The notes: generated by a model not told the origin, from the letters alone. Shown: positions 1 through 64,000, counted from the stretch's first letter. The stretch is DNA of 64,000 bases from an uncultured bacterium (GCA_963740635.1 CAVUEQ010000001.1:529026-593025); one strand, 5' to 3'. Made by a program: numbers and translations.

Positions 1-3000
1 CGCCACCCGTGCCGCCGGCGCCAACCTTGAAGTAGTAATCGGAAGCCAGGCTGCTCAGGATGTACTTTTGGGCGCTCGCGCCTTCACCACCGCCGCCGGC
101 CTCTTTGATGACGTTGGAGGTGCCGGTGGAGCCGCCGCCCCCGCCGCCGGCTTTTACCTCGATCACTAATTTGGAAGCATTGGCCGGCAGGGTGAGCAGA
201 TGCGAGCCGTTGTTGAAGCTGGGCTGGGAATTGTCGGCGCCGGTGAACTGGATGTGGGTCTGGGTGTCGGTGGCGGTGAGGGCCTGCTGCGAGGTCCAGG
301 CGGCCAGCAATTTGTCGCCGGCCAGAGCGGTGCAGGTGCCGCCGGTGATGATGCCGCCGGTGGTGGTGAAGCCGTCGAGTATTTCGCCGGAGGCGCAGGT
401 GCGTGACAGGCCGGTGGTGCCGTTTACGCTGTAGACCCGGCCGGAACCGATGTCCACGCCGCCCTCGACGCTGACGTTGGCCACGTTACTGCCGTTCGAG
501 TTGGTAATAGTGAGGGTGGAGGTGGCGGCGGTGGCGAGGTCGATAGTGAAGAGGTTGGCGGCTTTTTGGAGGGTGGTAGTGTTGGTGCCGAGAATGAGGT
601 TGCCGGACAGCGAGTCGAGCGTGAGGTCGCTGGTGCCGCCGGAGCTTAAGCTGACGGCGCCGGCGCCGGTGAAGCTGGGGCTTTGCAGCGAGGTTCCGAA
701 GTAACCGGTGCGCCAAAGATGGGTGGAGTCGCCGAGGTCGCGGTTGTTGGCGGTGGCGTCGGGCGAAATGTTGGCGTCGGCGGCGACGGAGCCGATGTTA
801 CTTAGGGTGGTGGTGGCGCCGGCCGCGACGCAGCTGCCGCCGGTGGTGACGCCGCCGGCCACGACCTGGTTTTGCAGCAACTGGCCGCCGGAGCAGGTGA
901 CACCGGCGCCGGGAGTGGCGCCCACGGTAATGACCTGGCCCGAGCCGATGGTGAGTCCGCCCTCGACGCTCAGGTTGGCCACGTTGGCGCCGTTGGAATT
1001 GGTGATGGTGAGCGTGGAGGTGGCGGCGGTGACGAGATCGAGCGTGAGGGCGTTGGCGGCTTTTTGCAGGGTGGTGACGTTGCTGCCGAGCACGACCGTG
1101 TTGCCGCCGGCGCCGCCGGTATTGAGGGTGAGGTTTTGGCCGGAGGCGGCCGCCAGAGTGACGGCGCCGGAGCCGGTGGCGAGCTGGGTCGGGTCGAGGC
1201 TGGTGAGGTTTTGGCCGGAGAGCGCCGGCAAGTGCCCGGAACTGTCGGTTTCCACGAGCTGGGAGGTGCCATTAAAAGTGTCGCCTTTGTGTGTGAGCGA
1301 TGCGTCGTTGGAGAGGTCGGCGGAAGAAATTTGGCTGCCGCCGACGCTGATTTGCTGGCCGGCGCCGAGATTGAGGCTGCCGGAGACGTCGAGGTTGGCG
1401 ACGTGGCCGGCGTTGGAGTTGGTGACGTAGAGCGTGGAATTGACGGCGGAGTTGAGGTCGAAGGTGAGGCTGGCCTGCGCGGCGGTGGCGATAGTGGCGG
1501 CCGAGACGTTGATGGTGCCGGAGCCGGAGGTTAGGTTGAGGTTGCCGGTGCCGGTGGTTAGCAGCGCCAGGTCGGTGTTGTTAGCGGCGGCGAGCTGGGG
1601 CGCTTGCAGGCCGGTGCCGAAGTAGGCGGAAGCGAACGGGTTGGTCGCCGAACCGATGTCGAGCGTGTTGGTGGTAGAGGTGAGCAGGGCGGCGTTGATA
1701 GCCACGGACGACAGGTTGGACAGTGAGGTATTGGCGCCGGTGACCCCGAGCAGGTCGGCGTAACTGCCGCCGGACTCGGACACGCGGAAGTGGCCGCTGG
1801 ACGTGTCGAAGTAGATGCGGCCTTCGCCGCTGGGGGCGACGGCCGGCGCGCCGATGCCGTTGAGCTCGATGGAGCCGTTGACTTCGAGCTTGGCGCCGTC
1901 CGAGGTGATGCCGCCGACGCCGACGTTGCCGTTGGTGTCCACGTGGATGCCTTCGGTGGTGTTGGCCACGATGGAGACGTCGTTGGCGTCGGCGGTGCCG
2001 AGTACGGCCGTGGCGCCGAAGCTGTTGCCGCCCTGGATGAACGGGTTGAGGCTGCCGCCGGAGTCCTGGATGGCCTGGAGGTAGCTGCCGGCGCGGACGA
2101 CGGTGGCCGTGCCGCTGGAGGTGTTTTGCGACCATTGAAGCGTGACCGTGCCGCCGGAAGCGCCGGCCGTGACGGAGCCGTCCACATAGACGAGCGCGTC
2201 GTGGCTGGTCATGGTCAATATGCCGGTGGATGCGCCGCAAGCCATATTCCCATACGAGTCGGTGTTTTGGGCCACGCTGGCGCCCCAGTTACAGGTTGCC
2301 CCGGCCGGGGCGGTGATGCCGACATTGAGGTCGCCGGCGGCGCCGGCGGCGGCGACGTTCATATGGAAGTCCCAGGTCTCGCCCGCACCAATGGTGAATT
2401 TGAGCTGGGTGTCATCTTGCAGGGTGGTGGAGCTGGCCAGGCTCTGGTCCGAGGTTTTGTACACGGTCTTGATGGAGTTAGCCAGGACGTCGGCGGCGTT
2501 GAGCGGGACCCAGGCCGAGCCGTCGTAGCCCTCGAACTGGCCGCCGGAGAAGCGGATGGTGCCGGAATTGGTGCCCGAGGTGCTGCCGACGCGGACGCCG
2601 CCGGCCACGTCGAGAGCTTCGGCGGGGGTGGCGGTGCCGACGCCGACGCGGTTGTTCTGGGTGTCGACGTCGAGCGTGGGGGTGGAGGTGCCGTCGGGGA
2701 TGACGGCGAAGGCACCGGTGGAGTTGAAGCCGGTGCCGGACTGCACGACCAGGTTTTTGGTGGCCGAGCCGGTGGTAATGGTGGCGGGCGAAGTGGAGTT
2801 ATTGTAGGCGCTCTGGAGAGTTCCGGTGGCGCAAGTGCCGAATCCGAGCACGCCGGCGCCGGTGGTGTCTTTGAGGCAGTCGCCGGACGAGCCGACATTG
2901 GTGGGCAGTGTGAGCGTGAGCGTGGACGGCACGGTGGCGCCGGATTGGAGGATGACGACGTTCGAATTCGCACCGTCGCCGAAGGTAGCCTGGCCGACGG

Positions 3001-3676
3001 CGCTGGAGGAGCCGAGCGTGAGCGAATTGGTGCCGGTGAGCGTGGCGGTGGCGCCTTGCAGGCTGCCGTCGGACTGGATGGTGCCGGAGACGTGGATGGT
3101 ACCGGTTTGGCTGGCTCCGAGCTGCACAAACGCGCCCGAATCGAGGCCGTCGAGGGTGTCGGAGTTGAAGGCATAGGGCGCGGAGGCCAGCGGCTGGCGC
3201 GGGGTCATGGCGCCTTCGGTGAAGCTGGCGCAACCGTTGGTGGCGCATGTGGCGGTGGCCGGTGTGGGCAGCTCCACTTCGAGATAGAGATTGGCGTAGG
3301 TCTGGGTGTTGAACAGGCTGGGGCTGAGCGCCGGGTCACCCTGACCGGTGTCGCCGAACTGAATGTTGAACAGGCCGTTCGTGACGGTAATGCGGTGATC
3401 GGAAGCGCCCCGCACACGGTCGCCTTCCCAGAGGTTGGTTCCGCTGGTGGAGGCATCGAAGATGCGGAATTTTATGTTGTAGGAGCCGTCCGTGAGGATG
3501 TTGCCGTTGTTGTCGGTGAGGCGCCCCTGGAAGTTTACCAGGTACGGGACCGAGGCGACGCCGGCGGCCGACTGCGGCGCCAGAAGTGTAGCAACGCCAA
3601 CAGCGGCTGTAATGAGTTGTAGCGCCGTTGCCAGGAGCACTATTCTCCCAACGCGGAAACTGCGGCGTAACTCCAT
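1..3676 (-). CDS. Giant secreted fibre/adhesin-like surface protein, N-terminal 1225 codons (3' end runs off the window)
   Basis: The minus-strand frame ending at 3676 has no stop between 3676 and 1. The track lists no ORF in this frame, apparently because no stop closes it inside the window. ATG 3676 is preceded by GAAGG; in-frame alternative ATGs lie at 3700/3703. The N-terminus MELRRSFRVGRIVLLATALQLITAAVGVATLLAPQSAAG looks like a signal peptide. The body is Gly/Thr/Ser/Asn-rich with repeat modules (TLQKAAN..TLTITNSNG.NVAN.SVEGG). The last visible residues (VIEVKAGGGGGGSTG..GGGGEGA..YYFKVGAGGTGG) resemble tail-fibre glycine-rich domains. Confidence 0.8.
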   Translation of the reverse strand, partial: MELRRSFRVGRIVLLATALQLITAAVGVATLLAPQSAAGVASVPYLVNFQGRLTDNNGNILTDGSYNIKFRIFDASTSGTNLWEGDRVRGASDHRITVTNGLFNIQFGDTGQGDPALSPSLFNTQTYANLYLEVELPTPATATCATNGCASFTEGAMTPRQPLASAPYAFNSDTLDGLDSGAFVQLGASQTGTIHVSGTIQSDGSLQGATATLTGTNSLTLGSSSAVGQATFGDGANSNVVILQSGATVPSTLTLTLPTNVGSSGDCLKDTTGAGVLGFGTCATGTLQSAYNNSTSPATITTGSATKNLVVQSGTGFNSTGAFAVIPDGTSTPTLDVDTQNNRVGVGTATPAEALDVAGGVRVGSTSGTNSGTIRFSGGQFEGYDGSAWVPLNAADVLANSIKTVYKTSDQSLASSTTLQDDTQLKFTIGAGETWDFHMNVAAAGAAGDLNVGITAPAGATCNWGASVAQNTDSYGNMACGASTGILTMTSHDALVYVDGSVTAGASGGTVTLQWSQNTSSGTATVVRAGSYLQAIQDSGGSLNPFIQGGNSFGATAVLGTADANDVSIVANTTEGIHVDTNGNVGVGGITSDGAKLEVNGSIELNGIGAPAVAPSGEGRIYFDTSSGHFRVSESGGSYADLLGVTGANTSLSNLSSVAINAALLTSTTNTLDIGSATNPFASAYFGTGLQAPQLAAANNTDLALLTTGTGNLNLTSGSGTINVSAATIATAAQASLTFDLNSAVNSTLYVTNSNAGHVANLDVSGSLNLGAGQQISVGGSQISSADLSNDASLTHKGDTFNGTSQLVETDSSGHLPALSGQNLTSLDPTQLATGSGAVTLAAASGQNLTLNTGGAGGNTVVLGSNVTTLQKAANALTLDLVTAATSTLTITNSNGANVANLSVEGGLTIGSGQVITVGATPGAGVTCSGGQLLQNQVVAGGVTTGGSCVAAGATTTLSNIGSVAADANISPDATANNRDLGDSTHLWRTGYFGTSLQSPSFTGAGAVSLSSGGTSDLTLDSLSGNLILGTNTTTLQKAANLFTIDLATAATSTLTITNSNGSNVANVSVEGGVDIGSGRVYSVNGTTGLSRTCASGEILDGFTTTGGIITGGTCTALAGDKLLAAWTSQQALTATDTQTHIQFTGADNSQPSFNNGSHLLTLPANASKLVIEVKAGGGGGGSTGTSNVIKEAGGGGEGASAQKYILSSLASDYYFKVGAGGTGG
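436..1540 (-). repeat. Intragenic coding repeats (period about 490 bp) of the giant surface protein
   Basis: DNA at 436-720 aligns by eye with 926-1200, for example gccctcgacgct..gttggccacgtt..ggtggaggtggcggcggtg..gttggcggctttttg. A third, degenerate copy lies near 1390-1540. The encoded modules are about 90 aa. Confidence 0.7.
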
Positions 3677-3738
3677 CACAACCTTCGTTACAGGAGGCAT
3701 CATAGCATTACGCTTATGTTTTAATCAAGAGCCCAGAT

Positions 3739-3767
3739 TTGACGGCTATGCCATATGTTGTTAATCT
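3739..3767 (+). promoter_or_regulatory. Putative sigma70-type promoter of the small WxL-like gene (leaderless)
   Basis: TTGACG (3739-3744), 17 nt, TAATCT (3762-3767). The ATG at 3775 lies 7 nt after the -10 with no Shine-Dalgarno. Confidence 0.35.
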
Positions 3768-3774
3768 TTACTTA

Positions 3775-4389
3775 ATGCTTAAGCTTACTAGAAAAACAGG
3801 TCTGGCGCTGGGTGTTATCGGCCTGAACGTGGCCGCGCTGAGCTTGCCATTTATGGTAAGTGCCGATACTCAGACCACCAATACCACCATTAACCTGCAG
3901 GTAAACCCGGTGATTATTTCGTACTCGTCGGGGCCGACCGTGACGCTGGGCGCGATCACGCCAGATTCGACCGGCCGGCAATCGACCGCCAGCGATACAG
4001 TGGCGGCCGACACCAACGACACGGCCGGGCTCACGATTACGCTCAAGGAGAACGACGTAGCCGTCACGGACATGGTGAGCGGCGCCAATACCATAGCCAC
4101 CAGCCCCGACACGCCCGCGGCCCCGGCGGCGCTGGCCAACGCCAAGTGGGGCTGGCGCATAGACAGCCTGGCCGGATTCGGGGCTGGGCCGACTTCGACG
4201 ATCTCGAGTGCCGCGCCGAGTGCGCTGACCTACGCCGCGATTCCCGCCAACGCCTCGCCTTACACTATCAAGACGACGGCCACCAACGGCTCGACCTCCA
4301 GCACGGTCTGGTACAGTGCGCGAGTGAACAATACCCAGCCGATCGGCAATTATTCGACCACGGTTACCTATACGATCACCACAAACTAG
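3775..4389 (+). CDS. Small secreted beta-rich protein, WxL-like (Swp-like)
   Basis: Signal peptide MLKLTRKTGLALGVIGLNVAALSLPFMVSA. Thr/Ser/Asn-rich, ending in GNYSTTVTYTITTN, the same terminal motif as four other proteins of the locus. Its stop is 1 nt before the next start. Confidence 0.7.
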   Translation: MLKLTRKTGLALGVIGLNVAALSLPFMVSADTQTTNTTINLQVNPVIISYSSGPTVTLGAITPDSTGRQSTASDTVAADTNDTAGLTITLKENDVAVTDMVSGANTIATSPDTPAAPAALANAKWGWRIDSLAGFGAGPTSTISSAAPSALTYAAIPANASPYTIKTTATNGSTSSTVWYSARVNNTQPIGNYSTTVTYTITTN

Positions 4390-4390
4390 C

Positions 4391-5287
4391 ATGGGGGTTC
4401 GGGTTCGGCTCAGGGGGTGGCCGGCGGTATTGTTGCTGTATCTGCTGTTGCCGGCGGCGCCGGCGATGGCCTCCCAGGGCATAGGAGTATCGCCGACCAG
4501 CCAGGAGGTCCAGCTGCAGCCCGGCACCAGTACCAGGCATGAATTGACAGTGATCAACGATGGCGACACCGACGTGACTTACCGGCTGGTGGCCACTGAT
4601 TACCGGGTAACAAACGAGAACTACCAAGGGGACTTTTCGAGCAGCCGGAAAGCGGCCGACGTCTCTGCGGTGTCGTGGTTTTTGCTACCGGTGGGAACGC
4701 TCACCGTCAAGGCCAGGCAGCAGGTGAAGCAGTCTTACACGATCGTCGTTCCGCCCACGGCGGTGGTGGGAGGGCATTACGCCGCGGTGTTTGTGGAGAC
4801 TGTGCCGCCGCCGGGCAAAGGCGGGACGTTTATTTCCAGGGTGGAGCGCATCGGGTCACTGTTTTATCTGGCGGTTGCCGGGGACCTGAAGCGGTCTGGC
4901 AGCGTACTCCCCCTCTCGGCCGACTGGCTGCAGGCCCTATCACCCATCAAGAGTACCCTGCGGGTCCGCAACGACGGGAATGTGCACTTCCTGGCTGAGG
5001 GTACGGCCCAACTGTCCACGCCATTCGGCGAAGTGGGCACGCCGGAGCAATTTCGCGGCGAGGTATTGCCTGGGACCACCCGCCGGTTTGCCCTAGCGCT
5101 GCCAGCGGGCAGCCCGATTGGACTTTATAAAGTGAGTGTGAAGGCGAGTTACCTGAACACCACCAAGGATATGTCGCGATGGGTGCTGCTGGTTCCGAGG
5201 CTGACCTTCATAATCGTGAGCGGCACCCTGGTGCTGCTAATCGCGCTCGGGTTCGTGGCTGTGGTGCGAAGAGCCCGGCGGAGGTAG
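4391..5287 (+). CDS. Signal peptide + Ig-like ectodomains + C-terminal TM anchor; DUF916/DUF3324-like (Duf-like 1)
   Basis: Signal peptide with AMA/SQG. The pattern VSPTSQEVQLQPG..ELTVINDG..VTY resembles the DUF916 N-domain. Also GGHYAAVFVETVPPP. C-terminal TM FIIVSGTLVLLIALGFVAVV followed by RRARRR. Confidence 0.7.
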   Translation: MGVRVRLRGWPAVLLLYLLLPAAPAMASQGIGVSPTSQEVQLQPGTSTRHELTVINDGDTDVTYRLVATDYRVTNENYQGDFSSSRKAADVSAVSWFLLPVGTLTVKARQQVKQSYTIVVPPTAVVGGHYAAVFVETVPPPGKGGTFISRVERIGSLFYLAVAGDLKRSGSVLPLSADWLQALSPIKSTLRVRNDGNVHFLAEGTAQLSTPFGEVGTPEQFRGEVLPGTTRRFALALPAGSPIGLYKVSVKASYLNTTKDMSRWVLLVPRLTFIIVSGTLVLLIALGFVAVVRRARRR

Positions 5288-5288
5288 G

Positions 5289-6227
5289 CTACTTCTTGAT
5301 AGAGAGTCCGTCCAGGGACTTTCGCTTGGGCCCCGGACGGTAGCGGAACTTTCGCCAGATACGGCGGGGCCAGGAAGCGACCAGACCAAACGGCGTGAAG
5401 AGAATCACAATTATAAGCACCGGCAGCCCCCATTGGTACCAACCCGTGACGGCAAAGACCCAGGCGGTGCGGTGGTGATGAGTGGCGCTGTTGGTGAGCG
5501 TGACAGGAAGCAGGCCGAAGAAGGCTCCGGGCCGGGAGAGCTCAAACTTGCGGGTGCTGAGTGGCAGGATAAGGCCGCTGGGGCTGGCAACGGCGCGGCC
5601 CCAGGGCGTGACGCGGGAGGTGAGGGTCGGCTTGAAGGCCAGGGCAGTCTTGGAGCTGTCGGTGTTGCGGTAGGTGAGGCTGCCGGTGATGCCGGATCCG
5701 AATTGCCAGAAGGGCAGATCGAGCCGGGTGATATCGCCGCGGGGCGCGTGCGGGTCGCCATTGGTGAGCGAGAGGAGCGTGCCGACATTGGCGCTCTGGC
5801 GGACGTATGAGGTGCTACTGGAATCCTCGCGCGGCACCGTCTGGAAGAATATGGCGGCGTACACTCCGCCTTGCGGGAGCTTGGAGGCGTCGACGGTGAA
5901 GACCACCCGGATAGCTTCGCGCGGACCGAGCGTAAATTTCGGCAGCCCGACCTTGATGGCGGTGGCATAGTCTGGGTCATCAAAGAAGCCGAGGTTACCG
6001 TCCTGGTCGACTTGGCGGAAGCCTTTGACCTCGGAAATAATATCTACGCTGGCGTCGGCGGGGTTGGAAACGTCGATGAACGCGCTGGACACCGTTCCCG
6101 GCTTGAGAGTGGCGGTATATTGAAGCGGCGCGACCTGCAGGCTGGGCGCGGAGGCGAAGGCGGCAGGCGCGTGGACAAGAACAGCCGCGAGCAGACCAAG
6201 ACTGGCGGTGGCAAGGAATTTTTTCAC
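5289..6227 (-). CDS. DUF916/DUF3324-like membrane-anchored surface protein (Duf-like 2)
   Basis: The GTG start at 6227 overlaps the upstream TGA (GTGA). N-terminus KKFLATASLGLLAAVLVHAPAAFA is a signal peptide. LQVAPLQYTATLKPG..IDVSNP, GGVYAAIFFQTVPR, and a C-terminal TM plus basic tail. The 544-aa track ORF is an unsupported N-terminal extension. Confidence 0.7.
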   Translation of the reverse strand: MKKFLATASLGLLAAVLVHAPAAFASAPSLQVAPLQYTATLKPGTVSSAFIDVSNPADASVDIISEVKGFRQVDQDGNLGFFDDPDYATAIKVGLPKFTLGPREAIRVVFTVDASKLPQGGVYAAIFFQTVPREDSSSTSYVRQSANVGTLLSLTNGDPHAPRGDITRLDLPFWQFGSGITGSLTYRNTDSSKTALAFKPTLTSRVTPWGRAVASPSGLILPLSTRKFELSRPGAFFGLLPVTLTNSATHHHRTAWVFAVTGWYQWGLPVLIIVILFTPFGLVASWPRRIWRKFRYRPGPKRKSLDGLSIKK

Positions 6228-7588
6228 GGCTTCAGGGTGGCGGTATAAACAACGGTGGTGGTGTAGGTGCCCTGCTTTTGGACCGGCGCGGCGTCGGCGC
6301 GGTATTGGATGGTGGTGGTTTCTGGGACTCCCCCATTGAGGCCGGTGCGGGAGTGAAAGACGGTGGCGGCCGTCGGCAGGGCGGCGTACATGAAGTTGGG
6401 AGTCGACCCCCACGAACCTTCCAACTGCGTCCCGCCCGTGAGCGTGAAGCCGAAGCCCTTGGTAGTGCCCTCGCTCCACAGGATCGGCGATGCAATACTG
6501 CCGGATACTCCCGGGAGAGTGGTGACCGTATTGGTGTGCGTGAGCGGGTTGGGAGCCTGCACGTAGAGATCGTAGCCGCCGGCATTGGTGCGCACTACCG
6601 CGTCGACGGAGTAATTCTGAGAGGTCCCGGGGGTGATGTTGGGTAGGGTGAAGGCGTTGTGGAGGGCGTTGGCGCCGGCCGTGTAGTCGTTGGTAACCTC
6701 GGAATCGCTCAGCTGACGGGTGTATACGCGGGCTTCGTCGATGGTGCCGGCCAGGTAATTTGAGGTGGGCGCGCTGGGCCAGCCGGTGAGGTCGTCGTAG
6801 CCCATGCGCCAATAGCCGGAGTAGCTGCCGGCGGTGGTGGTGCCGGTATTGGTGCCTTGGCGCACGCCGTCCACATATAGCAGCAGCCCGCCGGCGCCGA
6901 GGGAGGCGGCCACGTGGTGCCATGAGCCGTCGTTGTACGAGCTGGCGGTGGTGACGGAATGGATGGTAGAGGGCTTGGTTCCGAAGGTGATTTTGCCGTC
7001 GGAGCGCAGATACACCAGACGGTCGAGGGTGGCCGAGGCTCCGGAGGCATTATCGCCGAAGCCCATCAGGTAGCCGCCACTCGAGCTGGTAGATTGGAAC
7101 CAGATCTCCGTTGTAAACGGGTTTTGGCCAGACAGCTGGGTGCCGGTGGTGATGTACTGGCTGGATCCGTTCAGCGTGACGGCCTGGTCGACAATACCGG
7201 CGCCCCAGCTGGGCGCGTTTTGCAGCGTGCCGTCGTCGGCGGTAGTGGACATGTCGTAGGCACGGGTGCCGGTGCCGGTGTCAAGTGGCCAGTAGGCGTA
7301 AGTGCCCGACGGCAGGACGGTGAGCTGGAGTGATTGCGCGAGAGCACGCGCGTAGCCTTGTCCCAGTTTGTAACTTTGGCTGGAACCTGCTCCCACCACT
7401 CCCTCGCCCCCGGTGTTGGTGAGCTGATACGATGCCGAGCTGCCGCTGCCGCCGAAGCTGGCCGCTACATTGGGGTCGAGGCGGAAATGTGGGCTTTGGA
7501 GCAGGTTGGCCGAGGCCAAACCGGGCAGCATCACCGCTGCCACGCCTGCCAACAACCGTATTGTTCGCCACTTCACAACCATTAGCAT
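6224..7588 (-). CDS. Secreted LamG/concanavalin-A-like lectin domain protein with WxL-like C-terminal module (Lwp-like)
   Basis: Start MLMVVKWRTIRLLAGVAAVMLPGLASA at 7588, after the stop of the upstream gene. LamG signature: AVTLNGSSQYITTG..FTTEIWFQ..DGSWHHVAASLGAGGLLLYVDGV..GTIDEARVYTRQLSDSEV. Ends GTYTTTVVYTATLKP. Confidence 0.8.
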   Translation of the reverse strand: MLMVVKWRTIRLLAGVAAVMLPGLASANLLQSPHFRLDPNVAASFGGSGSSASYQLTNTGGEGVVGAGSSQSYKLGQGYARALAQSLQLTVLPSGTYAYWPLDTGTGTRAYDMSTTADDGTLQNAPSWGAGIVDQAVTLNGSSQYITTGTQLSGQNPFTTEIWFQSTSSSGGYLMGFGDNASGASATLDRLVYLRSDGKITFGTKPSTIHSVTTASSYNDGSWHHVAASLGAGGLLLYVDGVRQGTNTGTTTAGSYSGYWRMGYDDLTGWPSAPTSNYLAGTIDEARVYTRQLSDSEVTNDYTAGANALHNAFTLPNITPGTSQNYSVDAVVRTNAGGYDLYVQAPNPLTHTNTVTTLPGVSGSIASPILWSEGTTKGFGFTLTGGTQLEGSWGSTPNFMYAALPTAATVFHSRTGLNGGVPETTTIQYRADAAPVQKQGTYTTTVVYTATLKP

Positions 7589-7602
7589 AATTATAACAGC
7601 AG

Positions 7603-8592
7603 CTATTCCCGCCCGGCGAGGATGCGGAAGGCGCGGGCCAGGCGCTGGCGTCCGCGCCAGAAGAAGATGATGAGCAGGAGCAGGACGACCAGGACGAGAA
7701 TGACAATCTTCCACGGAATCACGGTGAAGCTGGTGGTAGCGCTGAGGGTCTTGCCGCCGGCGTACTTGGCGTGCATGGTGGCGGTGTAGGGGCCGAACAT
7801 GACGGGATTGTTGGCGCCCTTGCCCCAGGTATTGTGGAGGCGGCGGATGGCGCCCGGGATCACGAAATGCTCGTCGAGCGGAATACTGGCTACTTTGAGC
7901 CCGAAAATGTTTTTGATCTCAATGGTGCCGGTGGCTTTTTCGTGAACGGTGCCGGTGTTTTTGAGACGGGTGAGGAAACCGACCGGGCCGTACTCGAAGA
8001 ATGTCTGGTTGAGGAACTGCTCTTTGCCCTGGTAGTTACCGGCGTTGAAACTGTCGACATTGAGTTGCTCGTTGGCCGGGCCGTTGATGCGCAAAAAGGC
8101 GATGCCGGCAATGGTTTGCTGCACGGCGGCGCCGGACTGTCCGGAGGGCAATTTGGGCGGGATGGTGCTAAACACGATGGACCCGTAGCGGCCGCCGGGC
8201 TCGGCGTTGGTGGGGATGGCGACTGTATAATGCAACTCTTTGGTGCCGAGAGCGGGGATGTCGAGCTGGGTGGCGTCGAGGGTGAACCAGGGAGCGAGCG
8301 AGTAGATGGGGTCGGCATTGTCGACCAGCTCGATTTCGCCCTCTTCACCTTTGGCCACGAAGTTTTCCTTACCGGTTTTGACCGACAGCGGCGCGGTGGT
8401 GAGGTTGGTGACTTTGATGGTGCCGTGCTGAGTGGAGCCTTTGTCGCCGGAGTAGTTGGCGGTGGGCGGCGAGATCTGGAAGCTGGAGGTGCTGGCGGCG
8501 TGGGCGGTGCCGGCAAGCGCGAAGACCGCTCCGGCTCCGCAGGCGATCAGGGAAAGGTATAGGCGCCGGAGGGTGGAAGCGGTCTTCTTCAT
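7603..8592 (-). CDS. DUF916/DUF3324-like membrane-anchored surface protein (Duf-like 3)
   Basis: Signal peptide ..AGTAHA. FQISPPTANYSGDKGSTQHGTIKVTNLT, GGRYGSIVFSTIPP, a second beta domain, then the TM IVILVLVVLLLLIIFFW and a basic tail. Confidence 0.75.
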   Translation of the reverse strand: MKKTASTLRRLYLSLIACGAGAVFALAGTAHAASTSSFQISPPTANYSGDKGSTQHGTIKVTNLTTAPLSVKTGKENFVAKGEEGEIELVDNADPIYSLAPWFTLDATQLDIPALGTKELHYTVAIPTNAEPGGRYGSIVFSTIPPKLPSGQSGAAVQQTIAGIAFLRINGPANEQLNVDSFNAGNYQGKEQFLNQTFFEYGPVGFLTRLKNTGTVHEKATGTIEIKNIFGLKVASIPLDEHFVIPGAIRRLHNTWGKGANNPVMFGPYTATMHAKYAGGKTLSATTSFTVIPWKIVILVLVVLLLLIIFFWRGRQRLARAFRILAGRE

Positions 8593-8633
8593 ATGTGCTT
8601 TAGCTTACTATCTGGGAACGGGATCTGCAAGGC

Positions 8634-9767
8634 CTAGTAGATAGGGGTGCAGGTGTAGATGACGGTCGTGGTGTAGGTACCCGGGAAGGTGGTGAGCGAT
8701 ACGCCGACTTTGTGACCGATGCGGTAGGTGGTGCTCGTGACTCCGGCAGCCTCGTAGGCTACTTCGGCGTTGGTGGTGGTCATGGCGGCGTAGTTCGGTC
8801 CACTAGCGGTGAAGCGGTTGCCGGTGCCTGTGCCGAGCGTGGCGTCATTGGTGGTGTAGCCGTAACCCTCGGTGCCGGCTGAGGACCAGGCTGTCGGCGT
8901 GCCGTTGGAGCCGGTCCAGTCGGCGATAGTTTGGCTGAGAGCGTTAGTCGGGGCAGCCGTATAGCGCGCGAAGATGGTGTACCCATTGGTCGCGTTGGTG
9001 GAGGCAGTGAGATCCTGGCAGACCAGCGAGTTGGCCGCCGAGGTCACGGTGCCGAAGGGAATGGTGGTGGCGGTAGAGGCGGCGGTGGTCGTGGCCGGGC
9101 TGGTGTCGGAGTCGCAGGCCTGACTGGCGCCCACCGCGTTGACGGTGAAGGTCAGCGTGTTGTCGACGGTGAGGCTGAGCGTGGAGCCGTTGGTGTTGAT
9201 GAACTCAACGGTACCGGAGTCGACTAGGCTCGTGGCGCAGTCGGTGTTGTTGAAGGTACTGATCCGAAGGAAGTAGGCCGTGTCGGCGACGTTGGAGTTA
9301 GTGATCCCGTCATAGGAAACGGTGCGGCCGCTGGCACTGGCCGGGGTTTCACCACCCGCGAGTGTCAAGAGCAAGGTGCCGTTGGTGGTTTTATCGAGCG
9401 ACCAGGAGCCGGGTGTGGGTACGTAGTTGGTGCTGCCCGCGTTCAGTGCAACCGCACCGACACTCGAGTCAAACCCGGTAGGCACCGTCGAGCCGGTAGC
9501 GGTGGTGGCGAAGACAAACTTAATACATTTGATGGCCGAGGTCGTGACATTGGAGCCGGTAAAGGTGTAGTTTACACCCGTGGTGGCGGGGCGGGGGTCA
9601 GTCAGGGCGACTTTGGCACTGCTATAGGTGGCGGCGTTGGCCATGGGGGCGTTTAGGCTGAGGCCGGCGAGCGCGGTTAGCGTTACCAGGACCTTGGTCA
9701 GGACTTGTTTTAGGTTGCGGGGTCGGCGTATGCCCAAAGCCTCACCCGCACGTATGATGCGGTTCAC
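8634..9767 (-). CDS. Secreted WxL-like surface protein, tandem paralog A
   Basis: GTG start and a signal peptide ending PMANA. The C-terminal half is near-identical to paralogs B and C (STLSLTVD..TFTV..TTIPFG.V..VCQDL.A.TNATNGYTI.ARYTA..GTEGYGYTT.D.TLGTGT.NRF) and ends GTYTTTVIYTCTPIY. Confidence 0.8.
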   Translation of the reverse strand: MNRIIRAGEALGIRRPRNLKQVLTKVLVTLTALAGLSLNAPMANAATYSSAKVALTDPRPATTGVNYTFTGSNVTTSAIKCIKFVFATTATGSTVPTGFDSSVGAVALNAGSTNYVPTPGSWSLDKTTNGTLLLTLAGGETPASASGRTVSYDGITNSNVADTAYFLRISTFNNTDCATSLVDSGTVEFINTNGSTLSLTVDNTLTFTVNAVGASQACDSDTSPATTTAASTATTIPFGTVTSAANSLVCQDLTASTNATNGYTIFARYTAAPTNALSQTIADWTGSNGTPTAWSSAGTEGYGYTTNDATLGTGTGNRFTASGPNYAAMTTTNAEVAYEAAGVTSTTYRIGHKVGVSLTTFPGTYTTTVIYTCTPIY

Positions 9768-9808
9768 TCTCTTTTATTTCTCCACAGTTTTTTAATGAGT
9801 TCTGTTTA

Positions 9809-9837
9809 AGCGTAGCGGTTTGTACAACAGTTGTCAA
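9809..9837 (-). promoter_or_regulatory. Putative promoter of paralog A
   Basis: Minus strand reads TTGACA (9837-9832), 17 nt, TACGCT (9814-9809). The hexamers and spacing match those upstream of paralog C. Confidence 0.35.
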
Positions 9838-9965
9838 ACTTCTTATGTTTACAGATCAGCCGTGCAGCACAAAAGGGTTAGGGGGGTTATTTTTTGGCTT
9901 TGCGGAGGGTTTTGTATGCTCCGGAATTAAGAACCGTCCGGACAAACTCTACTTAAATGAAATTT

Positions 9966-11051
9966 CTAGTAGACCGGCGTGCAGGTGTAAATAATGGTCG
10001 TGCTGTAGGAACCAGCCGCGGTGGTGGTGGCAACGCCCACTTGGTGGCCGATGCGGTAGGTGGTGTTGATGACGCCGGATGACTCGTAGGCGACCTCCTC
10101 ATTGCTCGTGGTCATGGCCGCCCAGCTGTAGGTACTGCCGTTGTAAAAGCGGTTGGCGGTGCCGGTGCCCAGGGTCTGGTCGTCGGTGGTGTAGCCGTAG
10201 GCCTCAGTGCCGGCCGACGAGAACGTGTTCGGCGAGGCGTTGGTGCCGGGGCTGACGTCATCGATATCGTCGCCGCCGCTGGTGGGCTTGGCGGTATAGC
10301 GGGCGGAGATGGTGTAGCCGTTGGTGGCGTTGGTGGCAGCCTGGAGGTCCTGGCAGACGATGACGTTGGCGCCGCTGGTGACGCTGCCGAACGGAATGGT
10401 GGTGGCGGTGCTGGTTTGGCCGGTGGTGCCCCCGCCGCAGCTTTGGCCGCTGTTGACACCGCCCACCGTGAAGCTGAGGGAATCGTCGACGGTGAGACTG
10501 AGGGTGGAGCCATTGGTATTAATGAACATAACGGTGGCGAAGTCGATCGGGCTGGAAGAGCAGTTGGTGTTGCCATAGGTGTTGATCTTGAAGAAATAAC
10601 TGGTGTCGGGCGTGGAGGGGTTGGTGATGCCGCTAAGCACAAACGTGCGCGGCGAGCTGGTGGGCGTGAAGCCCGCAGCCGAGTTGGTGTACTGGTAGAT
10701 ATTATTTTGGCCGCTGGAGCTGGTGCCGTCGCTTTTGGCGAGGGACCAGTTGGTGCTGGTGTTATTGACCAAACTGGAACTTACGGCGTCCACGGAGCCG
10801 GATGCGCCGCTGAAGCCGGCCGGGGCGGTGTCGCCGCCCGACGTGGTAGACCAGACCACCTTAACGCAGAGGATGGCGGTGGAGGTGTCGACCGACGAGC
10901 CGGTGAAGGTGTAGCTGCTGGTGGCGCTGGGAACGGGGTCGCTGAGGGCGACCGAGGCGCTCGTCAGACCGCCGGCCGCAATCGCGGTACCGGCCTGGAT
11001 CGTGGCGCCAAACAGCACCACGCAAATAATGTATCGGAACCGACGTCCCAC
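9966..11051 (-). CDS. Secreted WxL-like surface protein, tandem paralog B
   Basis: GTG start preceded by GGGAG. Signal peptide ..GTAIAA. Conserved C-terminal half, ending GSYSTTIIYTCTPVY. Confidence 0.8.
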   Translation of the reverse strand: MGRRFRYIICVVLFGATIQAGTAIAAGGLTSASVALSDPVPSATSSYTFTGSSVDTSTAILCVKVVWSTTSGGDTAPAGFSGASGSVDAVSSSLVNNTSTNWSLAKSDGTSSSGQNNIYQYTNSAAGFTPTSSPRTFVLSGITNPSTPDTSYFFKINTYGNTNCSSSPIDFATVMFINTNGSTLSLTVDDSLSFTVGGVNSGQSCGGGTTGQTSTATTIPFGSVTSGANVIVCQDLQAATNATNGYTISARYTAKPTSGGDDIDDVSPGTNASPNTFSSAGTEAYGYTTDDQTLGTGTANRFYNGSTYSWAAMTTSNEEVAYESSGVINTTYRIGHQVGVATTTAAGSYSTTIIYTCTPVY

Positions 11052-11276
11052 TCACACACTCCCTTATCGGGTTGTGGGCAGTGTATATGAAAGCGCTTAC
11101 GCTTGTAAAGTTTACAACATCTGCATCTGGGGGGGCCTTGTCAATGCCCAATACTCAGTCCCGAGTGCATGTCCGAAAAAAATTATCGGTTACACACGCC
11201 CCGAGGGGTGTACCAAATTGAGAGATAGATTTTTGGCTGGTCATATTTTGCCTATGGGGAGGGTTTTGTGGGCATA

Positions 11277-11305
11277 GCAAAAATTAATGTCCCGTTTTGG
11301 GACAT
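11277..11305 (-). terminator. Rho-independent terminator after paralog C
   Basis: Perfect hairpin ATGTCCC-5nt-GGGACAT (11287-11305). On the minus strand it is followed by TAATTTTTG. Confidence 0.5.
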
Positions 11306-11369
11306 TAGTTGAAACGCGTGCGTTCCTGTATTAAGAACCTTCCGGACGAACTCCACTTAAAAGAAATTT

Positions 11370-12464
11370 CTAGTAGATCGGCGTGCAGGTGTAGATGACG
11401 GTCGTGGTGTAGGTACCCGGGTGGGTGATGAGCGAAACGCCCACCTGGTGACCGACGCGATAGGTCGTGCTGGTGACACCGGCCGCTTCAAATGCCAGCT
11501 CGAGGTTGCTGGTGGTCATGGCGGCCCACTCCTGGGCGGGGTTGGTGAAGCGGTTGGCTGTGCCGGTGCCGAGGGTGGCATCGTTGGTGGTGTAGCCGTA
11601 GGCCTCAGTGCCAGGTGCGGGGAAGGCCGTGGGGGCGGCGTTGGTGCCGGTCCAGTCAGCGATGGTTTGGGCCAGCGCGTTGGTGGGCTTGGCGGTGTAG
11701 CGGGCATAGATGGTATAGCCGTTGGTGGCGTTGGTGGCGGCTGTGAGGTCCTGGCAGACCACGCCGTTGGCGGCGGCCGAGACGGTGCCGAACGGGATGG
11801 TGGTGGCGGTAGAGGCCTGGGTGGTGGTGGTGCCGTCGCAACCCTGGCCGGCGCCCACGGCATTCACGGTGAAGGTCAGGGTGTCGTCGACGGTGAGGCT
11901 GAGGGTGGAGCCGTTGGTGAGGATGAACAGCACACTGGCGTTGTCCACGGGGCTGGTGGCGCAGTCGGTGTTGTCGTAGGTGCTGAATTTGAGCCAGTAC
12001 TTGGTGTCGGCGGTACTGGCGTTGGTGATGCCGTTAAGTATGATGTTGCGGGCAGCGGCCGTAGTTACGGTATCGCCGCCGGCGCTGGTGAGGGTAACTG
12101 TGCCGTTGGCGGGGTGGTTGACGGTGAAGGTGCCGATGTTGGTGGAATAGTTGGAGGCACCGAGGGTGGAGGCGTTGGTATTCATGCCGGAGGGCACGGT
12201 GGTGCCGGTGGCGGTATCGGAAAAGAGCAGCTTCACGCAGCGGAAATGAGCCAGCGAGACGCCCGAGCCGGTGAAGGTGTAATTCGCGGTGCCGCTGGGC
12301 CGGGGATCAGAAACGGATACCGAGGACGATGTGAGGTTGGCGGCGTGGACGCTCAAGTTCGGAAGCAATAATAGCGAAACGACGAAAATACCGGCGATCA
12401 GCAGGCGGTGTTTGAGAATACGGAAATTGTGATGGCGCTGTCGCGCTCGTTTTGATTTTGCCAC
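11370..12464 (-). CDS. Secreted WxL-like surface protein, tandem paralog C
   Basis: GTG start and signal-anchor LLIAGIFVVSLLLLPNLSVHA. Conserved C-terminal half, ending GTYTTTVIYTCTPIY. Confidence 0.8.
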   Translation of the reverse strand: MAKSKRARQRHHNFRILKHRLLIAGIFVVSLLLLPNLSVHAANLTSSSVSVSDPRPSGTANYTFTGSGVSLAHFRCVKLLFSDTATGTTVPSGMNTNASTLGASNYSTNIGTFTVNHPANGTVTLTSAGGDTVTTAAARNIILNGITNASTADTKYWLKFSTYDNTDCATSPVDNASVLFILTNGSTLSLTVDDTLTFTVNAVGAGQGCDGTTTTQASTATTIPFGTVSAAANGVVCQDLTAATNATNGYTIYARYTAKPTNALAQTIADWTGTNAAPTAFPAPGTEAYGYTTNDATLGTGTANRFTNPAQEWAAMTTSNLELAFEAAGVTSTTYRVGHQVGVSLITHPGTYTTTVIYTCTPIY

Positions 12465-12546
12465 GGTCTTTTGTTTTTTGGTGAGGCGGACTTTTGGTAT
12501 GTCGGACTTTTGAATTTATGTTTGGCCCAAAACAAGGGCTGAAGTA

Positions 12547-12575
12547 AGCGTAACTAGTATTTACGCGGCTGTCAA
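12547..12575 (-). promoter_or_regulatory. Putative promoter of paralog C
   Basis: Minus strand reads TTGACA (12575-12570), 17 nt, TACGCT (12552-12547). It overlaps the stop of the upstream gene. Confidence 0.35.
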
Positions 12576-14527
12576 CTGCTGGTTTGCAGCGGCCCGGCCG
12601 TTGATAATTTATGCCTTTCCCCAAGCCAAAAGCTCAATACCATGAGACTCGCGAGGACGAGCAGGGGCCAAATGAAAATCAGGTTGCCGGTAGGCTCGAA
12701 CGGGCGCGTGACGGCCCCGCCGGAGCCGCCGTTCACCACCGCCGCCAGCTGGATGACGGCCTCCCGGCCGGTGGCATCCTGGGCGCGCACGATCACCTTG
12801 TAGGTGCCGGGCTTGGAATAGTGGTGCGAGCCGGTAATGGAGCTGGCCGTCGTTGAGGTAGCGGTGTCTTGGTGGCCGTCGCCCCACTCCCAGGTCACGA
12901 TGTATGGGCCCTGCCCGCCGTGGATGCGGAGCGTGAAGGTCACCGGCTCGCTGGGGTCGGAGGCCTGGAAGGAGTGGGCCGGGCTCTCGAGGTAGAAAGG
13001 CTCGGCGGGGGTTGCGGATCCCGGCGTGGGCGTGGGCGCGGGCTTGGGCGTAGCTGACGGCAACGGCTTGGGCGACGGAGCGGGCGTAGGTGTGGGCGTC
13101 GGGGTTGGCGTGGGCGTGGGCGGAGGAGGCGGCGGGTCGTAGAAAACGGTGACGGTGGCCGAGTCGGGCCCGTATTGACCAAGGGCGTCCGTCACGCGCG
13201 CCACGAGGTCGTTTTGGCCGGGCGTGAGGGTAATAATGAGGGTGTAGAGTCCGGAGCTGTCACACATCACGCTGCCGGCAAAGGTGCCGTTGCGGTAGAT
13301 TTCGACCATGAGGTCAAGCGGGCAGGTGCCGCGGACGGTGAGGGTGGGGTTGGTAAAATGCGTGCCGTCCGCGGGATCGTCAATGGTGGCGGCTACGGTG
13401 GGCGGCGGGCCGAGGACGGTGAGCGATAGTTGGGAGCTCGCGGCCTGGCTGGACAGCGAAACACCGGCCGTCAGCACCGCCGACAGCATTAGCAGAAAGG
13501 CCAGCGCCGCGTAGGACGTGTGGTGGTGGGCGATGAGCTTGCCGGAGTGATGGTGGTGACTGAGGCCGCGGCGCTTGGGCTCAGTGACGGCATGGACTTG
13601 GATGTGGCGGCGGAAATACATGCGCAGGCGGAACCAGTACGGCTCCAGCCGGATACTCCAGCGGCGCGTTTGAGCGAGCAGCGCGTCGCGCACACGGCGC
13701 GAGCGCAGCAGCAGCACTATCAGCGCGAGGAGCAGCAGGCCGCCGAACGACCAGCCGGCGAGGCCGGCCGTGAGGCGGAAGCCGGCGGGGCTGCCAACGA
13801 CGGCCGGTGCGGCGGATTTGGCGGACGGCTTGGCGGGGTGGACGGGCGCGCCGGCAGGGCCTGCGGCCGTGGGTATAGGCTCGGCGCCGCCGGCCTGTGC
13901 GGCGGCGTCAGCGGGAGCGGCGCCGGATCCATCGGCCGGTGCGGCGGCAGGGCGGCCACCGCCCGAGCTACCGCCCGAGGTGCCGCCGGAGCCTCCGCCG
14001 CCGCCGGAGCCTCCGCCGCCGCCGCCCGTTCCGCCGCCGGGGGTGGGGGTGGGTGTTGGGGTATGGGTAGGTGTTGGGGTTGGGGTAGGCGTGGGTGTCG
14101 GCGTGGGCGGCGGGGACCCGCCTTTGGTGACGGTGTAGTTGGCCACGTTTTGGTTGGGGCCGGTCAACGGGTCGCCGCAGGAAGTTATGAGCTGGAGCCC
14201 TCCCCCGTCGATCGAGACCAGCAGCGAGCCGTCGGCCGCGCCATAAAAAGCAAAGGTATGCGTACCGTCGAGTGAATTTGTGTATGAGCTCGAGAAGTTA
14301 AAGCCGCCGGAGCAATAAATGTAGGTCGCAAAGGTGTAGGCGCTCGTAAAGTTCCCGGGCGGATTCTGAGGCCCGGTGGGCGCCGAGACAGTGGGCGGCG
14401 ACGCGGCGACGCGCGTGGGTACGCCAAGCACAACCGCCACCAACAGTACCATGAGCAGGCTCCATTTGGCGGTGGGGTGCGGTTTTCCGGCGGGGGCGAG
14501 GCGCCCCCAAACAACACGCGCGCTCAT
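12572..14527 (-). CDS. Composite surface/membrane protein with PT and Gly-Ser linkers, Ig-like and PKD domains
   Basis: N-terminal signal peptide, (PT)n and poly-G/S linkers, a central TM plus basic stretch, and a second signal-anchor (HHHHSGKLIAHHHTSYAALAFLLMLSAVL). An Ig-like module follows (TLTVRGTC..VEIYRNG), then a PKD-like module (WEWGDGH..HHYSKPGTYKVIVRAQD) and a C-terminal TM. Confidence 0.7.
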   Translation of the reverse strand: MSARVVWGRLAPAGKPHPTAKWSLLMVLLVAVVLGVPTRVAASPPTVSAPTGPQNPPGNFTSAYTFATYIYCSGGFNFSSSYTNSLDGTHTFAFYGAADGSLLVSIDGGGLQLITSCGDPLTGPNQNVANYTVTKGGSPPPTPTPTPTPTPTPTHTPTPTPTPGGGTGGGGGGSGGGGGSGGTSGGSSGGGRPAAAPADGSGAAPADAAAQAGGAEPIPTAAGPAGAPVHPAKPSAKSAAPAVVGSPAGFRLTAGLAGWSFGGLLLLALIVLLLRSRRVRDALLAQTRRWSIRLEPYWFRLRMYFRRHIQVHAVTEPKRRGLSHHHHSGKLIAHHHTSYAALAFLLMLSAVLTAGVSLSSQAASSQLSLTVLGPPPTVAATIDDPADGTHFTNPTLTVRGTCPLDLMVEIYRNGTFAGSVMCDSSGLYTLIITLTPGQNDLVARVTDALGQYGPDSATVTVFYDPPPPPPTPTPTPTPTPTPAPSPKPLPSATPKPAPTPTPGSATPAEPFYLESPAHSFQASDPSEPVTFTLRIHGGQGPYIVTWEWGDGHQDTATSTTASSITGSHHYSKPGTYKVIVRAQDATGREAVIQLAAVVNGGSGGAVTRPFEPTGNLIFIWPLLVLASLMVLSFWLGERHKLSTAGPLQTSS

Positions 14528-14635
14528 GGCTTAATCTTAACACAAGCGTTATGTGTCAGTTCGCAATAGCCTTTTGAGTCACTCATCGCAGTATACCGAT
14601 GCGCGCGAACACTAGATGTCCCCCGCGACAAAACG

Positions 14636-15694
14636 CTAGAGATGGGCACCATAAAACGCCAGGATGTTGCACATCAGCGCGGCGTAATTTTGACTGAACT
14701 GATGGTCGTCGCCGGGGTAGGTATTGTACTCCACCGGCTTTCCGGCGGCCTTAAGCGCCGCATCGAGGTGGTCCGAAAAGAGCTTGGGGACCACACTATC
14801 GGCCACGTCATGGTTGATCTGCACGGCGCCGGAAACGGCCGGCACATAATTAACCGCTGAGGCGCTGTCCCAAAATGCCGGGTTGTCCTTGGGAGGGCCG
14901 TATTTGGCCAGGAGCTTGGCCTTGTTGCCCTGCACCACGGCCGTGGGCTGGTCGGACGACATGGGGCTGTGCGGCCAGTTGTAGAGCAGGTCCGAGAATG
15001 AGCCCACGACGCCGGCCATAAACACCGTGGCCTTCACGTCCTTGGACGCCACGATGGTGCGCAGCGCCACGTGGCCGCCGAGGCTGTGGCCGAGCAGGCC
15101 AATGCGTTTGGGGTTGGCCGGCGGGTACTGCTTGAGAGTGGCAATGAGGTTGAGCACGTCGTAGGCATAATCCGGCGAAAAATGGCCGCCCTCTGGGCTC
15201 CCCTGGCTGTGGCCGTGACCGCGGTAATCGGGCTTCACCACCAGATAGCCGCCTCGGGCCAGGCCGGCGGTGAGGTTGGAGTAGTCGGAGCCGGTAGTGG
15301 AATAGGCGGCCGGGTTTTCGTAGCCGTGGGCCAAAATTACGACCGGCCAACCGCCGGCCGGAGCGGCGCCGGCCGGCGTGCTCACCAGGGCGTACTCGGT
15401 GAGGCCGTCGCTTACAAATGAGGCTACAGCCTGCCGGAAGCCGCCTTTATCGCCGAGGTCCTGGGTGGCGGTGAGAGTGCTGGCGGTATAACCGCGGGCG
15501 CGGATGGCCTCGATTTGGATCGGGTCGAGAGCCGGGGTGGGCGCCGCGGCCGGGGAGGGAGAAGCCGTCGGCAAAGCCCTCACCGCCACGCCGGCCGGCC
15601 GGGGCCACAGCCCTAGCGCCGTGCCGCCGGCGACCGCCGCTATCCCCGCCACCATCAGCCAGATCCGCCATGTTTGGCTTACATCTCTAATCAA
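14636..15694 (-). CDS. Secreted alpha/beta hydrolase (S9 peptidase/esterase-like)
   Basis: N-terminal TM/signal. Nucleophile elbow GHSLGGH, acid HDVADSVVP and histidine GDDHQF are in the canonical order. Confidence 0.8.
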   Translation of the reverse strand: MIRDVSQTWRIWLMVAGIAAVAGGTALGLWPRPAGVAVRALPTASPSPAAAPTPALDPIQIEAIRARGYTASTLTATQDLGDKGGFRQAVASFVSDGLTEYALVSTPAGAAPAGGWPVVILAHGYENPAAYSTTGSDYSNLTAGLARGGYLVVKPDYRGHGHSQGSPEGGHFSPDYAYDVLNLIATLKQYPPANPKRIGLLGHSLGGHVALRTIVASKDVKATVFMAGVVGSFSDLLYNWPHSPMSSDQPTAVVQGNKAKLLAKYGPPKDNPAFWDSASAVNYVPAVSGAVQINHDVADSVVPKLFSDHLDAALKAAGKPVEYNTYPGDDHQFSQNYAALMCNILAFYGAHL

Positions 15695-16115
15695 AAGTAA
15701 TCATCCTTAAACAAAGACGCCCCCGATTGCTCGTTGACGCCTTTGTATTATGTTTGCAGACTCCTCCTGAACAACGTAAACGCCATTTTCGGATGGACAA
15801 CCACTTGCCGCATAATCGGCCCGGCCGAAGCCGCCTAAAATTAGCACGGCTGTCACCTACTCTGAAACCCGACCATAAATGGTGTGAGAGACTTGTAGGC
15901 AGTCTGCACTTGTTAGTGGTACCCCTGCACAAAGTAGAGGTACTCCTACTCTAATCCCGCTGGCGTTTTGGTGTCAATGATTTTCTTTTCCCCAAGCCAA
16001 AAAGCATAAGCGGTATGGGTGGCGCTTTTAGCGGATTCAGGTTATTCTCAAGCATTCTGCAGTATTGTGCGCACAACAGGCGGTTCAATAAATAAAGTAG
16101 GCGGGTTTTGAGGGG

Positions 16116-16622
16116 ATGAAGAAAGTAATTTTATCCGGGTCGGTGGTAGCGGCTTTCGCGCTGTATAGCTGGCATGCGCGGCACGAGGGCGCTAATGCCA
16201 ACGTGCAAACGCCGGTGACGCTGCAGACCACCCCATCCCCCACTGCGACCGCCACGCCGGAGGCCACGGCCGGCGCCGGCCCCACCCCGGCGCCCGATCC
16301 GGGCACCCCTGCGCCCACCCCCGCGCGGGCGGCTTCGGGCTACCGTGACGGTACCTTCACGGGCTCCGTGGCCGACGCCTACTACGGTAACATTCAGGTG
16401 CAAGCGGTGATAAGCGGCGGTAGAATTACCGATGTGATCTTCCTGCAGCACCCCAACGACCGCAGCACCTCGCGGGAGATTAACTCGCAGGCCATGCCCT
16501 ACCTCAAGCAAGAAGCCATCCAGGCGCAGAGCGCGCAGGTCGACGGCGTGAGCGGCGCCACCAACTCCAGCCAGGCCTTCGTGGAGTCGCTGGGCGCGGC
16601 GCTAAGCAAGGCCAAGGCCTAA
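16116..16622 (+). CDS. Membrane-anchored FMN-binding domain protein (flavinylation substrate)
   Basis: RBS GAGGGG. N-terminal anchor, PT-rich linker and an FMN_bind-like core (YYGNIQVQAVISGGRITDV). Flavinylation-type motif DGVSGAT, with S-G-A-T encoded at 16551-16562. Confidence 0.8.
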   Translation: MKKVILSGSVVAAFALYSWHARHEGANANVQTPVTLQTTPSPTATATPEATAGAGPTPAPDPGTPAPTPARAASGYRDGTFTGSVADAYYGNIQVQAVISGGRITDVIFLQHPNDRSTSREINSQAMPYLKQEAIQAQSAQVDGVSGATNSSQAFVESLGAALSKAKA

Positions 16623-16626
16623 GCCC

Positions 16627-17370
16627 GTGATAAACCGAGTGGAACAAATGATGGGAATGCCGGTGAGGGTGGTTATGGTTGATGGCGGCGCGAAGGCGGA
16701 CGCGGCGGTGGAGGCGGTGTTTGACCACTTCCGGGCGGTGGACGCCCGCTACAGCACTTACAAACCGGACAGTGAAATTTCGCGCCTAAACGCGGGGCTG
16801 CCCGAGACCGAATGGAGCGACGGAATGAAGGCCGTGCTGGAGCTGTGCGAGCAGACCAAGCAGGCCACCCACGGCTACTTCGACATAGAGCGCGACGGGA
16901 AGCTTGACCCGTCGGGCCTGGTGAAGGGCTGGGCCATCCGGGATGCGGCCCGCCTGCTGAGCGAGCGCGGCTTCCAGGATTTTTATGTGGAGGCCGGCGG
17001 CGACATCCAGCCGCACGGCCGCGGTGAGCACGGCCACCGCTGGAAATTTGGCATCCGCAACCCGTTTAAGCGGTCGGAAATCGTGAAAACGGTGCGGGTG
17101 AGCGGGGAAGGCGTAGCGACCTCAGGGACGTATGTGCGCGGGCAGCACGTGTATGACCCACACCGGCCGGGTGAGGCGCTCACGCAGGTGATGAGCCTGA
17201 CGGTGATCGGGCCGGACATCTACGAGGCCGACCGGTTTGCCACCGCGGCGTTTGCGATGGGCCGCGCCGGCATCCGGTTTATCGACGGCCTCGACGGTTT
17301 CGAAGGCTACATGATAGACGCGGACGGCACGGCCACGCTCACGCGCGGGTTCGAGAGGTACGAGGCATGA
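16627..17370 (+). CDS. apbE: ApbE-family FAD:protein FMN transferase (short, no signal peptide)
   Basis: MGMPVRVVMVD...FRAVDARYSTYKPDSEISRLN...GLVKGWA...GGD...ATSGTY is typical of ApbE. The frame is closed by a TAA 24 nt upstream of the GTG, so no N-terminal extension is possible. Confidence 0.8.
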   Translation: MINRVEQMMGMPVRVVMVDGGAKADAAVEAVFDHFRAVDARYSTYKPDSEISRLNAGLPETEWSDGMKAVLELCEQTKQATHGYFDIERDGKLDPSGLVKGWAIRDAARLLSERGFQDFYVEAGGDIQPHGRGEHGHRWKFGIRNPFKRSEIVKTVRVSGEGVATSGTYVRGQHVYDPHRPGEALTQVMSLTVIGPDIYEADRFATAAFAMGRAGIRFIDGLDGFEGYMIDADGTATLTRGFERYEA

Positions 17371-18899
17371 CGGGCGCCATGATGCGAGCTCTGAAATGGC
17401 TTGACGCCCTGCTCGACAGCATCACCATGTACCGGCTGCTGTTGTACTACTTGATTTTCCTGGTGGCGGTGGCTGTGGGGCTGGGCTTTACCGGCGCCCT
17501 CCACTACAACCCGGTCGACATTATTATGAGCTCGGTTTTCCTGACAGCCGTATGCTGGATCAGCAACAAGCTGTTTGGTTATGTGTTCGCGGCGCCGACC
17601 AACGTGGAGTCGCCGTTCATCACGGCGCTGATTTTGGCGCTGATCATCACGCCCACCCACGACACCAACGGCATGGCGTTTCTGGCGGCGGCCGGCGGGC
17701 TGGCAGTGGCCAGCAAGTTCATGCTGGCGATCGGCCGCCGCCACCTGTTTAATCCGGCGGCGGTGGCGGTGGCGCTCACGGCCTGGGGCGCCGGCGACAG
17801 CGCCAGCTGGTGGGTGGGCACAGCCATCATGCTGCCGTTCGTGATAGCCGGCGGCTTACTGCTGGTGCGGCGGCTGCGGCGCCTCACCATGGTGACATGG
17901 TTTTATGGCGCCGCCCTGCTCACCACCGGGGTGTTGGCGGCCTCGGCTGGGGCGGATGTCGTGAGCACCCTGCAAAAAGAGTTCCTGAACTCGGCGTTAT
18001 TCTTTTTCGCCTACGTGATGCTGACGGAGCCGATGACGTCGCCGACCACCAAGGCCAAGCGGGTGTGGTACGGCGTGCTGGTGGGCGCGCTGTTCGCACC
18101 GCAAGTGCACCTGGGCAGCTTCTATTTCACCCCCGAGCTTGCGCTGCTCGTGGGCAACCTGTTCACCTACGCAGTCGGCCCGCGCCTGCGGGTGCAGCTG
18201 CGGCTGAAACGGTCCGAGCGGATCTCGGGCGACAGCCGCGATTTCGTGTTTGAGCCCGGGAGGCGCTTCGGGTACCAGCCCGGCCAGTACATGGAGTTTA
18301 CGTTCCAGCATCCCGGCACCAACTCGCGCGGGGCCCGGCGCTTTTTCACCCTCGCCAGTTCGCCCACCGAGCCGGACCTGCGGCTGGGCGTTAAGTTTTA
18401 CCAACCGGGCAGCAGCTACAAGCGCGGCCTGCTCCAGCTCACCCCGCAAACTCCGATCGTGGCGACCCAGCTCGGCGGAGATTTCACCCTGCCCAAGGAC
18501 CCGCGGCGCAAGCTGGTGTTCATAGCCGGCGGCATCGGCGTAACGCCGTTTCGGAGTATGGTGAAATACCTGCTCGACACCAACCAGCCGCGGCCCATCA
18601 CCATGCTCTACTCCGCCCGCAGGCTAGAGGACCTGGTGTACCGCGACATTTTTGATGCCGCCCGCACCCGGCTCGGGGCCAGAATTTACTACCTGATCAG
18701 CAAAGGGAGCACCCAACCGCCGGTCTACACCATTCCGATCAGCGAAGACGTGATCCGCCAGGCCGTGCCCGGCCTCGACGACCACCTGTTCTACATCTCA
18801 GGTCCGCACGGGATGGTGGTGTCGGTGAGCGAAATGCTCAGAAACCTCGGCGTACCGGGTAGAAACATTAAGAAAGACTTTTTCTCGGGCTACGCTTAG
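17367..18899 (+). CDS. RnfD/NqrB-like membrane domain fused to ferredoxin-NAD(P)H reductase-like FAD/NAD-binding domain
   Basis: Polytopic N-half with HLFNPAA and MLTEPMTSP (RnfD/NqrB-like). The C-half has RFFTLAS (the RxYS-type FAD motif), FIAGGIGVTPF (the NAD(P)H-binding GGxGxxP motif) and ISGPHGM. There is a 4-nt overlap with apbE. Confidence 0.8.
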   Translation: MTGAMMRALKWLDALLDSITMYRLLLYYLIFLVAVAVGLGFTGALHYNPVDIIMSSVFLTAVCWISNKLFGYVFAAPTNVESPFITALILALIITPTHDTNGMAFLAAAGGLAVASKFMLAIGRRHLFNPAAVAVALTAWGAGDSASWWVGTAIMLPFVIAGGLLLVRRLRRLTMVTWFYGAALLTTGVLAASAGADVVSTLQKEFLNSALFFFAYVMLTEPMTSPTTKAKRVWYGVLVGALFAPQVHLGSFYFTPELALLVGNLFTYAVGPRLRVQLRLKRSERISGDSRDFVFEPGRRFGYQPGQYMEFTFQHPGTNSRGARRFFTLASSPTEPDLRLGVKFYQPGSSYKRGLLQLTPQTPIVATQLGGDFTLPKDPRRKLVFIAGGIGVTPFRSMVKYLLDTNQPRPITMLYSARRLEDLVYRDIFDAARTRLGARIYYLISKGSTQPPVYTIPISEDVIRQAVPGLDDHLFYISGPHGMVVSVSEMLRNLGVPGRNIKKDFFSGYA

Positions 18900-18902
18900 G
18901 CG

Positions 18903-19220
18903 CTATTTGAGCGAATCGGTTTGGCGGTATTCGGCCATCAGTTTTTCGATATCCTGTTTGGTTTGGCCCAACGAGCGCAAAAACCAGAGCGGCAGGAATT
19001 TCACCGTGATAATTATGGTTGCGGCCAGCGCCACCAAGAACGCCAGGTAAAACGTGCTCCAGCCCTGTATCACCAGGTACACCAGGAACCCGAGCGCTAT
19101 CACCAGGACGGCTACGCCCCCGCCGATCCAAATTCCGATCATGGCCGCGATGCGCGTGCTGGACAGGCCGCGATTGCGAAGGTCGCGCAAAATGTTTTCG
19201 AGCCGTGCCCGGGTAATCAT
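18903..19220 (-). CDS. Small two-TM membrane protein, unknown function
   Basis: ORF with two hydrophobic helices (IGIWIGGGVAVLVIALGFLVYLVI; YLAFLVALAATIIITV). No recognisable family. Confidence 0.5.
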   Translation of the reverse strand: MITRARLENILRDLRNRGLSSTRIAAMIGIWIGGGVAVLVIALGFLVYLVIQGWSTFYLAFLVALAATIIITVKFLPLWFLRSLGQTKQDIEKLMAEYRQTDSLK

Positions 19221-19267
19221 GTTGGTTCCGCTTGTGCTTAAGGGTCATTCTATCCTACTGTGGTCAT

Positions 19268-19870
19268 ATGAACTACCTCCGGCGTCAAGATGGCATCGCC
19301 AAGCCGCTGATAATTATCGGCGCGGTGGTGTTTGTGGTGATCATGGGGCTGGCGGTGTGGCAACAGAAGCAGGCCAAAGACGCGGCCCGCAAAGCAGCCG
19401 GCGCCCAGACCGCGACCTCTCCCAGTCCCACGCCCGCCGCGGTCGGCCATTCGGCCTCCCCCACTCCCGCCGCCGCCACCCAGAACGAAATCAAACTGCC
19501 CGAGCTCGGTTTCAAAATGACGCTCCCCGAGGGGCTCTACGACCTCAAATATGTGGCGGCGCTGCACCAGCCGGCCGTGGACGGCAACGGCCCGTACTCG
19601 AAGGCCAGCTTTTCGTCCACATCGCTGGAGCAAAAAGACCCTGGCAACGCCCAGTGCACGGCGGCCAAGGCGGCGGTTGGCTCCATCACGCGCTACGAAT
19701 CCCAGCCCAGGGATTTGGCCCTGACCGTCCCGGTGAAGCAGGTGGGTAATTTTTACCTGGTGTATACCGTCGCCGGCACCAATTGCTCAGACGTGACCGA
19801 TTTCAACGACCTCAATGTCACCCAGTCCGAGCTCTTGCAGCAGGCCTACGACAGTGCGGTTCCACTGTAA
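19268..19870 (+). CDS. Membrane-anchored hypothetical protein with PT-rich linker
   Basis: ATG at 19268 gives MNYLRRQDGIAKPLIIIGAVVFVVIMGLAVW (signal anchor), followed by a Pro/Ala/Thr linker and a globular C-domain. Confidence 0.55.
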   Translation: MNYLRRQDGIAKPLIIIGAVVFVVIMGLAVWQQKQAKDAARKAAGAQTATSPSPTPAAVGHSASPTPAAATQNEIKLPELGFKMTLPEGLYDLKYVAALHQPAVDGNGPYSKASFSSTSLEQKDPGNAQCTAAKAAVGSITRYESQPRDLALTVPVKQVGNFYLVYTVAGTNCSDVTDFNDLNVTQSELLQQAYDSAVPL

Positions 19871-19890
19871 TTGGTGCTGATTAAAGTTAC

Positions 19891-20157
19891 TCAGTATACC
19901 TCATTGTGCGAGCCTATATCTAGCAGCAAGTAGTGATCTTCGTTCTCCTGATATACAACGCGAACATCTCCGCCTACCGAAAAAGCCCGAAGGCCTTGGA
20001 GCTTTCCCGTGAGCGGATGATCATTCAATGGTTCGCGCCTCACTCCATTACGGAATAGCTCCAGGTGTTGCTTAAACCGCTCGATTACTTTTGGCTGGTG
20101 AGCGTAGCGATGCTTGAGATGCTTCTGGAAGTACTTGGAATATTCAATCGGCTTCAT
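19891..20157 (-). CDS. Type II toxin, RelE/YafQ family
   Basis: 88 aa with LNDHPLTGKLQGLRAFSVGGDVRVVYQENEDHYLLLDIGSHNEVY, typical of YafQ/RelE mRNA interferases. It overlaps the upstream antitoxin gene by 14 nt. Confidence 0.8.
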   Translation of the reverse strand: MKPIEYSKYFQKHLKHRYAHQPKVIERFKQHLELFRNGVRREPLNDHPLTGKLQGLRAFSVGGDVRVVYQENEDHYLLLDIGSHNEVY

Positions 20158-20446
20158 CAGACAGCAAATCTTTCATGAAGTCACCAACATTGTCGTAGCT
20201 CTTTACCTTGCCTTGACGTCGGAGGTCTTCATGGTCGCTGATCTGCTGAGCATAGCGGGCTTCGGCCTCAGGGCTCAGCCGCACCAATTCCTCGAGATTG
20301 ACCCTCCTGCCATCGACGTCGGCCTTGGCTAAGAACCGAATATAGGCCTGGAGCGAGTCAAAGCCGTGGCGGTGGGCAAAGTTCTCCCATTCATCGCGAA
20401 TATCTTTATCAAGTGGTACTTGTAATTTAACTGTACTCATGGTCAT
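20144..20446 (-). CDS. Antitoxin, RelB/DinJ-like (RHH)
   Basis: Small acidic protein immediately upstream of the toxin and overlapping it. The N-terminal strand-helix-helix pattern is KLQVPLDKDIRDEWENFAHRHGFDSLQAYIRFL. Confidence 0.65.
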   Translation of the reverse strand: MTMSTVKLQVPLDKDIRDEWENFAHRHGFDSLQAYIRFLAKADVDGRRVNLEELVRLSPEAEARYAQQISDHEDLRRQGKVKSYDNVGDFMKDLLSDEAD

Positions 20447-20489
20447 AGAGTATCAAAGGAGTACAATTATGTCAATACCAAAAGTAAGC

Positions 20490-20566
<77 letters not shown>

Positions 20567-20595
20567 CTAATTGCCCGCAACCTCGAAATTATACG

Positions 20596-21240
20596 CTACC
20601 GGATGCGTTTGACAAAGCCCGATTGGGGATCGATCTCGATCACAGCAGTGAGTCCGGTGGAACCCTGGAGCGTAAATTGGATCGGGCCGCTGGGCGGCAG
20701 GGCGCAAACAGCGTCGAGGCTGCCCAGGAAGCCGGCGCCAAACTGCGAACAGACCTGCAGATTTTCGTCGTTGTGTATGAACAAGACTTCCGCTTCGCTA
20801 AAGGCGACTAGTTTGAGATCATCTGAAAAGTTAAAAAACTTCTCGAAACATTCACCGTCGGCTTGGTTGGGGCAGGCGCCGCTTTGAGGTAGGTTAGCGT
20901 GGGTGATGGCGCCGCCGCCGGCGACATTGGCGTAGATTGGCTCAAGCTCGCCTAGCCCTTGGGTGTGACCGTTGTCGAGCTCAAACGCGGCTCCTGCTAA
21001 GTAGGCGTCGCGGTTCGTGCCGGTGCTGTTTTCGCTGACGTTGGCCGTTGCGAAGTTGCGGGTGTAGTCAATGCTGGCCATGAGCTGGTTGATGGATTCG
21101 TCGAAGCGGGCGCGGGCGCGCAGCTGCGATTGCCCGGAAATGGCAATCAAGAGCAACAGCGACGATATCGCCATCACTACGATGAGTTCAATAAGCGTAA
21201 AACCCTGGTTTTGACGCGGTGGTCGCATTAAAGCCAGCAT
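20596..21240 (-). CDS. Type IV pilin/pseudopilin (prepilin N-terminal cleavage/methylation domain)
   Basis: The leader MLALMRPPRQNQG is followed by FTLIELIVVMAISSLLLLIAISG, the canonical G/FTLIE class III signal. An alternative ATG lies at 21228. Confidence 0.8.
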   Translation of the reverse strand: MLALMRPPRQNQGFTLIELIVVMAISSLLLLIAISGQSQLRARARFDESINQLMASIDYTRNFATANVSENSTGTNRDAYLAGAAFELDNGHTQGLGELEPIYANVAGGGAITHANLPQSGACPNQADGECFEKFFNFSDDLKLVAFSEAEVLFIHNDENLQVCSQFGAGFLGSLDAVCALPPSGPIQFTLQGSTGLTAVIEIDPQSGFVKRIR

Positions 21241-21322
21241 ACCGCTTAAGTTTAAGTCGGACAAATTTCCAACTGAAAAGCCGTGCCTTCGCGCGGCTCA
21301 ACAGTCCGGTGTTACAGCAACC

Positions 21323-21357
21323 CGCGGCGGCCGCGGCGGCGGCGGCGGTGGTGGTGG
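21323..21357. repeat. GC-rich trinucleotide (GCG/GCC/GGT) simple repeat in non-coding DNA upstream of the pilin gene
   Basis: cgcggcggccgcggcggcggcggcggtggtggtgg. Confidence 0.6.
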
Positions 21358-21510
21358 ACTCCGGCAGCCGATACTGGTGTGAGTGGCCTTCCGAGTGGCA
21401 GCATCGCGGGGTAACGGATATAGTCACGAGAATTCGGCAAACCCAAACGATGAACTTGTGGGGGTTCACTCGTATTTTTGCAGGTCTTAATCCTCCGAAG
21501 TTGCCACCGC

Positions 21511-21819
21511 CTACAGTAATTGAGTGTAGTCTCTGGCACCGTGAACAATACGATGGATGTAGATTGTTTGATCTTCGAGAACATAAAATATGAGGTAATT
21601 GTCGACTACTAAATAGCGATACCCCAGGAGCGTAAGGCTGTCGTCGGCCGGGACAATACCAAGATGAGGATCATTGGACAGCAACATCAATTTCTGTTCA
21701 ATTCGGCCGGCAATTTTGGTGGCAGCTGAAGGGCGATCCGCGGCAATGTACATGATGATCTCTGTGAGGTCGTCCTCCGCGACTCTGAGCAATCGAATTT
21801 CGTAGCTAGCGCGACTCAC
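21511..21819 (-). CDS. Type II toxin, ParE/RelE family
   Basis: The GTG at 21819 overlaps the end of the Phd gene. YEIRLLRVAEDDLTEIIMYIA...YRYLVVDNYLIFYVLEDQTIYIHRIVHGARDY is a ParE-type sequence. Confidence 0.8.
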   Translation of the reverse strand: MSRASYEIRLLRVAEDDLTEIIMYIAADRPSAATKIAGRIEQKLMLLSNDPHLGIVPADDSLTLLGYRYLVVDNYLIFYVLEDQTIYIHRIVHGARDYTQLL

Positions 21820-22078
21820 GGATTCGTCCTCGTAAGGCGCCAATAACGTCTGCCAGGCTTCTCCCGCGATCGCCGCCCGCGTAATTTGCTTGGGCCGCGG
21901 CAAGCTTTCCGACGAGGTCAAGTTTTAGCTCCAACTGGCTATATTTAGCCATCGACATAACAACCATGTAGCCTTCTCCATTGCGCGTGATAAATATAGG
22001 TTCATTCGAGTTGTGAGCGAGATCTGAAATCTCGTTCGATTTGTTTCTAAGATCTGAGATCGGCTTGATGATAGGCAT
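21806..22078 (-). CDS. Antitoxin, Phd/YefM family
   Basis: AAGGAG lies 6 nt before the ATG at 22078. MPIIKPISDLRNKSNEISDLAHNSNEPIFITRNGEGYMVVMSMAKYSQLE is a classic Phd/YefM N-domain. Confidence 0.8.
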   Translation of the reverse strand: MPIIKPISDLRNKSNEISDLAHNSNEPIFITRNGEGYMVVMSMAKYSQLELKLDLVGKLAAAQANYAGGDRGRSLADVIGALRGRIRESR

Positions 22079-22140
22079 GCTGTGCTCCTTTATCATTATA
22101 ATATCATAATTTCGCTAACGATCATAAATCATGGGCCAGT

Positions 22141-22482
22141 TCACAGATCAAGTGCGAGATGTAGGCCTTGATCGACTTGGCGCATGGGTTTAGAGCTGAG
22201 CTCGCCTGATTTGTCGCGCAGAAAATGCTTGTCCAGGGTGAGGATTTGCGACACGTTAGCCACTGAATCTTTTGTTAGGCCCGTTTGCCTGGACGAGAGC
22301 GCAACATTGCCTGGGGCGTCGGCGAGTGCTGTGTTTGCGCTCAAGGCAACCACGATCACGGTCGAAACCCTACTGTGGTTAAAGGAGTTCGCTTGAATTA
22401 CCAGAACTGGCCGCGCATAACCAGGCTCCGACCCACTTGGCTCGGACAGTTCTGCCCACCATATCTCGCCGCGATTCACCAT
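22141..22482 (-). CDS. Type II toxin, MazF/PemK family endoribonuclease
   Basis: MVNRGEIWWAELSEPSGSEPGYARPVLVIQANSFN...VALSAN. Confidence 0.85.
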   Translation of the reverse strand: MVNRGEIWWAELSEPSGSEPGYARPVLVIQANSFNHSRVSTVIVVALSANTALADAPGNVALSSRQTGLTKDSVANVSQILTLDKHFLRDKSGELSSKPMRQVDQGLHLALDL

Positions 22483-22712
22483 TCCTCGCGAATTACTGAC
22501 TTTAATTGCATGGTCCCCAGAGTCGAGTCAACATGACTTTCGTTATGGGAATAGACTTGATCCAACGATTCTCGAACAAAGCTGTCATTATTTCGATCGA
22601 GATAGTCGTTTATTGCAAGCGTGTACAATTCGCTGCGACTCTTTCCCAGTCGTTTTGCAAGCTGCTCGGCCGATTGGAATACTTCATCAGGTAGAGAAAT
22701 TGCAGTCTTCAT
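22476..22712 (-). CDS. Antitoxin, ribbon-helix-helix (MazE/CopG-like)
   Basis: MKTAISLPDEVFQSAEQLAKRLGKSRSELYTLAINDYL. There is a 7-nt overlap with the MazF gene. Confidence 0.7.
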   Translation of the reverse strand: MKTAISLPDEVFQSAEQLAKRLGKSRSELYTLAINDYLDRNNDSFVRESLDQVYSHNESHVDSTLGTMQLKSVIREEW

Positions 22713-22821
22713 GCCCAGAGTATAACTTTTGTTATACCAGTAGTCAAGAACCAATGAAGCAAAGACCAAGCGCTATGGCAAATGCCGGCCTTGTGCTGTT
22801 CTGACTGTGGGTGGCAGGCTA

Positions 22822-23250
22822 TTATCTGTCCAAGTAACTGAAGATGTAGCGAAGGTTCGTCGGATGATGAATTTGAGCGTTTCCGAACTTCTTCAATCTC
22901 GTGAGGTGCTTGTCGGCTGAGACAACGATGTCCGCGTCAACTTCCTGGGCGCACTCAAGAATGATGTTGTCGTCGGGATCGTCTTTTACGACATCGAGCT
23001 TTTGAGTCGGCCTAACGACCGTTACTATTAGCGATAGCCGGTCAATGTACTCAACCGCGAGCGCACGTTCAAAACTCAGCTTTTGCTCCAGCTTTTCTTG
23101 AACCTCCGCGAGAATGGCAGGCGAGGTATAAAGTTGAAATTTGCCGTCCGGCGGAGTGGCCAGCTCAAGCCATGAGTCAATGTAGCCGCCGGGCATGCCT
23201 GCGGCCATCACATAGATGTTGGTATCGAAGACTACCCGGAGGGGCTGCAT
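22822..23250 (-). CDS. PIN-domain toxin (VapC-like)
   Basis: MQPLRVVFDTNIYV (first acidic PIN residue) ... DDNIILECA ... IVSADKHL. Its start is 1 nt after the antitoxin stop. Confidence 0.8.
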   Translation of the reverse strand: MQPLRVVFDTNIYVMAAGMPGGYIDSWLELATPPDGKFQLYTSPAILAEVQEKLEQKLSFERALAVEYIDRLSLIVTVVRPTQKLDVVKDDPDDNIILECAQEVDADIVVSADKHLTRLKKFGNAQIHHPTNLRYIFSYLDR

Positions 23251-23251
23251 G

Positions 23252-23467
23252 TTAGCCCAGGTATTCCTCGGCTTGATCAATAGTCTCAATTCCTAGCGCC
23301 AGGAATTTTTCGCGCCCGACTTGCTGCACTTTCGAGAGCGTTTTTTTAAACTTGTAGGTGCTATACATATCCCGAAAGACCTCGCTTTTTGAACGATGCT
23401 CCTCCTTGGCTAAAAGCTCGAGGTCTGCTTTTGTTTGATCATCGACTGAAAAGCTAATGACTCCCAT
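23252..23467 (-). CDS. Antitoxin, ribbon-helix-helix (VapB/CopG-like)
   Basis: MGVISFSVDDQTKADLELLAKEEHRSKSEVFRDM. The track ORF begins at an upstream TTG (23488). Confidence 0.7.
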   Translation of the reverse strand: MGVISFSVDDQTKADLELLAKEEHRSKSEVFRDMYSTYKFKKTLSKVQQVGREKFLALGIETIDQAEEYLG

Positions 23468-23551
23468 GGAAATTTCCAAGTTACTCAATACAGTTTATTG
23501 CATTTTATTAACATTTGCAATAATTCGCTCATGTATTGCCATTGCATATTC

Positions 23552-23592
23552 AATACAAAAGCACTACATATTTAACGTAGTGCTTTTGTATT
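23552..23592 (-). terminator. Strong hairpin downstream of tRNA-Leu(GAG)
   Basis: 16-bp perfect inverted repeat AATACAAAAGCACTAC / GTAGTGCTTTTGTATT with a 9-nt loop. A U-rich 3' side is present on both strands. Confidence 0.5.
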
Positions 23593-23623
23593 AAGCGCCA
23601 TTGTTTGATAGGAATAATTTCTC

Positions 23624-23707
23624 TGGTGCGCGAGAGAGGACTCGAACCTCCACGCCTTGCGGCACTTGCCCCTCAGACAAGCGTGTATACCATTTCACCA
23701 CTCGCGC
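23624..23707 (-). tRNA. tRNA-Leu (anticodon GAG), long variable arm, CCA encoded
   Basis: Acceptor GCGCGAG/CTCGCGC, anticodon stem CTTGT/GCAAG, loop CTGAGGG, variable arm GTGCCGCAAGGCGT, T-arm GGAGGTTCGAGTCCTCT. Confidence 0.9.
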
Positions 23708-23732
23708 ATAACCGTGATGTAACCGGGTTACA

Positions 23733-25286
23733 TTAGCATATTTTGAGCCGGCCGGGAAGATCGTTTGAGCCTGGCGAGAGCATGTAGGCTTTGTATTTAT
23801 CCAGCATGTTGTTATTGTCCTGAAGGATTTTTTGGCCGTTTTGGCGGGACAGGTTCCACGACTGCCAGCCGGTATACGCGGGCGAAGCATCGTCGCGGAT
23901 CTTTTGCCAATATAATTCTTGGGCCACGGTGGCGGCCAGGTCTTGGTTCGGGATGCGTAGAGCCTTGACGGTTTCCGGATAGGCGTCGGATGACAGGCGG
24001 CCGATGTAGGGGGCGTCGAGTTTGCCCGTGGAGGCGAACCGGTCGATGTTTTGGCGGGCGATGAAGGCGTCGGGGTTGAGCAGGTTCAGTAGGGCCAACG
24101 ACGCGATGGCGGCGATGAAAGCTCCGAGAGCAAAGGTATTTTCCCGGCGGTTGGTGAGGATTTTATACAGCAGCAACACAAAGACCACGGCCAGTAGCGC
24201 CACAAACGCTTGGCTGTAGAGCCGGAGGCTGGTGAAGCCGTAGGCCTCTTCGTACAGCCAGAGCCGCTTAAACGCGGAGGCCATGATCACGATTACCTGG
24301 ACTACGAGCAAGGCGTTGAGGGCCTTAAAGAGCGGGTTGTGCGCATTGCCGGATTTGGCTGTGTAGCGCTCGGCGGTCCAGATGAGGAGAAACGAGATTA
24401 CCGCCACCGCCAGGAGCTCAAAGAAACCGCGGCGGGCGTATTCGGCGTAGGTAAAACCCTGGCCCGAAATGTTGCTGAGGCCCCCAAACAAGTACGCCAG
24501 CTGGATGAGAATAAAGGTGAGGAACAGCACGTTGACGGAACCAAACAGCATCGAGCTTTCGATGGGCCCCAGGAACGACCGCTGCGGTGACGGCTCGGCG
24601 GTGGTGCCGGCCTCGCGCTGGCCGAAAGCATACGAATAGGCGCCGATAAAGCCGAGGGTGGCAAAGAGAATGATGGTCGTGCGGACGACTGTTTCGGGGC
24701 TAATTTGGATCCGCAACAGGCTATGGGCATATTTTTGGAAGATCAGGTCCGCGGATGAGAAGAGGAGCAGGAACACCAGCAACACGGGTACGGTGATGAT
24801 GGCGCCCTTGAGCACTTGGGCTTGGACCCGGCGGTCGCCGCGCGTGGACAGGAGATTGAAACCGTCGGCCGTGGTGCGCAAAAGGGGGCGGAAGAATTTG
24901 AATGGCAGCAGCGGCAGCCGCACGTAATCACCGACTCGAAGACCGGCCAAACGGCCGGCGAGCGAGACCTTGGCTATGAGGAGCAGGAGCACCAGGCAGG
25001 CCGCGATGTTGAGCAGTGACAGAGGAGCACTGGCCCGGATAGCCAGCATGCTGCCGAAAAATACCAGCGGCAACAGCAGCCAGACGGCGCTGCGGGAGAC
25101 CGGCAGCTTGAGCCGGAAGGAAATAAAAAACAGCCCGCCCACAATCAGGACAATATAGCTCGGAACCGACAGCCCGGGAATGTGTCCGAAGAAAAAGGTA
25201 TTAAACAGCAGGCCGAGGAGCAGTGAAACTCCAAAGAGGGCAGTGAACCGGATTCCCGGATGCTGGGTTGAGCTGGTGGATTTCAT
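23733..25286 (-). CDS. Polytopic membrane protein, DUF4153/DUF4173-like
   Basis: 517 aa with about 10 hydrophobic helices and a soluble C-terminal tail. The family assignment is from memory and is tentative. Confidence 0.65.
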   Translation of the reverse strand: MKSTSSTQHPGIRFTALFGVSLLLGLLFNTFFFGHIPGLSVPSYIVLIVGGLFFISFRLKLPVSRSAVWLLLPLVFFGSMLAIRASAPLSLLNIAACLVLLLLIAKVSLAGRLAGLRVGDYVRLPLLPFKFFRPLLRTTADGFNLLSTRGDRRVQAQVLKGAIITVPVLLVFLLLFSSADLIFQKYAHSLLRIQISPETVVRTTIILFATLGFIGAYSYAFGQREAGTTAEPSPQRSFLGPIESSMLFGSVNVLFLTFILIQLAYLFGGLSNISGQGFTYAEYARRGFFELLAVAVISFLLIWTAERYTAKSGNAHNPLFKALNALLVVQVIVIMASAFKRLWLYEEAYGFTSLRLYSQAFVALLAVVFVLLLYKILTNRRENTFALGAFIAAIASLALLNLLNPDAFIARQNIDRFASTGKLDAPYIGRLSSDAYPETVKALRIPNQDLAATVAQELYWQKIRDDASPAYTGWQSWNLSRQNGQKILQDNNNMLDKYKAYMLSPGSNDLPGRLKIC

Positions 25287-25310
25287 GGTTGACCCTTGAA
25301 AGGGGCCTTA

Positions 25311-26195
25311 CTATACCACATTCCGGCGCCGATGGTAAGTTACGCGGTTACGCGCATTTTCGAAGTAGTGATACCGATAAGGCTTGCGCCGGCCGGCCTC
25401 GAATTCTGCCTGGTAGCGGTTCCATTTTTCGACCTTGGCCGGGTACCAGGTTTGGCCCTGGAGCAATTTGTCGTACTGGTGGCGCTGGTAAATGTGCTCG
25501 AAGGCATCGGCCCACGTTTTGTACTCAGCCTGCGACACGAGGTTGTCGCTGCCGTAGCGCTGGCGGTATTTGTAGAGCACCACCGGCACGTACAGGAAGC
25601 CATCGGGGTAGCGCTCGCCGATGCTCATCATGAATTCCCAGTCTTCCATGCTGTGCAGGTTCTCGTCCCACTTGAGGCCTTCGTCAAACAGGCGGCGCAG
25701 ATGCGTGAACCCGTCGCAGCCGAAGCCGGCGTTGCGCATAAAGATGTCGTGGATAGTGAATTCGGGCGGGGTGTCATCGGAGTCGTCAATGCTTTTGACT
25801 AGCCGGCCGTCCTCGTAGAGTTCGCGCACACGGTCGGCGCGCGGGAAGGCAAAGACCGCCTGGGGATGGCGGCCGAGCCAGTCGAGCATGGTGGCCATGC
25901 ATTCGGGCAGCAGCTCATCGTCTGAGTCGAGGTACATTATCCACTGGCCCCGGGCGCGGGCGATGCCGAAGTTGCGGGCGGCGGTGGCGCCGGCGTTGGG
26001 CTGGTAGAAGTAGCGCAGGCGCGGGTCGCCTATGGATTGCACCAGTCGCTTGGTGTCGTCGGTGGAGCCGTCGTCGACGATGATATGCTCAAAATCAGCG
26101 AAGGTTTGACCGCGCGCACTGGCAATGGCCCGGCCGAGGATGCCGGCGCGGTTATAGGTGGGAGTAATGAGGGAAATTATTGGCACATGGGACAT
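25311..26195 (-). CDS. Glycosyltransferase family 2
   Basis: ISLITPTYNRAGILGRAIASARGQTF..IIVDDGSTDDT...YLDSDDEL (DxD). Confidence 0.85.
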   Translation of the reverse strand: MSHVPIISLITPTYNRAGILGRAIASARGQTFADFEHIIVDDGSTDDTKRLVQSIGDPRLRYFYQPNAGATAARNFGIARARGQWIMYLDSDDELLPECMATMLDWLGRHPQAVFAFPRADRVRELYEDGRLVKSIDDSDDTPPEFTIHDIFMRNAGFGCDGFTHLRRLFDEGLKWDENLHSMEDWEFMMSIGERYPDGFLYVPVVLYKYRQRYGSDNLVSQAEYKTWADAFEHIYQRHQYDKLLQGQTWYPAKVEKWNRYQAEFEAGRRKPYRYHYFENARNRVTYHRRRNVV

Positions 26196-26204
26196 ACGGA
26201 CAGT

Positions 26205-26549
26205 TTACGCTAAGATGTAAGCCGCCCAGAGGCAAACAACGCCCAGGAAAATGATGAACGGCCACAAGAACACAACATTGATGGTGTAATAGACGGGGTT
26301 GGGCTTGGCCCACAGGCCTTTGAGGCCTTTGTTTTTCTTGAACTCGGCGCGGTAATTGTCCCAGATGCGAACACGGTTGAGCTCAATGAGTACGCCGGTG
26401 GCCACCAGCGTGGTGCCCAGCCCGGCCAGCGCCACTATCGGCTTGGTTTGGCCGAGGATGGTAAAGGCGACCAGCAGGCCCAGGAAGAGCCCGGGGGCAA
26501 AATTGGGCGCGGGCGTTTTGTGCCGGTGAAATAAATGTGATATGAGCAT
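26205..26549 (-). CDS. Small membrane protein, unknown function
   Basis: 114-aa ORF with 3 predicted helices, packed between the GT2 and FAD-oxidase genes. Confidence 0.5.
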   Translation of the reverse strand: MLISHLFHRHKTPAPNFAPGLFLGLLVAFTILGQTKPIVALAGLGTTLVATGVLIELNRVRIWDNYRAEFKKNKGLKGLWAKPNPVYYTINVVFLWPFIIFLGVVCLWAAYILA

Positions 26550-26570
26550 GGAGTTCTCCTTTTATGAACG

Positions 26571-28196
26571 TTATGTATAAACGTGATAATCGTGCAGACG
26601 GCCGGTGGAATAGGCGGTGCGCAGATGGGCGCGGGCGTAGTCGGCTGAGGATCCGGTTTTGGCCGTGGGGTTGAAAATATTGTGCGGGTCGAAGATGTGC
26701 TTCACGGTGGCGAGCACCTCGGCCATCTCGTCGTCGTAAAGTTGGGGCAGATAAATAGCGCGCAGCAGGTTGTCGCCGTGGGTGGACGTGATGGTGCCGC
26801 GCAGGGATACGACGAGGTCGTGATATTCGTGCGCGAGGGTGAAGACGGTTTCGATGTCGCGCTTCTTGGCCAGGTCCAAGCGGGGCTGGAGGCGCAGGGT
26901 GCCGGTGCCGGCGTGGCCCCAGAGGGCGGGCTCGAGGCCGTGGGTTTTGAGCAGCTTGTAGGTTTTTTCGATGAGTTGCGGGAGCTTTTCGACCGGCACG
27001 GCGGCGTCTTCGATGAAGGGCAGCGCGCGCTTGGGGCCATGCGACATCCAGCCGGCCACGGTGGCGCGCCGGATTTTCCAGAGCGCGACTTGCTCCACGG
27101 GGTCGGTGGATATGCGGACCGCGGCGCCATGACGGCGCATGACGTGCTCGGCCCTGGTGCTGCGCAGTTTTTGGGCGAGCTGGGAGTAGTTGTCGAATTC
27201 CACGAGCAACACTATGGCCGGCAGCTTTTCCGGGACCAGGCCGGTGAGGTCGTCGGGGCGCAGTGTGCGGTGGTATTCGAGCAGATGCCGGTCAACTAAT
27301 TCGATGGCGCTGGGGGCAATGGCGCGGAGCCGGGCGGCGGCGGCGCAGGCCCCATCCACAGAGTCGAAATAGCCCACCAGCAGGGTCGACCGGGGGTTGT
27401 AGGGGTAGGTCGACAGGGTGATTTCGGTGATTATTCCGAGAGTGCCTTGCGAACCAATGAATATGGGGGTGAGGTCAAAACTGCCGGTGGGTGCGCGCAC
27501 TGCCCACACGTTGTACCCGGCGCCGTTCGGGACGTTGTCGAGGCCGCGGCCCGCGATGAGGTCGGCATTGTCGAGCAACACGCTGTCGAGACGCCGGTAA
27601 ACTTCGCCCTCGAGAGTGGAAAAACCTTTGCGGCGGTTGAGTTCGCGCGCGCTGATGCGGCCGGTCTCGATGATGGAGCCGTCGGAGAGGACCACGCGCA
27701 ATTTTCGCACTGCGCGGCTGAGCGGACCGTACTTCACTGCCCGTTCCCCGCCGGCGCCCGTGGCGACCGCGCCGCCGACGGTGGCGTAACCGGCCTCGTC
27801 GGGGTATTGCGGAATGAACCGGCCGTGGGTGTACAGGGTCTGCTGCAACGCCTGAAATGTAATGCCCGGCTGCACGGAAACGTAATCGCGCTCCATCCGC
27901 AGCAGTTTGTCCATGTGGGCCGGCAGCGCCAATTGCAGCCCTTCGCCGACCGCGCCGCCTGCCTGGCCGGTACCAAACCCGCGGGGCACGATGGCAATGG
28001 GACGGCCGGCGGCGGCCCGCTCCGCCGCAAAAGCCACCGTTTTGCGCACATCGGCCGTGTTTTGCGGGTAAACGACGGCCTCGGGCGTGGCCGTAAAGAT
28101 ACTTTGGTCGGTCGAGAAATGCTCAAGCGCGTCCGGACTATCCGTAACGCTGCCGAGCAAACGCGCAGCCAGGTCCCGTAAATAGGCTTGCTTCAT
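26571..28196 (-). CDS. FAD-linked oxidase (GlcD/D-lactate dehydrogenase-like, PCMH fold)
   Basis: The ATG at 28196 (MKQAYLRDLAARLLG) avoids overlap with the HD gene. IVPRGFGTGQAGGAV is the FAD_binding_4 motif, and there is a C-terminal FAD-oxidase_C-like region. Confidence 0.8.
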   Translation of the reverse strand: MKQAYLRDLAARLLGSVTDSPDALEHFSTDQSIFTATPEAVVYPQNTADVRKTVAFAAERAAAGRPIAIVPRGFGTGQAGGAVGEGLQLALPAHMDKLLRMERDYVSVQPGITFQALQQTLYTHGRFIPQYPDEAGYATVGGAVATGAGGERAVKYGPLSRAVRKLRVVLSDGSIIETGRISARELNRRKGFSTLEGEVYRRLDSVLLDNADLIAGRGLDNVPNGAGYNVWAVRAPTGSFDLTPIFIGSQGTLGIITEITLSTYPYNPRSTLLVGYFDSVDGACAAAARLRAIAPSAIELVDRHLLEYHRTLRPDDLTGLVPEKLPAIVLLVEFDNYSQLAQKLRSTRAEHVMRRHGAAVRISTDPVEQVALWKIRRATVAGWMSHGPKRALPFIEDAAVPVEKLPQLIEKTYKLLKTHGLEPALWGHAGTGTLRLQPRLDLAKKRDIETVFTLAHEYHDLVVSLRGTITSTHGDNLLRAIYLPQLYDDEMAEVLATVKHIFDPHNIFNPTAKTGSSADYARAHLRTAYSTGRLHDYHVYT

Positions 28197-28242
28197 AACC
28201 ACATGATACGCAGACAAATGCAAAATTACAAAACGCTTACGG

Positions 28243-28842
28243 CTAGGAGGCGGCTCCGAATAACTGCGGCTGGCGCAACAGTAGGGTTTTGAGCTGTGCA
28301 TAGAGCTCGTTAACCGGCTCAGAGACAGCGATTTTGGGCGACTGGCACTCGTGCATGAGGGTGAATGGCTGCTGCTCTTCGCGCCAGGTGCGGCCATCGG
28401 CCAGGTAGACCATGACCATGGGCATGAGCTTGTCGAGCGCATATACGAACCGGGCTTCGTCGTCGGCCAGGGTTTCGTAATTATGCACAGCCGTCACAAT
28501 TTCTTCGGCCAGCGGGAACTCGGTGCGGATGCGCGCCAGGGCAGCAGCTTCGCGCTCGGGCTTGCCAACGCGGCCGGCCGCATCCAGCGCGCTGACATCG
28601 CCGGCGTAGGCTTCGGCTAGGTCATGAATTAAGGCATAGCGCACGAGGCGGTCGGTGTCGTAGCCGAGGTGACCGGAGATATTTAGGTACCAACCCATCA
28701 TCGCCAGGTGATAGCTGTGCTCGACGTCATTCTCTTTAATGTCACGCCCGGGCACGTGGATGGCCCGCACCACCTCCTGCAGCCGCAGCATGAGCTGCGA
28801 AAACTGGAGCATATCTTCGAGGCTGAGGGTAAACTGCTTCAT
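28243..28842 (-). CDS. HD-domain phosphohydrolase (YfbR-like 5'-nucleotidase type)
   Basis: ENDVEHSYHLAMM...LIHDLAEAYAGDV (the H..HD..D metal motif). Confidence 0.75.
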   Translation of the reverse strand: MKQFTLSLEDMLQFSQLMLRLQEVVRAIHVPGRDIKENDVEHSYHLAMMGWYLNISGHLGYDTDRLVRYALIHDLAEAYAGDVSALDAAGRVGKPEREAAALARIRTEFPLAEEIVTAVHNYETLADDEARFVYALDKLMPMVMVYLADGRTWREEQQPFTLMHECQSPKIAVSEPVNELYAQLKTLLLRQPQLFGAAS

Positions 28843-28942
28843 GAACCCATGATATATGTTCGGTTTATGTTTGGCAATAGCAAAATATTACTTTGCGAGT
28901 GGTATAATTGCCCGGTCCCTGCTACCAGATCGGGAGGACCCG

Positions 28943-30118
28943 ATGGCACCACAGTTTCAAAACACCATAACCATGAATGTCCCGCCGCCGAAAACTACCC
29001 ACGTCGTAGACGCCGGCGGTATCAAGCGGCTGCCCGGCTATCTCGTTGAGACCGGCCTGATCGGGGTCGATGACAACGGGCGCATCAAGATTGGTGCGCA
29101 GGTAATCATCGTAACCGACCGCAATGTCAATCGTCTGCACGGCGCTACAGTCGTGCATTCACTGGCTCTGGCGGGAATCAAAGCCACGACCATCGTCATC
29201 CAGCCCGGGGAGAAGCGCAAGAACCTTCGCCAGCTCGAGCGGGTTTGGCGAAAGCTGAATGACGCGGGAGCGCACCGCGACTCGGTGATCATCGCGCTTG
29301 GCGGAGGCGTGGTCACGGACCTGGTGGGGTTCGCCGCCGCCACATTCCTGCGCGGCGTGAAAGGGCTAGTCAACATCCCGACCACACTGCTGGGCATGGT
29401 CGACGCTGGGATTGGCGGCAAGACCGCCGTCGACACCGAGTGGCGCAAGAACGGCCTGGGAGCCACCTACCCAGCGCGTCTGGTGCTGAGCGACCCAGAC
29501 TTCCTGAGAACGCTCAGTCCCAGGTTGTTTCGGGAGGGCTTCGGTGAGGTCATCAAGACCGCGTTCCTCTGCCCGGACATCTTGCCGCTCCTGGACGAGT
29601 ATGTGAGACTGCTGGCCCAGGGTGCGGATATCCTGGTCGACCCGTTTACACAGATCCTCGCCAAGTGCGTGGAGTACAAGTCGGGCATCGTGGAGCTCGA
29701 TCCACTTGAGCGCGATGGCTTGCGGGAGTTACTGAATTTCGGCCACACGCTGGCCCATGCCATCGAGAAGGCCGAGAATTACCGGGGCCTGTTGCACGGC
29801 GAAGCCGTGGCTGTGGGGATGGTGCTCGCGGTGTTGCTGTCGAGGCGGCTGAACTTCTTGCCGGACGGCGCAATGCTTAGGCGACTGACCGTGCTACTTG
29901 CAGCCTTCGAACTTCCGTGCGAATACCACATCCCGCAAGACTTCTTCGGCCGGAGGAAGCGGCGGGCGCTCATGGCCGCGATGCTGCGGGACAAGAAAAA
30001 CCGTGGCGGAGGCCCGCGGTTTGTACTCACACGTGGTCCTGGCAAAATGGAAGGACGGTGGGTTGACCCGGTCGACGTCAACGCAGTGCTCGAGCCATTC
30101 TTGAGCGCAACGCCCTGA
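28943..30118 (+). CDS. 3-dehydroquinate synthase-family sugar-phosphate cyclase (orphan)
   Basis: GGGAGG lies before the ATG at 28943. GGGVVTDLVGFAAATFLRGV..NIPTTLLGMVDAGIGGKTAVD, GEVIKTAFL, NFGHTLAHAIE and LLHGEAVAVGM are the DHQS-family nucleotide and metal motifs. Confidence 0.8.
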   Translation: MAPQFQNTITMNVPPPKTTHVVDAGGIKRLPGYLVETGLIGVDDNGRIKIGAQVIIVTDRNVNRLHGATVVHSLALAGIKATTIVIQPGEKRKNLRQLERVWRKLNDAGAHRDSVIIALGGGVVTDLVGFAAATFLRGVKGLVNIPTTLLGMVDAGIGGKTAVDTEWRKNGLGATYPARLVLSDPDFLRTLSPRLFREGFGEVIKTAFLCPDILPLLDEYVRLLAQGADILVDPFTQILAKCVEYKSGIVELDPLERDGLRELLNFGHTLAHAIEKAENYRGLLHGEAVAVGMVLAVLLSRRLNFLPDGAMLRRLTVLLAAFELPCEYHIPQDFFGRRKRRALMAAMLRDKKNRGGGPRFVLTRGPGKMEGRWVDPVDVNAVLEPFLSATP

Positions 30119-30313
30119 TACCGCTGGGGCAATACAGCGGTAACGCCAAGGCCGGAGGGCTATACTCCGGCACTAACCTGAGGGCTCATCAATAATATGA
30201 GCCTTGAGGCTAGGCGCTATTTTGGACCACCTGAAAGCTCAATCGATAGATTGAGCGCTCGGGTGGTACTCGCCGCGGCCGGAGCCGCGGCGAGTCGCCG
30301 TTGTTGTTCTTGT

Positions 30314-31360
30314 TCAGATTCCATGCCGGTAGAAGCTGGCCCTCGCGTCGGCGTCTTTCTGCTCCGAAGCGAGCCGCTCGACGAGCTGGTCGAGAAGGTC
30401 ACTGGTCGGCGTATTTCCGACATCGGAGTCGAGCACGCAGTCGCGTCGGCCGCCCCACTTGGGCTGTTGGGGCTTCTGCTCCAGAAGGACGATGAGTCCC
30501 GCCTTGAGACCGGCCTTGATGAGCGAGACGGCATCGGGATGCTGCAGGAGCATGGCCGGGATGTTCGTTCCCGTCTTCGTCTGCAGCATGCTGTAGACGA
30601 AGCCTTTCAGCAGCGACCACCAGAACTCGATGCGAGCGCGGGTCTCTTCGACGGCCACCGTGTTGTCCGGCGATTCGGCTTCGTACCGTGACAGCTCGGA
30701 GAGCTCGTGCTTGAGAGCCAGAGCGATGGCTTTGAGGGCGTACACCCCTTGGCCATCGATGCCGAAAGCGCCACCGCCGTTGAGCGGCAGCGCCTCCATC
30801 GAGGCGCCGACTGCATGAGCCCCGCCGAGCCACTCCACTGCCAGCTCGTGGCGGATATCGTGGGAGACGCTGAACGGCAAGGCCGACAGCAGCGCCCGCG
30901 CCCCGACGAAGTAGCGTTCGCCGAGGTAACCGAGCTGCTGAGCCAGGGATGCGAGCCAGCGTGTGGCCAGCTCTTCGTCGGCTTCGTCGGGCTCACCGTA
31001 GGGCGCACGGACCTGGAGCAGCGGCGCGGGGATGCGGCCTTCGGCCAGGGCCGTCAGGTTGGCCCAGATGGCCGCCTGGTCAGCGAGCACCGGCGTCAGC
31101 CAGTTCGGCTCGTCGTCGGGGTGCGGCGAGCTGCTGGCGCTGGTGCTGATGTTGTATTGATCCAGCAGCAGCTTCCAGACATCGAGGCCAGTGATCGGGT
31201 CGGCGCGGAGGAGCCTCGTGATCGCAGCGGCCTCGACCTGGGTCCGCGGGGTGAAGTAGCGCAGCTGCGTCAGCTCAGCCAGCCGGGACAGCAGCGGGAT
31301 GGTGTTGGTGGGCACGTCGAGCACTGCGTTGTCCGCGACTGCGGAAACGTGATTGGACAT
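30314..31360 (-). CDS. Hypothetical cytoplasmic protein, no recognisable family
   Basis: 348-aa ORF with genome-typical codon bias. The antisense 164-aa ORF (30197..30691) is low-complexity shadow. Confidence 0.6.
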   Translation of the reverse strand: MSNHVSAVADNAVLDVPTNTIPLLSRLAELTQLRYFTPRTQVEAAAITRLLRADPITGLDVWKLLLDQYNISTSASSSPHPDDEPNWLTPVLADQAAIWANLTALAEGRIPAPLLQVRAPYGEPDEADEELATRWLASLAQQLGYLGERYFVGARALLSALPFSVSHDIRHELAVEWLGGAHAVGASMEALPLNGGGAFGIDGQGVYALKAIALALKHELSELSRYEAESPDNTVAVEETRARIEFWWSLLKGFVYSMLQTKTGTNIPAMLLQHPDAVSLIKAGLKAGLIVLLEQKPQQPKWGGRRDCVLDSDVGNTPTSDLLDQLVERLASEQKDADARASFYRHGI

Positions 31361-31453
31361 GTCAAGAACCTCCAGAGAATCGGAAAAAACGGCCGCTATA
31401 CGTTACCATAAAAGGCTTAAGAACGCAACAAAAGCGCCTGCGCTTTCGTCGAG

Positions 31454-33370
31454 TTAGGCGGCCAGCGAGTCGGTGACGAGCTTGAGGTCGAGGGTGGCCA
31501 CGCCGATGACGTGGTCGGCGGCGCCGTAGTAGAGGTAGATGGTGTTGCCGCGCACCACCTGGCCGCACGGGAAGACCACGTTGCCGATCCAGCCTTCGCG
31601 CTCCCACGGCTCCACCGGCGACATGAGCGGCAGCACGCTGCGGCCGACGACTTTGGTGTGGTCGTCGAGGTCGAGCAGCGCGGCGCCGAGGCAGTATTCG
31701 CCCGCCTGCGTGATGCCGTGGTAAAACAGCAGCCAGCCCTTGGGCGTGCGGATGGGCGGGCCGGCGATGCCGACTTTGCGGCTGTCCCACATGCCCGGCC
31801 GCGGCCCAATAATCTGGATGCAGCGCGTGAGGTGCATGTCTTTGGGGTCGAGGCTGTCGACGTAGTCGGCGCAGACGTGGCCGTCGATGCGGTGCAAAAT
31901 CATGTAACGGTCGTGCTTTTTCTCGGGAATAATGCAGGCGTCTTTGTCGTCGATGCCCTCGGGCGAAATTATTTCGGGCTCGCTCCATTTGTCCCAATTG
32001 TGGGCCAGAAAATCTTTGACGCTGATGTGGCTCGTGGCGACCTTGGGGTTCGAAACGCTGTCGTAGGCGGTGTAGGTAATGTGGAGCATATCGCCCACGC
32101 GGACGATGCGGGCGTCTTCGCAGCCGGAATTATCGGTGGGGCCGCCGTGCTTTTGCTCGAAATCGGCGCGCGGCACGTAGATGGGCTCGGGCAGGCGCTC
32201 GTCGATGTGGAAGCCGTCGCGGCTACGGGCTAATCCGACCACCGACGTGTTCTCTTTGCCCACAGCGCGGTACAGGATGTAAATGTTGCCGTCGAGCTCG
32301 ATGGCGGCCGGGTTGAGGACATGGCTGGCCTCCCACGGGTGTCCGGGAATTGGCTTAAGAATGGGATTTTTGGCAAAGCGCGTGGCCTGCTGCTTGACGG
32401 CCCCGTCGGGCGACAGCGTGGCCATGAGCGCTTTCAGGCTGAGAGTGGCGCGGCAGCCGGTGGTGTCGGTTGCGCCATAGTAGATGTTGAGCATGTCGCC
32501 GTCTGATTGCATGCCCGAGGGGAAGATAATTTTGGGCAGCCGGCCGTATTTTTCGTAGACTTCCTCGGGGACCATGAACGGGAAATTAGTGCGGGCGACG
32601 ATACGCCGCGGGTCGTCGGCGTCGAGAAGGGCGGCCTCAATGCCGAATTTGCGATCGCCCGAAAAGTAATCCCGGATGTGGGCGTAGAGCAGCAGCCAAC
32701 CCTCGGGCGTGCGGATGGGCGCGGCGCCGACCTCGGGATGGTCGCCGTCGGCGCGCGAGAGGTCGATGGTGTGAGTATCGAGGTTTTTGTACCAGTCGTT
32801 CCAGTATTTCTCGGACCACATGTCTTCGGGTTGGTCGAACAGGGCGATGGCGGTTTTGCTGGGCGGCAGGTCGGAGTTGGCGGTGAGCACGGCGCACAGT
32901 TTGCCGCCGACGCGCTCGGGGAAGAGGGTCATGGCTTTGGCGTTAAAAGGCGTGACGAGGTGTTTGGCATCGATGGTCTTGAGGTCCCGCGAAGTGGCGA
33001 CGGCCACCCGGATGCCGGCGGCCTCGAATGGGAATTTGCTCAGAGCGGTGTAGAAAATGTAATATACGCCTTCGAAATAAGTAACGCGCGGGTCCTCGCA
33101 GCCGAACCATTCCCAGTCTTTTTCGGGGACGATGAGCTGGCGGTGCCCGGTGGAAACGGACTCGGCCGAATCCGGCGCGATGGCGATGGTGGATAGCTCC
33201 AGGTGCTGGACGCCGTGGAACAGGTCGGGCTCGCTGGCGGCGCGGTAAAGCACGTAGCGCTGGTCCCCCACCCGCACCGGCGAGGGGTTAAAGGCGGCCA
33301 GCGCCTCCCAGGGCGTGCCGTGCTCGGGCCGGATAAACGGATTGCTGTGGCTGCGCCGGACGGTAAACAT
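31454..33370 (-). CDS. Tandem-domain GH130-type glycoside phosphorylase/hydrolase-like protein
   Basis: There are two copies of the GH130-like signature: NPFIRPEHGTPWEALAAFNPSPV..YVLYRA and NPILKPIPGHPWEASHVLNPAAIELDGNIYILYRAVG. The C-terminus is YYGAADHVIGVAT. Confidence 0.8.
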   Translation of the reverse strand: MFTVRRSHSNPFIRPEHGTPWEALAAFNPSPVRVGDQRYVLYRAASEPDLFHGVQHLELSTIAIAPDSAESVSTGHRQLIVPEKDWEWFGCEDPRVTYFEGVYYIFYTALSKFPFEAAGIRVAVATSRDLKTIDAKHLVTPFNAKAMTLFPERVGGKLCAVLTANSDLPPSKTAIALFDQPEDMWSEKYWNDWYKNLDTHTIDLSRADGDHPEVGAAPIRTPEGWLLLYAHIRDYFSGDRKFGIEAALLDADDPRRIVARTNFPFMVPEEVYEKYGRLPKIIFPSGMQSDGDMLNIYYGATDTTGCRATLSLKALMATLSPDGAVKQQATRFAKNPILKPIPGHPWEASHVLNPAAIELDGNIYILYRAVGKENTSVVGLARSRDGFHIDERLPEPIYVPRADFEQKHGGPTDNSGCEDARIVRVGDMLHITYTAYDSVSNPKVATSHISVKDFLAHNWDKWSEPEIISPEGIDDKDACIIPEKKHDRYMILHRIDGHVCADYVDSLDPKDMHLTRCIQIIGPRPGMWDSRKVGIAGPPIRTPKGWLLFYHGITQAGEYCLGAALLDLDDHTKVVGRSVLPLMSPVEPWEREGWIGNVVFPCGQVVRGNTIYLYYGAADHVIGVATLDLKLVTDSLAA

Positions 33371-33374
33371 GCAG

Positions 33375-35225
33375 TTATTTTACCGTACCGGCGCTGGATA
33401 GTGCGACCGTGCCGCCGTGCACGATGCCTTCCACAAATTCCGTAACGTTGGCGCGGGCCACGCCGATGTGCTTGTCGCCGCCGCCGTAGTACACCACCAG
33501 GTTCTCGCCCAGAATGACGGCGCCGCAGGTGTAGACCACGCCCGGTTTGCCGTCGTTTTCATACCATTCTTTGGGCTCGAGCACGGGCGTGCTGCTGCGG
33601 AACAGGACCTTCGAGGGATCGTCGAGGTCGAGTAGCATGGCGCCGAGTTTGTACTTGCCGGGGTCGCGCTTGTCGGTGGCGTGGTAGAGCAGCAGCCAGC
33701 CCAGGTCGGTTTTGAGCGGCGGGGCGCCGGCGCCGCGCACGCGGTTGTCCCAGTGGTTTTGGCGCTTGGGGTCGTGCCAGCCGTTGCCGCCGTGGCCGGC
33801 GAGGCTCTTGATGTATTTGCCCTGGCCGATGTCGTCGAGGCTGTCGACGTAGTCGATGTAGACTTCGGGGCTGAGGCCGTGCAGCACGGCGTATTTGCCG
33901 TTAATTTTTTCCGGGAAGATGACCCAGTTTTTGTGGGTTTCGCCGCTTTTGGATATGAGCTTGGGCTGGCGCCAGTTCCAATTTTTTTGGTGCAGGTGCT
34001 CGAGCGGGATGGAGGTAAGTGCCTGGCGGATGAAGCTCCAGCCGTCGAAGGCCACGAACGACATGTAGGCGTGGCCGTCTATTTTGACCACCCGCGGGTC
34101 CTCGCAGCCGGCCCAGCCGCCGCCGGAGGGATTGACCTCGGGGTCGTAGGTGGAGTTGGCCGGGGTCCAACCCGGCGCCGGTTTGCCGAAGCCGTGGGTC
34201 GGCTCGTACACCGGGTAATCCAGGCGCTCGTCGAAGTTGATGCCGTCGGCGCTGGAGGCGTAGCCAATGCGCGATACACCGTCGGGGCCGAGCGCGCGGT
34301 AGAGCAGGTGCACGCGGCCTTGGTCGGTAAAGGCGGCGGGGTTAAACACCGCGTGCGACTCCCACTCGTACGACCGGGGCGAGAGTATCGGATTGCGCTC
34401 GGAGCGGCGGAGCTGGGTCTTGATGGTGTGCTCGGTGCGGCGTACAAACGGGTTTGGCAATTTGACGAAGCTTATGAGTTCGCGGCGGTCGGTGTAGTAC
34501 AGCTCGAAACCGCCGTCTTGCACGAGCGCCCCCAGGACGCGACGCCCCAGTTGCTTCGGCGTGCGGTCTTCCCACAGCGGGTCGTCGCTGCGCCAGAGCA
34601 GATGCGTGGGGTTGTCGCTGGCAAACAGCGCCGCGCCGACTGCAATCGAGCGGGTCTTTTTGGTATCAGTGCTGCTCTCGTAAAGTACGAGCAGGCCCTG
34701 TTCAATATGAGTAACGCTGATGAGCTTGAGCGCGTGGCGGTCGAAATGTCCCGGCCGCGGCGACAGCAGCACCACGTTGCTGTCGTGCCAGGCCACAAGA
34801 TTCTTGGAAAACGCTACGCGCAGGTGACGGTCGGTGCTGTAGAGCACGTATTGGCCTTCGTGGCGGTACTCGGACACCACCATGCCGGTGCCGCGCAGGT
34901 GGCGGTTGGCGGCCGGCGTTTCCCAGACCCCCAATTCACCGTCTTCGTGGTGGCCGGCCACCAGCAGCTGGAGTCCGTCACCGTCGGGGATGCTGTAAGT
35001 GAAAATGCTGGTGTGAAGCACATTCGACAGCCGAATGCTGTGGATGTCTTCAGCGTCCTGGGTTTTGCCCAGCGACGAGACGATCACCGGGTGGTCTTCG
35101 CGCAGGGCAAAGTTACGCTCGTGACCGTGACCGATTACGAGCTTTCTTCTCAGGAGGCCGGCTACGCCCAGAATCACAGCGCTGTGCCGGTCGGCCGAGA
35201 TGCCGAGCGGTTTGATTTTTTTCAT
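33375..35225 (-). CDS. GH130-type glycosidase-like protein with divergent N-terminal beta-propeller-like domain
   Basis: NPILSPRSYEWESHAVFNPAAFTDQGRVHLLYRALG ... VYYGGGDKHIGVA. ATG at 35225 (MKKIKPLG). Confidence 0.75.
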   Translation of the reverse strand: MKKIKPLGISADRHSAVILGVAGLLRRKLVIGHGHERNFALREDHPVIVSSLGKTQDAEDIHSIRLSNVLHTSIFTYSIPDGDGLQLLVAGHHEDGELGVWETPAANRHLRGTGMVVSEYRHEGQYVLYSTDRHLRVAFSKNLVAWHDSNVVLLSPRPGHFDRHALKLISVTHIEQGLLVLYESSTDTKKTRSIAVGAALFASDNPTHLLWRSDDPLWEDRTPKQLGRRVLGALVQDGGFELYYTDRRELISFVKLPNPFVRRTEHTIKTQLRRSERNPILSPRSYEWESHAVFNPAAFTDQGRVHLLYRALGPDGVSRIGYASSADGINFDERLDYPVYEPTHGFGKPAPGWTPANSTYDPEVNPSGGGWAGCEDPRVVKIDGHAYMSFVAFDGWSFIRQALTSIPLEHLHQKNWNWRQPKLISKSGETHKNWVIFPEKINGKYAVLHGLSPEVYIDYVDSLDDIGQGKYIKSLAGHGGNGWHDPKRQNHWDNRVRGAGAPPLKTDLGWLLLYHATDKRDPGKYKLGAMLLDLDDPSKVLFRSSTPVLEPKEWYENDGKPGVVYTCGAVILGENLVVYYGGGDKHIGVARANVTEFVEGIVHGGTVALSSAGTVK

Positions 35226-35366
35226 CCCTGCCAAATAATCTCTTCCACTTCACACGGTTTGATAAGGACTCACGCGAATTAATATTAGCATAAGCGGTAC
35301 ACAAATGTGTGATCAAAATCACAACAAAACACCCCCGGTGTGGGGGCGTTTGTTAGGTCGGGTGTA

Positions 35367-35776
35367 TTAATGAAAGTGCGCGCTGATTAACCGGCCGATG
35401 AGCAAGCTGCCGATAATTACAATTACGGCCAGGCCTACGTGCTCCCGCAGGACCGAGTAGACATTCTCGCGGTTTTGGCGGGCGATCTTGTAACTGAGAG
35501 CCGAGAGTGCGACGAGGCCCCATAGCAGGTCGATTGCCACCGCGGCGGCCAGTGGCAAAACCGGGGGATGGAGCGCACTGAGCGTCCCTGTGTTTCTTCA
35601 GATACGTGTATTCCTAAACCATCGGATAACGCGTCGGCAAACGCAATGGTCAGCAACCCGGCCAGAATTACGCCCTTGGGGCTGGATGTAGCATAGAGCC
35701 CAATGAGCAGCCCGAGACTAGTAATAACGCCTGAGGTTGTGCCATAACTTAAGCCTTTTTTGAGTGAGGCTTTCAT
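35367..35776 (-). pseudogene. VIT1/CCC1-family-like small membrane protein, interrupted by a 1-nt frameshift
   Basis: ORF 35435..35776 (GLSYGTTSGVITSLGLLIGL..LLTIAFADALSDGLGIHVSEET) and ORF 35367..35558 (LAAAVAIDLLWGLVALSALSY..) lie in different frames. They join as ..SEETQGTLSALHPPVLPLAAAV.. if one base is restored in the CCC run at 35586-35588. Confidence 0.6.
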
Positions 35777-35830
35777 TGCGCTTATCTTACCAGAGGAAGC
35801 GGGGACACCTAAATGAATGCGCGGCTAAGC

Positions 35831-36496
35831 TTATTTCTTAATCTTGAAAACCTCCGCGTACTTCATAGAAACCCCCTCATTGCTTCCAAAATTCCCGTTG
35901 GTCTCGGCCGAGGTTAGTGCGCGGTATGTGCTCAAGGCTTTGGCAGCGTCGGCCCAGTTGGTGCGCTTTAGTTGGGACAAATATTGCTTAAGGGCTTTGT
36001 ACTTGATATCCATGGCTTCGTCGTCGAACAGGTGGACGTAGTCCGGATCAAGGAGCGGCGTCCAGACTTCACCGTACCAAAGCGGAATCTCTGAACCCTC
36101 CAGGGCAGCATCAACAATCCGAGTGGCCTGGCGGTGAGTCGGATGGCGTTCGTATTCGCTGAGGGTAATTACGAGCTGGGGATGGTGTTCGGCGAGGGTC
36201 TGCTTAACTGCCGCGATATTCTCGGGGGTCACTTCAAGACTAGGGTTGTCAAAATTATAAAACGTCGCTTCGGCACCCAGCACATTACACGCATCGACCG
36301 CCTCTTTTTGGCGAATGCGGAGCTTCTCTTCGTCGGGCAGATCTTCCGGTACACCTTTCGGGCTATTAGCAAAGAAATAAACCAGGATTTTGTTTTCGCG
36401 ACGGCGAAGATCCGTCAACAGACCGCCGGCCGCAATTGATTCATCATCTGGGTGGGGACTAAAGAAAATGACAGTGGAGTTGCTTGGTAAATTCAT
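35831..36496 (-). CDS. PIG-L/LmbE-family N-acetylglucosaminyl deacetylase
   Basis: VIFFSPHPDDESIAAGG and a downstream HP.H motif (ERHPTHRQ). Confidence 0.8.
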   Translation of the reverse strand: MNLPSNSTVIFFSPHPDDESIAAGGLLTDLRRRENKILVYFFANSPKGVPEDLPDEEKLRIRQKEAVDACNVLGAEATFYNFDNPSLEVTPENIAAVKQTLAEHHPQLVITLSEYERHPTHRQATRIVDAALEGSEIPLWYGEVWTPLLDPDYVHLFDDEAMDIKYKALKQYLSQLKRTNWADAAKALSTYRALTSAETNGNFGSNEGVSMKYAEVFKIKK

Positions 36497-36560
36497 AATC
36501 GCATTGTATCAGGGGGAGAAAACGAAAAACTCCCGGGCGGGAGTTTAAGCATAAGTACAA

Positions 36561-36646
36561 TGGTGCGCGAGAGAGGAGTCGAACCTCCACACCGTTGCCG
36601 GCACTAGAACCTGAATCTAGCGTGTCTACCATTCCACCACTCGCGC
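36561..36646 (-). tRNA. tRNA-Leu (anticodon CAG), long variable arm, CCA encoded
   Basis: Acceptor GCGCGAG/CTCGCGC, anticodon stem CTAGA/TCTAG, loop TTCAGGT, T-arm GGAGGTTCGACTCCTCT. Confidence 0.9.
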
Positions 36647-36760
36647 GTGGGTGTGATAACTGGACTACATTAGCATAATTTTACTTGTACGGATAGTGCT
36701 CCGGCCGGTGTTCGCGACCTTTATTCTAGGCGGTTACCCATATATGTTTTTTACATAAAT

Positions 36761-36789
36761 TTGGTATGCATAAAAAATTTTAGTAAAAT
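36761..36789 (+). promoter_or_regulatory. Putative padR promoter with upstream imperfect palindrome
   Basis: TTGGTA, 17 nt, TAAAAT, with the ATG 8 nt after the -10 (near-leaderless). The imperfect palindrome TATATGT-tttt-ACATAAA at 36741-36758 is a candidate PadR operator. Confidence 0.35.
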
Positions 36790-36797
36790 CGAAATCC

Positions 36798-37199
36798 ATG
36801 TATCCCTTTTCCTATTTGCCGAAGCCTCTTGGTCACACTGACTTCTACGTTCTGCTCGTATTAGCAGATAAAGCGCTGCATGCGTATGCGATCAAAGGCG
36901 CGGTTGCGAATGCTTCGCTGGGAAGTGTATTGCTGCGCGATGGGAAACTCTACCCAATATTAACGCGCCTGGCTGAAGAGGGGTGGATTGAGGGGGCCGG
37001 CGAGATGCCGGCTGGTAAGTCGGGGAAGCTGCGAGTACACTACCGGACTTCGGAAGGAGGGCTCATTCGCTTAAGAGACGAGGCTCAGAGAATAAAGCAT
37101 GCCGTGGAAATTTTGAGAACGCAGGGATTGCTCGAAAATGACGTGCCGACCGACATTCAAAGGCGGCTGCTCGAGCACAGGCTGAGGTCGCAGGACTAG
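36798..37199 (+). CDS. PadR-family transcriptional regulator
   Basis: FYVLLVLADKALHAYAIKG...DGKLYPILTRLAEEGWIEG (winged HTH of PadR). Confidence 0.8.
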   Translation: MYPFSYLPKPLGHTDFYVLLVLADKALHAYAIKGAVANASLGSVLLRDGKLYPILTRLAEEGWIEGAGEMPAGKSGKLRVHYRTSEGGLIRLRDEAQRIKHAVEILRTQGLLENDVPTDIQRRLLEHRLRSQD

Positions 37200-38923
37200 C
37201 GGGCGGGGGTGAACCGCTGGCGGACGGTCCAGCGCTGGACATCGTAGAAGCGGTCGGCCGGGACGACCAGGCGGCGGGCTTGGATGCCGGCCACGGTGCC
37301 CGACGTGCCGTAAATGTAGCCGGATTCGTATAGCACGGCGGCCGGCGCGTCGGCGTCCCAGGCCTTCAGGAAAGCGTCGTATTTGCCGCTGCGCACCTGC
37401 GGGTCGCTCTTGATGCGGCCGGCCTCCAGGGCGCGGTCGGCGTCGGCGGAGCTGTAGCCCGACAGGTTGACGCCGGGGTCCTTGGCCTGGCTGGAGTGCC
37501 AAAATGGGTACACATCCGGATCGGAGCCGAGGTTCATGCCGTACAGCAGAATTTGGAAGTTGCGCGGGCGCATGTAGGTCTGCTCGAGCTGGTCGCGCGA
37601 GACGGCGGCCACCTGCACCTCGATGCCGAGCGCGGCGTATTGGCGCTTGATTTCGGCGGCGGCGCGCCCCAGCTCGGGGTTGTCGAGGGTGACGAGGGAG
37701 AACTTGAGCTTACCCTTGGGATACCCGGCGGCGTCGAGTTCGCGGCGGGCGGCCGTGGCGTCGAGCGGGGCGGGCTTGTACTTATCGGTGTAGCCGAGCG
37801 CGCCCGGAAGCAGCGGCTGGCTCACCACCACGCCCTGCCCGCCGGTGGCCGCTTTCAGGATTTTGCCGCGGTCGAGCGCGCGGGAGAGGATGAGGCGCAG
37901 GTTTTTATCCGCGAGCGTGGGGTCGGTGTTGGCAAAAAACAGCGTTTGCACGTCGGGCAGGGTGAAGTCGTGTTCCACGAGGCCGCTCTGTAGCCCCGCC
38001 TCCGCGGCGGTGTCGGGGTAGATGCGGCCCGGCGATGTCACCTGGCGCTGGGCGTAGGCGCGGACGGTTTCGGCAGGAGTAGCGTAGAATTTGAAATCAT
38101 ATTCATCGAGCTTCGGCTTGCCAAAGTAATACCCGGGGTTGGCGCTGAGCTCGATAACCTTGGCCGAGGGCGCGAAGGTTTTAATTTTGAACGGCCCGGT
38201 CCCCACCGGATTCTGGTTAAAAGACGCTTCGCGCAGCAGCGACGGCTCCACCGACTCCAGTAAGTGGCGCGGCACAATGCCGACCGTGGTGGAATCCATG
38301 AACGAGTTTAGGGCTTGGGGGAGGGTAAATGTGACGGTGTAATCGTCTTTGGCGTCGACCTTGACGCCTTCCCACGATGACGCCAGCGGCGACCGGGAGT
38401 CGGGGTTTTGGATAGCGGCCAGGGTGAAGGCCACGTCGGCCGAGGTGAACGGCACGCCGTCGTGCCACTTCACGCCGTGGCGCAGGTGGAAGGTGTAGGC
38501 CCTGCCGTCGCTGCTGACCTCCCATTTTTCGGCCAGGTCGGGCACCAGAGTCCGCCGCGAATTGTAGCGGGTGAGGCCGCTGTACAGGAGGCGGTTGATA
38601 TCGCCGGCCGCGGTCGACTCGGGCAATACCGGGTTGAGGGTTTGGACCGTGCCGACCGCCGCCTCGCTATAGGTGCCACCGGGCAGGGCAACGGCGATCT
38701 GAGCCAACCGGCCGAGCGCGCCAAGCTGCTGCAGCAGGCCCACCAGAGCCACCGCCCCCACCAGCCACCACAGGAGCAAAAAGCGCCGCACCACGCGCAC
38801 CTGGTGCCACTTGCCCCAAATGTGCCGGTTGATGTAGTCCTGAGCCGCTTCACTGACGCTGCGGCTGGTGCGCCGAAGCCGCCGTAGCGCCCTCCGGTAC
38901 CGGAACCGAAAATAGTTAAACAT
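37196..38923 (-). CDS. ABC-transporter family-5 (peptide/nickel) substrate-binding protein with N-terminal TM anchor
   Basis: LTRYNSRRTLVPDLAEKWEVSSDGRAYTFHLRHGVKWHDGVPFTSADVAFT is an SBP_bac_5 signature. No cognate permease or ATPase is present in the window. Confidence 0.85.
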   Translation of the reverse strand: MFNYFRFRYRRALRRLRRTSRSVSEAAQDYINRHIWGKWHQVRVVRRFLLLWWLVGAVALVGLLQQLGALGRLAQIAVALPGGTYSEAAVGTVQTLNPVLPESTAAGDINRLLYSGLTRYNSRRTLVPDLAEKWEVSSDGRAYTFHLRHGVKWHDGVPFTSADVAFTLAAIQNPDSRSPLASSWEGVKVDAKDDYTVTFTLPQALNSFMDSTTVGIVPRHLLESVEPSLLREASFNQNPVGTGPFKIKTFAPSAKVIELSANPGYYFGKPKLDEYDFKFYATPAETVRAYAQRQVTSPGRIYPDTAAEAGLQSGLVEHDFTLPDVQTLFFANTDPTLADKNLRLILSRALDRGKILKAATGGQGVVVSQPLLPGALGYTDKYKPAPLDATAARRELDAAGYPKGKLKFSLVTLDNPELGRAAAEIKRQYAALGIEVQVAAVSRDQLEQTYMRPRNFQILLYGMNLGSDPDVYPFWHSSQAKDPGVNLSGYSSADADRALEAGRIKSDPQVRSGKYDAFLKAWDADAPAAVLYESGYIYGTSGTVAGIQARRLVVPADRFYDVQRWTVRQRFTPAR

Positions 38924-39144
38924 TACTTTTTGAGCAGGATGCTGAAAATTACAGACAAAACAAAGATTACGGCCAAGACGATGGTGGCATTAAAAATTAC
39001 GGCCTCGGCGCCGCGGCGGGAGCGGTAAAAGTTGGTGTCGCCGCCGAAGGCCGCGCCCAGGCTGGAGCCGCGGGATTGGATTAGGATCGAGATCATCATC
39101 AGGATGGCGGATACGATGGTGATGGCATTAAACAGGTTTCGCAT
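38923..39144 (-). CDS. secG: Preprotein translocase subunit SecG
   Basis: 73 aa with two TM helices and LIQSRGSSLGAAFGG, the SecG signature. Confidence 0.85.
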   Translation of the reverse strand: MRNLFNAITIVSAILMMISILIQSRGSSLGAAFGGDTNFYRSRRGAEAVIFNATIVLAVIFVLSVIFSILLKK

Positions 39145-39496
39145 GTTTGGGCTCCAGAAGCTCGGTTAGCAGGTAATTGACGACCCAGATGATAACAGTG
39201 GCGACCACGGCGGTCCAGAACGACCGCAGCTGGAAGCTCGGGTAGATCTTGGTGACCAGGTAGAGCATGAACGCGTTAATTACGAGGGTAAACAGGCCCA
39301 GCGTGAGGACGATGGCCGGCAGCGACAGAATGACCACCAGCGGCCGGATGACGGCGTTGACGATCGAGAACAGGAGTGCCGCTATCACCAGCACGCGCAG
39401 TTTGTCGTTGTAGTTGATACTTCCCGTCATGAGCTCGGCGGCGGCCCACAGTCCGAGAAAGTTCACGAGCACGCGCAGGGCGAATTTGCGTAACAT
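39128..39496 (-). CDS. Phage_holin_4_2/DUF360-family membrane protein
   Basis: LVNFLGLWAAAELM..IAALLFSIVNAVIRPLVVILSLPAIVLTLGLFTLVINAFML. Confidence 0.75.
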   Translation of the reverse strand: MLRKFALRVLVNFLGLWAAAELMTGSINYNDKLRVLVIAALLFSIVNAVIRPLVVILSLPAIVLTLGLFTLVINAFMLYLVTKIYPSFQLRSFWTAVVATVIIWVVNYLLTELLEPKHAKPV

Positions 39497-39897
39497 AACG
39501 AGGCTTAGTGTAACACAATCCGGGTGTTAGGGCGAGATCTCTACTAAGGATCAGGGGGTCGTGGTGCGCTGTGGGCAGCGTGCGGCAACCGGCAGCAATT
39601 TTCGAGAATAGTCACAAACGAAAGGGTTGCCCATTTTGGGACATAGGATAAGCGGGAGTGGCTTTGATCGCTATGCCAAGCCTTTATATAAGCACCCAGA
39701 AATTGAATGTCCCAATTTGGCACATACATACTGAAGGGAGAATTCTTTTGTTCTTATAAGACAATACTATTTGTGTTTCGTGCGAAGCAATTTGCGCAAG
39801 GTGAACACGCTTTTTCCTGTAACGTGCATGCGTTTTTGATGCTTGCGGTCGCGGGAAGTGGCGCGGTTGAGGGCTTTTTGGATGTGGCGCTCGGTGC

Positions 39898-41184
39898 TCA
39901 CGATTGGCGGCCCGCCATGTTGGCTTCGACGGCCTCGGGTGCGCTGGGGATGGCCGCGGACAGCACTTCGTGGCCGGTGGCGGTGATGAGAATGTCGTCT
40001 TCGAGACGCACGCCGATCCCCTCTTCGGGCAGGTATAGCCCCGGTTCGCAGGTGACCACCATGCCGGGGGTGAACTCGAGTTCGGACGCTCGGGAGTCGT
40101 GGACGTCGAGGCCGAGGTGGTGCGAGATGTGGGGGTAATACTTGTGGAGTAGTTGCTTGGCTTGCGGGCCGGCGGCCTGTTTGGCGGTGATGAGGCCGAG
40201 GCCGGCCAGGCCGGGTAACAGGACTTCGCGCATGGTTTGGTCGATGCCGGCAATGGTAGCGCCGGGTTTGTGGGCGGCAATGCCGGCGGCCTGGGCGCGG
40301 TGGACTAATTCGTAGACGGCGCGCTGGCGCGGGGTGAAGCGGCCGCTCGCCGGCACCACGCGCGTGATGTCGGCGGCATAATAGCCGGCCTCGGCGCCGA
40401 CGTCGAACAGCACCAGGTCGTGCGGGCCGAGCTTGGCGGCGCCGGTGGCGTGGTGGATGACGGTGGCATTGGCGCCGGCCGCGACAATGGGGCTAAACGC
40501 CGGGCCGGTGGCGCCCTCGCGGATGAACTGCGCCGTGAGCTCGGCCTCCAGGGCGTACTCGGGCAGGCCGGGTTTGAGGGCCTTCCAGGCCGCGGACAGG
40601 CCGGCGCCGGTGATGCCGATGGCGCGGCGGATCTGGTCAACCTCCGCCGGCGCCTTCACGGTCCGCTGTTCGGCCAAAAACGGCACGGCCGAGCGCAGGT
40701 CGTGCATGGGCAGGCGACGGCGCAGCTCCCGGGCCCGCCGCGCGGACGGCCCGAGCGGCCCCGGCTCGAGGCTGCTCTCGGCGTTCAGGTAAACCACCCG
40801 GTATTTGTGCAATAGCCGGTCCAGAATTTGATCGAGCTCTGTGGTCCACATTACGGTTTCCACGCCGGACCGCTCGTGTCCCCCCTTTTGGGTGAGCCGG
40901 GTACCGGCCCACAGCGCGATGTGCTCGTTGGTTTCGCGCAGGAACAGGATTTCGCGAAAACGCTTGTGCGGGTGGCCGGGCGCCAAGATCAACACGGCGT
41001 CGGATTCATCAATGCCGGTGAGGTAATAAAAATCCGAATCGGGCCGAAACGGGTACTCAAAATCGCCCGGCCGGCGCAATACGTCGGCGGTGTCGATGAC
41101 CGCGATAGCTTCCGGGCCGATGGCTTCGGCCAGGCGGGCGCGGTTGGCGCTGTGAAATTCGGGCGGCAGCGGGTCGTAACGCAT
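39898..41184 (-). CDS. Xaa-Pro aminopeptidase (M24B)
   Basis: [25 protein letters not shown] and [22 protein letters not shown] are the metal-ligand motifs of M24B. Confidence 0.85.
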
Positions 41185-41191
41185 AAGGAGA

Positions 41192-41467
41192 TTATAACGC
41201 CTTAATCAGGGGCAAGAGGCGGGTATCTGCCAGCTTGTAGAACATGCTTGTCCCCCGCCTGGTTCGGATGACAATGCGGGCCCGGCGCAGGTACGAGAGG
41301 TGATGCGATATTACCGAATATGGGTACTCGAGCTGGTCCTGCAGTGCGCCAACCGGAACCTCCACATCCTCGAGCAGACTGATGATCTCGAGGCGGGTAG
41401 GATGCCCGGCCGCTTTGAGGATTTCCGCTAAGCGCGCAATACGCCTGTCCTGTTCCTCCAGCAGCAA
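41192..41467 (-). CDS. ArsR/SmtB-family transcriptional regulator
   Basis: AEILKAAGHPTRLEIISLL...VISHHLSYLRRARIV. Confidence 0.8.
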   Translation of the reverse strand: MLLEEQDRRIARLAEILKAAGHPTRLEIISLLEDVEVPVGALQDQLEYPYSVISHHLSYLRRARIVIRTRRGTSMFYKLADTRLLPLIKAL

Positions 41468-41488
41468 CTCGAAAAAATTTTCTGCGGG

Positions 41489-42580
41489 CTAGTAATTTCT
41501 CCGCACACTGAACTGAGCGATATCATCGAGGGCCGCCTTAGCAGGGCCCGATAAAGGGGCGTGCACGAGTGTAGCAAGGGCGGACTGAAGATATGATTCA
41601 GCCATAGAAGCGACCTTCTGGTGGGCGCCGGCGTCGTGGAGCACGGTTTTGACGGTCTCAAGCTCGGGGGCGCCGGACTCAGTGTGTCCCCAGACCGTGC
41701 GCAAAGCTTTGGCTTGGGTGGGGGTGGCAAGTTCGAAGGCGTAATGAATGAGCAGCGTGTGCTTGCCCTCGCGCATGTCACTATATATAGGCTTGCCCAG
41801 GGTGGCCTCGTCGCCGTAGACGCCGAGCAGGTCGTCGGCCAGTTGGAAGGCGATACCGAGCGACTCGCCGAATTTGAGGAGCTGCTCCCCTACCGGCCCG
41901 GGGGCGCCCGCGAATATGGCGCCCACTTGCAGCGGGGTGATGAAGCTATACGCCGCCGTCTTGTAGCGCGCGATTTTGAGAAGTTGGTCGGCGGTGGCAG
42001 GCTGGGCGCCGGGGATGGAGACGCTGACGTTGGTGAGCTGGCCGCCCATTTCTTCAAACAGCATGCGGTTAACTTTTGTGAGCGCGGCCAGTTTGGGTTC
42101 GGCGGCAAAATCGGACCCGGTGATAGCGGCCAATCCCAGCGCGCAGCTGGCATTACCGGCCATGAGGGCGTAGGACTGCGCGTGATGGTAGGCTTCGGGG
42201 TCGGATAGATGGCGCCGGCGAAAGACGTCGTAGTAGGTGCCGGCAACGTTGAGACCGCCGTGGCGCACGAGGTCCCGGTCCATAATGTCGTCGTGGATCA
42301 GCAGGAAGTTGTGAAACAGCTCCAGGCTGGCCGCCACCGGCATGAATGAGTCGTCAGCGTGTCCGCCGCTGCCGCGGTAGGCCAGATATGCGAGGTAGGG
42401 CCGCAAGCGCTTCCCGCTGCGCAGGAGCAGGTCGCGCACCACCTCGAGAAGCTGTGCATATACGGGATCAATTGCCTCCGCCTCGGAAATGGTGCTTTCA
42501 CATATAGAGCGCAAAACTTGGTCGATTTGGGTGCGAAAATCACCCAGGCTGACGATGTCGGTTTGGTGTGATTTGCTCAT
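41489..42580 (-). CDS. Polyprenyl diphosphate synthase (trans-IPPS, GGPP/long-chain type)
   Basis: First Asp-rich motif LIHDDIMDRD. Second Asp-rich motif FQLADDLLGVYGD. Confidence 0.85.
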   Translation of the reverse strand: MSKSHQTDIVSLGDFRTQIDQVLRSICESTISEAEAIDPVYAQLLEVVRDLLLRSGKRLRPYLAYLAYRGSGGHADDSFMPVAASLELFHNFLLIHDDIMDRDLVRHGGLNVAGTYYDVFRRRHLSDPEAYHHAQSYALMAGNASCALGLAAITGSDFAAEPKLAALTKVNRMLFEEMGGQLTNVSVSIPGAQPATADQLLKIARYKTAAYSFITPLQVGAIFAGAPGPVGEQLLKFGESLGIAFQLADDLLGVYGDEATLGKPIYSDMREGKHTLLIHYAFELATPTQAKALRTVWGHTESGAPELETVKTVLHDAGAHQKVASMAESYLQSALATLVHAPLSGPAKAALDDIAQFSVRRNY

Positions 42581-44025
42581 ACTGGTTTATCTGATCCAAG
42601 GTGCTCCCGCACGACCTGTGCCTTCGACGGGCCGACGGCGGCCGCCAGCTCATCGAGCGTGGCCAGCTTCACGCCGCGTACCGAACCAAACCGGCGGATG
42701 AGAATTTTGCGGGTGGCGGGGCCGACGCCGGGAATGTCGTCGAGCAGGCTGGCGGTTTGGCGCCGGCCGCGCAGGATGGTCTGGTAAGTGATGGCGAAGC
42801 GATGGGCCTCGTCGCGCACGCGCTGGAGTAGCTGGAGCACGTGGCTGGTATGCGGGAGGAGGATGGATTCGTACCGGGCTTGGCCAGCTTCGGGCCCGGG
42901 CAGGCGGCGGATGATTTCTTCTTCGCGCTTGGCCAGGCCGACCGCCGGCATGTGCAACCCCATGCCGTCGAGCACGCTTAGCGCCGCGGCGAGTTGGGGC
43001 TGGCCGCCGTCGATCAGCAGGAGGTCGGGGGCCGGCCACTCGGCAGCGTGCTTGGGGCCGAACCTCCGGGCGATGACCTCGCGCATATGGGCCGTGTCGT
43101 CGTTGCCCGTGAGGTTCATCTTGAAGCGGCGGTAGTCATCGCGGTGGGCGGCGCCGTCGGTGAACACCACCATGCTGGCGACATTGTCGACCCCGCCGAG
43201 GTGCGAAATGTCGAAGGCCTCGATGCGGCGCGGCGCACCGGCCAGACCCAGCACCTCGGCCAGCCCCGCCAGCGATTGGTCGCGCGACAGGTCGAAGGCC
43301 TCCTTGTCGCCGAAGATCATCTGTTTGCCAAACGAGCGCAAGTCGCTGAGCTGGTCGCGCAGGCGGGCGGCGGCCTCATAGTCGCGGCGTTTGGCGGCCC
43401 GCCCCATGTCACGCTCGAGCGCGGTCATCAGTTTGGTCTGCTCGCCGCGCAAGTACATTTCGAGCCGCCGCACCGCGGCGCGGTAGTCGGCCGCGGTGAC
43501 GGCCCCCTCCTCCGGCCCGGGGCACAGCCCCAGATGATACTGCAGACAGCCGCGCGCCGGCCAGTTGGCGTGGGTGACATACGGAAACACTTTGCGCAGC
43601 AGCCGCATCGCCCGGCGCAGGGCGTCACTGGAGGTAAACGGCCCATAATAATGCGCTTTATCGTCCATCGGCCGCCGCACGTATGAAATAACCGGGAATT
43701 CCTCCGCGCCAATCTTCACGTAAATGAAATTCTTTTCGTCTTTGAGGTCGATGTTGTACTTGGGCTTGTAGCGCTTAATGAATTCGGACTCCAGAAACAG
43801 CGCCTCGGCCTCGCTGCCGACAGTGATCCATTCGGTATCGGCAATATCAGCCACCAGCAGGCGCGTTTTGGGTTCGCGGTGCTTGTTCTGGAAGTAGCTC
43901 ATCACCCGCGACTTCAGCGACGCGGCCTTGCCGATGTAGATTATCTTCTTACCGGCGTCGCGGTGGAAATAAACTCCCGGCTCGGCCGGGAGGGTATTGA
44001 GCTTGGCTTTGAGAGCTTCCGTCAT
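42577..44025 (-). CDS. uvrC: Excinuclease ABC subunit C (compact, 482 aa)
   Basis: GIY-YIG (PGVYFHRD..IIYIGKA..LKSRV), UVR motif (YEAAARLRDQLSDL), endonuclease core (IEAFDISHLGG) and C-terminal HhH (IPGVGPATRKILIRRFGS). Confidence 0.9.
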   Translation of the reverse strand: MTEALKAKLNTLPAEPGVYFHRDAGKKIIYIGKAASLKSRVMSYFQNKHREPKTRLLVADIADTEWITVGSEAEALFLESEFIKRYKPKYNIDLKDEKNFIYVKIGAEEFPVISYVRRPMDDKAHYYGPFTSSDALRRAMRLLRKVFPYVTHANWPARGCLQYHLGLCPGPEEGAVTAADYRAAVRRLEMYLRGEQTKLMTALERDMGRAAKRRDYEAAARLRDQLSDLRSFGKQMIFGDKEAFDLSRDQSLAGLAEVLGLAGAPRRIEAFDISHLGGVDNVASMVVFTDGAAHRDDYRRFKMNLTGNDDTAHMREVIARRFGPKHAAEWPAPDLLLIDGGQPQLAAALSVLDGMGLHMPAVGLAKREEEIIRRLPGPEAGQARYESILLPHTSHVLQLLQRVRDEAHRFAITYQTILRGRRQTASLLDDIPGVGPATRKILIRRFGSVRGVKLATLDELAAAVGPSKAQVVREHLGSDKPV

Positions 44026-44054
44026 GAGTTAATTATACTCTGGAGATTTGGGCA

Positions 44055-44088
44055 TCAAAAAAGACCCGCTGGGCGCGGGCCATTTTTT
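44055..44088 (-). terminator. Rho-independent terminator after the KGG stress-protein gene
   Basis: Minus strand reads GGCCCGCGCCCAGCGGGTC followed by TTTTTTG. Confidence 0.5.
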
Positions 44089-44100
44089 GGATCTGCTTCT

Positions 44101-44346
44101 CTAGGCGGCTTTTTCGGCGTCGCCGCGGTGGCTGTTGGCGCCGCCCTTGCGGGCCGCGGCTCGCACGTCGTCCGGGTTACGGTTGGCAAAGTTACCGGGG
44201 TTGTTGCTCTTGCCTTGCTGGCTTCCGATTTCGGAGTAGAATTCCGGCCCCCGCTTGGCGGTTTCGCGGCCTCCCCTCTCGCCGGCTTCCGCCGTGCTCA
44301 TGGTTTCTTCCTTCTCGGACTTCATACTGTCGTGGCTTGTGGCCAT
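44101..44346 (-). CDS. KGG-repeat general stress protein (YciG/GsiB-like)
   Basis: GERGGRETAKRGPEFYSEIGSQQGKSN...ARKGGANSH. Confidence 0.7.
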   Translation of the reverse strand: MATSHDSMKSEKEETMSTAEAGERGGRETAKRGPEFYSEIGSQQGKSNNPGNFANRNPDDVRAAARKGGANSHRGDAEKAA

Positions 44347-44471
44347 ACACCCTCCAAAATTTAAGCATACCGACAGGTTAGCACCGGGGCTCAGGCCAGT
44401 TAACCGGAGATGTTCTAGAAATGCGCGAAATTAGCCGCTGAGTTTTGCCAGATCAAGATAACCGTTAAGGA

Positions 44472-45023
44472 TTAGCGGACGGGCACAGTCCCGATATTGC
44501 CTTGGGAGTGGCCAAAATGGTTGTACCCGGGCATGAGGGAGTCTGATGGCTGGGCAGCCTGGAAAGTGGCAAGGGCAATGGTGGAAAACGGGCTGCCGGC
44601 CTGAGCTTGGGCGACCGACTGCGACTGCGAAGTGGGCGCGAGCTTGCCGGAGTCCTGGCCGGCGGCTTCGGCCGACACCGCGCCGGCAATCTGGCCCGAG
44701 ATGGCGGGAGCGACGGCCACGGCCGCCGTGGCGACCGGGGCCGGCGCCTCGGCGGCGACCGCCGGGCGCAACGACGCCGACACGAGGCGGCCGGCGCCAA
44801 TGCCGCCGGCGATGGCGGCCGCGGCCCAAATTAGCGTGAGGCCGATGCGGGCCTGCCGGTGGGTGATACCGCGGCGGGCCGGTGCGGCGGCCGGCGGATC
44901 GGAGGCCGGCGCTGACTCCGGCCGCGCCGGGATTACGCCGCCGGGAATGGCCGAGGCCAGGGATTCGTCGAACATCGGCGGCCGGTTGCGGGCGGTTCTA
45001 GCAGGTTGAACGGGCTTGGTCAT
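44472..45023 (-). CDS. Ala/Pro-rich membrane-anchored hypothetical protein
   Basis: A single TM (IGLTLIWAAAAIAGGIGAG) after a basic N-terminus. The antisense ORFs are Arg/Gly shadow. Confidence 0.5.
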   Translation of the reverse strand: MTKPVQPARTARNRPPMFDESLASAIPGGVIPARPESAPASDPPAAAPARRGITHRQARIGLTLIWAAAAIAGGIGAGRLVSASLRPAVAAEAPAPVATAAVAVAPAISGQIAGAVSAEAAGQDSGKLAPTSQSQSVAQAQAGSPFSTIALATFQAAQPSDSLMPGYNHFGHSQGNIGTVPVR

Positions 45024-45144
45024 CAGAAAATCTCCTTATAACACCCTCACTCGTCGAACTATGTACGTGACGCATTATTATAACAGATTTGCGTCACTTT
45101 TATGTCAGCAAGAAGCTAACGCCTCATTATGCTATTTACCGAAC

Positions 45145-45570
45145 CTACGCTGCGACTGACTTATTAAAGTCCCGCCTCAGCTTCTTCACCCGCCGGTCAA
45201 TCCGGCTTACCCTCGCCGCCTCGGCCTTGTAATCATCCTCAAGCATAACCTTCACGCCATCGATTTTAGTACTAAGTTTCGTATCAACGCCATCGATCTT
45301 AGTACCAAGTTTCGACTCAACGTCATCGATCCTAGTACTTAGTCTAGTATCAACGTCTTCGATCTTTTGACCCAATCTTGTCTCGACTTCATCAATCTTT
45401 TGGCCAAGTCTTGCCTCGACGCCATCAATATTCTTGCCCAATCTTGTCTCAACGGTATTGATCTTCTTGTCCAGACTCTGCAAACCTTCCTTTGTTGCAA
45501 GACCCTGCAGATCTTCCTTGGTTGCAAAAACCTGCTTCAAATCTTCAATCGTAAAATCTACATTTGCCAT
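45145..45570 (-). CDS. Small coiled-coil protein built from six 11-residue (hendecad) repeats
   Basis: VETRLGKNIDG / VEARLGQKIDE / VETRLGQKIED / VDTRLSTRIDD / VESKLGTKIDG / VDTKLSTKIDG. The gene sits in a locally low-GC islet. Confidence 0.65.
   Translation of the reverse strand: MANVDFTIEDLKQVFATKEDLQGLATKEGLQSLDKKINTVETRLGKNIDGVEARLGQKIDEVETRLGQKIEDVDTRLSTRIDDVESKLGTKIDGVDTKLSTKIDGVKVMLEDDYKAEAARVSRIDRRVKKLRRDFNKSVAA
45243..45459 (-). repeat. 33-bp in-frame tandem repeats (about 6.5 copies)
   Basis: This is the DNA counterpart of the hendecad repeats. The copies are contiguous, with no unique spacers between them. Confidence 0.7.
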
Positions 45571-45701
45571 ATCAGCCCCTTCAGTAACCTCAGTATAATG
45601 CTTCCACCCTATCCATTATACCGAACATAAGCCGAAACTCCAAACGCTACCATATTCCAAGTGTCCCGAACGCATTTTGGAAAGTTTGCGACTAACCACC
45701 T

Positions 45702-48569
45702 CTAGGCGGTTTGGCTGGCGCGGGCGGTTTGAGGCTTGGCCGGAGTGGGTTGGGCCTCGAAAATGCGCCCCAGGTAGCGGCCGGTGTGGCTGGCCTCCAC
45801 GCGCGCAACCCGCTCCGGGCTGCCGGTGGCAATGATGCGGCCGCCGCCGGTGCCGCCTTCGGGCCCCATGTCGATGAGCCAGTCGGAGCTTTTGATGACG
45901 TCGAGGTTGTGCTCAATGATGAGTACCGAATTGCCGGTGTCCACCAGCGCGTTGAGCACACTGAGCAGCCGCTTGACGTCGTCGAAGTGCAGGCCGGTGG
46001 TGGGCTCGTCGAGGATGTAGAGAGTGCGGCCGGTGCTGCGGCGGGCCAGCTCGGTGGCCAGCTTGATGCGCTGCGCTTCACCACCCGAGAAGGTGGTGGC
46101 GGACTGTCCGAGGTGGATGTAGCCGAGGCCGACGTTATTTAAGGTCTCAAACTTGCGGCGAATGGCCGGGATGTTTTCGAAGAAAGTGACGGCCTCCTCG
46201 ACGGTCATGTCGAGCACGTCCGAAATGTTTTTGCCCTTGTAGTGGATTTCCAGGGCCTCGCGGTTGTAACGTTTTCCCTTGCACTCCTCGCAGGTCACGT
46301 AAACATCGGGCAGGAAGTGCATCTCGATTTTGATAATGCCGTCGCCGCGGCAGAGCTCGCAGCGGCCGCCTTTGACGTTGAAGCTGAAGCGGCCGGCCTT
46401 GTAGCCGCGGATTTTGGCCTCTGGCGTTTGCGCGAACAGCTCGCGGATGTCGCCGAACACGCCGGTGTAGGTGGCGGGGTTTGAGCGCGGGGTGCGGCCG
46501 ATGGGCGACTGGTCGACGGAGATGACCTTGTCGAGGTTGGCCAGGCCGACAATTTCGTCGTGACGCCCCGGCAGGTCGCCGGCGCGGTGGTACACCTGGG
46601 CGAGTTTTTTGGCCAGGATGTCGTTAATGAGGCTGGATTTGCCCGAGCCGGACACGCCCGTCACCGACACCAGCATGCCGAGCGGGATTTCGACGTCGAT
46701 GCCGTCGAGGTTGTGCTCGCGGGCGTTCTTGATGATGAGAGATTTGCGGTTGCCCGGGCGGCGTTTGGACGGCACCGGGATGTGGAGAACGCCGTTTAGG
46801 TACTGGCCGGTGAGGCTTTCGGGCACAGCCGCGACTTCTTCGGGGGTACCGGCCGCCACAATATTGCCGCCGTGGGCACCGGCCAGCGGCCCAACGTCGA
46901 TGACGTAGTCGGCCATGCGGATGGTGTCCTCGTCGTGCTCCACCACAATCACGGTGTTGCCGAGGTCGCGCAGGCGGATGAGGGTGGCGATGAGGCGGTC
47001 GTTGTCGCGCTGGTGGAGGCCGATGCTCGGCTCGTCGAGGATGTACAGCACGCCCATGAGGCTCGAGCCGATCTGGGTGGCCAGCCGGATGCGCTGGGCC
47101 TCGCCGCCGGCCAGGGTGTTGGCGGAGCGGTCGAGGGTGAGGTAGCTGAGGCCGACGTCGCGCAGGAAGCTGAGGCGGGCGCGGATTTCCTTGAGGATCT
47201 GCACGGCGATTTGGGCTTCGCGCGGGCCAAGTTTGAGGTTGTCGAACATTTTGCTAGCCTCGCCGATACTGAGCATGGTGAGGTCCACGATGGACTTGCC
47301 GCCCACGGTGACGGCCAGGATTTCGGGCTTGAGCCGCTTGCCGTGGCAGACCGGGCATTCGCGCTCGGTCATGTATTTCTCAATTTCCTTGCGCACAAAG
47401 TCGGAATCGGTTTCGTGGTAGCGGCGTTCCATGTTGGGGATGACGCCCTCGAAGGTCGTGCGGTAAGTGCGGCCGCCGGGGCCGCGCATGGAGATTTCGG
47501 TGTCGCCCGAGCCGTAGAGCACCACGCGCAGGTCGGCCGGTTTCATTTCGATCACGGGAGTGTCGAGCGAGAAGCCATAGGAGTGCGCCACGCCCTCGAG
47601 CAGTTTGGTGTACCAATTCATGCGGCTGGTCGTCTTGGCCCACGGCCGGATGGCTCCTTCGGCTAGCGTGAGCCGCCGGTTCGGGATGACGGCTTCCGGG
47701 TCGACCTCCAGGCGGGTGCCGAGGCCGGTGCAGTGCGGGCAGGCGCCGTGCGGCGAGTTGAAGCTGAAGTTACGCGGGGCGATGTCGGGCAGGCTGATTT
47801 CGCGGTGGACTGGGCAGGCATAATGCTCGGAGTAGGCCTGCTCGGAGCCGCCATCGGCATGCAGCACCTTGATGGTGCCGTCGCTAAGGTTGAGGCCCTG
47901 CTCCACCGATTCGGTGAGGCGCTGGCGGATTTCGATGCCAGTGGCCACGCGGTCGACCACGGCCTCCACGGTGTGCTTTTTTTGCTTATCCAGAGCGGGA
48001 AATTCGTCTATATCGATGATGGCGCCGTCGACCCGCAGGCGGGTGTAGCCGGCTTTGCGGAGCTCTGCCGCCACCCGCGCGTGCTCGCCCTTTTTGTCGT
48101 CGATAACCGGCGCGAGCAGCATAATGCGGGTGCCCGCCGGCAATTCCAGAATTTGGTCGACAATTTGGCCCGACGTTTGGCGCAGGACCTCGCGCCCGCA
48201 GATCGGGCAATGCGGGACGCCCACGCGCGCGTACAGCAGGCGCAGGTAGTCATAGACTTCCGTGACGGTACCGACCGTAGAGCGCGGGTTGCGCGAGCTG
48301 GATTTTTGGTCAATCGAAATAGCCGGGCTTAAACCATCAATTTGGTCGACGTCGGGCTTCTCCATGAGACCCAAAAATTGCCGGGCGTAAGCCGACAATG
48401 ATTCCACGTACCGGCGCTGGCCCTCGGCGTAAATGGTGTCGAATGCCAGTGAGGATTTGCCGGAGCCGGAGAGCCCGGTGATGACTACCAGCTGGTCTCT
48501 GGGTATCTCGACGTCAATGTTTTTGAGGTTGTGCTCACGGGCTCCGCGCACCACAATCTTATCTGTCAT
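45702..48569 (-). CDS. uvrA: Excinuclease ABC subunit A
   Basis: GGAGGTGT precedes the ATG at 48569. [57 protein letters not shown], two ABC modules and zinc-finger Cys pairs. Confidence 0.95.
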
Positions 48570-48757
48570 ACACCTCCAACCCCGCAGCGCGGTAGGTATT
48601 ACGAGCTGAAATTGTACATGAATGGCGAGCGTTTGGCAATGCACTAGGCAACGGTTGGTATTTTCGAACTTTCACCGCTACCGCGGATTGCCGGCGTGAT
48701 AGATTGGCACAGATTTACGGTTATGGTAATGTGGCAACAACTATTGAAAGGTACCCC

Positions 48758-49192
48758 ATGACAGATAGCCCAGGAGACGTGAAGCCCGAAGGTGAAGTAG
48801 GTTCGGATGTTGAGCCGATAGCGACAGGTGGAACCACCCAGCCGGCCGGCCCGGAAAACGAGCTGACACCAGACGTGCCCGCCGCTGGCGGCGCCGATGT
48901 CGCGCCCGATCCGGTCAGAGTCGCCGCGGCGCAAGATAAGGTGGAGGAAGCGACCGCAAATGTATCTCCGCCCGTGACCGGCCAGCCACCAACGGAAAGC
49001 ACCGGTGCCCAGGGCGAAAGCCTCACGGATGGCCTCGGATCGAGCAAAGAGGCGACCGGCACAGCTGATCCCAACTCGGCATTGCACAACCCCGACTCGG
49101 CGCTAAACACTACGGTCCAAGCACCGGTCGCGCCTGATAAGAAAAATGTGCTGACTTGGGCGGCCGAGAAGCTGGGCATTAAGCGGCCTTAA
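48758..49192 (+). CDS. Acidic, disordered hypothetical protein
   Basis: ATG at 48758 after GAAAGG. Pro/Glu/Thr/Gly-rich, with the ordered tail KKNVLTWAAEKLGIKRP. The antisense ORF of similar length makes this call uncertain. Confidence 0.4.
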   Translation: MTDSPGDVKPEGEVGSDVEPIATGGTTQPAGPENELTPDVPAAGGADVAPDPVRVAAAQDKVEEATANVSPPVTGQPPTESTGAQGESLTDGLGSSKEATGTADPNSALHNPDSALNTTVQAPVAPDKKNVLTWAAEKLGIKRP

Positions 49193-49533
49193 AGCCCCCG
49201 GTTAGTAGCGCCGGGTAGTGCGCAGCACAGATTCGGAGTCGCTTTGGACGGCTTCTGCCGTGTTGGTCGCGCCGCGGAGATCAACGGCCTGTGAGCGTGC
49301 AGTACTGGCCTGCCGCTCTAGATCTGGGATCTCGTTTTCCAGATCGGTGGCTTGGTCACGGAGCCGGACAGCCTCGGTTCGATGGTCTATTGCTTGCTGG
49401 TCGAGCTGATCGGCGGTGGCTTCTAAAGTCTGTGGATTCCATAATATTGCCCCTTCCTTGCTATTAACCGTGCATGTTAGCGCGAGGGGCGGCAGCGGTC
49501 ATTGGGCGATAATACAAAGGTTAGACAATATTA

Positions 49534-49562
49534 TTGATAAAAGTGCAATTATGTAATAAAAT
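49534..49562 (+). promoter_or_regulatory. Putative promoter in AT-rich divergent region
   Basis: TTGATA, 17 nt, TAAAAT, located 52 nt upstream of the GTG at 49614. Confidence 0.35.
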
Positions 49563-49613
49563 TTAGTAATTACCTTCCCATTCCCAATCAGGCCCCGAGA
49601 GGAGGCGGCCGCT

Positions 49614-50000
49614 GTGAGCGACGACGACTACCCAGACCGCCTCCCCACCCCTTACGAACAAATGGAGAAGGCGGCAAGAGAGCACCGGAAGGAAGAGGCG
49701 GGCAGGCTGGAACTGGCTAAAGCGATGGCGGCGGACGAAGAGCGACGCAATGCTGCCCGTTCACGGAGGTCGAAGCCGGCCGCCCGGTCCAGGCCAAGTT
49801 CTGGACCCCAGGTTAGGTACCCGCCGCCGGGCAGTCCCGCCAACCTGCGCCTCGTGAGGTTGGGGGAGCAAATCAATTTGGCCGGGCTACCGCTGGACCA
49901 TTACGAGGCGCCGCACTTGCTCTGGCCCCGCTTCCTGAGGGCCTCGAAGCTGAGCGCATGGCTGCGGCGCCTGATCAACGGCAGCTCAAAGAGAAGGTAA
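49614..50000 (+). CDS. Basic hypothetical protein
   Basis: GAGAGGAGG lies 9 nt before the GTG. 128 aa, with a charged helical N-part. It is followed by a terminator. Confidence 0.5.
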   Translation: MSDDDYPDRLPTPYEQMEKAAREHRKEEAGRLELAKAMAADEERRNAARSRRSKPAARSRPSSGPQVRYPPPGSPANLRLVRLGEQINLAGLPLDHYEAPHLLWPRFLRASKLSAWLRRLINGSSKRR

Positions 50001-50003
50001 CGC

Positions 50004-50036
50004 GCCCGCGACTGTCATGGTCGCGGGCTTCTCTTT
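50004..50036 (+). terminator. Rho-independent terminator
   Basis: GCCCGCGAC-tgtcatg-GTCGCGGGC followed by TTCTCTTT. Confidence 0.55.
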
Positions 50037-50073
50037 GCCCGGCTAGCGGCCGCGGACCGTTTTGCGGGGGGTT
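50035..50073. repeat. Left copy of 39-bp direct repeat (displaced duplicate of the uvrB 3' end)
   Basis: ttgcccggctagcggccgcggacCgttttgcggggggtt matches 51723-51761 at 38/39. The single difference is a synonymous ACC/ACG change in the uvrB reading frame. Confidence 0.8.
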
Positions 50074-50141
50074 ACACCTATTGCATTTTCGGCATTTGTT
50101 CGCCAATATGAGTGGAGAACTATCAGGCAATGGGGGTTATA

Positions 50142-51083
50142 ATGCTTACAGTGAATAAACAGCCAGTGCTAACGACCGAACTCGGTAGGCTCCTTACGGG
50201 CGACTGCCTTGAGCTCATGGGAGAGCTTGAGGCCGAATCTATTGACACATTTTTTGCTGACCCTCCATTTAATTTAAGCAAAGACTATGGGCCGCACGTC
50301 GACGACAACCTGCCAGAGGGTGAGTACCTAGCCTGGTGCTTCCGCTGGATCGACGAAGCGGTCCGCGTACTCAAGCCAGGGGGCTCCTTTTTCCTTTATA
50401 ACCTGCCCAAGTGGAACGTCTTGCTAGCAAGCTATGTCTCACGCCGGCTAAACTTCCGCAACTGGATTACGATTGAGCTTACTTTTTCGCTTCCTATCCA
50501 GGGCCGGCTATATCCTTCGAACTACTCGCTTCTCTATTTTGTAAAGGGGAAGAAACCAAATACTTTCAACCCACCCCGGGTACCAATGCAAGTATGCCGG
50601 CATTGTGGTGGCGAGATCAAAGACTATGGTGGCTATAAGGGCAAGATGAATCCGAAGGGCATATCGCTTTCTGACGTCTGGACTGATATTCCCCCGGTGC
50701 GGCACCAGAAATATAAAACGCGTGAAGCCAACGCGCTCAGCTTAAAACTGATGGATAGAATTCTCGATATCTCAACGGTTGAGAGTGACGTGGTACTCGA
50801 CCCGTTTGGTGGAAGTGGCACAACCTATGTTGCCGCTGAGCTCAAGGGAAGGCGATGGATTGGAATGGAAATATCCACGACCAGTGCCATCGTTGACCGC
50901 TTCGCACACCTTGAACTTGACAGGGCTCACCTCATCGAGATTGAGAAGCGAAAGAACACCCTCTTCACGCCCGAGGCTCTCTCCTTGAGGAAGAAGTCTG
51001 GTCTAACTAATGACAAGTACAGGCTAGAAACGACGGCTCACCAACACGGCCTTTTCTTAAGCGCGACTCAGGATTCAGAGTAA
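50142..51083 (+). CDS. Beta-class N4-cytosine/N6-adenine DNA methyltransferase
   Basis: Motif IV (FFADPPFNL) precedes motif I (LDPFGGSGTTYVAA), the order typical of N4/N6 beta-class enzymes. ATG at 50142 after GGGGG. Confidence 0.85.
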   Translation: MLTVNKQPVLTTELGRLLTGDCLELMGELEAESIDTFFADPPFNLSKDYGPHVDDNLPEGEYLAWCFRWIDEAVRVLKPGGSFFLYNLPKWNVLLASYVSRRLNFRNWITIELTFSLPIQGRLYPSNYSLLYFVKGKKPNTFNPPRVPMQVCRHCGGEIKDYGGYKGKMNPKGISLSDVWTDIPPVRHQKYKTREANALSLKLMDRILDISTVESDVVLDPFGGSGTTYVAAELKGRRWIGMEISTTSAIVDRFAHLELDRAHLIEIEKRKNTLFTPEALSLRKKSGLTNDKYRLETTAHQHGLFLSATQDSE

Positions 51084-51686
51084 GGCTCGTCCGTCTGTTC
51101 CTTTGGGTATTCGCCCCGCGCCCTCGTCGAAGCCATTCTGCTCCACAACGAGCACGAACACGACACCTTCCGTGTATGGCAGGCTTTCCCATAGGGGCAG
51201 GTAGGGCGTTATTTCCTTGTAGTTGCCCACACGATCAGTGAGAAATGGGTACAAGTTATTGGACGGAAGCACTAACACTCCTCCAGCCAGCTCTTTTCTC
51301 AGCACCCCCAAACAGATTTTGTTTAGGGCTCGGTGGCTAGATGAGATATTTCCGGTTTCCCATTCTATGGCAAAAAGGCCATACGGTGTGCTCTTGACCG
51401 CATCAAGCGGCCCAGTTCCTGCCACTCCAGTTGATCGGACGCGCAACTCATTCTGCCAGCCTTTCGACTTCAGGAAGGTGATGCAGGCCTCCTTAATTGG
51501 CTTAACTCCGTTACCCTCGCCCCGCTTTTTGCCTTTGGATTTCGGGTCCAAGAAGAAGCCCTTAGCTCCAGGCGGCCAACTTATCTCTTCAATTGCCTGT
51601 TCAATCTCGGTAATTGCCTGCTTGATGTCCGGAGACTGGGCAAACTTTCCAGCATAGACTATGTCCTGGCGGTGGACTATTTTCAT
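51075..51686 (-). CDS. Type II restriction endonuclease, BamHI-like
   Basis: Compared with my recollection of R.BamHI: NGVKPIKEACITFLK vs NGVVPIKELCYTLLE; GPLDAV vs GPIDVY (Asp94); IEWETGNISSSHRALNKICLG vs MEFETGNISSAHRSMNKLLLG (Glu111/Glu113); LTDRVGNYKEITPY vs LTDRVTNFEELEPY; IPKGTDG vs IPKGSDG. Confidence 0.8.
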   Translation of the reverse strand: MKIVHRQDIVYAGKFAQSPDIKQAITEIEQAIEEISWPPGAKGFFLDPKSKGKKRGEGNGVKPIKEACITFLKSKGWQNELRVRSTGVAGTGPLDAVKSTPYGLFAIEWETGNISSSHRALNKICLGVLRKELAGGVLVLPSNNLYPFLTDRVGNYKEITPYLPLWESLPYTEGVVFVLVVEQNGFDEGAGRIPKGTDGRALL

Positions 51687-51722
51687 CAGATGACTATCTT
51701 GTTACTGGTGAAGTATAACAGC

Positions 51723-51761
51723 TTGCCCGGCTAGCGGCCGCGGACGGTTTTGCGGGGGGTT
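51723..51761. repeat. Right copy of 39-bp direct repeat (functional uvrB 3' end + 8 nt)
   Basis: See 50035-50073. This copy encodes ..TPRKTVRGR* of UvrB. Confidence 0.8.
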
Positions 51762-53749
51762 TTGGTGGCGCCACGCCCGGGCGCACTTGCAGACTTGAGT
51801 TCGTCGATCTGGTCGCGCAGGAGGGCGGCCCGCTCGAATTGGAGGTTTTGGGCGGCGAGCTGCATTTGGGCGGTGAGGTCGCGGACGAGCTTGCTGCGCT
51901 CTTCTTTGGGGATGTCTTCGGGGCGGATTTCGCGCACGTCGGCGGTTTCGGCCTCGATTTGGGCCTGCATGCGCTCCCCCATCGCCTTTTTGATGCCCTC
52001 GGGGGTGATGCCGTGCTCGCGGTTGTAGGCCTCTTGGATCTCGCGGCGGGCGGTAGTGGTGTCGATGGCGGTGCGCATGGAGTCGGTGACGCGGTCGGCA
52101 TACATTATCACGCGGCCTTCCACGTGGCGGGCGGCCCGGCCGATGGTCTGGATGAGAGCCGAGGCGCCGCGCAGGAAGCCCTCTTTGTCGGCGTCGAGGA
52201 TGGCCACCAGGGAGACTTCGGGCAGGTCGAGGCCCTCGCGCAGGAGGTTGATGCCGACCAGCACGTCGTAGACGCCGGCGCGCAGGTCCTGGAGGATGTC
52301 GACGCGGTCGAGGGTGTTGACCTCGGAGTGCAGGTATTGGACCTTCACGCCGAGCTCGGACAGGTACTCGGAGAGGTCTTCGGCCATGCGCTTGGTGAGG
52401 GTGGTGACGAGCACGCGCTGGTGTTTGGCGACCGTGGCGCGGATTTCGGCGATGAGGTCGTCGACCTGGCCCTTCACGGGGCGCACGTCGATGGCCGGAT
52501 CGAGCAGGCCGGTGGGGCGGATGACCTGCTCGACGACCTGGGAGCTCTTGGACAGCTCGAATTCGGCCGGAGTGGCGCTCACGTACACGGCCTGGTTGAT
52601 GTGGCGTTCAAATTCCGGATATTTCAGCGGGCGGTTGTCGAACGCGGAGGGCAGGCGGAAGCCATATTCCACCAGCGTTTCCTTGCGGGCACGGTCGCCG
52701 TTGTACATGCCGCGGACTTGGGGCAGCGTGATATGTGATTCGTCGACGAACAGCAGGAAATCGTCCGGGAAATAATCCATGAGCGTGGCGGGTTGCTCGC
52801 CGGGCTCGCGGTCGGATAGGAAGCGCGAGTAGTTTTCGATGCCGGCCACCATGCCGGTTTCGGCCAGCATCTCCATGTCGAATTTGGTGCGCTGTTTTAG
52901 CCGCTGGGCCTCCAGGTTTTTGCCGGCGGACTCGAGCTGGAGCAGGCGCATGTCGAGCTCCTCGCCGATTTTCTGGACCGCGCGCTGGAGTTTCTCCTGA
53001 GGCGTGACGTAATGCTTGGCCGGGAAGATTTTGAGATCCTCGCGCTCCGCGAGCATTTCGCCGGTGAGCGGGTCGACCTGCCGGATGCGCTCCAGCTCGT
53101 CGCCGAAGAATTCCAGGCGGTAGGCTACCTCCTCGCCGATCGGGTAAATCTCGAGCACATCTCCGCGCACCCGGAATTTGCCGCGCGAGAAGTCGATGTC
53201 GTTGCGCTCATATTGGATGTCGGTGAGCTGCCGCAGGAGTTTGTCGCGTTTGCGGACCTCACCGCGCCGCAGATCGATGGTCATGGTGGTGTAATCGCTG
53301 ACATTGCCGAGGCCATAAATGCAGCTTACCGAAGCCACAATCAGCACATCGCGGCGAGTCAGCAGGCTCATGGTGGCGGCGTGGCGCAGGCGGTCGATCT
53401 CTTCATTAATGCTGGAATCTTTCTCAATGAAGGTGTCGGAGCGCGGGATGTAAGCCTCGGGCTGGTAGTAGTCGTAATAACTAACGAAATATTGGACGGC
53501 GTTGTCGGGGAAAAATTGCTTGAACTCGCCGTAAAGCTGGGCCGCCAGGGTCTTGTTGTGGCTGAGCACGAGAGTGGGGCGCTGCAATTGCTGCACGATG
53601 TTGGCCATGGTGAAGGTTTTGCCGGAACCGGTGACGCCCAGCAGAGTCTGTTCGCGGTCGCCGCGGCTCAGCCCCGCGAGGAGCTGTTCGATAGCCTGGG
53701 GCTGGTCGCCGGCGGGGGCGTATTTGCTGGTGAGTTTGAATTGCGCCAT
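51731..53749 (-). CDS. uvrB: Excinuclease ABC subunit B
   Basis: [12 protein letters not shown] (Walker A), [11 protein letters not shown] (DExH), helicase motifs, and a C-terminal UVR motif [14 protein letters not shown]. Confidence 0.95.
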
Positions 53750-53948
53750 AACCTGTTTATTTTACACCGTGCGTGCCATCTAGCTATGTGTATGCGACTG
53801 GGGGTCGGCTGCAAGAATTCACGCGATCTGGTTGTGCTATGTTCCAAGATATGTAAGCTGAGATTAGGTCTGATAATTCATTATTTTTTGCAATTCTCAG
53901 CGGTTTTGTGATATACAACAATATGAGTTCTAGACAGGTTTACCAAAT

Positions 53949-56513
53949 ATGCAGCATCCTGCAGCAAAGCGTTTTTTTAAGTTTGTACATATAATCGGAG
54001 CCAGGCCAAATTGGATGGCCGGTTTTGTGTTAGCATTCGGCCTGGCAGCGGTAGTAGGTGGGGTAGTGGTGCCGAAGGCATCGGCCGCACCAACAGCGGT
54101 CCTGAACCCGGACCTGGAACAAGTTACAAATGGGGCGCCAAATTGTTTTGAACAATCAGGCTGGGGCGGCAATACTGCGAGCTGGTCATTGACGACAGCT
54201 GCTCATTCAGGAACTGTTGCCCAATCGATCACGATCAGTAATTACACGAGTGGCGACCGCAAGCTCCTGATGACAGAGAGTAATTCCTGCGCCCCCGCAT
54301 TGACACCTGGGACCACCTATAATCTGTCGGTCTGGTACAAGTCGACGGGAACGGCCAATTCATTGACGGTGTTTAGGCATTCGGCCGCCGGCTGGGAGTA
54401 TTGGACCGACCTAAAATCGCTACCGGCGGCAGCTTCCTGGACGCAAGCATCGGCAACGACCCCAACCGTTCCGAGCGGTACCGATCAGATCACTTTCGGG
54501 ATTTCGCTGGCTGGCAACGGCACGTTGGTGACAGACGATTACAGCCTCGCGACCTCCGGCGGTGGCGGCGGAGGTAATGGTACCGAGCTCACGACTAACC
54601 CCGGCCTAGAGGAGGGCGGTAACACTCCGACCAGTTGGATGCTGGCTGGTTGGGGAGACGCCACTGTTACCAGCGGAGTCACGAACACCGCGCCTCACAG
54701 CGGCTCACGAGCCTACTCGATCACTTTGGCCAACCGTACCCAGGGTGACTATAAACTGATCCCAACGCAGTCAAGCTCTCCAGCTGTACAGCCAGGAGTC
54801 ATCTACAACTTATCCGTTTGGTACAAGTCGACCGTAGCGAGTAACAGTTTGACAATATTTGCCCATTCGGCCTCCGGCTGGGGCTATTGGACCGATTTGC
54901 AAACGCTGCCCGCGGCGGCCGGATGGACGCAGGTCACGGCTCAGACCCCGTCGATTCCGGCCGGTATTGACGCCATCGCCTGGGGTATATCAATTTTTGG
55001 CAACGGGACGCTGGTGACCGATGATTACTCCACTACCCAATATGCTACTGCGTCGCCGACACCCACACCCGGACCAGCGACCCAAGGACAGTGGACAGTG
55101 CAAAGTTACCAAATGCCGATCCGGGCCATCCACGCCACCGTCCTGAAAAACGGGAAGGTGCTCCTGATAGCCGGATCCGGCAATGATGTTGATAACTTCA
55201 ACGCCGGTTCATTTAAGGCCTCTGTGTGGGATCCGGTTACAGGTACATTTAACACTTTAAACGTTCCCAAAGACATGTTTTGCGCGGGCCATGTCACACT
55301 GCCAGACGGGCGGGTCTTGATCCAGGGCGGCACGAAATCGTACCCCACATCAACTGGTGGCGCCGATTACGGCGGCTTGCGGGACTCGTGGATCTTTGAC
55401 CCTGATACCAACACGTTTACTCCCACAAACCTAGCCAATGACGGTCACTGGTACCCGACGCTGACCGAGCTGGGTGACGGCAGCATCTGGATGGCCGGAG
55501 GCTTGCGCGAGGACACGACCGGGTCGGTAGCGACCGAGCACTTTGATACAGCTGGCAGTCAGTGGCTGCCACTCAACCAGATTAAGCAGACGTGGTCTTT
55601 TTGGGGGCTCTACCCACACATGATTCTTATGCAGGACGGAAGGATGTTTTACAGTGGCGGCCATGTTTTTGGTAACGGCCTTCCCGGGACAGGAGCCTCA
55701 ATCTACAACCCCGACACAGGCACCATCTCCGACGTCTCCGGCCTTAGGCAAAAGGATATGCGTGACCAATCCGCATCGGTTTTGCTACCGCCGGCGCAGG
55801 ACCAAAAATTGATGATCACTGGTGGCGGCAATATTAATACCGCCACCCCTGCCATCAACCTCACCAACCTGATAGACCTGAAGCTAGCAACGCCGTCTTA
55901 CATTCCCGGCCCTGATTTGCCTGGTCTCGGGAAGATGTATGACAACGCAACCACATTGCCCGACCGGACAGTGTTGATATCGAACGGCGGCCAACTCAAC
56001 CGTGATGACTCCACAAATGTCCTCACGGCTGCAATTTACAACCCGGCTAATAACAATTGGACATCAGTGGCAGCCGACCCCATCGGCCGGAACTACCACT
56101 CCACGGCGGTATTGCTCCCAGACGGGCGGGTGGCTGTGTTTGGCTCGAACCCTGGCAATGGTAGCTTCGAAATGCGGGTATCGATCTACCAGCCGACTTA
56201 CTTGTTCCGCGGCGGGCGTCCGACGATCTCGAATGTGCCCGCACTAGCTGCTTACGGCCAGAATTTCTCCTTTAACGTCGGCACTTCGGGTGGCAAGACC
56301 GTGCGGTGGGCCCAGCTTATGAGGCCGATGTCTGTAACGCACCAGAGCGACTCTAACATGCGACTGGTCGATCTGCCGTTGACTGTGAACAACGGCGTGG
56401 CGACAGTCAGTGTGACTCCTAACCATAACTTGTTGCCACCTGGTCCCTACATGCTTACAATCACCGATTCTGACGGTATACCTTCCACGTCTTCATGGGT
56501 GATGGTCAAATGA
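53949..56513 (+). CDS. Secreted CBM-CBM-radical copper oxidase (galactose/glyoxal oxidase, GlxA-like; kelch propeller + DUF1929-type C-domain)
   Basis: Signal peptide. Two carbohydrate-binding-like repeats of about 150 aa (..YNLSVWYKST..NSLT.F.HSA.GW.YWTDL..LPAA..WTQ..). Active-site equivalents: MFCAGH (Cys of the Cys-Tyr cofactor), HWYPT (Tyr), NYHSTAVLLPDGRV (Tyr-His) and SVTHQSD (His). C-terminal Ig-like tail: PPGPYMLTITDSDGIPS. Confidence 0.8.
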   Translation: MQHPAAKRFFKFVHIIGARPNWMAGFVLAFGLAAVVGGVVVPKASAAPTAVLNPDLEQVTNGAPNCFEQSGWGGNTASWSLTTAAHSGTVAQSITISNYTSGDRKLLMTESNSCAPALTPGTTYNLSVWYKSTGTANSLTVFRHSAAGWEYWTDLKSLPAAASWTQASATTPTVPSGTDQITFGISLAGNGTLVTDDYSLATSGGGGGGNGTELTTNPGLEEGGNTPTSWMLAGWGDATVTSGVTNTAPHSGSRAYSITLANRTQGDYKLIPTQSSSPAVQPGVIYNLSVWYKSTVASNSLTIFAHSASGWGYWTDLQTLPAAAGWTQVTAQTPSIPAGIDAIAWGISIFGNGTLVTDDYSTTQYATASPTPTPGPATQGQWTVQSYQMPIRAIHATVLKNGKVLLIAGSGNDVDNFNAGSFKASVWDPVTGTFNTLNVPKDMFCAGHVTLPDGRVLIQGGTKSYPTSTGGADYGGLRDSWIFDPDTNTFTPTNLANDGHWYPTLTELGDGSIWMAGGLREDTTGSVATEHFDTAGSQWLPLNQIKQTWSFWGLYPHMILMQDGRMFYSGGHVFGNGLPGTGASIYNPDTGTISDVSGLRQKDMRDQSASVLLPPAQDQKLMITGGGNINTATPAINLTNLIDLKLATPSYIPGPDLPGLGKMYDNATTLPDRTVLISNGGQLNRDDSTNVLTAAIYNPANNNWTSVAADPIGRNYHSTAVLLPDGRVAVFGSNPGNGSFEMRVSIYQPTYLFRGGRPTISNVPALAAYGQNFSFNVGTSGGKTVRWAQLMRPMSVTHQSDSNMRLVDLPLTVNNGVATVSVTPNHNLLPPGPYMLTITDSDGIPSTSSWVMVK

Positions 56514-56526
56514 AAGGCAGGATGTA

Positions 56527-56991
56527 ATGTTCAACGGGCGGTATATTATTGCGATAACGGCACTCGCTGCTGTGAGCATCGCCTTTATGGCCGAGGCCGA
56601 CCGCAGCGCTCCGCTGACCCCCTACCAGCTTAGCCTTCGTAGCCAGGTTGACGCCGTGAACGGAGCTCCTCAAAGCGGTCGAAATCCGGCAGCCCAGGTG
56701 CAGACAAGTCTGACGGCGGCGGCCTCGGCACCGGTCGGCAACGGACTGAGGACCGAGACGCCAGCTTCCGATGTCAAGGTCACGCAACGCCAGGTCAAGC
56801 CATCGGACGTGCTGCCCGACCCGCATGTCACCGGCAGGTACTTCAACGGCTGTATTATCGGGTATGCCTTGCCGGGCCAGACCTGCGTAGTCGACCCCAT
56901 GAAACAAAGCATTGATTGCCGGTATTCCCGCGCGCTGACGTGCGTTTTGGGTGACTTGAGTCTTGAGAAAGACCCCAAGAAGAAGAAATAA
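56527..56991 (+). CDS. Small secreted protein with Cys-rich C-terminus
   Basis: Signal-anchor YIIAITALAAVSIAFMA and four C-terminal Cys (GCIIG..QTCVV..IDCRY..LTCVL). It starts 14 nt after the oxidase gene. Confidence 0.5.
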   Translation: MFNGRYIIAITALAAVSIAFMAEADRSAPLTPYQLSLRSQVDAVNGAPQSGRNPAAQVQTSLTAAASAPVGNGLRTETPASDVKVTQRQVKPSDVLPDPHVTGRYFNGCIIGYALPGQTCVVDPMKQSIDCRYSRALTCVLGDLSLEKDPKKKK

Positions 56992-57109
56992 TTCTTTACT
57001 AAATGCTAACCGGCCCGGGGAGCCGCCCGCTGCGAGTTACGCAGCAGGGGCTCCACCGGGCCGGAACCATCATACGCCCAGGGGGGCGCATAAGGGTCAG
57101 TTGGGCTCG

Positions 57110-58762
57110 TTATCCACTCACCCGCCATAGGATGAGTGACCCATTTCCGAACTTTCGGACCACCTGAGAGTGATCCAGTGCCTCCTTTACGGTGGGCAAG
57201 TTCTCCTGGATCATCCGCTCCTGGTTGTCATAGCGTGTGAGCAGGAGGTAGCCGATGCCATGATAGCCTTGCCCGTTGAGCTTACGATGGAGTGCTGGGT
57301 CCAGGTCGAGCTTGAATGTAGGGACTGCTTCACGCCCTTGCATCCTTAAGTCGGTCCAGACATCGTCGTCCACCACCAGCAGTGCCTTTGCCGGAACATG
57401 TTGCATCACATACTGAGCGGCATCCCGGACTGCGTAGTCGGGCTTGGCAGACATGGCCTCGTGCAGAGACGGTCCCCAGCGATGGGTCAAGGACACAGCA
57501 GCGAGTGCCATCAGACCAACCACTGCCAGGCGAGCTAGACCGGTGATGGCGGGTTTACGCCAGAGCCATTGGTCTGCCCGCGTCCCTTCCTGAGGGGTGC
57601 GCCAGACTAAAGTCCAGATCCGGTCGGCCACCCCAGCAATCACAAGCGCTGCGAACGGAAACATAGCCGTGGCATAGGCAAAGGGCAGGTAGCCCTTGGT
57701 ACCCAGGAACAACACCTGCGCTAGCAGGCAAACAGCCACCCCACGTAACCGCTTGATTAGCAGAGCGGCAGGGATGGCCAAGGTTCCGACACCGAGCAGG
57801 ACCGGGTCGGCATGAAGCCAGCCTATGACTGCCATGTACTTGCCGCTGTGGGGGTCGAGAACACTCCCGCTTCCCTGCCTGCCCACGAGTTGCCACCAGG
57901 CCGAGCCGAGCAAGCTCACGTGGCCGCGGCCCGGGATGAATTCGTTCTTGACGACAGCGTAGAGAACATAGAACGCGGCAGTCAGAGCGAATGACCATCT
58001 CATATACGATCGCCATATCTTGGCGTTGCGGTCGTCACTTCGATCCCAGAGCATAATGAACACTCCGAGAATCAGGGCGACGAAGATGGTCTCCTTGGAC
58101 AGGACAGCCAGGGCGCAGGCGACACCAGCAGTCGCCGCCGACCTCAGGCTCCTCATTGGTGAAGCCAGGGCCCAAAGGCCAATGACAGCCCACATCACTG
58201 CCACGTTGTCGAGAAACACGAACCGCTGAAACTCGAGCGCGAGCGGTGACAACGAGAACAACAGCACAGCTGCACCAGCGAAGAACTGGCGCAGACCGAG
58301 CCGCCGGGCGAGGAGGTACAGGAACAGCACCGTTACCAGGTGGATGAACAACATGGCTTCGCGCCCCGCGATGATTGCCGTCGGATCACGCTGGAACGCG
58401 CGCGTAACCGTGGTGTAGGCGGCGATTGTGATCCAGCCAAACGGCGGGTGGTCGTACATGAAGGTATACGGGCTGAGGCTGAAGTGCTTGTATTGCACCG
58501 CCCAAGCCTGCTGCATGTAGATACCTTCGTCGCTGTTGATTAACCCAGGAGACCCAGCAAACCCCCGCCAGTGCACCCAAAATGCCACCACCAAGACGGT
58601 AGTGAGCATCAGAGCGCCAGGAAGGTAGTGCCGCCGCCACTCCCGCGACCAGACGACTGGCCGCGGGAGTGGCTTTACAGCTGGTTTATGTCTCGGAGCT
58701 ACCAACAATTGTTGGGTTAGGGATCTAGCCCGCGAAAGCGGGCTCTGGGTCAGTGACGTCAC
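57110..58762 (-). CDS. GT-C fold glycosyltransferase (PMT/ArnT-like, polyprenyl-phosphate-sugar dependent)
   Basis: GAGGGGAG lies 7 nt before the GTG at 58762. The first extracytoplasmic loop has the DE motif (INSDEGIY). More than 10 TM helices, with a soluble C-terminal domain. Confidence 0.8.
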   Translation of the reverse strand: MTSLTQSPLSRARSLTQQLLVAPRHKPAVKPLPRPVVWSREWRRHYLPGALMLTTVLVVAFWVHWRGFAGSPGLINSDEGIYMQQAWAVQYKHFSLSPYTFMYDHPPFGWITIAAYTTVTRAFQRDPTAIIAGREAMLFIHLVTVLFLYLLARRLGLRQFFAGAAVLLFSLSPLALEFQRFVFLDNVAVMWAVIGLWALASPMRSLRSAATAGVACALAVLSKETIFVALILGVFIMLWDRSDDRNAKIWRSYMRWSFALTAAFYVLYAVVKNEFIPGRGHVSLLGSAWWQLVGRQGSGSVLDPHSGKYMAVIGWLHADPVLLGVGTLAIPAALLIKRLRGVAVCLLAQVLFLGTKGYLPFAYATAMFPFAALVIAGVADRIWTLVWRTPQEGTRADQWLWRKPAITGLARLAVVGLMALAAVSLTHRWGPSLHEAMSAKPDYAVRDAAQYVMQHVPAKALLVVDDDVWTDLRMQGREAVPTFKLDLDPALHRKLNGQGYHGIGYLLLTRYDNQERMIQENLPTVKEALDHSQVVRKFGNGSLILWRVSG

Positions 58763-60896
58763 CGAAATGCTCCCCTCTGTGCATGGTCTTGCCCCAGTCG
58801 TACTGCTTGAGAACGTAGCGCTTGAATGCGCTGATCGCTGCCACTGCCAGGGCGATGTTGTAAATCGGGATGAACAGCACGAACCGGATCATGTACAGGC
58901 GAGTGACTCTGAGCTGAAATTCCTGGCAGAAGTCCAAGAAGGCCAACCTGAGAACTAGCGCATACCTGACGGACAGTGCCGCCGGTAGGAAAGTCCACAA
59001 CACGATGGCCACCGGTGCCTTGTACAGGATCGCTGTAGCAAGGGACAGTGGAATCATGATTCCGGAAAGGGCTTGCCAGTACGTGATCGTCAGCAGCTCG
59101 TAGGCCAGCAATCGCTTGCGCAACGAGGGTATCTGACGCCACTCGCCCCGGCCCCGGACGTCTTTGAAACCCACGTCCCAACGACGGCGCTGGACTCTCC
59201 AGGCCCGCAAGGACGTTGGGGTTTCCTCCTGCGTGACAAGTTCGGGCACGTAGAAGGTCCGGATAGGGAGGCCCAACACGCAGGCCCGTACTGCCTGGTC
59301 CGCGTCCTCGGTCGGGACATCGACCCAGGATACTTTCTTGAGTACGTGGGTCCACCAAAGGGTGGTGTTACCGCCCAGGGTGATGAACCCTTTCTCAGCC
59401 TGGTATTTCATACGCGACTTGAACCACACGCGGTATTCGGTGCAATTGATGCCACGCCAGGCACTACCCCAGCGGAACCCACGCGGGTCCCACCGGGCGT
59501 AGGTTTGCCCGGCTAGGCGTTCGCAACGGGCGCGCCTTTTGCCGGTTTGGTTAGCCGGGTCCTTGCGCCCAGATGGGGTTGGGTGTACCCGGTGGGGAGC
59601 CCAGATGTTCATGAGCTGTACGCCGCCCTGCCAGATTGCCACTTCGGGATAACGCATAGCACGCGTGTTGAAGTCAAGCATTATATCCTCGGCGGCTTTG
59701 CTTTCGGCATCGAGCCAGAATGATAGGTCTCGGTCGACGCGCTCCTGCAGCATGTGGATCATGGACAACGGCTTGCTTTGCCTGTCGTCCACCGGAACCA
59801 ATACGACCTCGATGCGTCCAGGGAACTCTTGTTCGGCCCGGCGCGCTTCGGCGATCGTTGGTAGTTCGTGGTCGGCGTCGCCTATCCCCACCAACACGCG
59901 ATACATTTCGCGGGGATAGTTGAGGTTCATCATGCGCCGCAGGTTGCGGTACAACACCCCAGCCTCATTGCTCGCAGGCACGAGGATATCGAAGGTGTAA
60001 TACGGTTCCTCGTACGATTCGAGCCGGTCTTGGCCAGAATCGGCGGCCCATGGGTTGCGCCAGTGGTGCGACGTCAGACGCAGCGTGCGAGCTTGGATTA
60101 CAAACATCGGGAGGCTGTAGAGGCTAACTGTCGTGATCATGGTGGCGCTTGCATTTTGCAACATACCCCAGCCAAATGCTCCAATCGCAGCCAGAGACAG
60201 CAGGCCTTGGAGCATCCGGCGAGAACGGGGAGGCAAACGCCAGACACGGCGCCTCGGAGCCTCAGGCCAGCGCGGAAGCAGCTTGCCTTCGTGCGAGACG
60301 TGCATGGCTGGCATTGTGGCCAGGGGGGGCTTGATTGCCACGGCATGGTGACGAGGGCGATACCCATAGCTGTATGACCTTCGGGCCTTCCCTAAGGTGC
60401 GGTGAAGCGCTCCGTTGCGGGAATTGACCCGATTGCCACGCGGTAGGAATCCGGGCTCGAACACCCAGTTCTTCGATACCACGAAGTTGATGATCGTGAT
60501 GGCCCCGACGGACAGGGTGTTGGCGACAACGTAGTGCATCCGGCAGAGGTGCAGGGGACCGAATGTGAGATTGAGACGCAGGCTCACCAGCCAGACGACG
60601 CCAACCCAGTTGAGGTAAGACGTCGCCGCACGGCTGAAAATGAACTTGCCCAAGCACATCAGTCCGTTTTCCTGGCTCCCGCGGAAGGTGATCTTGTGGT
60701 TGAGTACGAAATTGTACACGAACGTTATTACGAGCATTACTGCCGTCGCCACCCGGACACTACATCCGAGGCGGTCGATTAGCAGCCACATGGTGGCCAG
60801 ACCGATCACCAGTCCGGATAGGCCGGTAGCGATGAATTGGGCGAACTGCTTGAATTGGCCGGCTTCTTGCACGGCCACTTGCCGGTGAGACGTCAT
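58725..60896 (-). CDS. GtrA-like domain fused to a processive family-2 glycosyltransferase (synthase type)
   Basis: GGGGGAGAG precedes the ATG at 60896. N-terminal GtrA-like 4-TM module (FIATGLSGLVIGL..VYNFVLNHKITF..NFVVSKNWVF). GT2 motifs: DILVPASNE, LDAES (DxD position), TEDAD, and QRRRWDVG (Q-x-x-R-W). C-terminal TM bundle. Confidence 0.8.
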   Translation of the reverse strand: MTSHRQVAVQEAGQFKQFAQFIATGLSGLVIGLATMWLLIDRLGCSVRVATAVMLVITFVYNFVLNHKITFRGSQENGLMCLGKFIFSRAATSYLNWVGVVWLVSLRLNLTFGPLHLCRMHYVVANTLSVGAITIINFVVSKNWVFEPGFLPRGNRVNSRNGALHRTLGKARRSYSYGYRPRHHAVAIKPPLATMPAMHVSHEGKLLPRWPEAPRRRVWRLPPRSRRMLQGLLSLAAIGAFGWGMLQNASATMITTVSLYSLPMFVIQARTLRLTSHHWRNPWAADSGQDRLESYEEPYYTFDILVPASNEAGVLYRNLRRMMNLNYPREMYRVLVGIGDADHELPTIAEARRAEQEFPGRIEVVLVPVDDRQSKPLSMIHMLQERVDRDLSFWLDAESKAAEDIMLDFNTRAMRYPEVAIWQGGVQLMNIWAPHRVHPTPSGRKDPANQTGKRRARCERLAGQTYARWDPRGFRWGSAWRGINCTEYRVWFKSRMKYQAEKGFITLGGNTTLWWTHVLKKVSWVDVPTEDADQAVRACVLGLPIRTFYVPELVTQEETPTSLRAWRVQRRRWDVGFKDVRGRGEWRQIPSLRKRLLAYELLTITYWQALSGIMIPLSLATAILYKAPVAIVLWTFLPAALSVRYALVLRLAFLDFCQEFQLRVTRLYMIRFVLFIPIYNIALAVAAISAFKRYVLKQYDWGKTMHRGEHFGDVTDPEPAFAG

Positions 60897-60920
60897 GGAT
60901 AGCTCTCCCCCCAATCGGGT

Positions 60921-61712
60921 TCAGACGGTGTCGATGAGCGGTTCTGCACGCTGCTTGGCAGGCTTGCGGAACCACATGTCGTAGCGCATGATCAACAGCT
61001 GCTTGACGAGCAGTAGGAGTTGCTTCTTGGTTGCTTTGCTGTCTCCCTCAGAGCGAGGATCGAAGGTGTACCCGTACTCCATGAACCGGAGAGGGGCGCA
61101 CCTCACGAGGATCTCGAGGAGGAACTTGAAGCCCATAGGACGCACGCCTTCCATGTCGACCTTGTCGCGGTTGATGGCGAAGAAGCCGCTGGTGCGGTCT
61201 GTCAGATCGCGTAGTCGTACCGGGAAGAACGCCCAGGTCATGAAGCCGGTTGCCCGTGAGATGAGGTAGCGGGCCAGGTTGAAGCCCGGTGCGCTGCCGC
61301 CGTAGCGCCAGCGTGTGGGCAGCACCATGTCTACCCCGGAGGCGAGGCAGACTGCGACCGGCAGCAATTCCTCGGGTGGGTGTTGTAGGTCGCCGTCACA
61401 GACGACGATGCGTTCGAACTTGGCATTGGTGATGCCCCGCAGGATCGCACCGGCCAGGCCGTCGCGCCGGCGCTCTTCCTGGCTCCGGCGAATCCAACTG
61501 ATAGTCAGGTTCGTCCGTCCGTTGTACAGCTCGGCGAGGCGCTGCGCGGCATTGGCGGTGAGGTCGTTTTTGGAGTCATCCACAAACAGGAGCTGCACCG
61601 CCCCTTGCCAGCGCCTGGATTCCATGCTGTGCCCTAGACGGCGCACAAGCTCTGGAACATTGTCTTCCTCATGGAAAGTCGGCACAACAATCGTAACGTT
61701 CAGGTTCATCAT
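60921..61712 (-). CDS. Polyprenyl-phosphate glycosyltransferase (Ppm1/DPM1/GtrB-like GT2)
   Basis: GGAGGT precedes the ATG. VTIVVPTFHEEDNVPELVRRL, LLFVDDSKND, VCDGDLQHPP. Confidence 0.85.
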   Translation of the reverse strand: MMNLNVTIVVPTFHEEDNVPELVRRLGHSMESRRWQGAVQLLFVDDSKNDLTANAAQRLAELYNGRTNLTISWIRRSQEERRRDGLAGAILRGITNAKFERIVVCDGDLQHPPEELLPVAVCLASGVDMVLPTRWRYGGSAPGFNLARYLISRATGFMTWAFFPVRLRDLTDRTSGFFAINRDKVDMEGVRPMGFKFLLEILVRCAPLRFMEYGYTFDPRSEGDSKATKKQLLLLVKQLLIMRYDMWFRKPAKQRAEPLIDTV

Positions 61713-61805
61713 ACCTCCAACTAGTAGCGGTTCGGGATTGGGTTGGTGCGTTACTTTGGTCGGGTTGGTGTTTCTTCGGAAATGTTGAATTGTGAATCAG
61801 CCCAA

Positions 61806-61826
61806 CAAAAAGCTCCTTTCAGGAGC
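61806..61826 (-). terminator. Rho-independent terminator after the PH-domain gene
   Basis: Minus strand reads GCTCCT-gaa-AGGAGC followed by TTTTTG. Confidence 0.5.
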
Positions 61827-61953
61827 GTGGGTTTCTATTTGCTCGGTAGAGGGTAAAACCATACCGCATTACTAATAATCACAAGTTTTGTTCATTATGT
61901 CAATACAATTTGTGATTTCGCATGAGTCATTTTGCCCAAAGCTGGGGTCTATG

Positions 61954-62544
61954 TTACGGCGAGTGAGGTTCGGGGGGCGATGGCGACTCAGGCACCAACC
62001 TTTGGGCGCCGGCTGATCCCTCGCCGGCAGCCAGCGAACGCATGGCTTCTTCATGTTTCTCGAGCGCTTCATCGGCCAGGGCCTGGGGGTCGGGGGCGTT
62101 GCGAAAGATGAACTTCTCCTGCTCGCCAGCCGATTGGATTTGGATCTCGCCGAAATTAAAGACGGTTTGCAAAAAGCCTTGTTTGACGCCCGAAACATCC
62201 TCGATTTGCCGCAGATTGATCTGAGAAACCCGGCGTTGGAATAGGGCGAGTTGCTCGACCTGGACGATGTGGATATTGGTGAAAATCAGCAGGTTATGCC
62301 GGTATACGAAGAGGGCCACGACGAAAATGATAACGGCTATGAGCACCATCACGAGAATGAGCAACAACATAAGGCCCGGCGGAAACGGCGTAGCTGCGGG
62401 AAAGCGGCCCAAAATGTAGGCGAAGGCAGCGGCGACCACAGCCAGCAACCCGGCGATCAGCAGCGTTGGCAGGACGTCAAAAATGCTGCGGCGGACGACG
62501 CGGACAATGTTTTCGCCCGGGTCGAGTTTGAATCCGTAATCCAT
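61954..62544 (-). CDS. Bacterial PH-domain (bPH_2/YdbT-like) membrane protein
   Basis: Two TM helices followed by the PH-like segment: IFTNIHIVQVEQLALFQRRVSQINLRQIEDVSGVKQGFLQTVFNFGEIQIQSAG. Confidence 0.75.
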   Translation of the reverse strand: MDYGFKLDPGENIVRVVRRSIFDVLPTLLIAGLLAVVAAAFAYILGRFPAATPFPPGLMLLLILVMVLIAVIIFVVALFVYRHNLLIFTNIHIVQVEQLALFQRRVSQINLRQIEDVSGVKQGFLQTVFNFGEIQIQSAGEQEKFIFRNAPDPQALADEALEKHEEAMRSLAAGEGSAGAQRLVPESPSPPEPHSP

Positions 62545-62575
62545 GACGGCTCCTTAATGCGATAACGGCATTATA

Positions 62576-63634
62576 CTACCCTACCGAGCCAAAACCGGAG
62601 ACCGCCAAGTAGGTGATGGCGACCAATAGGCTCGACACCTGGGCGGCGGCGAACAGCCGGTAATGCACGCTTTGCCAGCGCCGGAGGCCTTTGCGCCAGA
62701 CGGTGAGGTGCGTGAACACGTAGACCGACAGCAGCAGGAGCAGCAGCAATATGGTCACAATGGTGCCGAAGTTAAGCGTGCGGATAATCGAGAGCGGCTT
62801 GAAGAGGCTGTATTGCTGGGGGCCGGGCGCGCTGGGCGTGATGCTGCCGTTGGCTACGACCGGCTTGGGGCTCTTGGAGGGAGTGGGCGTGGCGGAGGGG
62901 CTGGGCGTGAGAGTGGGCGTGGCCGCCGGGGTGGCTGTGGCCACGGGCGCGGCCGCCGGGCGTGGGGTGGCGGCGGGCTTGGGCGCCGGCGCGTTGGCGG
63001 CCACGGTGGCTCCAGCCACCGAGCCGTAGTGCGCCACCACCAGTGTGGTCTGGCCGCCCTGCAGCGTGCCGTTTTGGACCGCGAAGCCCACGTCGGTGTA
63101 GTTGGGATTAAGGATGTTGGCTTTGTGGCCGGCCGAATTCATCCAACCGGTCATCACGCCGGAGGTGGTGTCGAAGTCTTTGGCCAGGTTTTCGCCGGCG
63201 TAGCTGTAGTTGTAGCCGGCCTGGGTAAACCATTGCCAGGGTTGGGCGCCGGTGGCGGGATTGACGTGCGCCCAGTAATTGTACTGGAACATATCCGCGG
63301 CCTTCAGCGACGCGCTGCTGTTGAGGCGAGAGTCGAGCTTAAGCGCGGGCAGGCCGGCGGCGGCGCGCTGTTGGTTGGTCTGGTTAAACAGGTCGACCGG
63401 CGTAATGTCGGTGGCGTAGGCCAGCACATTGCCGTGCACCAGCACGCGAACAGCGGCCGGCCGCATGATGTTGGCCGTCACCTGCACGCCGATGATCATG
63501 ATGGCCATCAGGGCCAGGCCGTGCAGGCGGATGAGATGCGGACGGTGGTCGTTGTGCTTATGCGGAACCAGCCAGTGACGGAGCTGGCTGTGAGCCCTGA
63601 GATACAGAGGTTTAGGCTTAAGCTTTTTACCCAT
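62576..63634 (-). CDS. CAP/SCP (YkwD-like) domain protein with PT-rich linker and C-terminal TM helices
   Basis: LNSSASLKAADMFQYNYWAHV..GENLAKDF..GWMNSAGHKANILNPNYTDVGFAV. Confidence 0.8.
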   Translation of the reverse strand: MGKKLKPKPLYLRAHSQLRHWLVPHKHNDHRPHLIRLHGLALMAIMIIGVQVTANIMRPAAVRVLVHGNVLAYATDITPVDLFNQTNQQRAAAGLPALKLDSRLNSSASLKAADMFQYNYWAHVNPATGAQPWQWFTQAGYNYSYAGENLAKDFDTTSGVMTGWMNSAGHKANILNPNYTDVGFAVQNGTLQGGQTTLVVAHYGSVAGATVAANAPAPKPAATPRPAAAPVATATPAATPTLTPSPSATPTPSKSPKPVVANGSITPSAPGPQQYSLFKPLSIIRTLNFGTIVTILLLLLLLSVYVFTHLTVWRKGLRRWQSVHYRLFAAAQVSSLLVAITYLAVSGFGSVG

Positions 63635-63653
63635 GACGCAATTGTACCATCTT

Positions 63654-63680
63654 AAAAACCCCGCGCGAGGCGGGGTTTTT
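63654..63680. terminator. Bidirectional rho-independent terminator
   Basis: AAAAACCCCGC-gcgag-GCGGGGTTTTT. Confidence 0.6.
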
Positions 63681-63703
63681 AAGGGTTAGCGGACGGCGGG
63701 TGT

Positions 63704-64000
63704 TTAGGCCCGGCGCCGCTTAGCAACCTGGACAGTGGCGATGGCGCCGGCAGCGGCCACAGCCGCGGCGACGGCCAGGGCCAAGTCCGCGTTGCCCGAG
63801 CCGGTTACCGGCAGGGTGGCAGCGGTAGTAACGGCCGGGGTGGTCGAGGTGCTGAGCACCTGGCCGCCGGTGTTTGTAGCGCTACCCTGTCCAGGGGCCG
63901 GAGTCGGCGTGGGCGCGGGCGTGGTGGCGGGCTTGTGGTCACAATCCTTGTCAGACTTCTTGTGGTCGTCTTTGTCGTGGTCCACGGGCTTGGGAGCCGG
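63704..64000 (-). CDS. LPXTG cell-wall-anchored surface protein, C-terminal fragment (5' end beyond window)
   Basis: The frame is open to position 64000. A PT-rich stalk is followed by LPVTG, the hydrophobic stretch SGNADLALAVAAAVAAAGAIATV and KRRRA, which is a canonical sortase sorting signal. Confidence 0.7.
   Translation of the reverse strand, partial: PAPKPVDHDKDDHKKSDKDCDHKPATTPAPTPTPAPGQGSATNTGGQVLSTSTTPAVTTAATLPVTGSGNADLALAVAAAVAAAGAIATVQVAKRRRA

Follow-up and report, generated by a model that had tools for sequence, protein, structure and literature searches.

The locus lies in a 64,000-nucleotide stretch of DNA (the window) from a Saccharibacteria-type genome, that of a Saccharimonadia bacterium of the CPR, and occupies the interval between uvrB and uvrA. 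Both genes are on the minus strand and are separated by 3,161 bp: uvrB (51731–53749; 672 aa) is intact and carries the Pfam domains UvrB_inter, UvrB, Helicase_C, and UVR, while uvrA (45702–48569; 955 aa) carries UvrA_inter and UvrA_DNA-bind. The closest UvrB relatives are 88% identical, and the relative P0151 ends in the same TPRKTVRGR tail, which is typical of the lineage and conserved across the clade. In an earlier sequence-only reading, the two genes were regarded as split by the accessory DNA now lying between them. This view was not upheld, because a uvrB–uvrA gap of 0.7–10 kb, filled with unrelated small genes, occurs in every Saccharimonadia relative examined. A 1.65-kb cassette is therefore not the cause of the separation; within the interval, it is the only recent addition.

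The remainder of the interval consists of small genes of obscure affinity. On the plus strand, orf162 (48704–49192; called as 144 aa from 48758) is an acidic, low-complexity reading frame for which homologues were not detectable in the loci examined. The small coiled-coil gene orf79 (49202–49442, minus strand) runs in the same direction as uvrB and is weakly conserved among relatives at the same position. The window copy has an extra base in a GGATCC site (49434–49440, reading GGATTCC), which shifts its reading frame. Convergent with uvrB is the ORFan orf128 (49614–50000, plus strand), preceded by AGGAGG and by a promoter-like site at 49534–49562 found by promoter scan; it has no homologue among 5.8 billion proteins and no Pfam or NCBIfam match. 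This gene is part of the pre-existing interval and lies outside the cassette. A GC-rich hairpin follows it (50004–50036, plus strand; stem 50004–50028), which had been proposed as the original uvrB terminator. That assignment had to be revised: its T-tract is on the plus strand, in the orientation of orf128, so in formal terms the hairpin terminates orf128 and could act on uvrB only as a bidirectional terminator. Possibly, it also served uvrB prior to the insertion discussed below.

The cassette itself spans 1,649 bp (50074–51722), contains only an endonuclease gene (R) and a methyltransferase gene (M), and is bracketed by 39-bp direct repeats that share 38 of 39 bases. The right copy (51723–51761) encodes the uvrB terminus, TPRKTVRGR and stop, and continues for 8 bp; on the minus strand it reads A-ACC-CCC-CGC-AAA-ACC-GTC-CGC-GGC-CGC-TAG followed by CCGGGCAA, that is, the last nine uvrB codons plus one base, the stop codon, and 8 bp. 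The left copy (50035–50073) is a non-coding pseudo-terminus of uvrB, and the sole mismatch (ACG on the left, ACC on the right) is a synonymous threonine codon. With up to 3 mismatches allowed, the 64-kb window contains two copies of the repeat and no more, compared with 0 in 100 shuffles. GC content is about 0.51 in the cassette, against about 0.64 in the uvr genes and 0.604 across the whole window, whereas the flanks are otherwise contiguous and host-like in GC. The initial description of this segment holds: the coordinates of the repeats and cassette were reproduced, translation and comparison of both copies confirmed a duplicated uvrB terminus with one synonymous difference, and a GC content about 10 points under that of the host bears out a foreign composition. 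Furthermore, the order of uvrB tail, R, M, repeat, and orf128 recurs in a short-read assembly made independently (Logan ERR11718635, L001), and this agreement between two independent assemblies rules out an assembly artefact.

The R gene (51075–51686, minus strand) encodes a 203-aa Type IIP endonuclease of the BamHI/OkrAI family. It scores 175.4 bits on the Pfam BamHI profile (PF02923), whose cutoff is 22.8 (9.2e-52; profile positions 1–156 of 157), and among structures it matches OkrAI (3odh, 1.2e-50) and BamHI (1bam, 6.5e-23). Its catalytic tetrad is kept as E80, D95, E108, and E110, the equivalents being E77/D94/E111/E113 in BamHI and E71/D86/E99/E101 in OkrAI. Across 17 homologues, D95, E108, and E110 never vary and E80 hardly does, and the catalytic and recognition positions are otherwise invariant over these family members. 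The OkrAI residues that read GGATCC (N104, R110, D142, R143, D189, G190, and R191) all have identical counterparts in R (N113, R119, D151, R152, D198, G199, and R200). Because the four catalytic and seven base-contacting residues are all present, GGATCC is the predicted target of R. The M gene (50130–51083, plus strand; 317 aa as called on the short-read assembly, with 50112 and 50142 as alternative starts) converges on R, and the two genes share 9 bp at their 3′ ends. Its product matches Pfam PF01555 (N6_N4_Mtase) at 4e-40, and its best PDB match is M.MboIIA at 1e-24. The motif DPPF (residue 44) precedes FGGSG (residue 226), the order of a beta-class amino-methyltransferase. Assignment of the two genes to a BamHI-family endonuclease with an intact active site and a beta-class methyltransferase, as originally suggested, is therefore sustained by the profile and structure matches, the residue alignment, and the motif order.

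Judged by sequence identity, M is orthologous to the partner methyltransferases of other BamHI-family systems: it is 53% identical (1e-124) to M of a BamHI-type M-C-R system from Desulfocapsa and 61–69% identical to the M partners in the homologous loci L083–L087. By analogy with M.BamHI, M would methylate the inner cytosine of GGATCC at N4. Adenine methylation of GATC does not block BamHI. On the other hand, the motif IV sequence DPPF is typical of N6-adenine enzymes and SPPY of N4-cytosine enzymes, with exceptions such as M.Sbo13I; M.BamHI is an N4mC enzyme, and its modification blocks OkrAI. The presence of DPPF in M, combined with the insensitivity of BamHI to adenine methylation of GATC, makes the base protected by M uncertain.

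No homologue of a controller (C) gene was found in the window (tblastn E>0.6), and the 36 bp upstream of R show no detectable remnant of one. The related loci L083 and L084 and the Desulfocapsa plasmid do carry a C gene. The absence of this element of the classical BamHI layout had gone unmentioned in the sequence-only reading. The R start codon lies 44 nt past the uvrB stop codon on the same strand, and the spacer between them forms no stable hairpin (fold z=+0.6). A consensus scan shows at most a weak promoter for R, and a weak extended −10 element (TGTTATACT) sits at the cassette edge. Given that neither a C protein nor a terminator between uvrB and R is present, R is probably expressed by read-through from uvrB, supplemented by this weak element; such a transcription pattern is what the arrangement of the genes suggests.

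The missing C gene and the weak or absent R promoter would also suit a decaying or inactive remnant in which R is silent or non-functional and M persists as an orphan methyltransferase with no restriction function. The GGATCC content of the window bears on the same question. Eight sites were counted (5694, 13925, 55173, and five others), in agreement with the earlier statement that host sites exist and that an active system therefore needs protective methylation. A fourth-order Markov model of the window predicts 9.4 sites, so GGATCC shows no specific depletion, and many other palindromes are depleted more strongly; a genomic footprint of long-term activity is thus lacking, which again would fit a remnant. 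Avoidance of GGATCC as a sign of activity was considered and discarded, as a 2-fold deficit relative to dinucleotide shuffles vanishes under the fourth-order Markov model. Against inactivity, however, neither the R nor the M reading frame is truncated, and each is the same in two assemblies; R retains all of its catalytic and recognition residues; and C-less R/M pairs arranged in this way are frequent among close homologues. We consider it improbable that the pair is a dead remnant. In a functional system, M would protect the host GGATCC sites and R would cut unmodified incoming DNA.

The single base that differs between the two assemblies of the same population falls within a GGATCC site, in orf79, while two further GGATCC sites are the same in both assemblies. 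Systematic corruption of GGATCC through methylation-driven basecalling errors is not supported beyond this single case: none of the other five GGATTCC/GGAATCC sites and none of all 40 one-base-insertion variants in the window revealed a repairable frameshift.

Taken together, these features lead us to regard the cassette, with fair confidence, as a horizontally acquired minimal R–M unit of the BamHI/OkrAI type that was inserted at the end of uvrB with a 39-bp target duplication and without a recombinase of its own. The unit would have entered between the last uvrB codons and the hairpin common to uvrB and the convergent orf128. The ancestral empty site would read ...GGCGCCACCAAA-one 39-mer-AGAGAAGCCCGCGAC, and insertion would have doubled 39 bp of the target, leaving the uvrB 3′ end intact and a dead copy beside the old hairpin. 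The mode would be insertion with long target duplication, known from other R–M systems, by which R and M relocate with no transposase or integrase of their own. Consistent with this, neither the cassette nor the 28–64 kb portion of the window contains a recombinase or transposase (integrase, resolvase, or excisionase). The same R–M module was found in unrelated contexts of other CPR genomes, which indicates that the module is mobile. Two observations speak against this reading: no convincing flanking duplications comparable to these were found around homologous cassettes elsewhere, and the closest C-less homologues adjoin tyrosine integrases.

Searches for an unoccupied version of the site covered several collections. 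Neither an empty site nor a strain variant was found by comparing UvrB with one genome per species; the UvrB C-terminus found no strain-level relative in JGI metagenomes; UvrB against 5.8 billion proteins, together with the context of the nearest relatives, yielded nothing at strain level (UvrB at most 88% identical); and identical-protein searches with R, orf128, and UvrB returned no strain-level relative. The DNA of relatives past the uvrB stop codon is unrelated to the window. As no empty site or strain variant emerged from the collections searched, we infer both the polarity of the event, insertion here and not deletion elsewhere, and the single-copy ancestral state. A junction microhomology (CGGGCAA) or promoter sequence shared between the window and the homologous loci L184, L179, L083, and L084 was evaluated and dismissed, since in local alignments 253 to 1,960 of 2,000 shuffles scored as well. 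By hand, the alignment of the CGGGCAA junction looked suggestive; MAFFT alignments were uninformative.

The synonymous mismatch between the repeats raises a different possibility, which the sequence-only reading had set beside a duplication of the target. A related donor with the cassette already at its uvrB would have passed it on by homologous or homology-facilitated illegitimate recombination, the duplication having arisen earlier in another lineage, with ACC and ACG marking donor and recipient. A synonymous third-position difference is expected between orthologous uvrB alleles, and the clade-wide conservation of the UvrB tail could supply the homology. However, an R–M system at uvrB is absent from all of the more than 100 relatives examined, the DNA on either side otherwise runs on unbroken at host-like GC, and such a transfer only places the duplication event in a different genome. 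Import of this kind appears unlikely.

Site-specific integration of the Campbell type is a more serious competitor. Here the repeats would be attL and attR, produced when a small circular R–M element carrying a uvrB 3′ end was integrated, at an attB in the uvrB terminus, by a tyrosine integrase acting in trans; otherwise the cassette would be a CIME-like derivative of a larger integrase-bearing element, reduced by internal deletion. Duplication of a gene 3′ end that leaves the gene intact is a typical signature of integrase-mediated integration, and the preservation of uvrB fits it; one mismatch would be natural between a non-identical attP and attB. The closest C-less homologues of the R–M pair adjoin a Phage_integrase gene, an HTH_17 excisionase-like gene, and a large serine recombinase gene, and another homologue sits on a contig with a relaxase/T4SS coupling protein. 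The occurrence of close homologues on integrase-bearing elements keeps integration by a trans-acting recombinase a live rival. Several features nevertheless weigh against it. Beyond the lack of a recombinase in the cassette and in the 28–64 kb portion of the window, the non-coding DNA (36 bp ahead of R and about 56 bp, or up to 68 bp, ahead of M) leaves almost no room for arm-type binding sites, and the target is not a tRNA gene. Moreover, no att-like repeats occur near the integrase-linked homologues in the DNA examined. We therefore judge this route possible, at a clearly lower probability than insertion with target duplication. A more elaborate version is doubtful: the pair would be an integrase-less, att-flanked module moved into the uvrB 3′ end in trans by recombinases of co-resident CPR elements, its restriction activity would be coupled to uvrB expression by read-through, and the extra base in GGATTCC would be a footprint of activity, arising from a methylation-dependent basecalling error or from selection against the site.

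Under the preferred reading of an insertion with long target duplication, the locus cleanly illustrates a known way in which restriction systems move and is no new kind of system; the R–M pair is an otherwise ordinary Type II system. It provides a compact CPR example of an R–M unit that seemingly moves with no recombinase of its own and leaves an essential repair gene undamaged where it lands. Because the mechanism of long target duplications is still obscure, junctions as well defined as these (39 bp, one mismatch, and little non-coding cargo) are useful. In addition, the locus predicts a GGATCC methylation mark that is readable from long-read data of an uncultivated organism.

Comparison with known systems places the cassette among several relatives. 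R is about 48% identical to OkrAI over 178 residues, and both are "minimal" enzymes of about 200 aa; OkrAI and BamHI share with R the fold family, the E-D-E-E site, and the residues that read GGATCC in co-crystals. Unlike these enzymes, R has a CPR (Saccharimonadia) host, lies directly behind uvrB with no controller gene, and has a specificity predicted from sequence. In the classical BamHI-type M-C-R operon, represented by the Desulfocapsa sulfexigens plasmid NC_020305 and BamHI of B. amyloliquefaciens, R and M are homologous to those of the cassette; there, however, M is divergent, about 420 aa long, and N-terminally extended, and a C (HTH) gene overlaps R, whereas in the cassette M has 313–317 aa and is convergent with R, and C is absent. 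The R–M cargo borne by integrase-carrying CPR elements (L179–L188) is the same module, C-less, convergent, and overlapping, with R 73–75% identical. Cis-mobilizable att-flanked elements likewise have flanking direct repeats that overlap a gene 3′ end. In contrast to the CPR integrative elements, the cassette has no integrase in or near it, measures only 1.65 kb, and has almost no non-coding arms.

A further parallel is provided by R–M units inserted with long target duplications and no linked mobility genes (Furuta, Abe & Kobayashi 2010, PMC2853133), which were delimited by R and M inside the insert, an insert of <20 kb, a duplication of >30 bp not repeated elsewhere, and no mobile element. 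In our window, R and M lie in a 1,649-bp insert, the duplication is 39 bp (its uniqueness checked in the 64-kb window), and no mobility genes are nearby. The published repeats are identical at 43–47 of 46–47 positions, compared with 38/39 here, and GC is deviant in this case too. The published cases were defined against the empty site of a conspecific genome, whereas no such site was found for the present locus in the collections searched. Unlike those cases, the present duplication takes in the stop and last codons of a housekeeping gene, and, as far as the list of Furuta et al. 2010 goes, the phylum is new for this type of insertion.

The BamHI/OkrAI-type restriction–modification cassette is a real, well-delimited and horizontally acquired unit. 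A repeat search of 48.0-52.5 kb revealed one outstanding 39-nt direct repeat, with copies at 50035-50073 and 51723-51761 (38/39 identical); with up to three mismatches allowed, the 39-mer occurs exactly twice in the whole window, compared with 0 copies in 100 shuffles. The right copy, taken in minus-strand orientation, comprises the end of uvrB (…ACC CCC CGC AAA ACC GTC CGC GGC CGC TAG) and the next 8 bp, CCGGGCAA, while in the left copy ACG replaces ACC, a synonymous Thr codon, as the sequence-only reading had described. The lower GC content that it reported was also reproduced, as the 1,649 bp between the repeats have approximately 51% GC, compared with approximately 64% for the uvr genes and 60.4% for the whole window. 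The complete structure is also present in a Logan short-read contig of the same locus (L001; 3,784 bp, run ERR11718635), which excludes an assembly artefact.

The endonuclease gene (R; 51075-51686, minus strand) encodes a 203-aa protein matching the Pfam BamHI family end to end (9e-52), with PDB matches to OkrAI (1.2e-50) and BamHI (6.5e-23). According to the OkrAI structure paper, E71, D86, E99 and E101 are catalytic, and GGATCC is read by N104, R110, D142, R143, D189, G190 and R191. R keeps all 11 residues (E80, D95, E108, E110, N113, R119, D151, R152, D198, G199 and R200), bearing out the proposal of a BamHI-like enzyme with an intact active site. Across 17 family members with 45-79% identity to R, nine of the 11 are invariant, and E80 and R200 are nearly so. 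Given this conservation of catalytic and base-reading residues, R is predicted to be specific for GGATCC.

The partner methyltransferase gene (M; 50130-51083, plus strand) is convergent with R, which it overlaps by 9 bp. Its product matches the amino-methyltransferase family PF01555, and DPPF precedes FGGSG, the beta-class motif order that had been assigned to it. M is 61-69% identical to the methyltransferases partnering the closest R homologues and 53% identical (1e-124) to the 417-aa enzyme that a Desulfocapsa plasmid encodes within a BamHI-type system of the classical M-C-R layout; judged by these identities, it is the cognate partner type for a BamHI-family endonuclease. Since the OkrAI expression host had been premodified by M.BamHI, an N4mC enzyme, M would be expected to protect GGATCC at the inner cytosine. 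However, M carries DPPF, against this expectation: DPPF/DPPY is usual for N6-adenine enzymes and SPPY for N4-cytosine enzymes, although exceptions are documented.

Eight GGATCC sites occur in the window, confirming that host DNA would need protection if R is active. Their 2-fold deficit relative to dinucleotide shuffles disappeared under a 4th-order Markov model (8 observed vs 9.4 expected), and several other palindromes were more depleted. GGATCC avoidance as a sign of activity was thus rejected, and the lack of evidence for long-term avoidance within the 64-kb window fits recent acquisition. L001 and a second Logan contig, L177, cover 12,686 bp of the window, and their sole difference from it lies inside a predicted recognition site of the resident system, where the window has GGATTCC (49434-49440) and L001 has GGATCC. 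The extra base frameshifts the small orf79 (49202-49442, minus strand) at codons 2-3. The compared DNA contains three GGATCC sites, and by our own arithmetic a difference placed at random would hit one of them approximately 0.14% of the time; the remaining two sites are identical between assemblies, and no repairable frameshift was seen at any other one-base variant of GGATCC in the window. The difference may reflect an error in the consensus at a modified (methylated) site, or else a genuine polymorphism that destroys the site.

In this Saccharimonadia-type CPR bacterium, uvrB (51731-53749) and uvrA (45702-48569), both on the minus strand, lie 3,161 bp apart and form a loose co-oriented cluster with uvrC (42577-44025, minus strand) across 42577-53749. 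The sequence-only reading had attributed this gap to accessory DNA, a view that comparison with relatives contradicts: the spacing is already 0.7 kb in L008, 1.1 kb in L093, 2.6 kb in L168, 3.5 kb in L091, 6.8 kb in L169 and about 10 kb in L002, whereas in Firmicutes the two genes abut, only tens of bases apart. Given this range, the split is old and clade-wide, and the cassette is the only recent addition. The best UvrB match was 81% identical at species level and 88% in a 5.8-billion-protein collection, and spacer content differs among relatives at 83-88% UvrB identity. This hypervariable region (0.7 to about 10 kb) holds small, mostly unannotated genes in Saccharimonadia. In the window, orf79 has weak positional homologues (36-40% identity), orf162 has none in the loci examined, and the Arg/Pro-rich orf128 (49614-50000, plus strand) has none in the 5.8-billion-protein collection; orf128 carries a consensus AGGAGG site, a promoter-like site (10/12, 49534-49562) and a terminator. 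Just downstream of uvrA, 45145-45570 (minus strand) encodes a 141-aa protein of 11-residue repeats (…TRLGQKIDEVE…) with a below-threshold match to the Apolipoprotein A1/A4/E repeat family. In otherwise housekeeping surroundings, the 122-aa product of 39128-39496 (minus strand) matches Phage_holin_4_2 (5.7e-27).

The hairpin previously taken for the original uvrB terminator (stem 50004-50028) does adjoin the left repeat, but its T-tract is on the plus strand; it is thus a strong intrinsic terminator of orf128 and, for uvrB, at most a bidirectional one. Insertion would have shifted this hairpin 1.7 kb away from uvrB, and no stable fold occurs in the 44 nt between uvrB and R (z=+0.6), making read-through from uvrB into R likely. 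The gap between the right repeat and the start codon of R is just 36 bp long. TGTTATACT, located 25 nt ahead of this codon, looks like an extended -10 element; L179 and L184 have comparable TATACT boxes ahead of R, a likeness without statistical support against shuffles. Promoter homology between the cassette and its relatives was likewise no better than in shuffled controls, as was junction microhomology.

Insertion with long target duplication is, on balance, the mode of arrival we favour, because the window matches every feature of the published cases apart from the empty site. Those cases have 46-47-bp repeats with 43-47 of 46-47 positions identical (Furuta, Abe & Kobayashi 2010, PMC2853133). 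The empty site was not found among UvrB relatives at species level, in metagenomes or in the 5.8-billion-protein collection, nor through orf128 homologues. A duplicated 3' gene end is, however, a hallmark of site-specific integration, and the main rival is that a recombinase acting in trans integrated the cassette. Close R-M homologues are cargo of CPR integrative/defence islands (L179-L188, L083, L084). In L179-L188, which include the closest homologues without a controller (C) gene, their neighbours are genes for a tyrosine integrase, a large serine recombinase and DUF5659, joined in L179-L182 by an HTH_17 gene; they adjoin QatB and TatD genes in L179, L180 and L183, with a KAP NTPase gene in L179 and L180. 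On L083, the homologue adjoins an AIPR gene and a Replic_Relax (relaxase) and T4SS coupling-protein pair. Nevertheless, the cassette is essentially devoid of non-coding arms, and no recombinase lies in or near it: Pfam annotation of 20 neighbouring genes (28-64 kb) found no recombinase or transposase, only housekeeping functions.

Both the enzyme family and this insertion mode are already known. R and M are convergent and overlapping in L084 and L184, as they are here. A small HTH controller gene lies upstream of R in L083, L084-87 and the Desulfocapsa M-C-R system; in the C-R-M system of L084, two tandem 21-nt repeats (TTATATGAGTAC..., 5457-5500) immediately upstream of C resemble a C-box operator. 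In contrast, the cassette lacks C, and a homology search found no homologue anywhere in the 64-kb window. Since the close homologues P0008 and P0009 (73-75% identical) likewise lack the gene, its absence is a natural variant of the BamHI-type system rather than a truncation.
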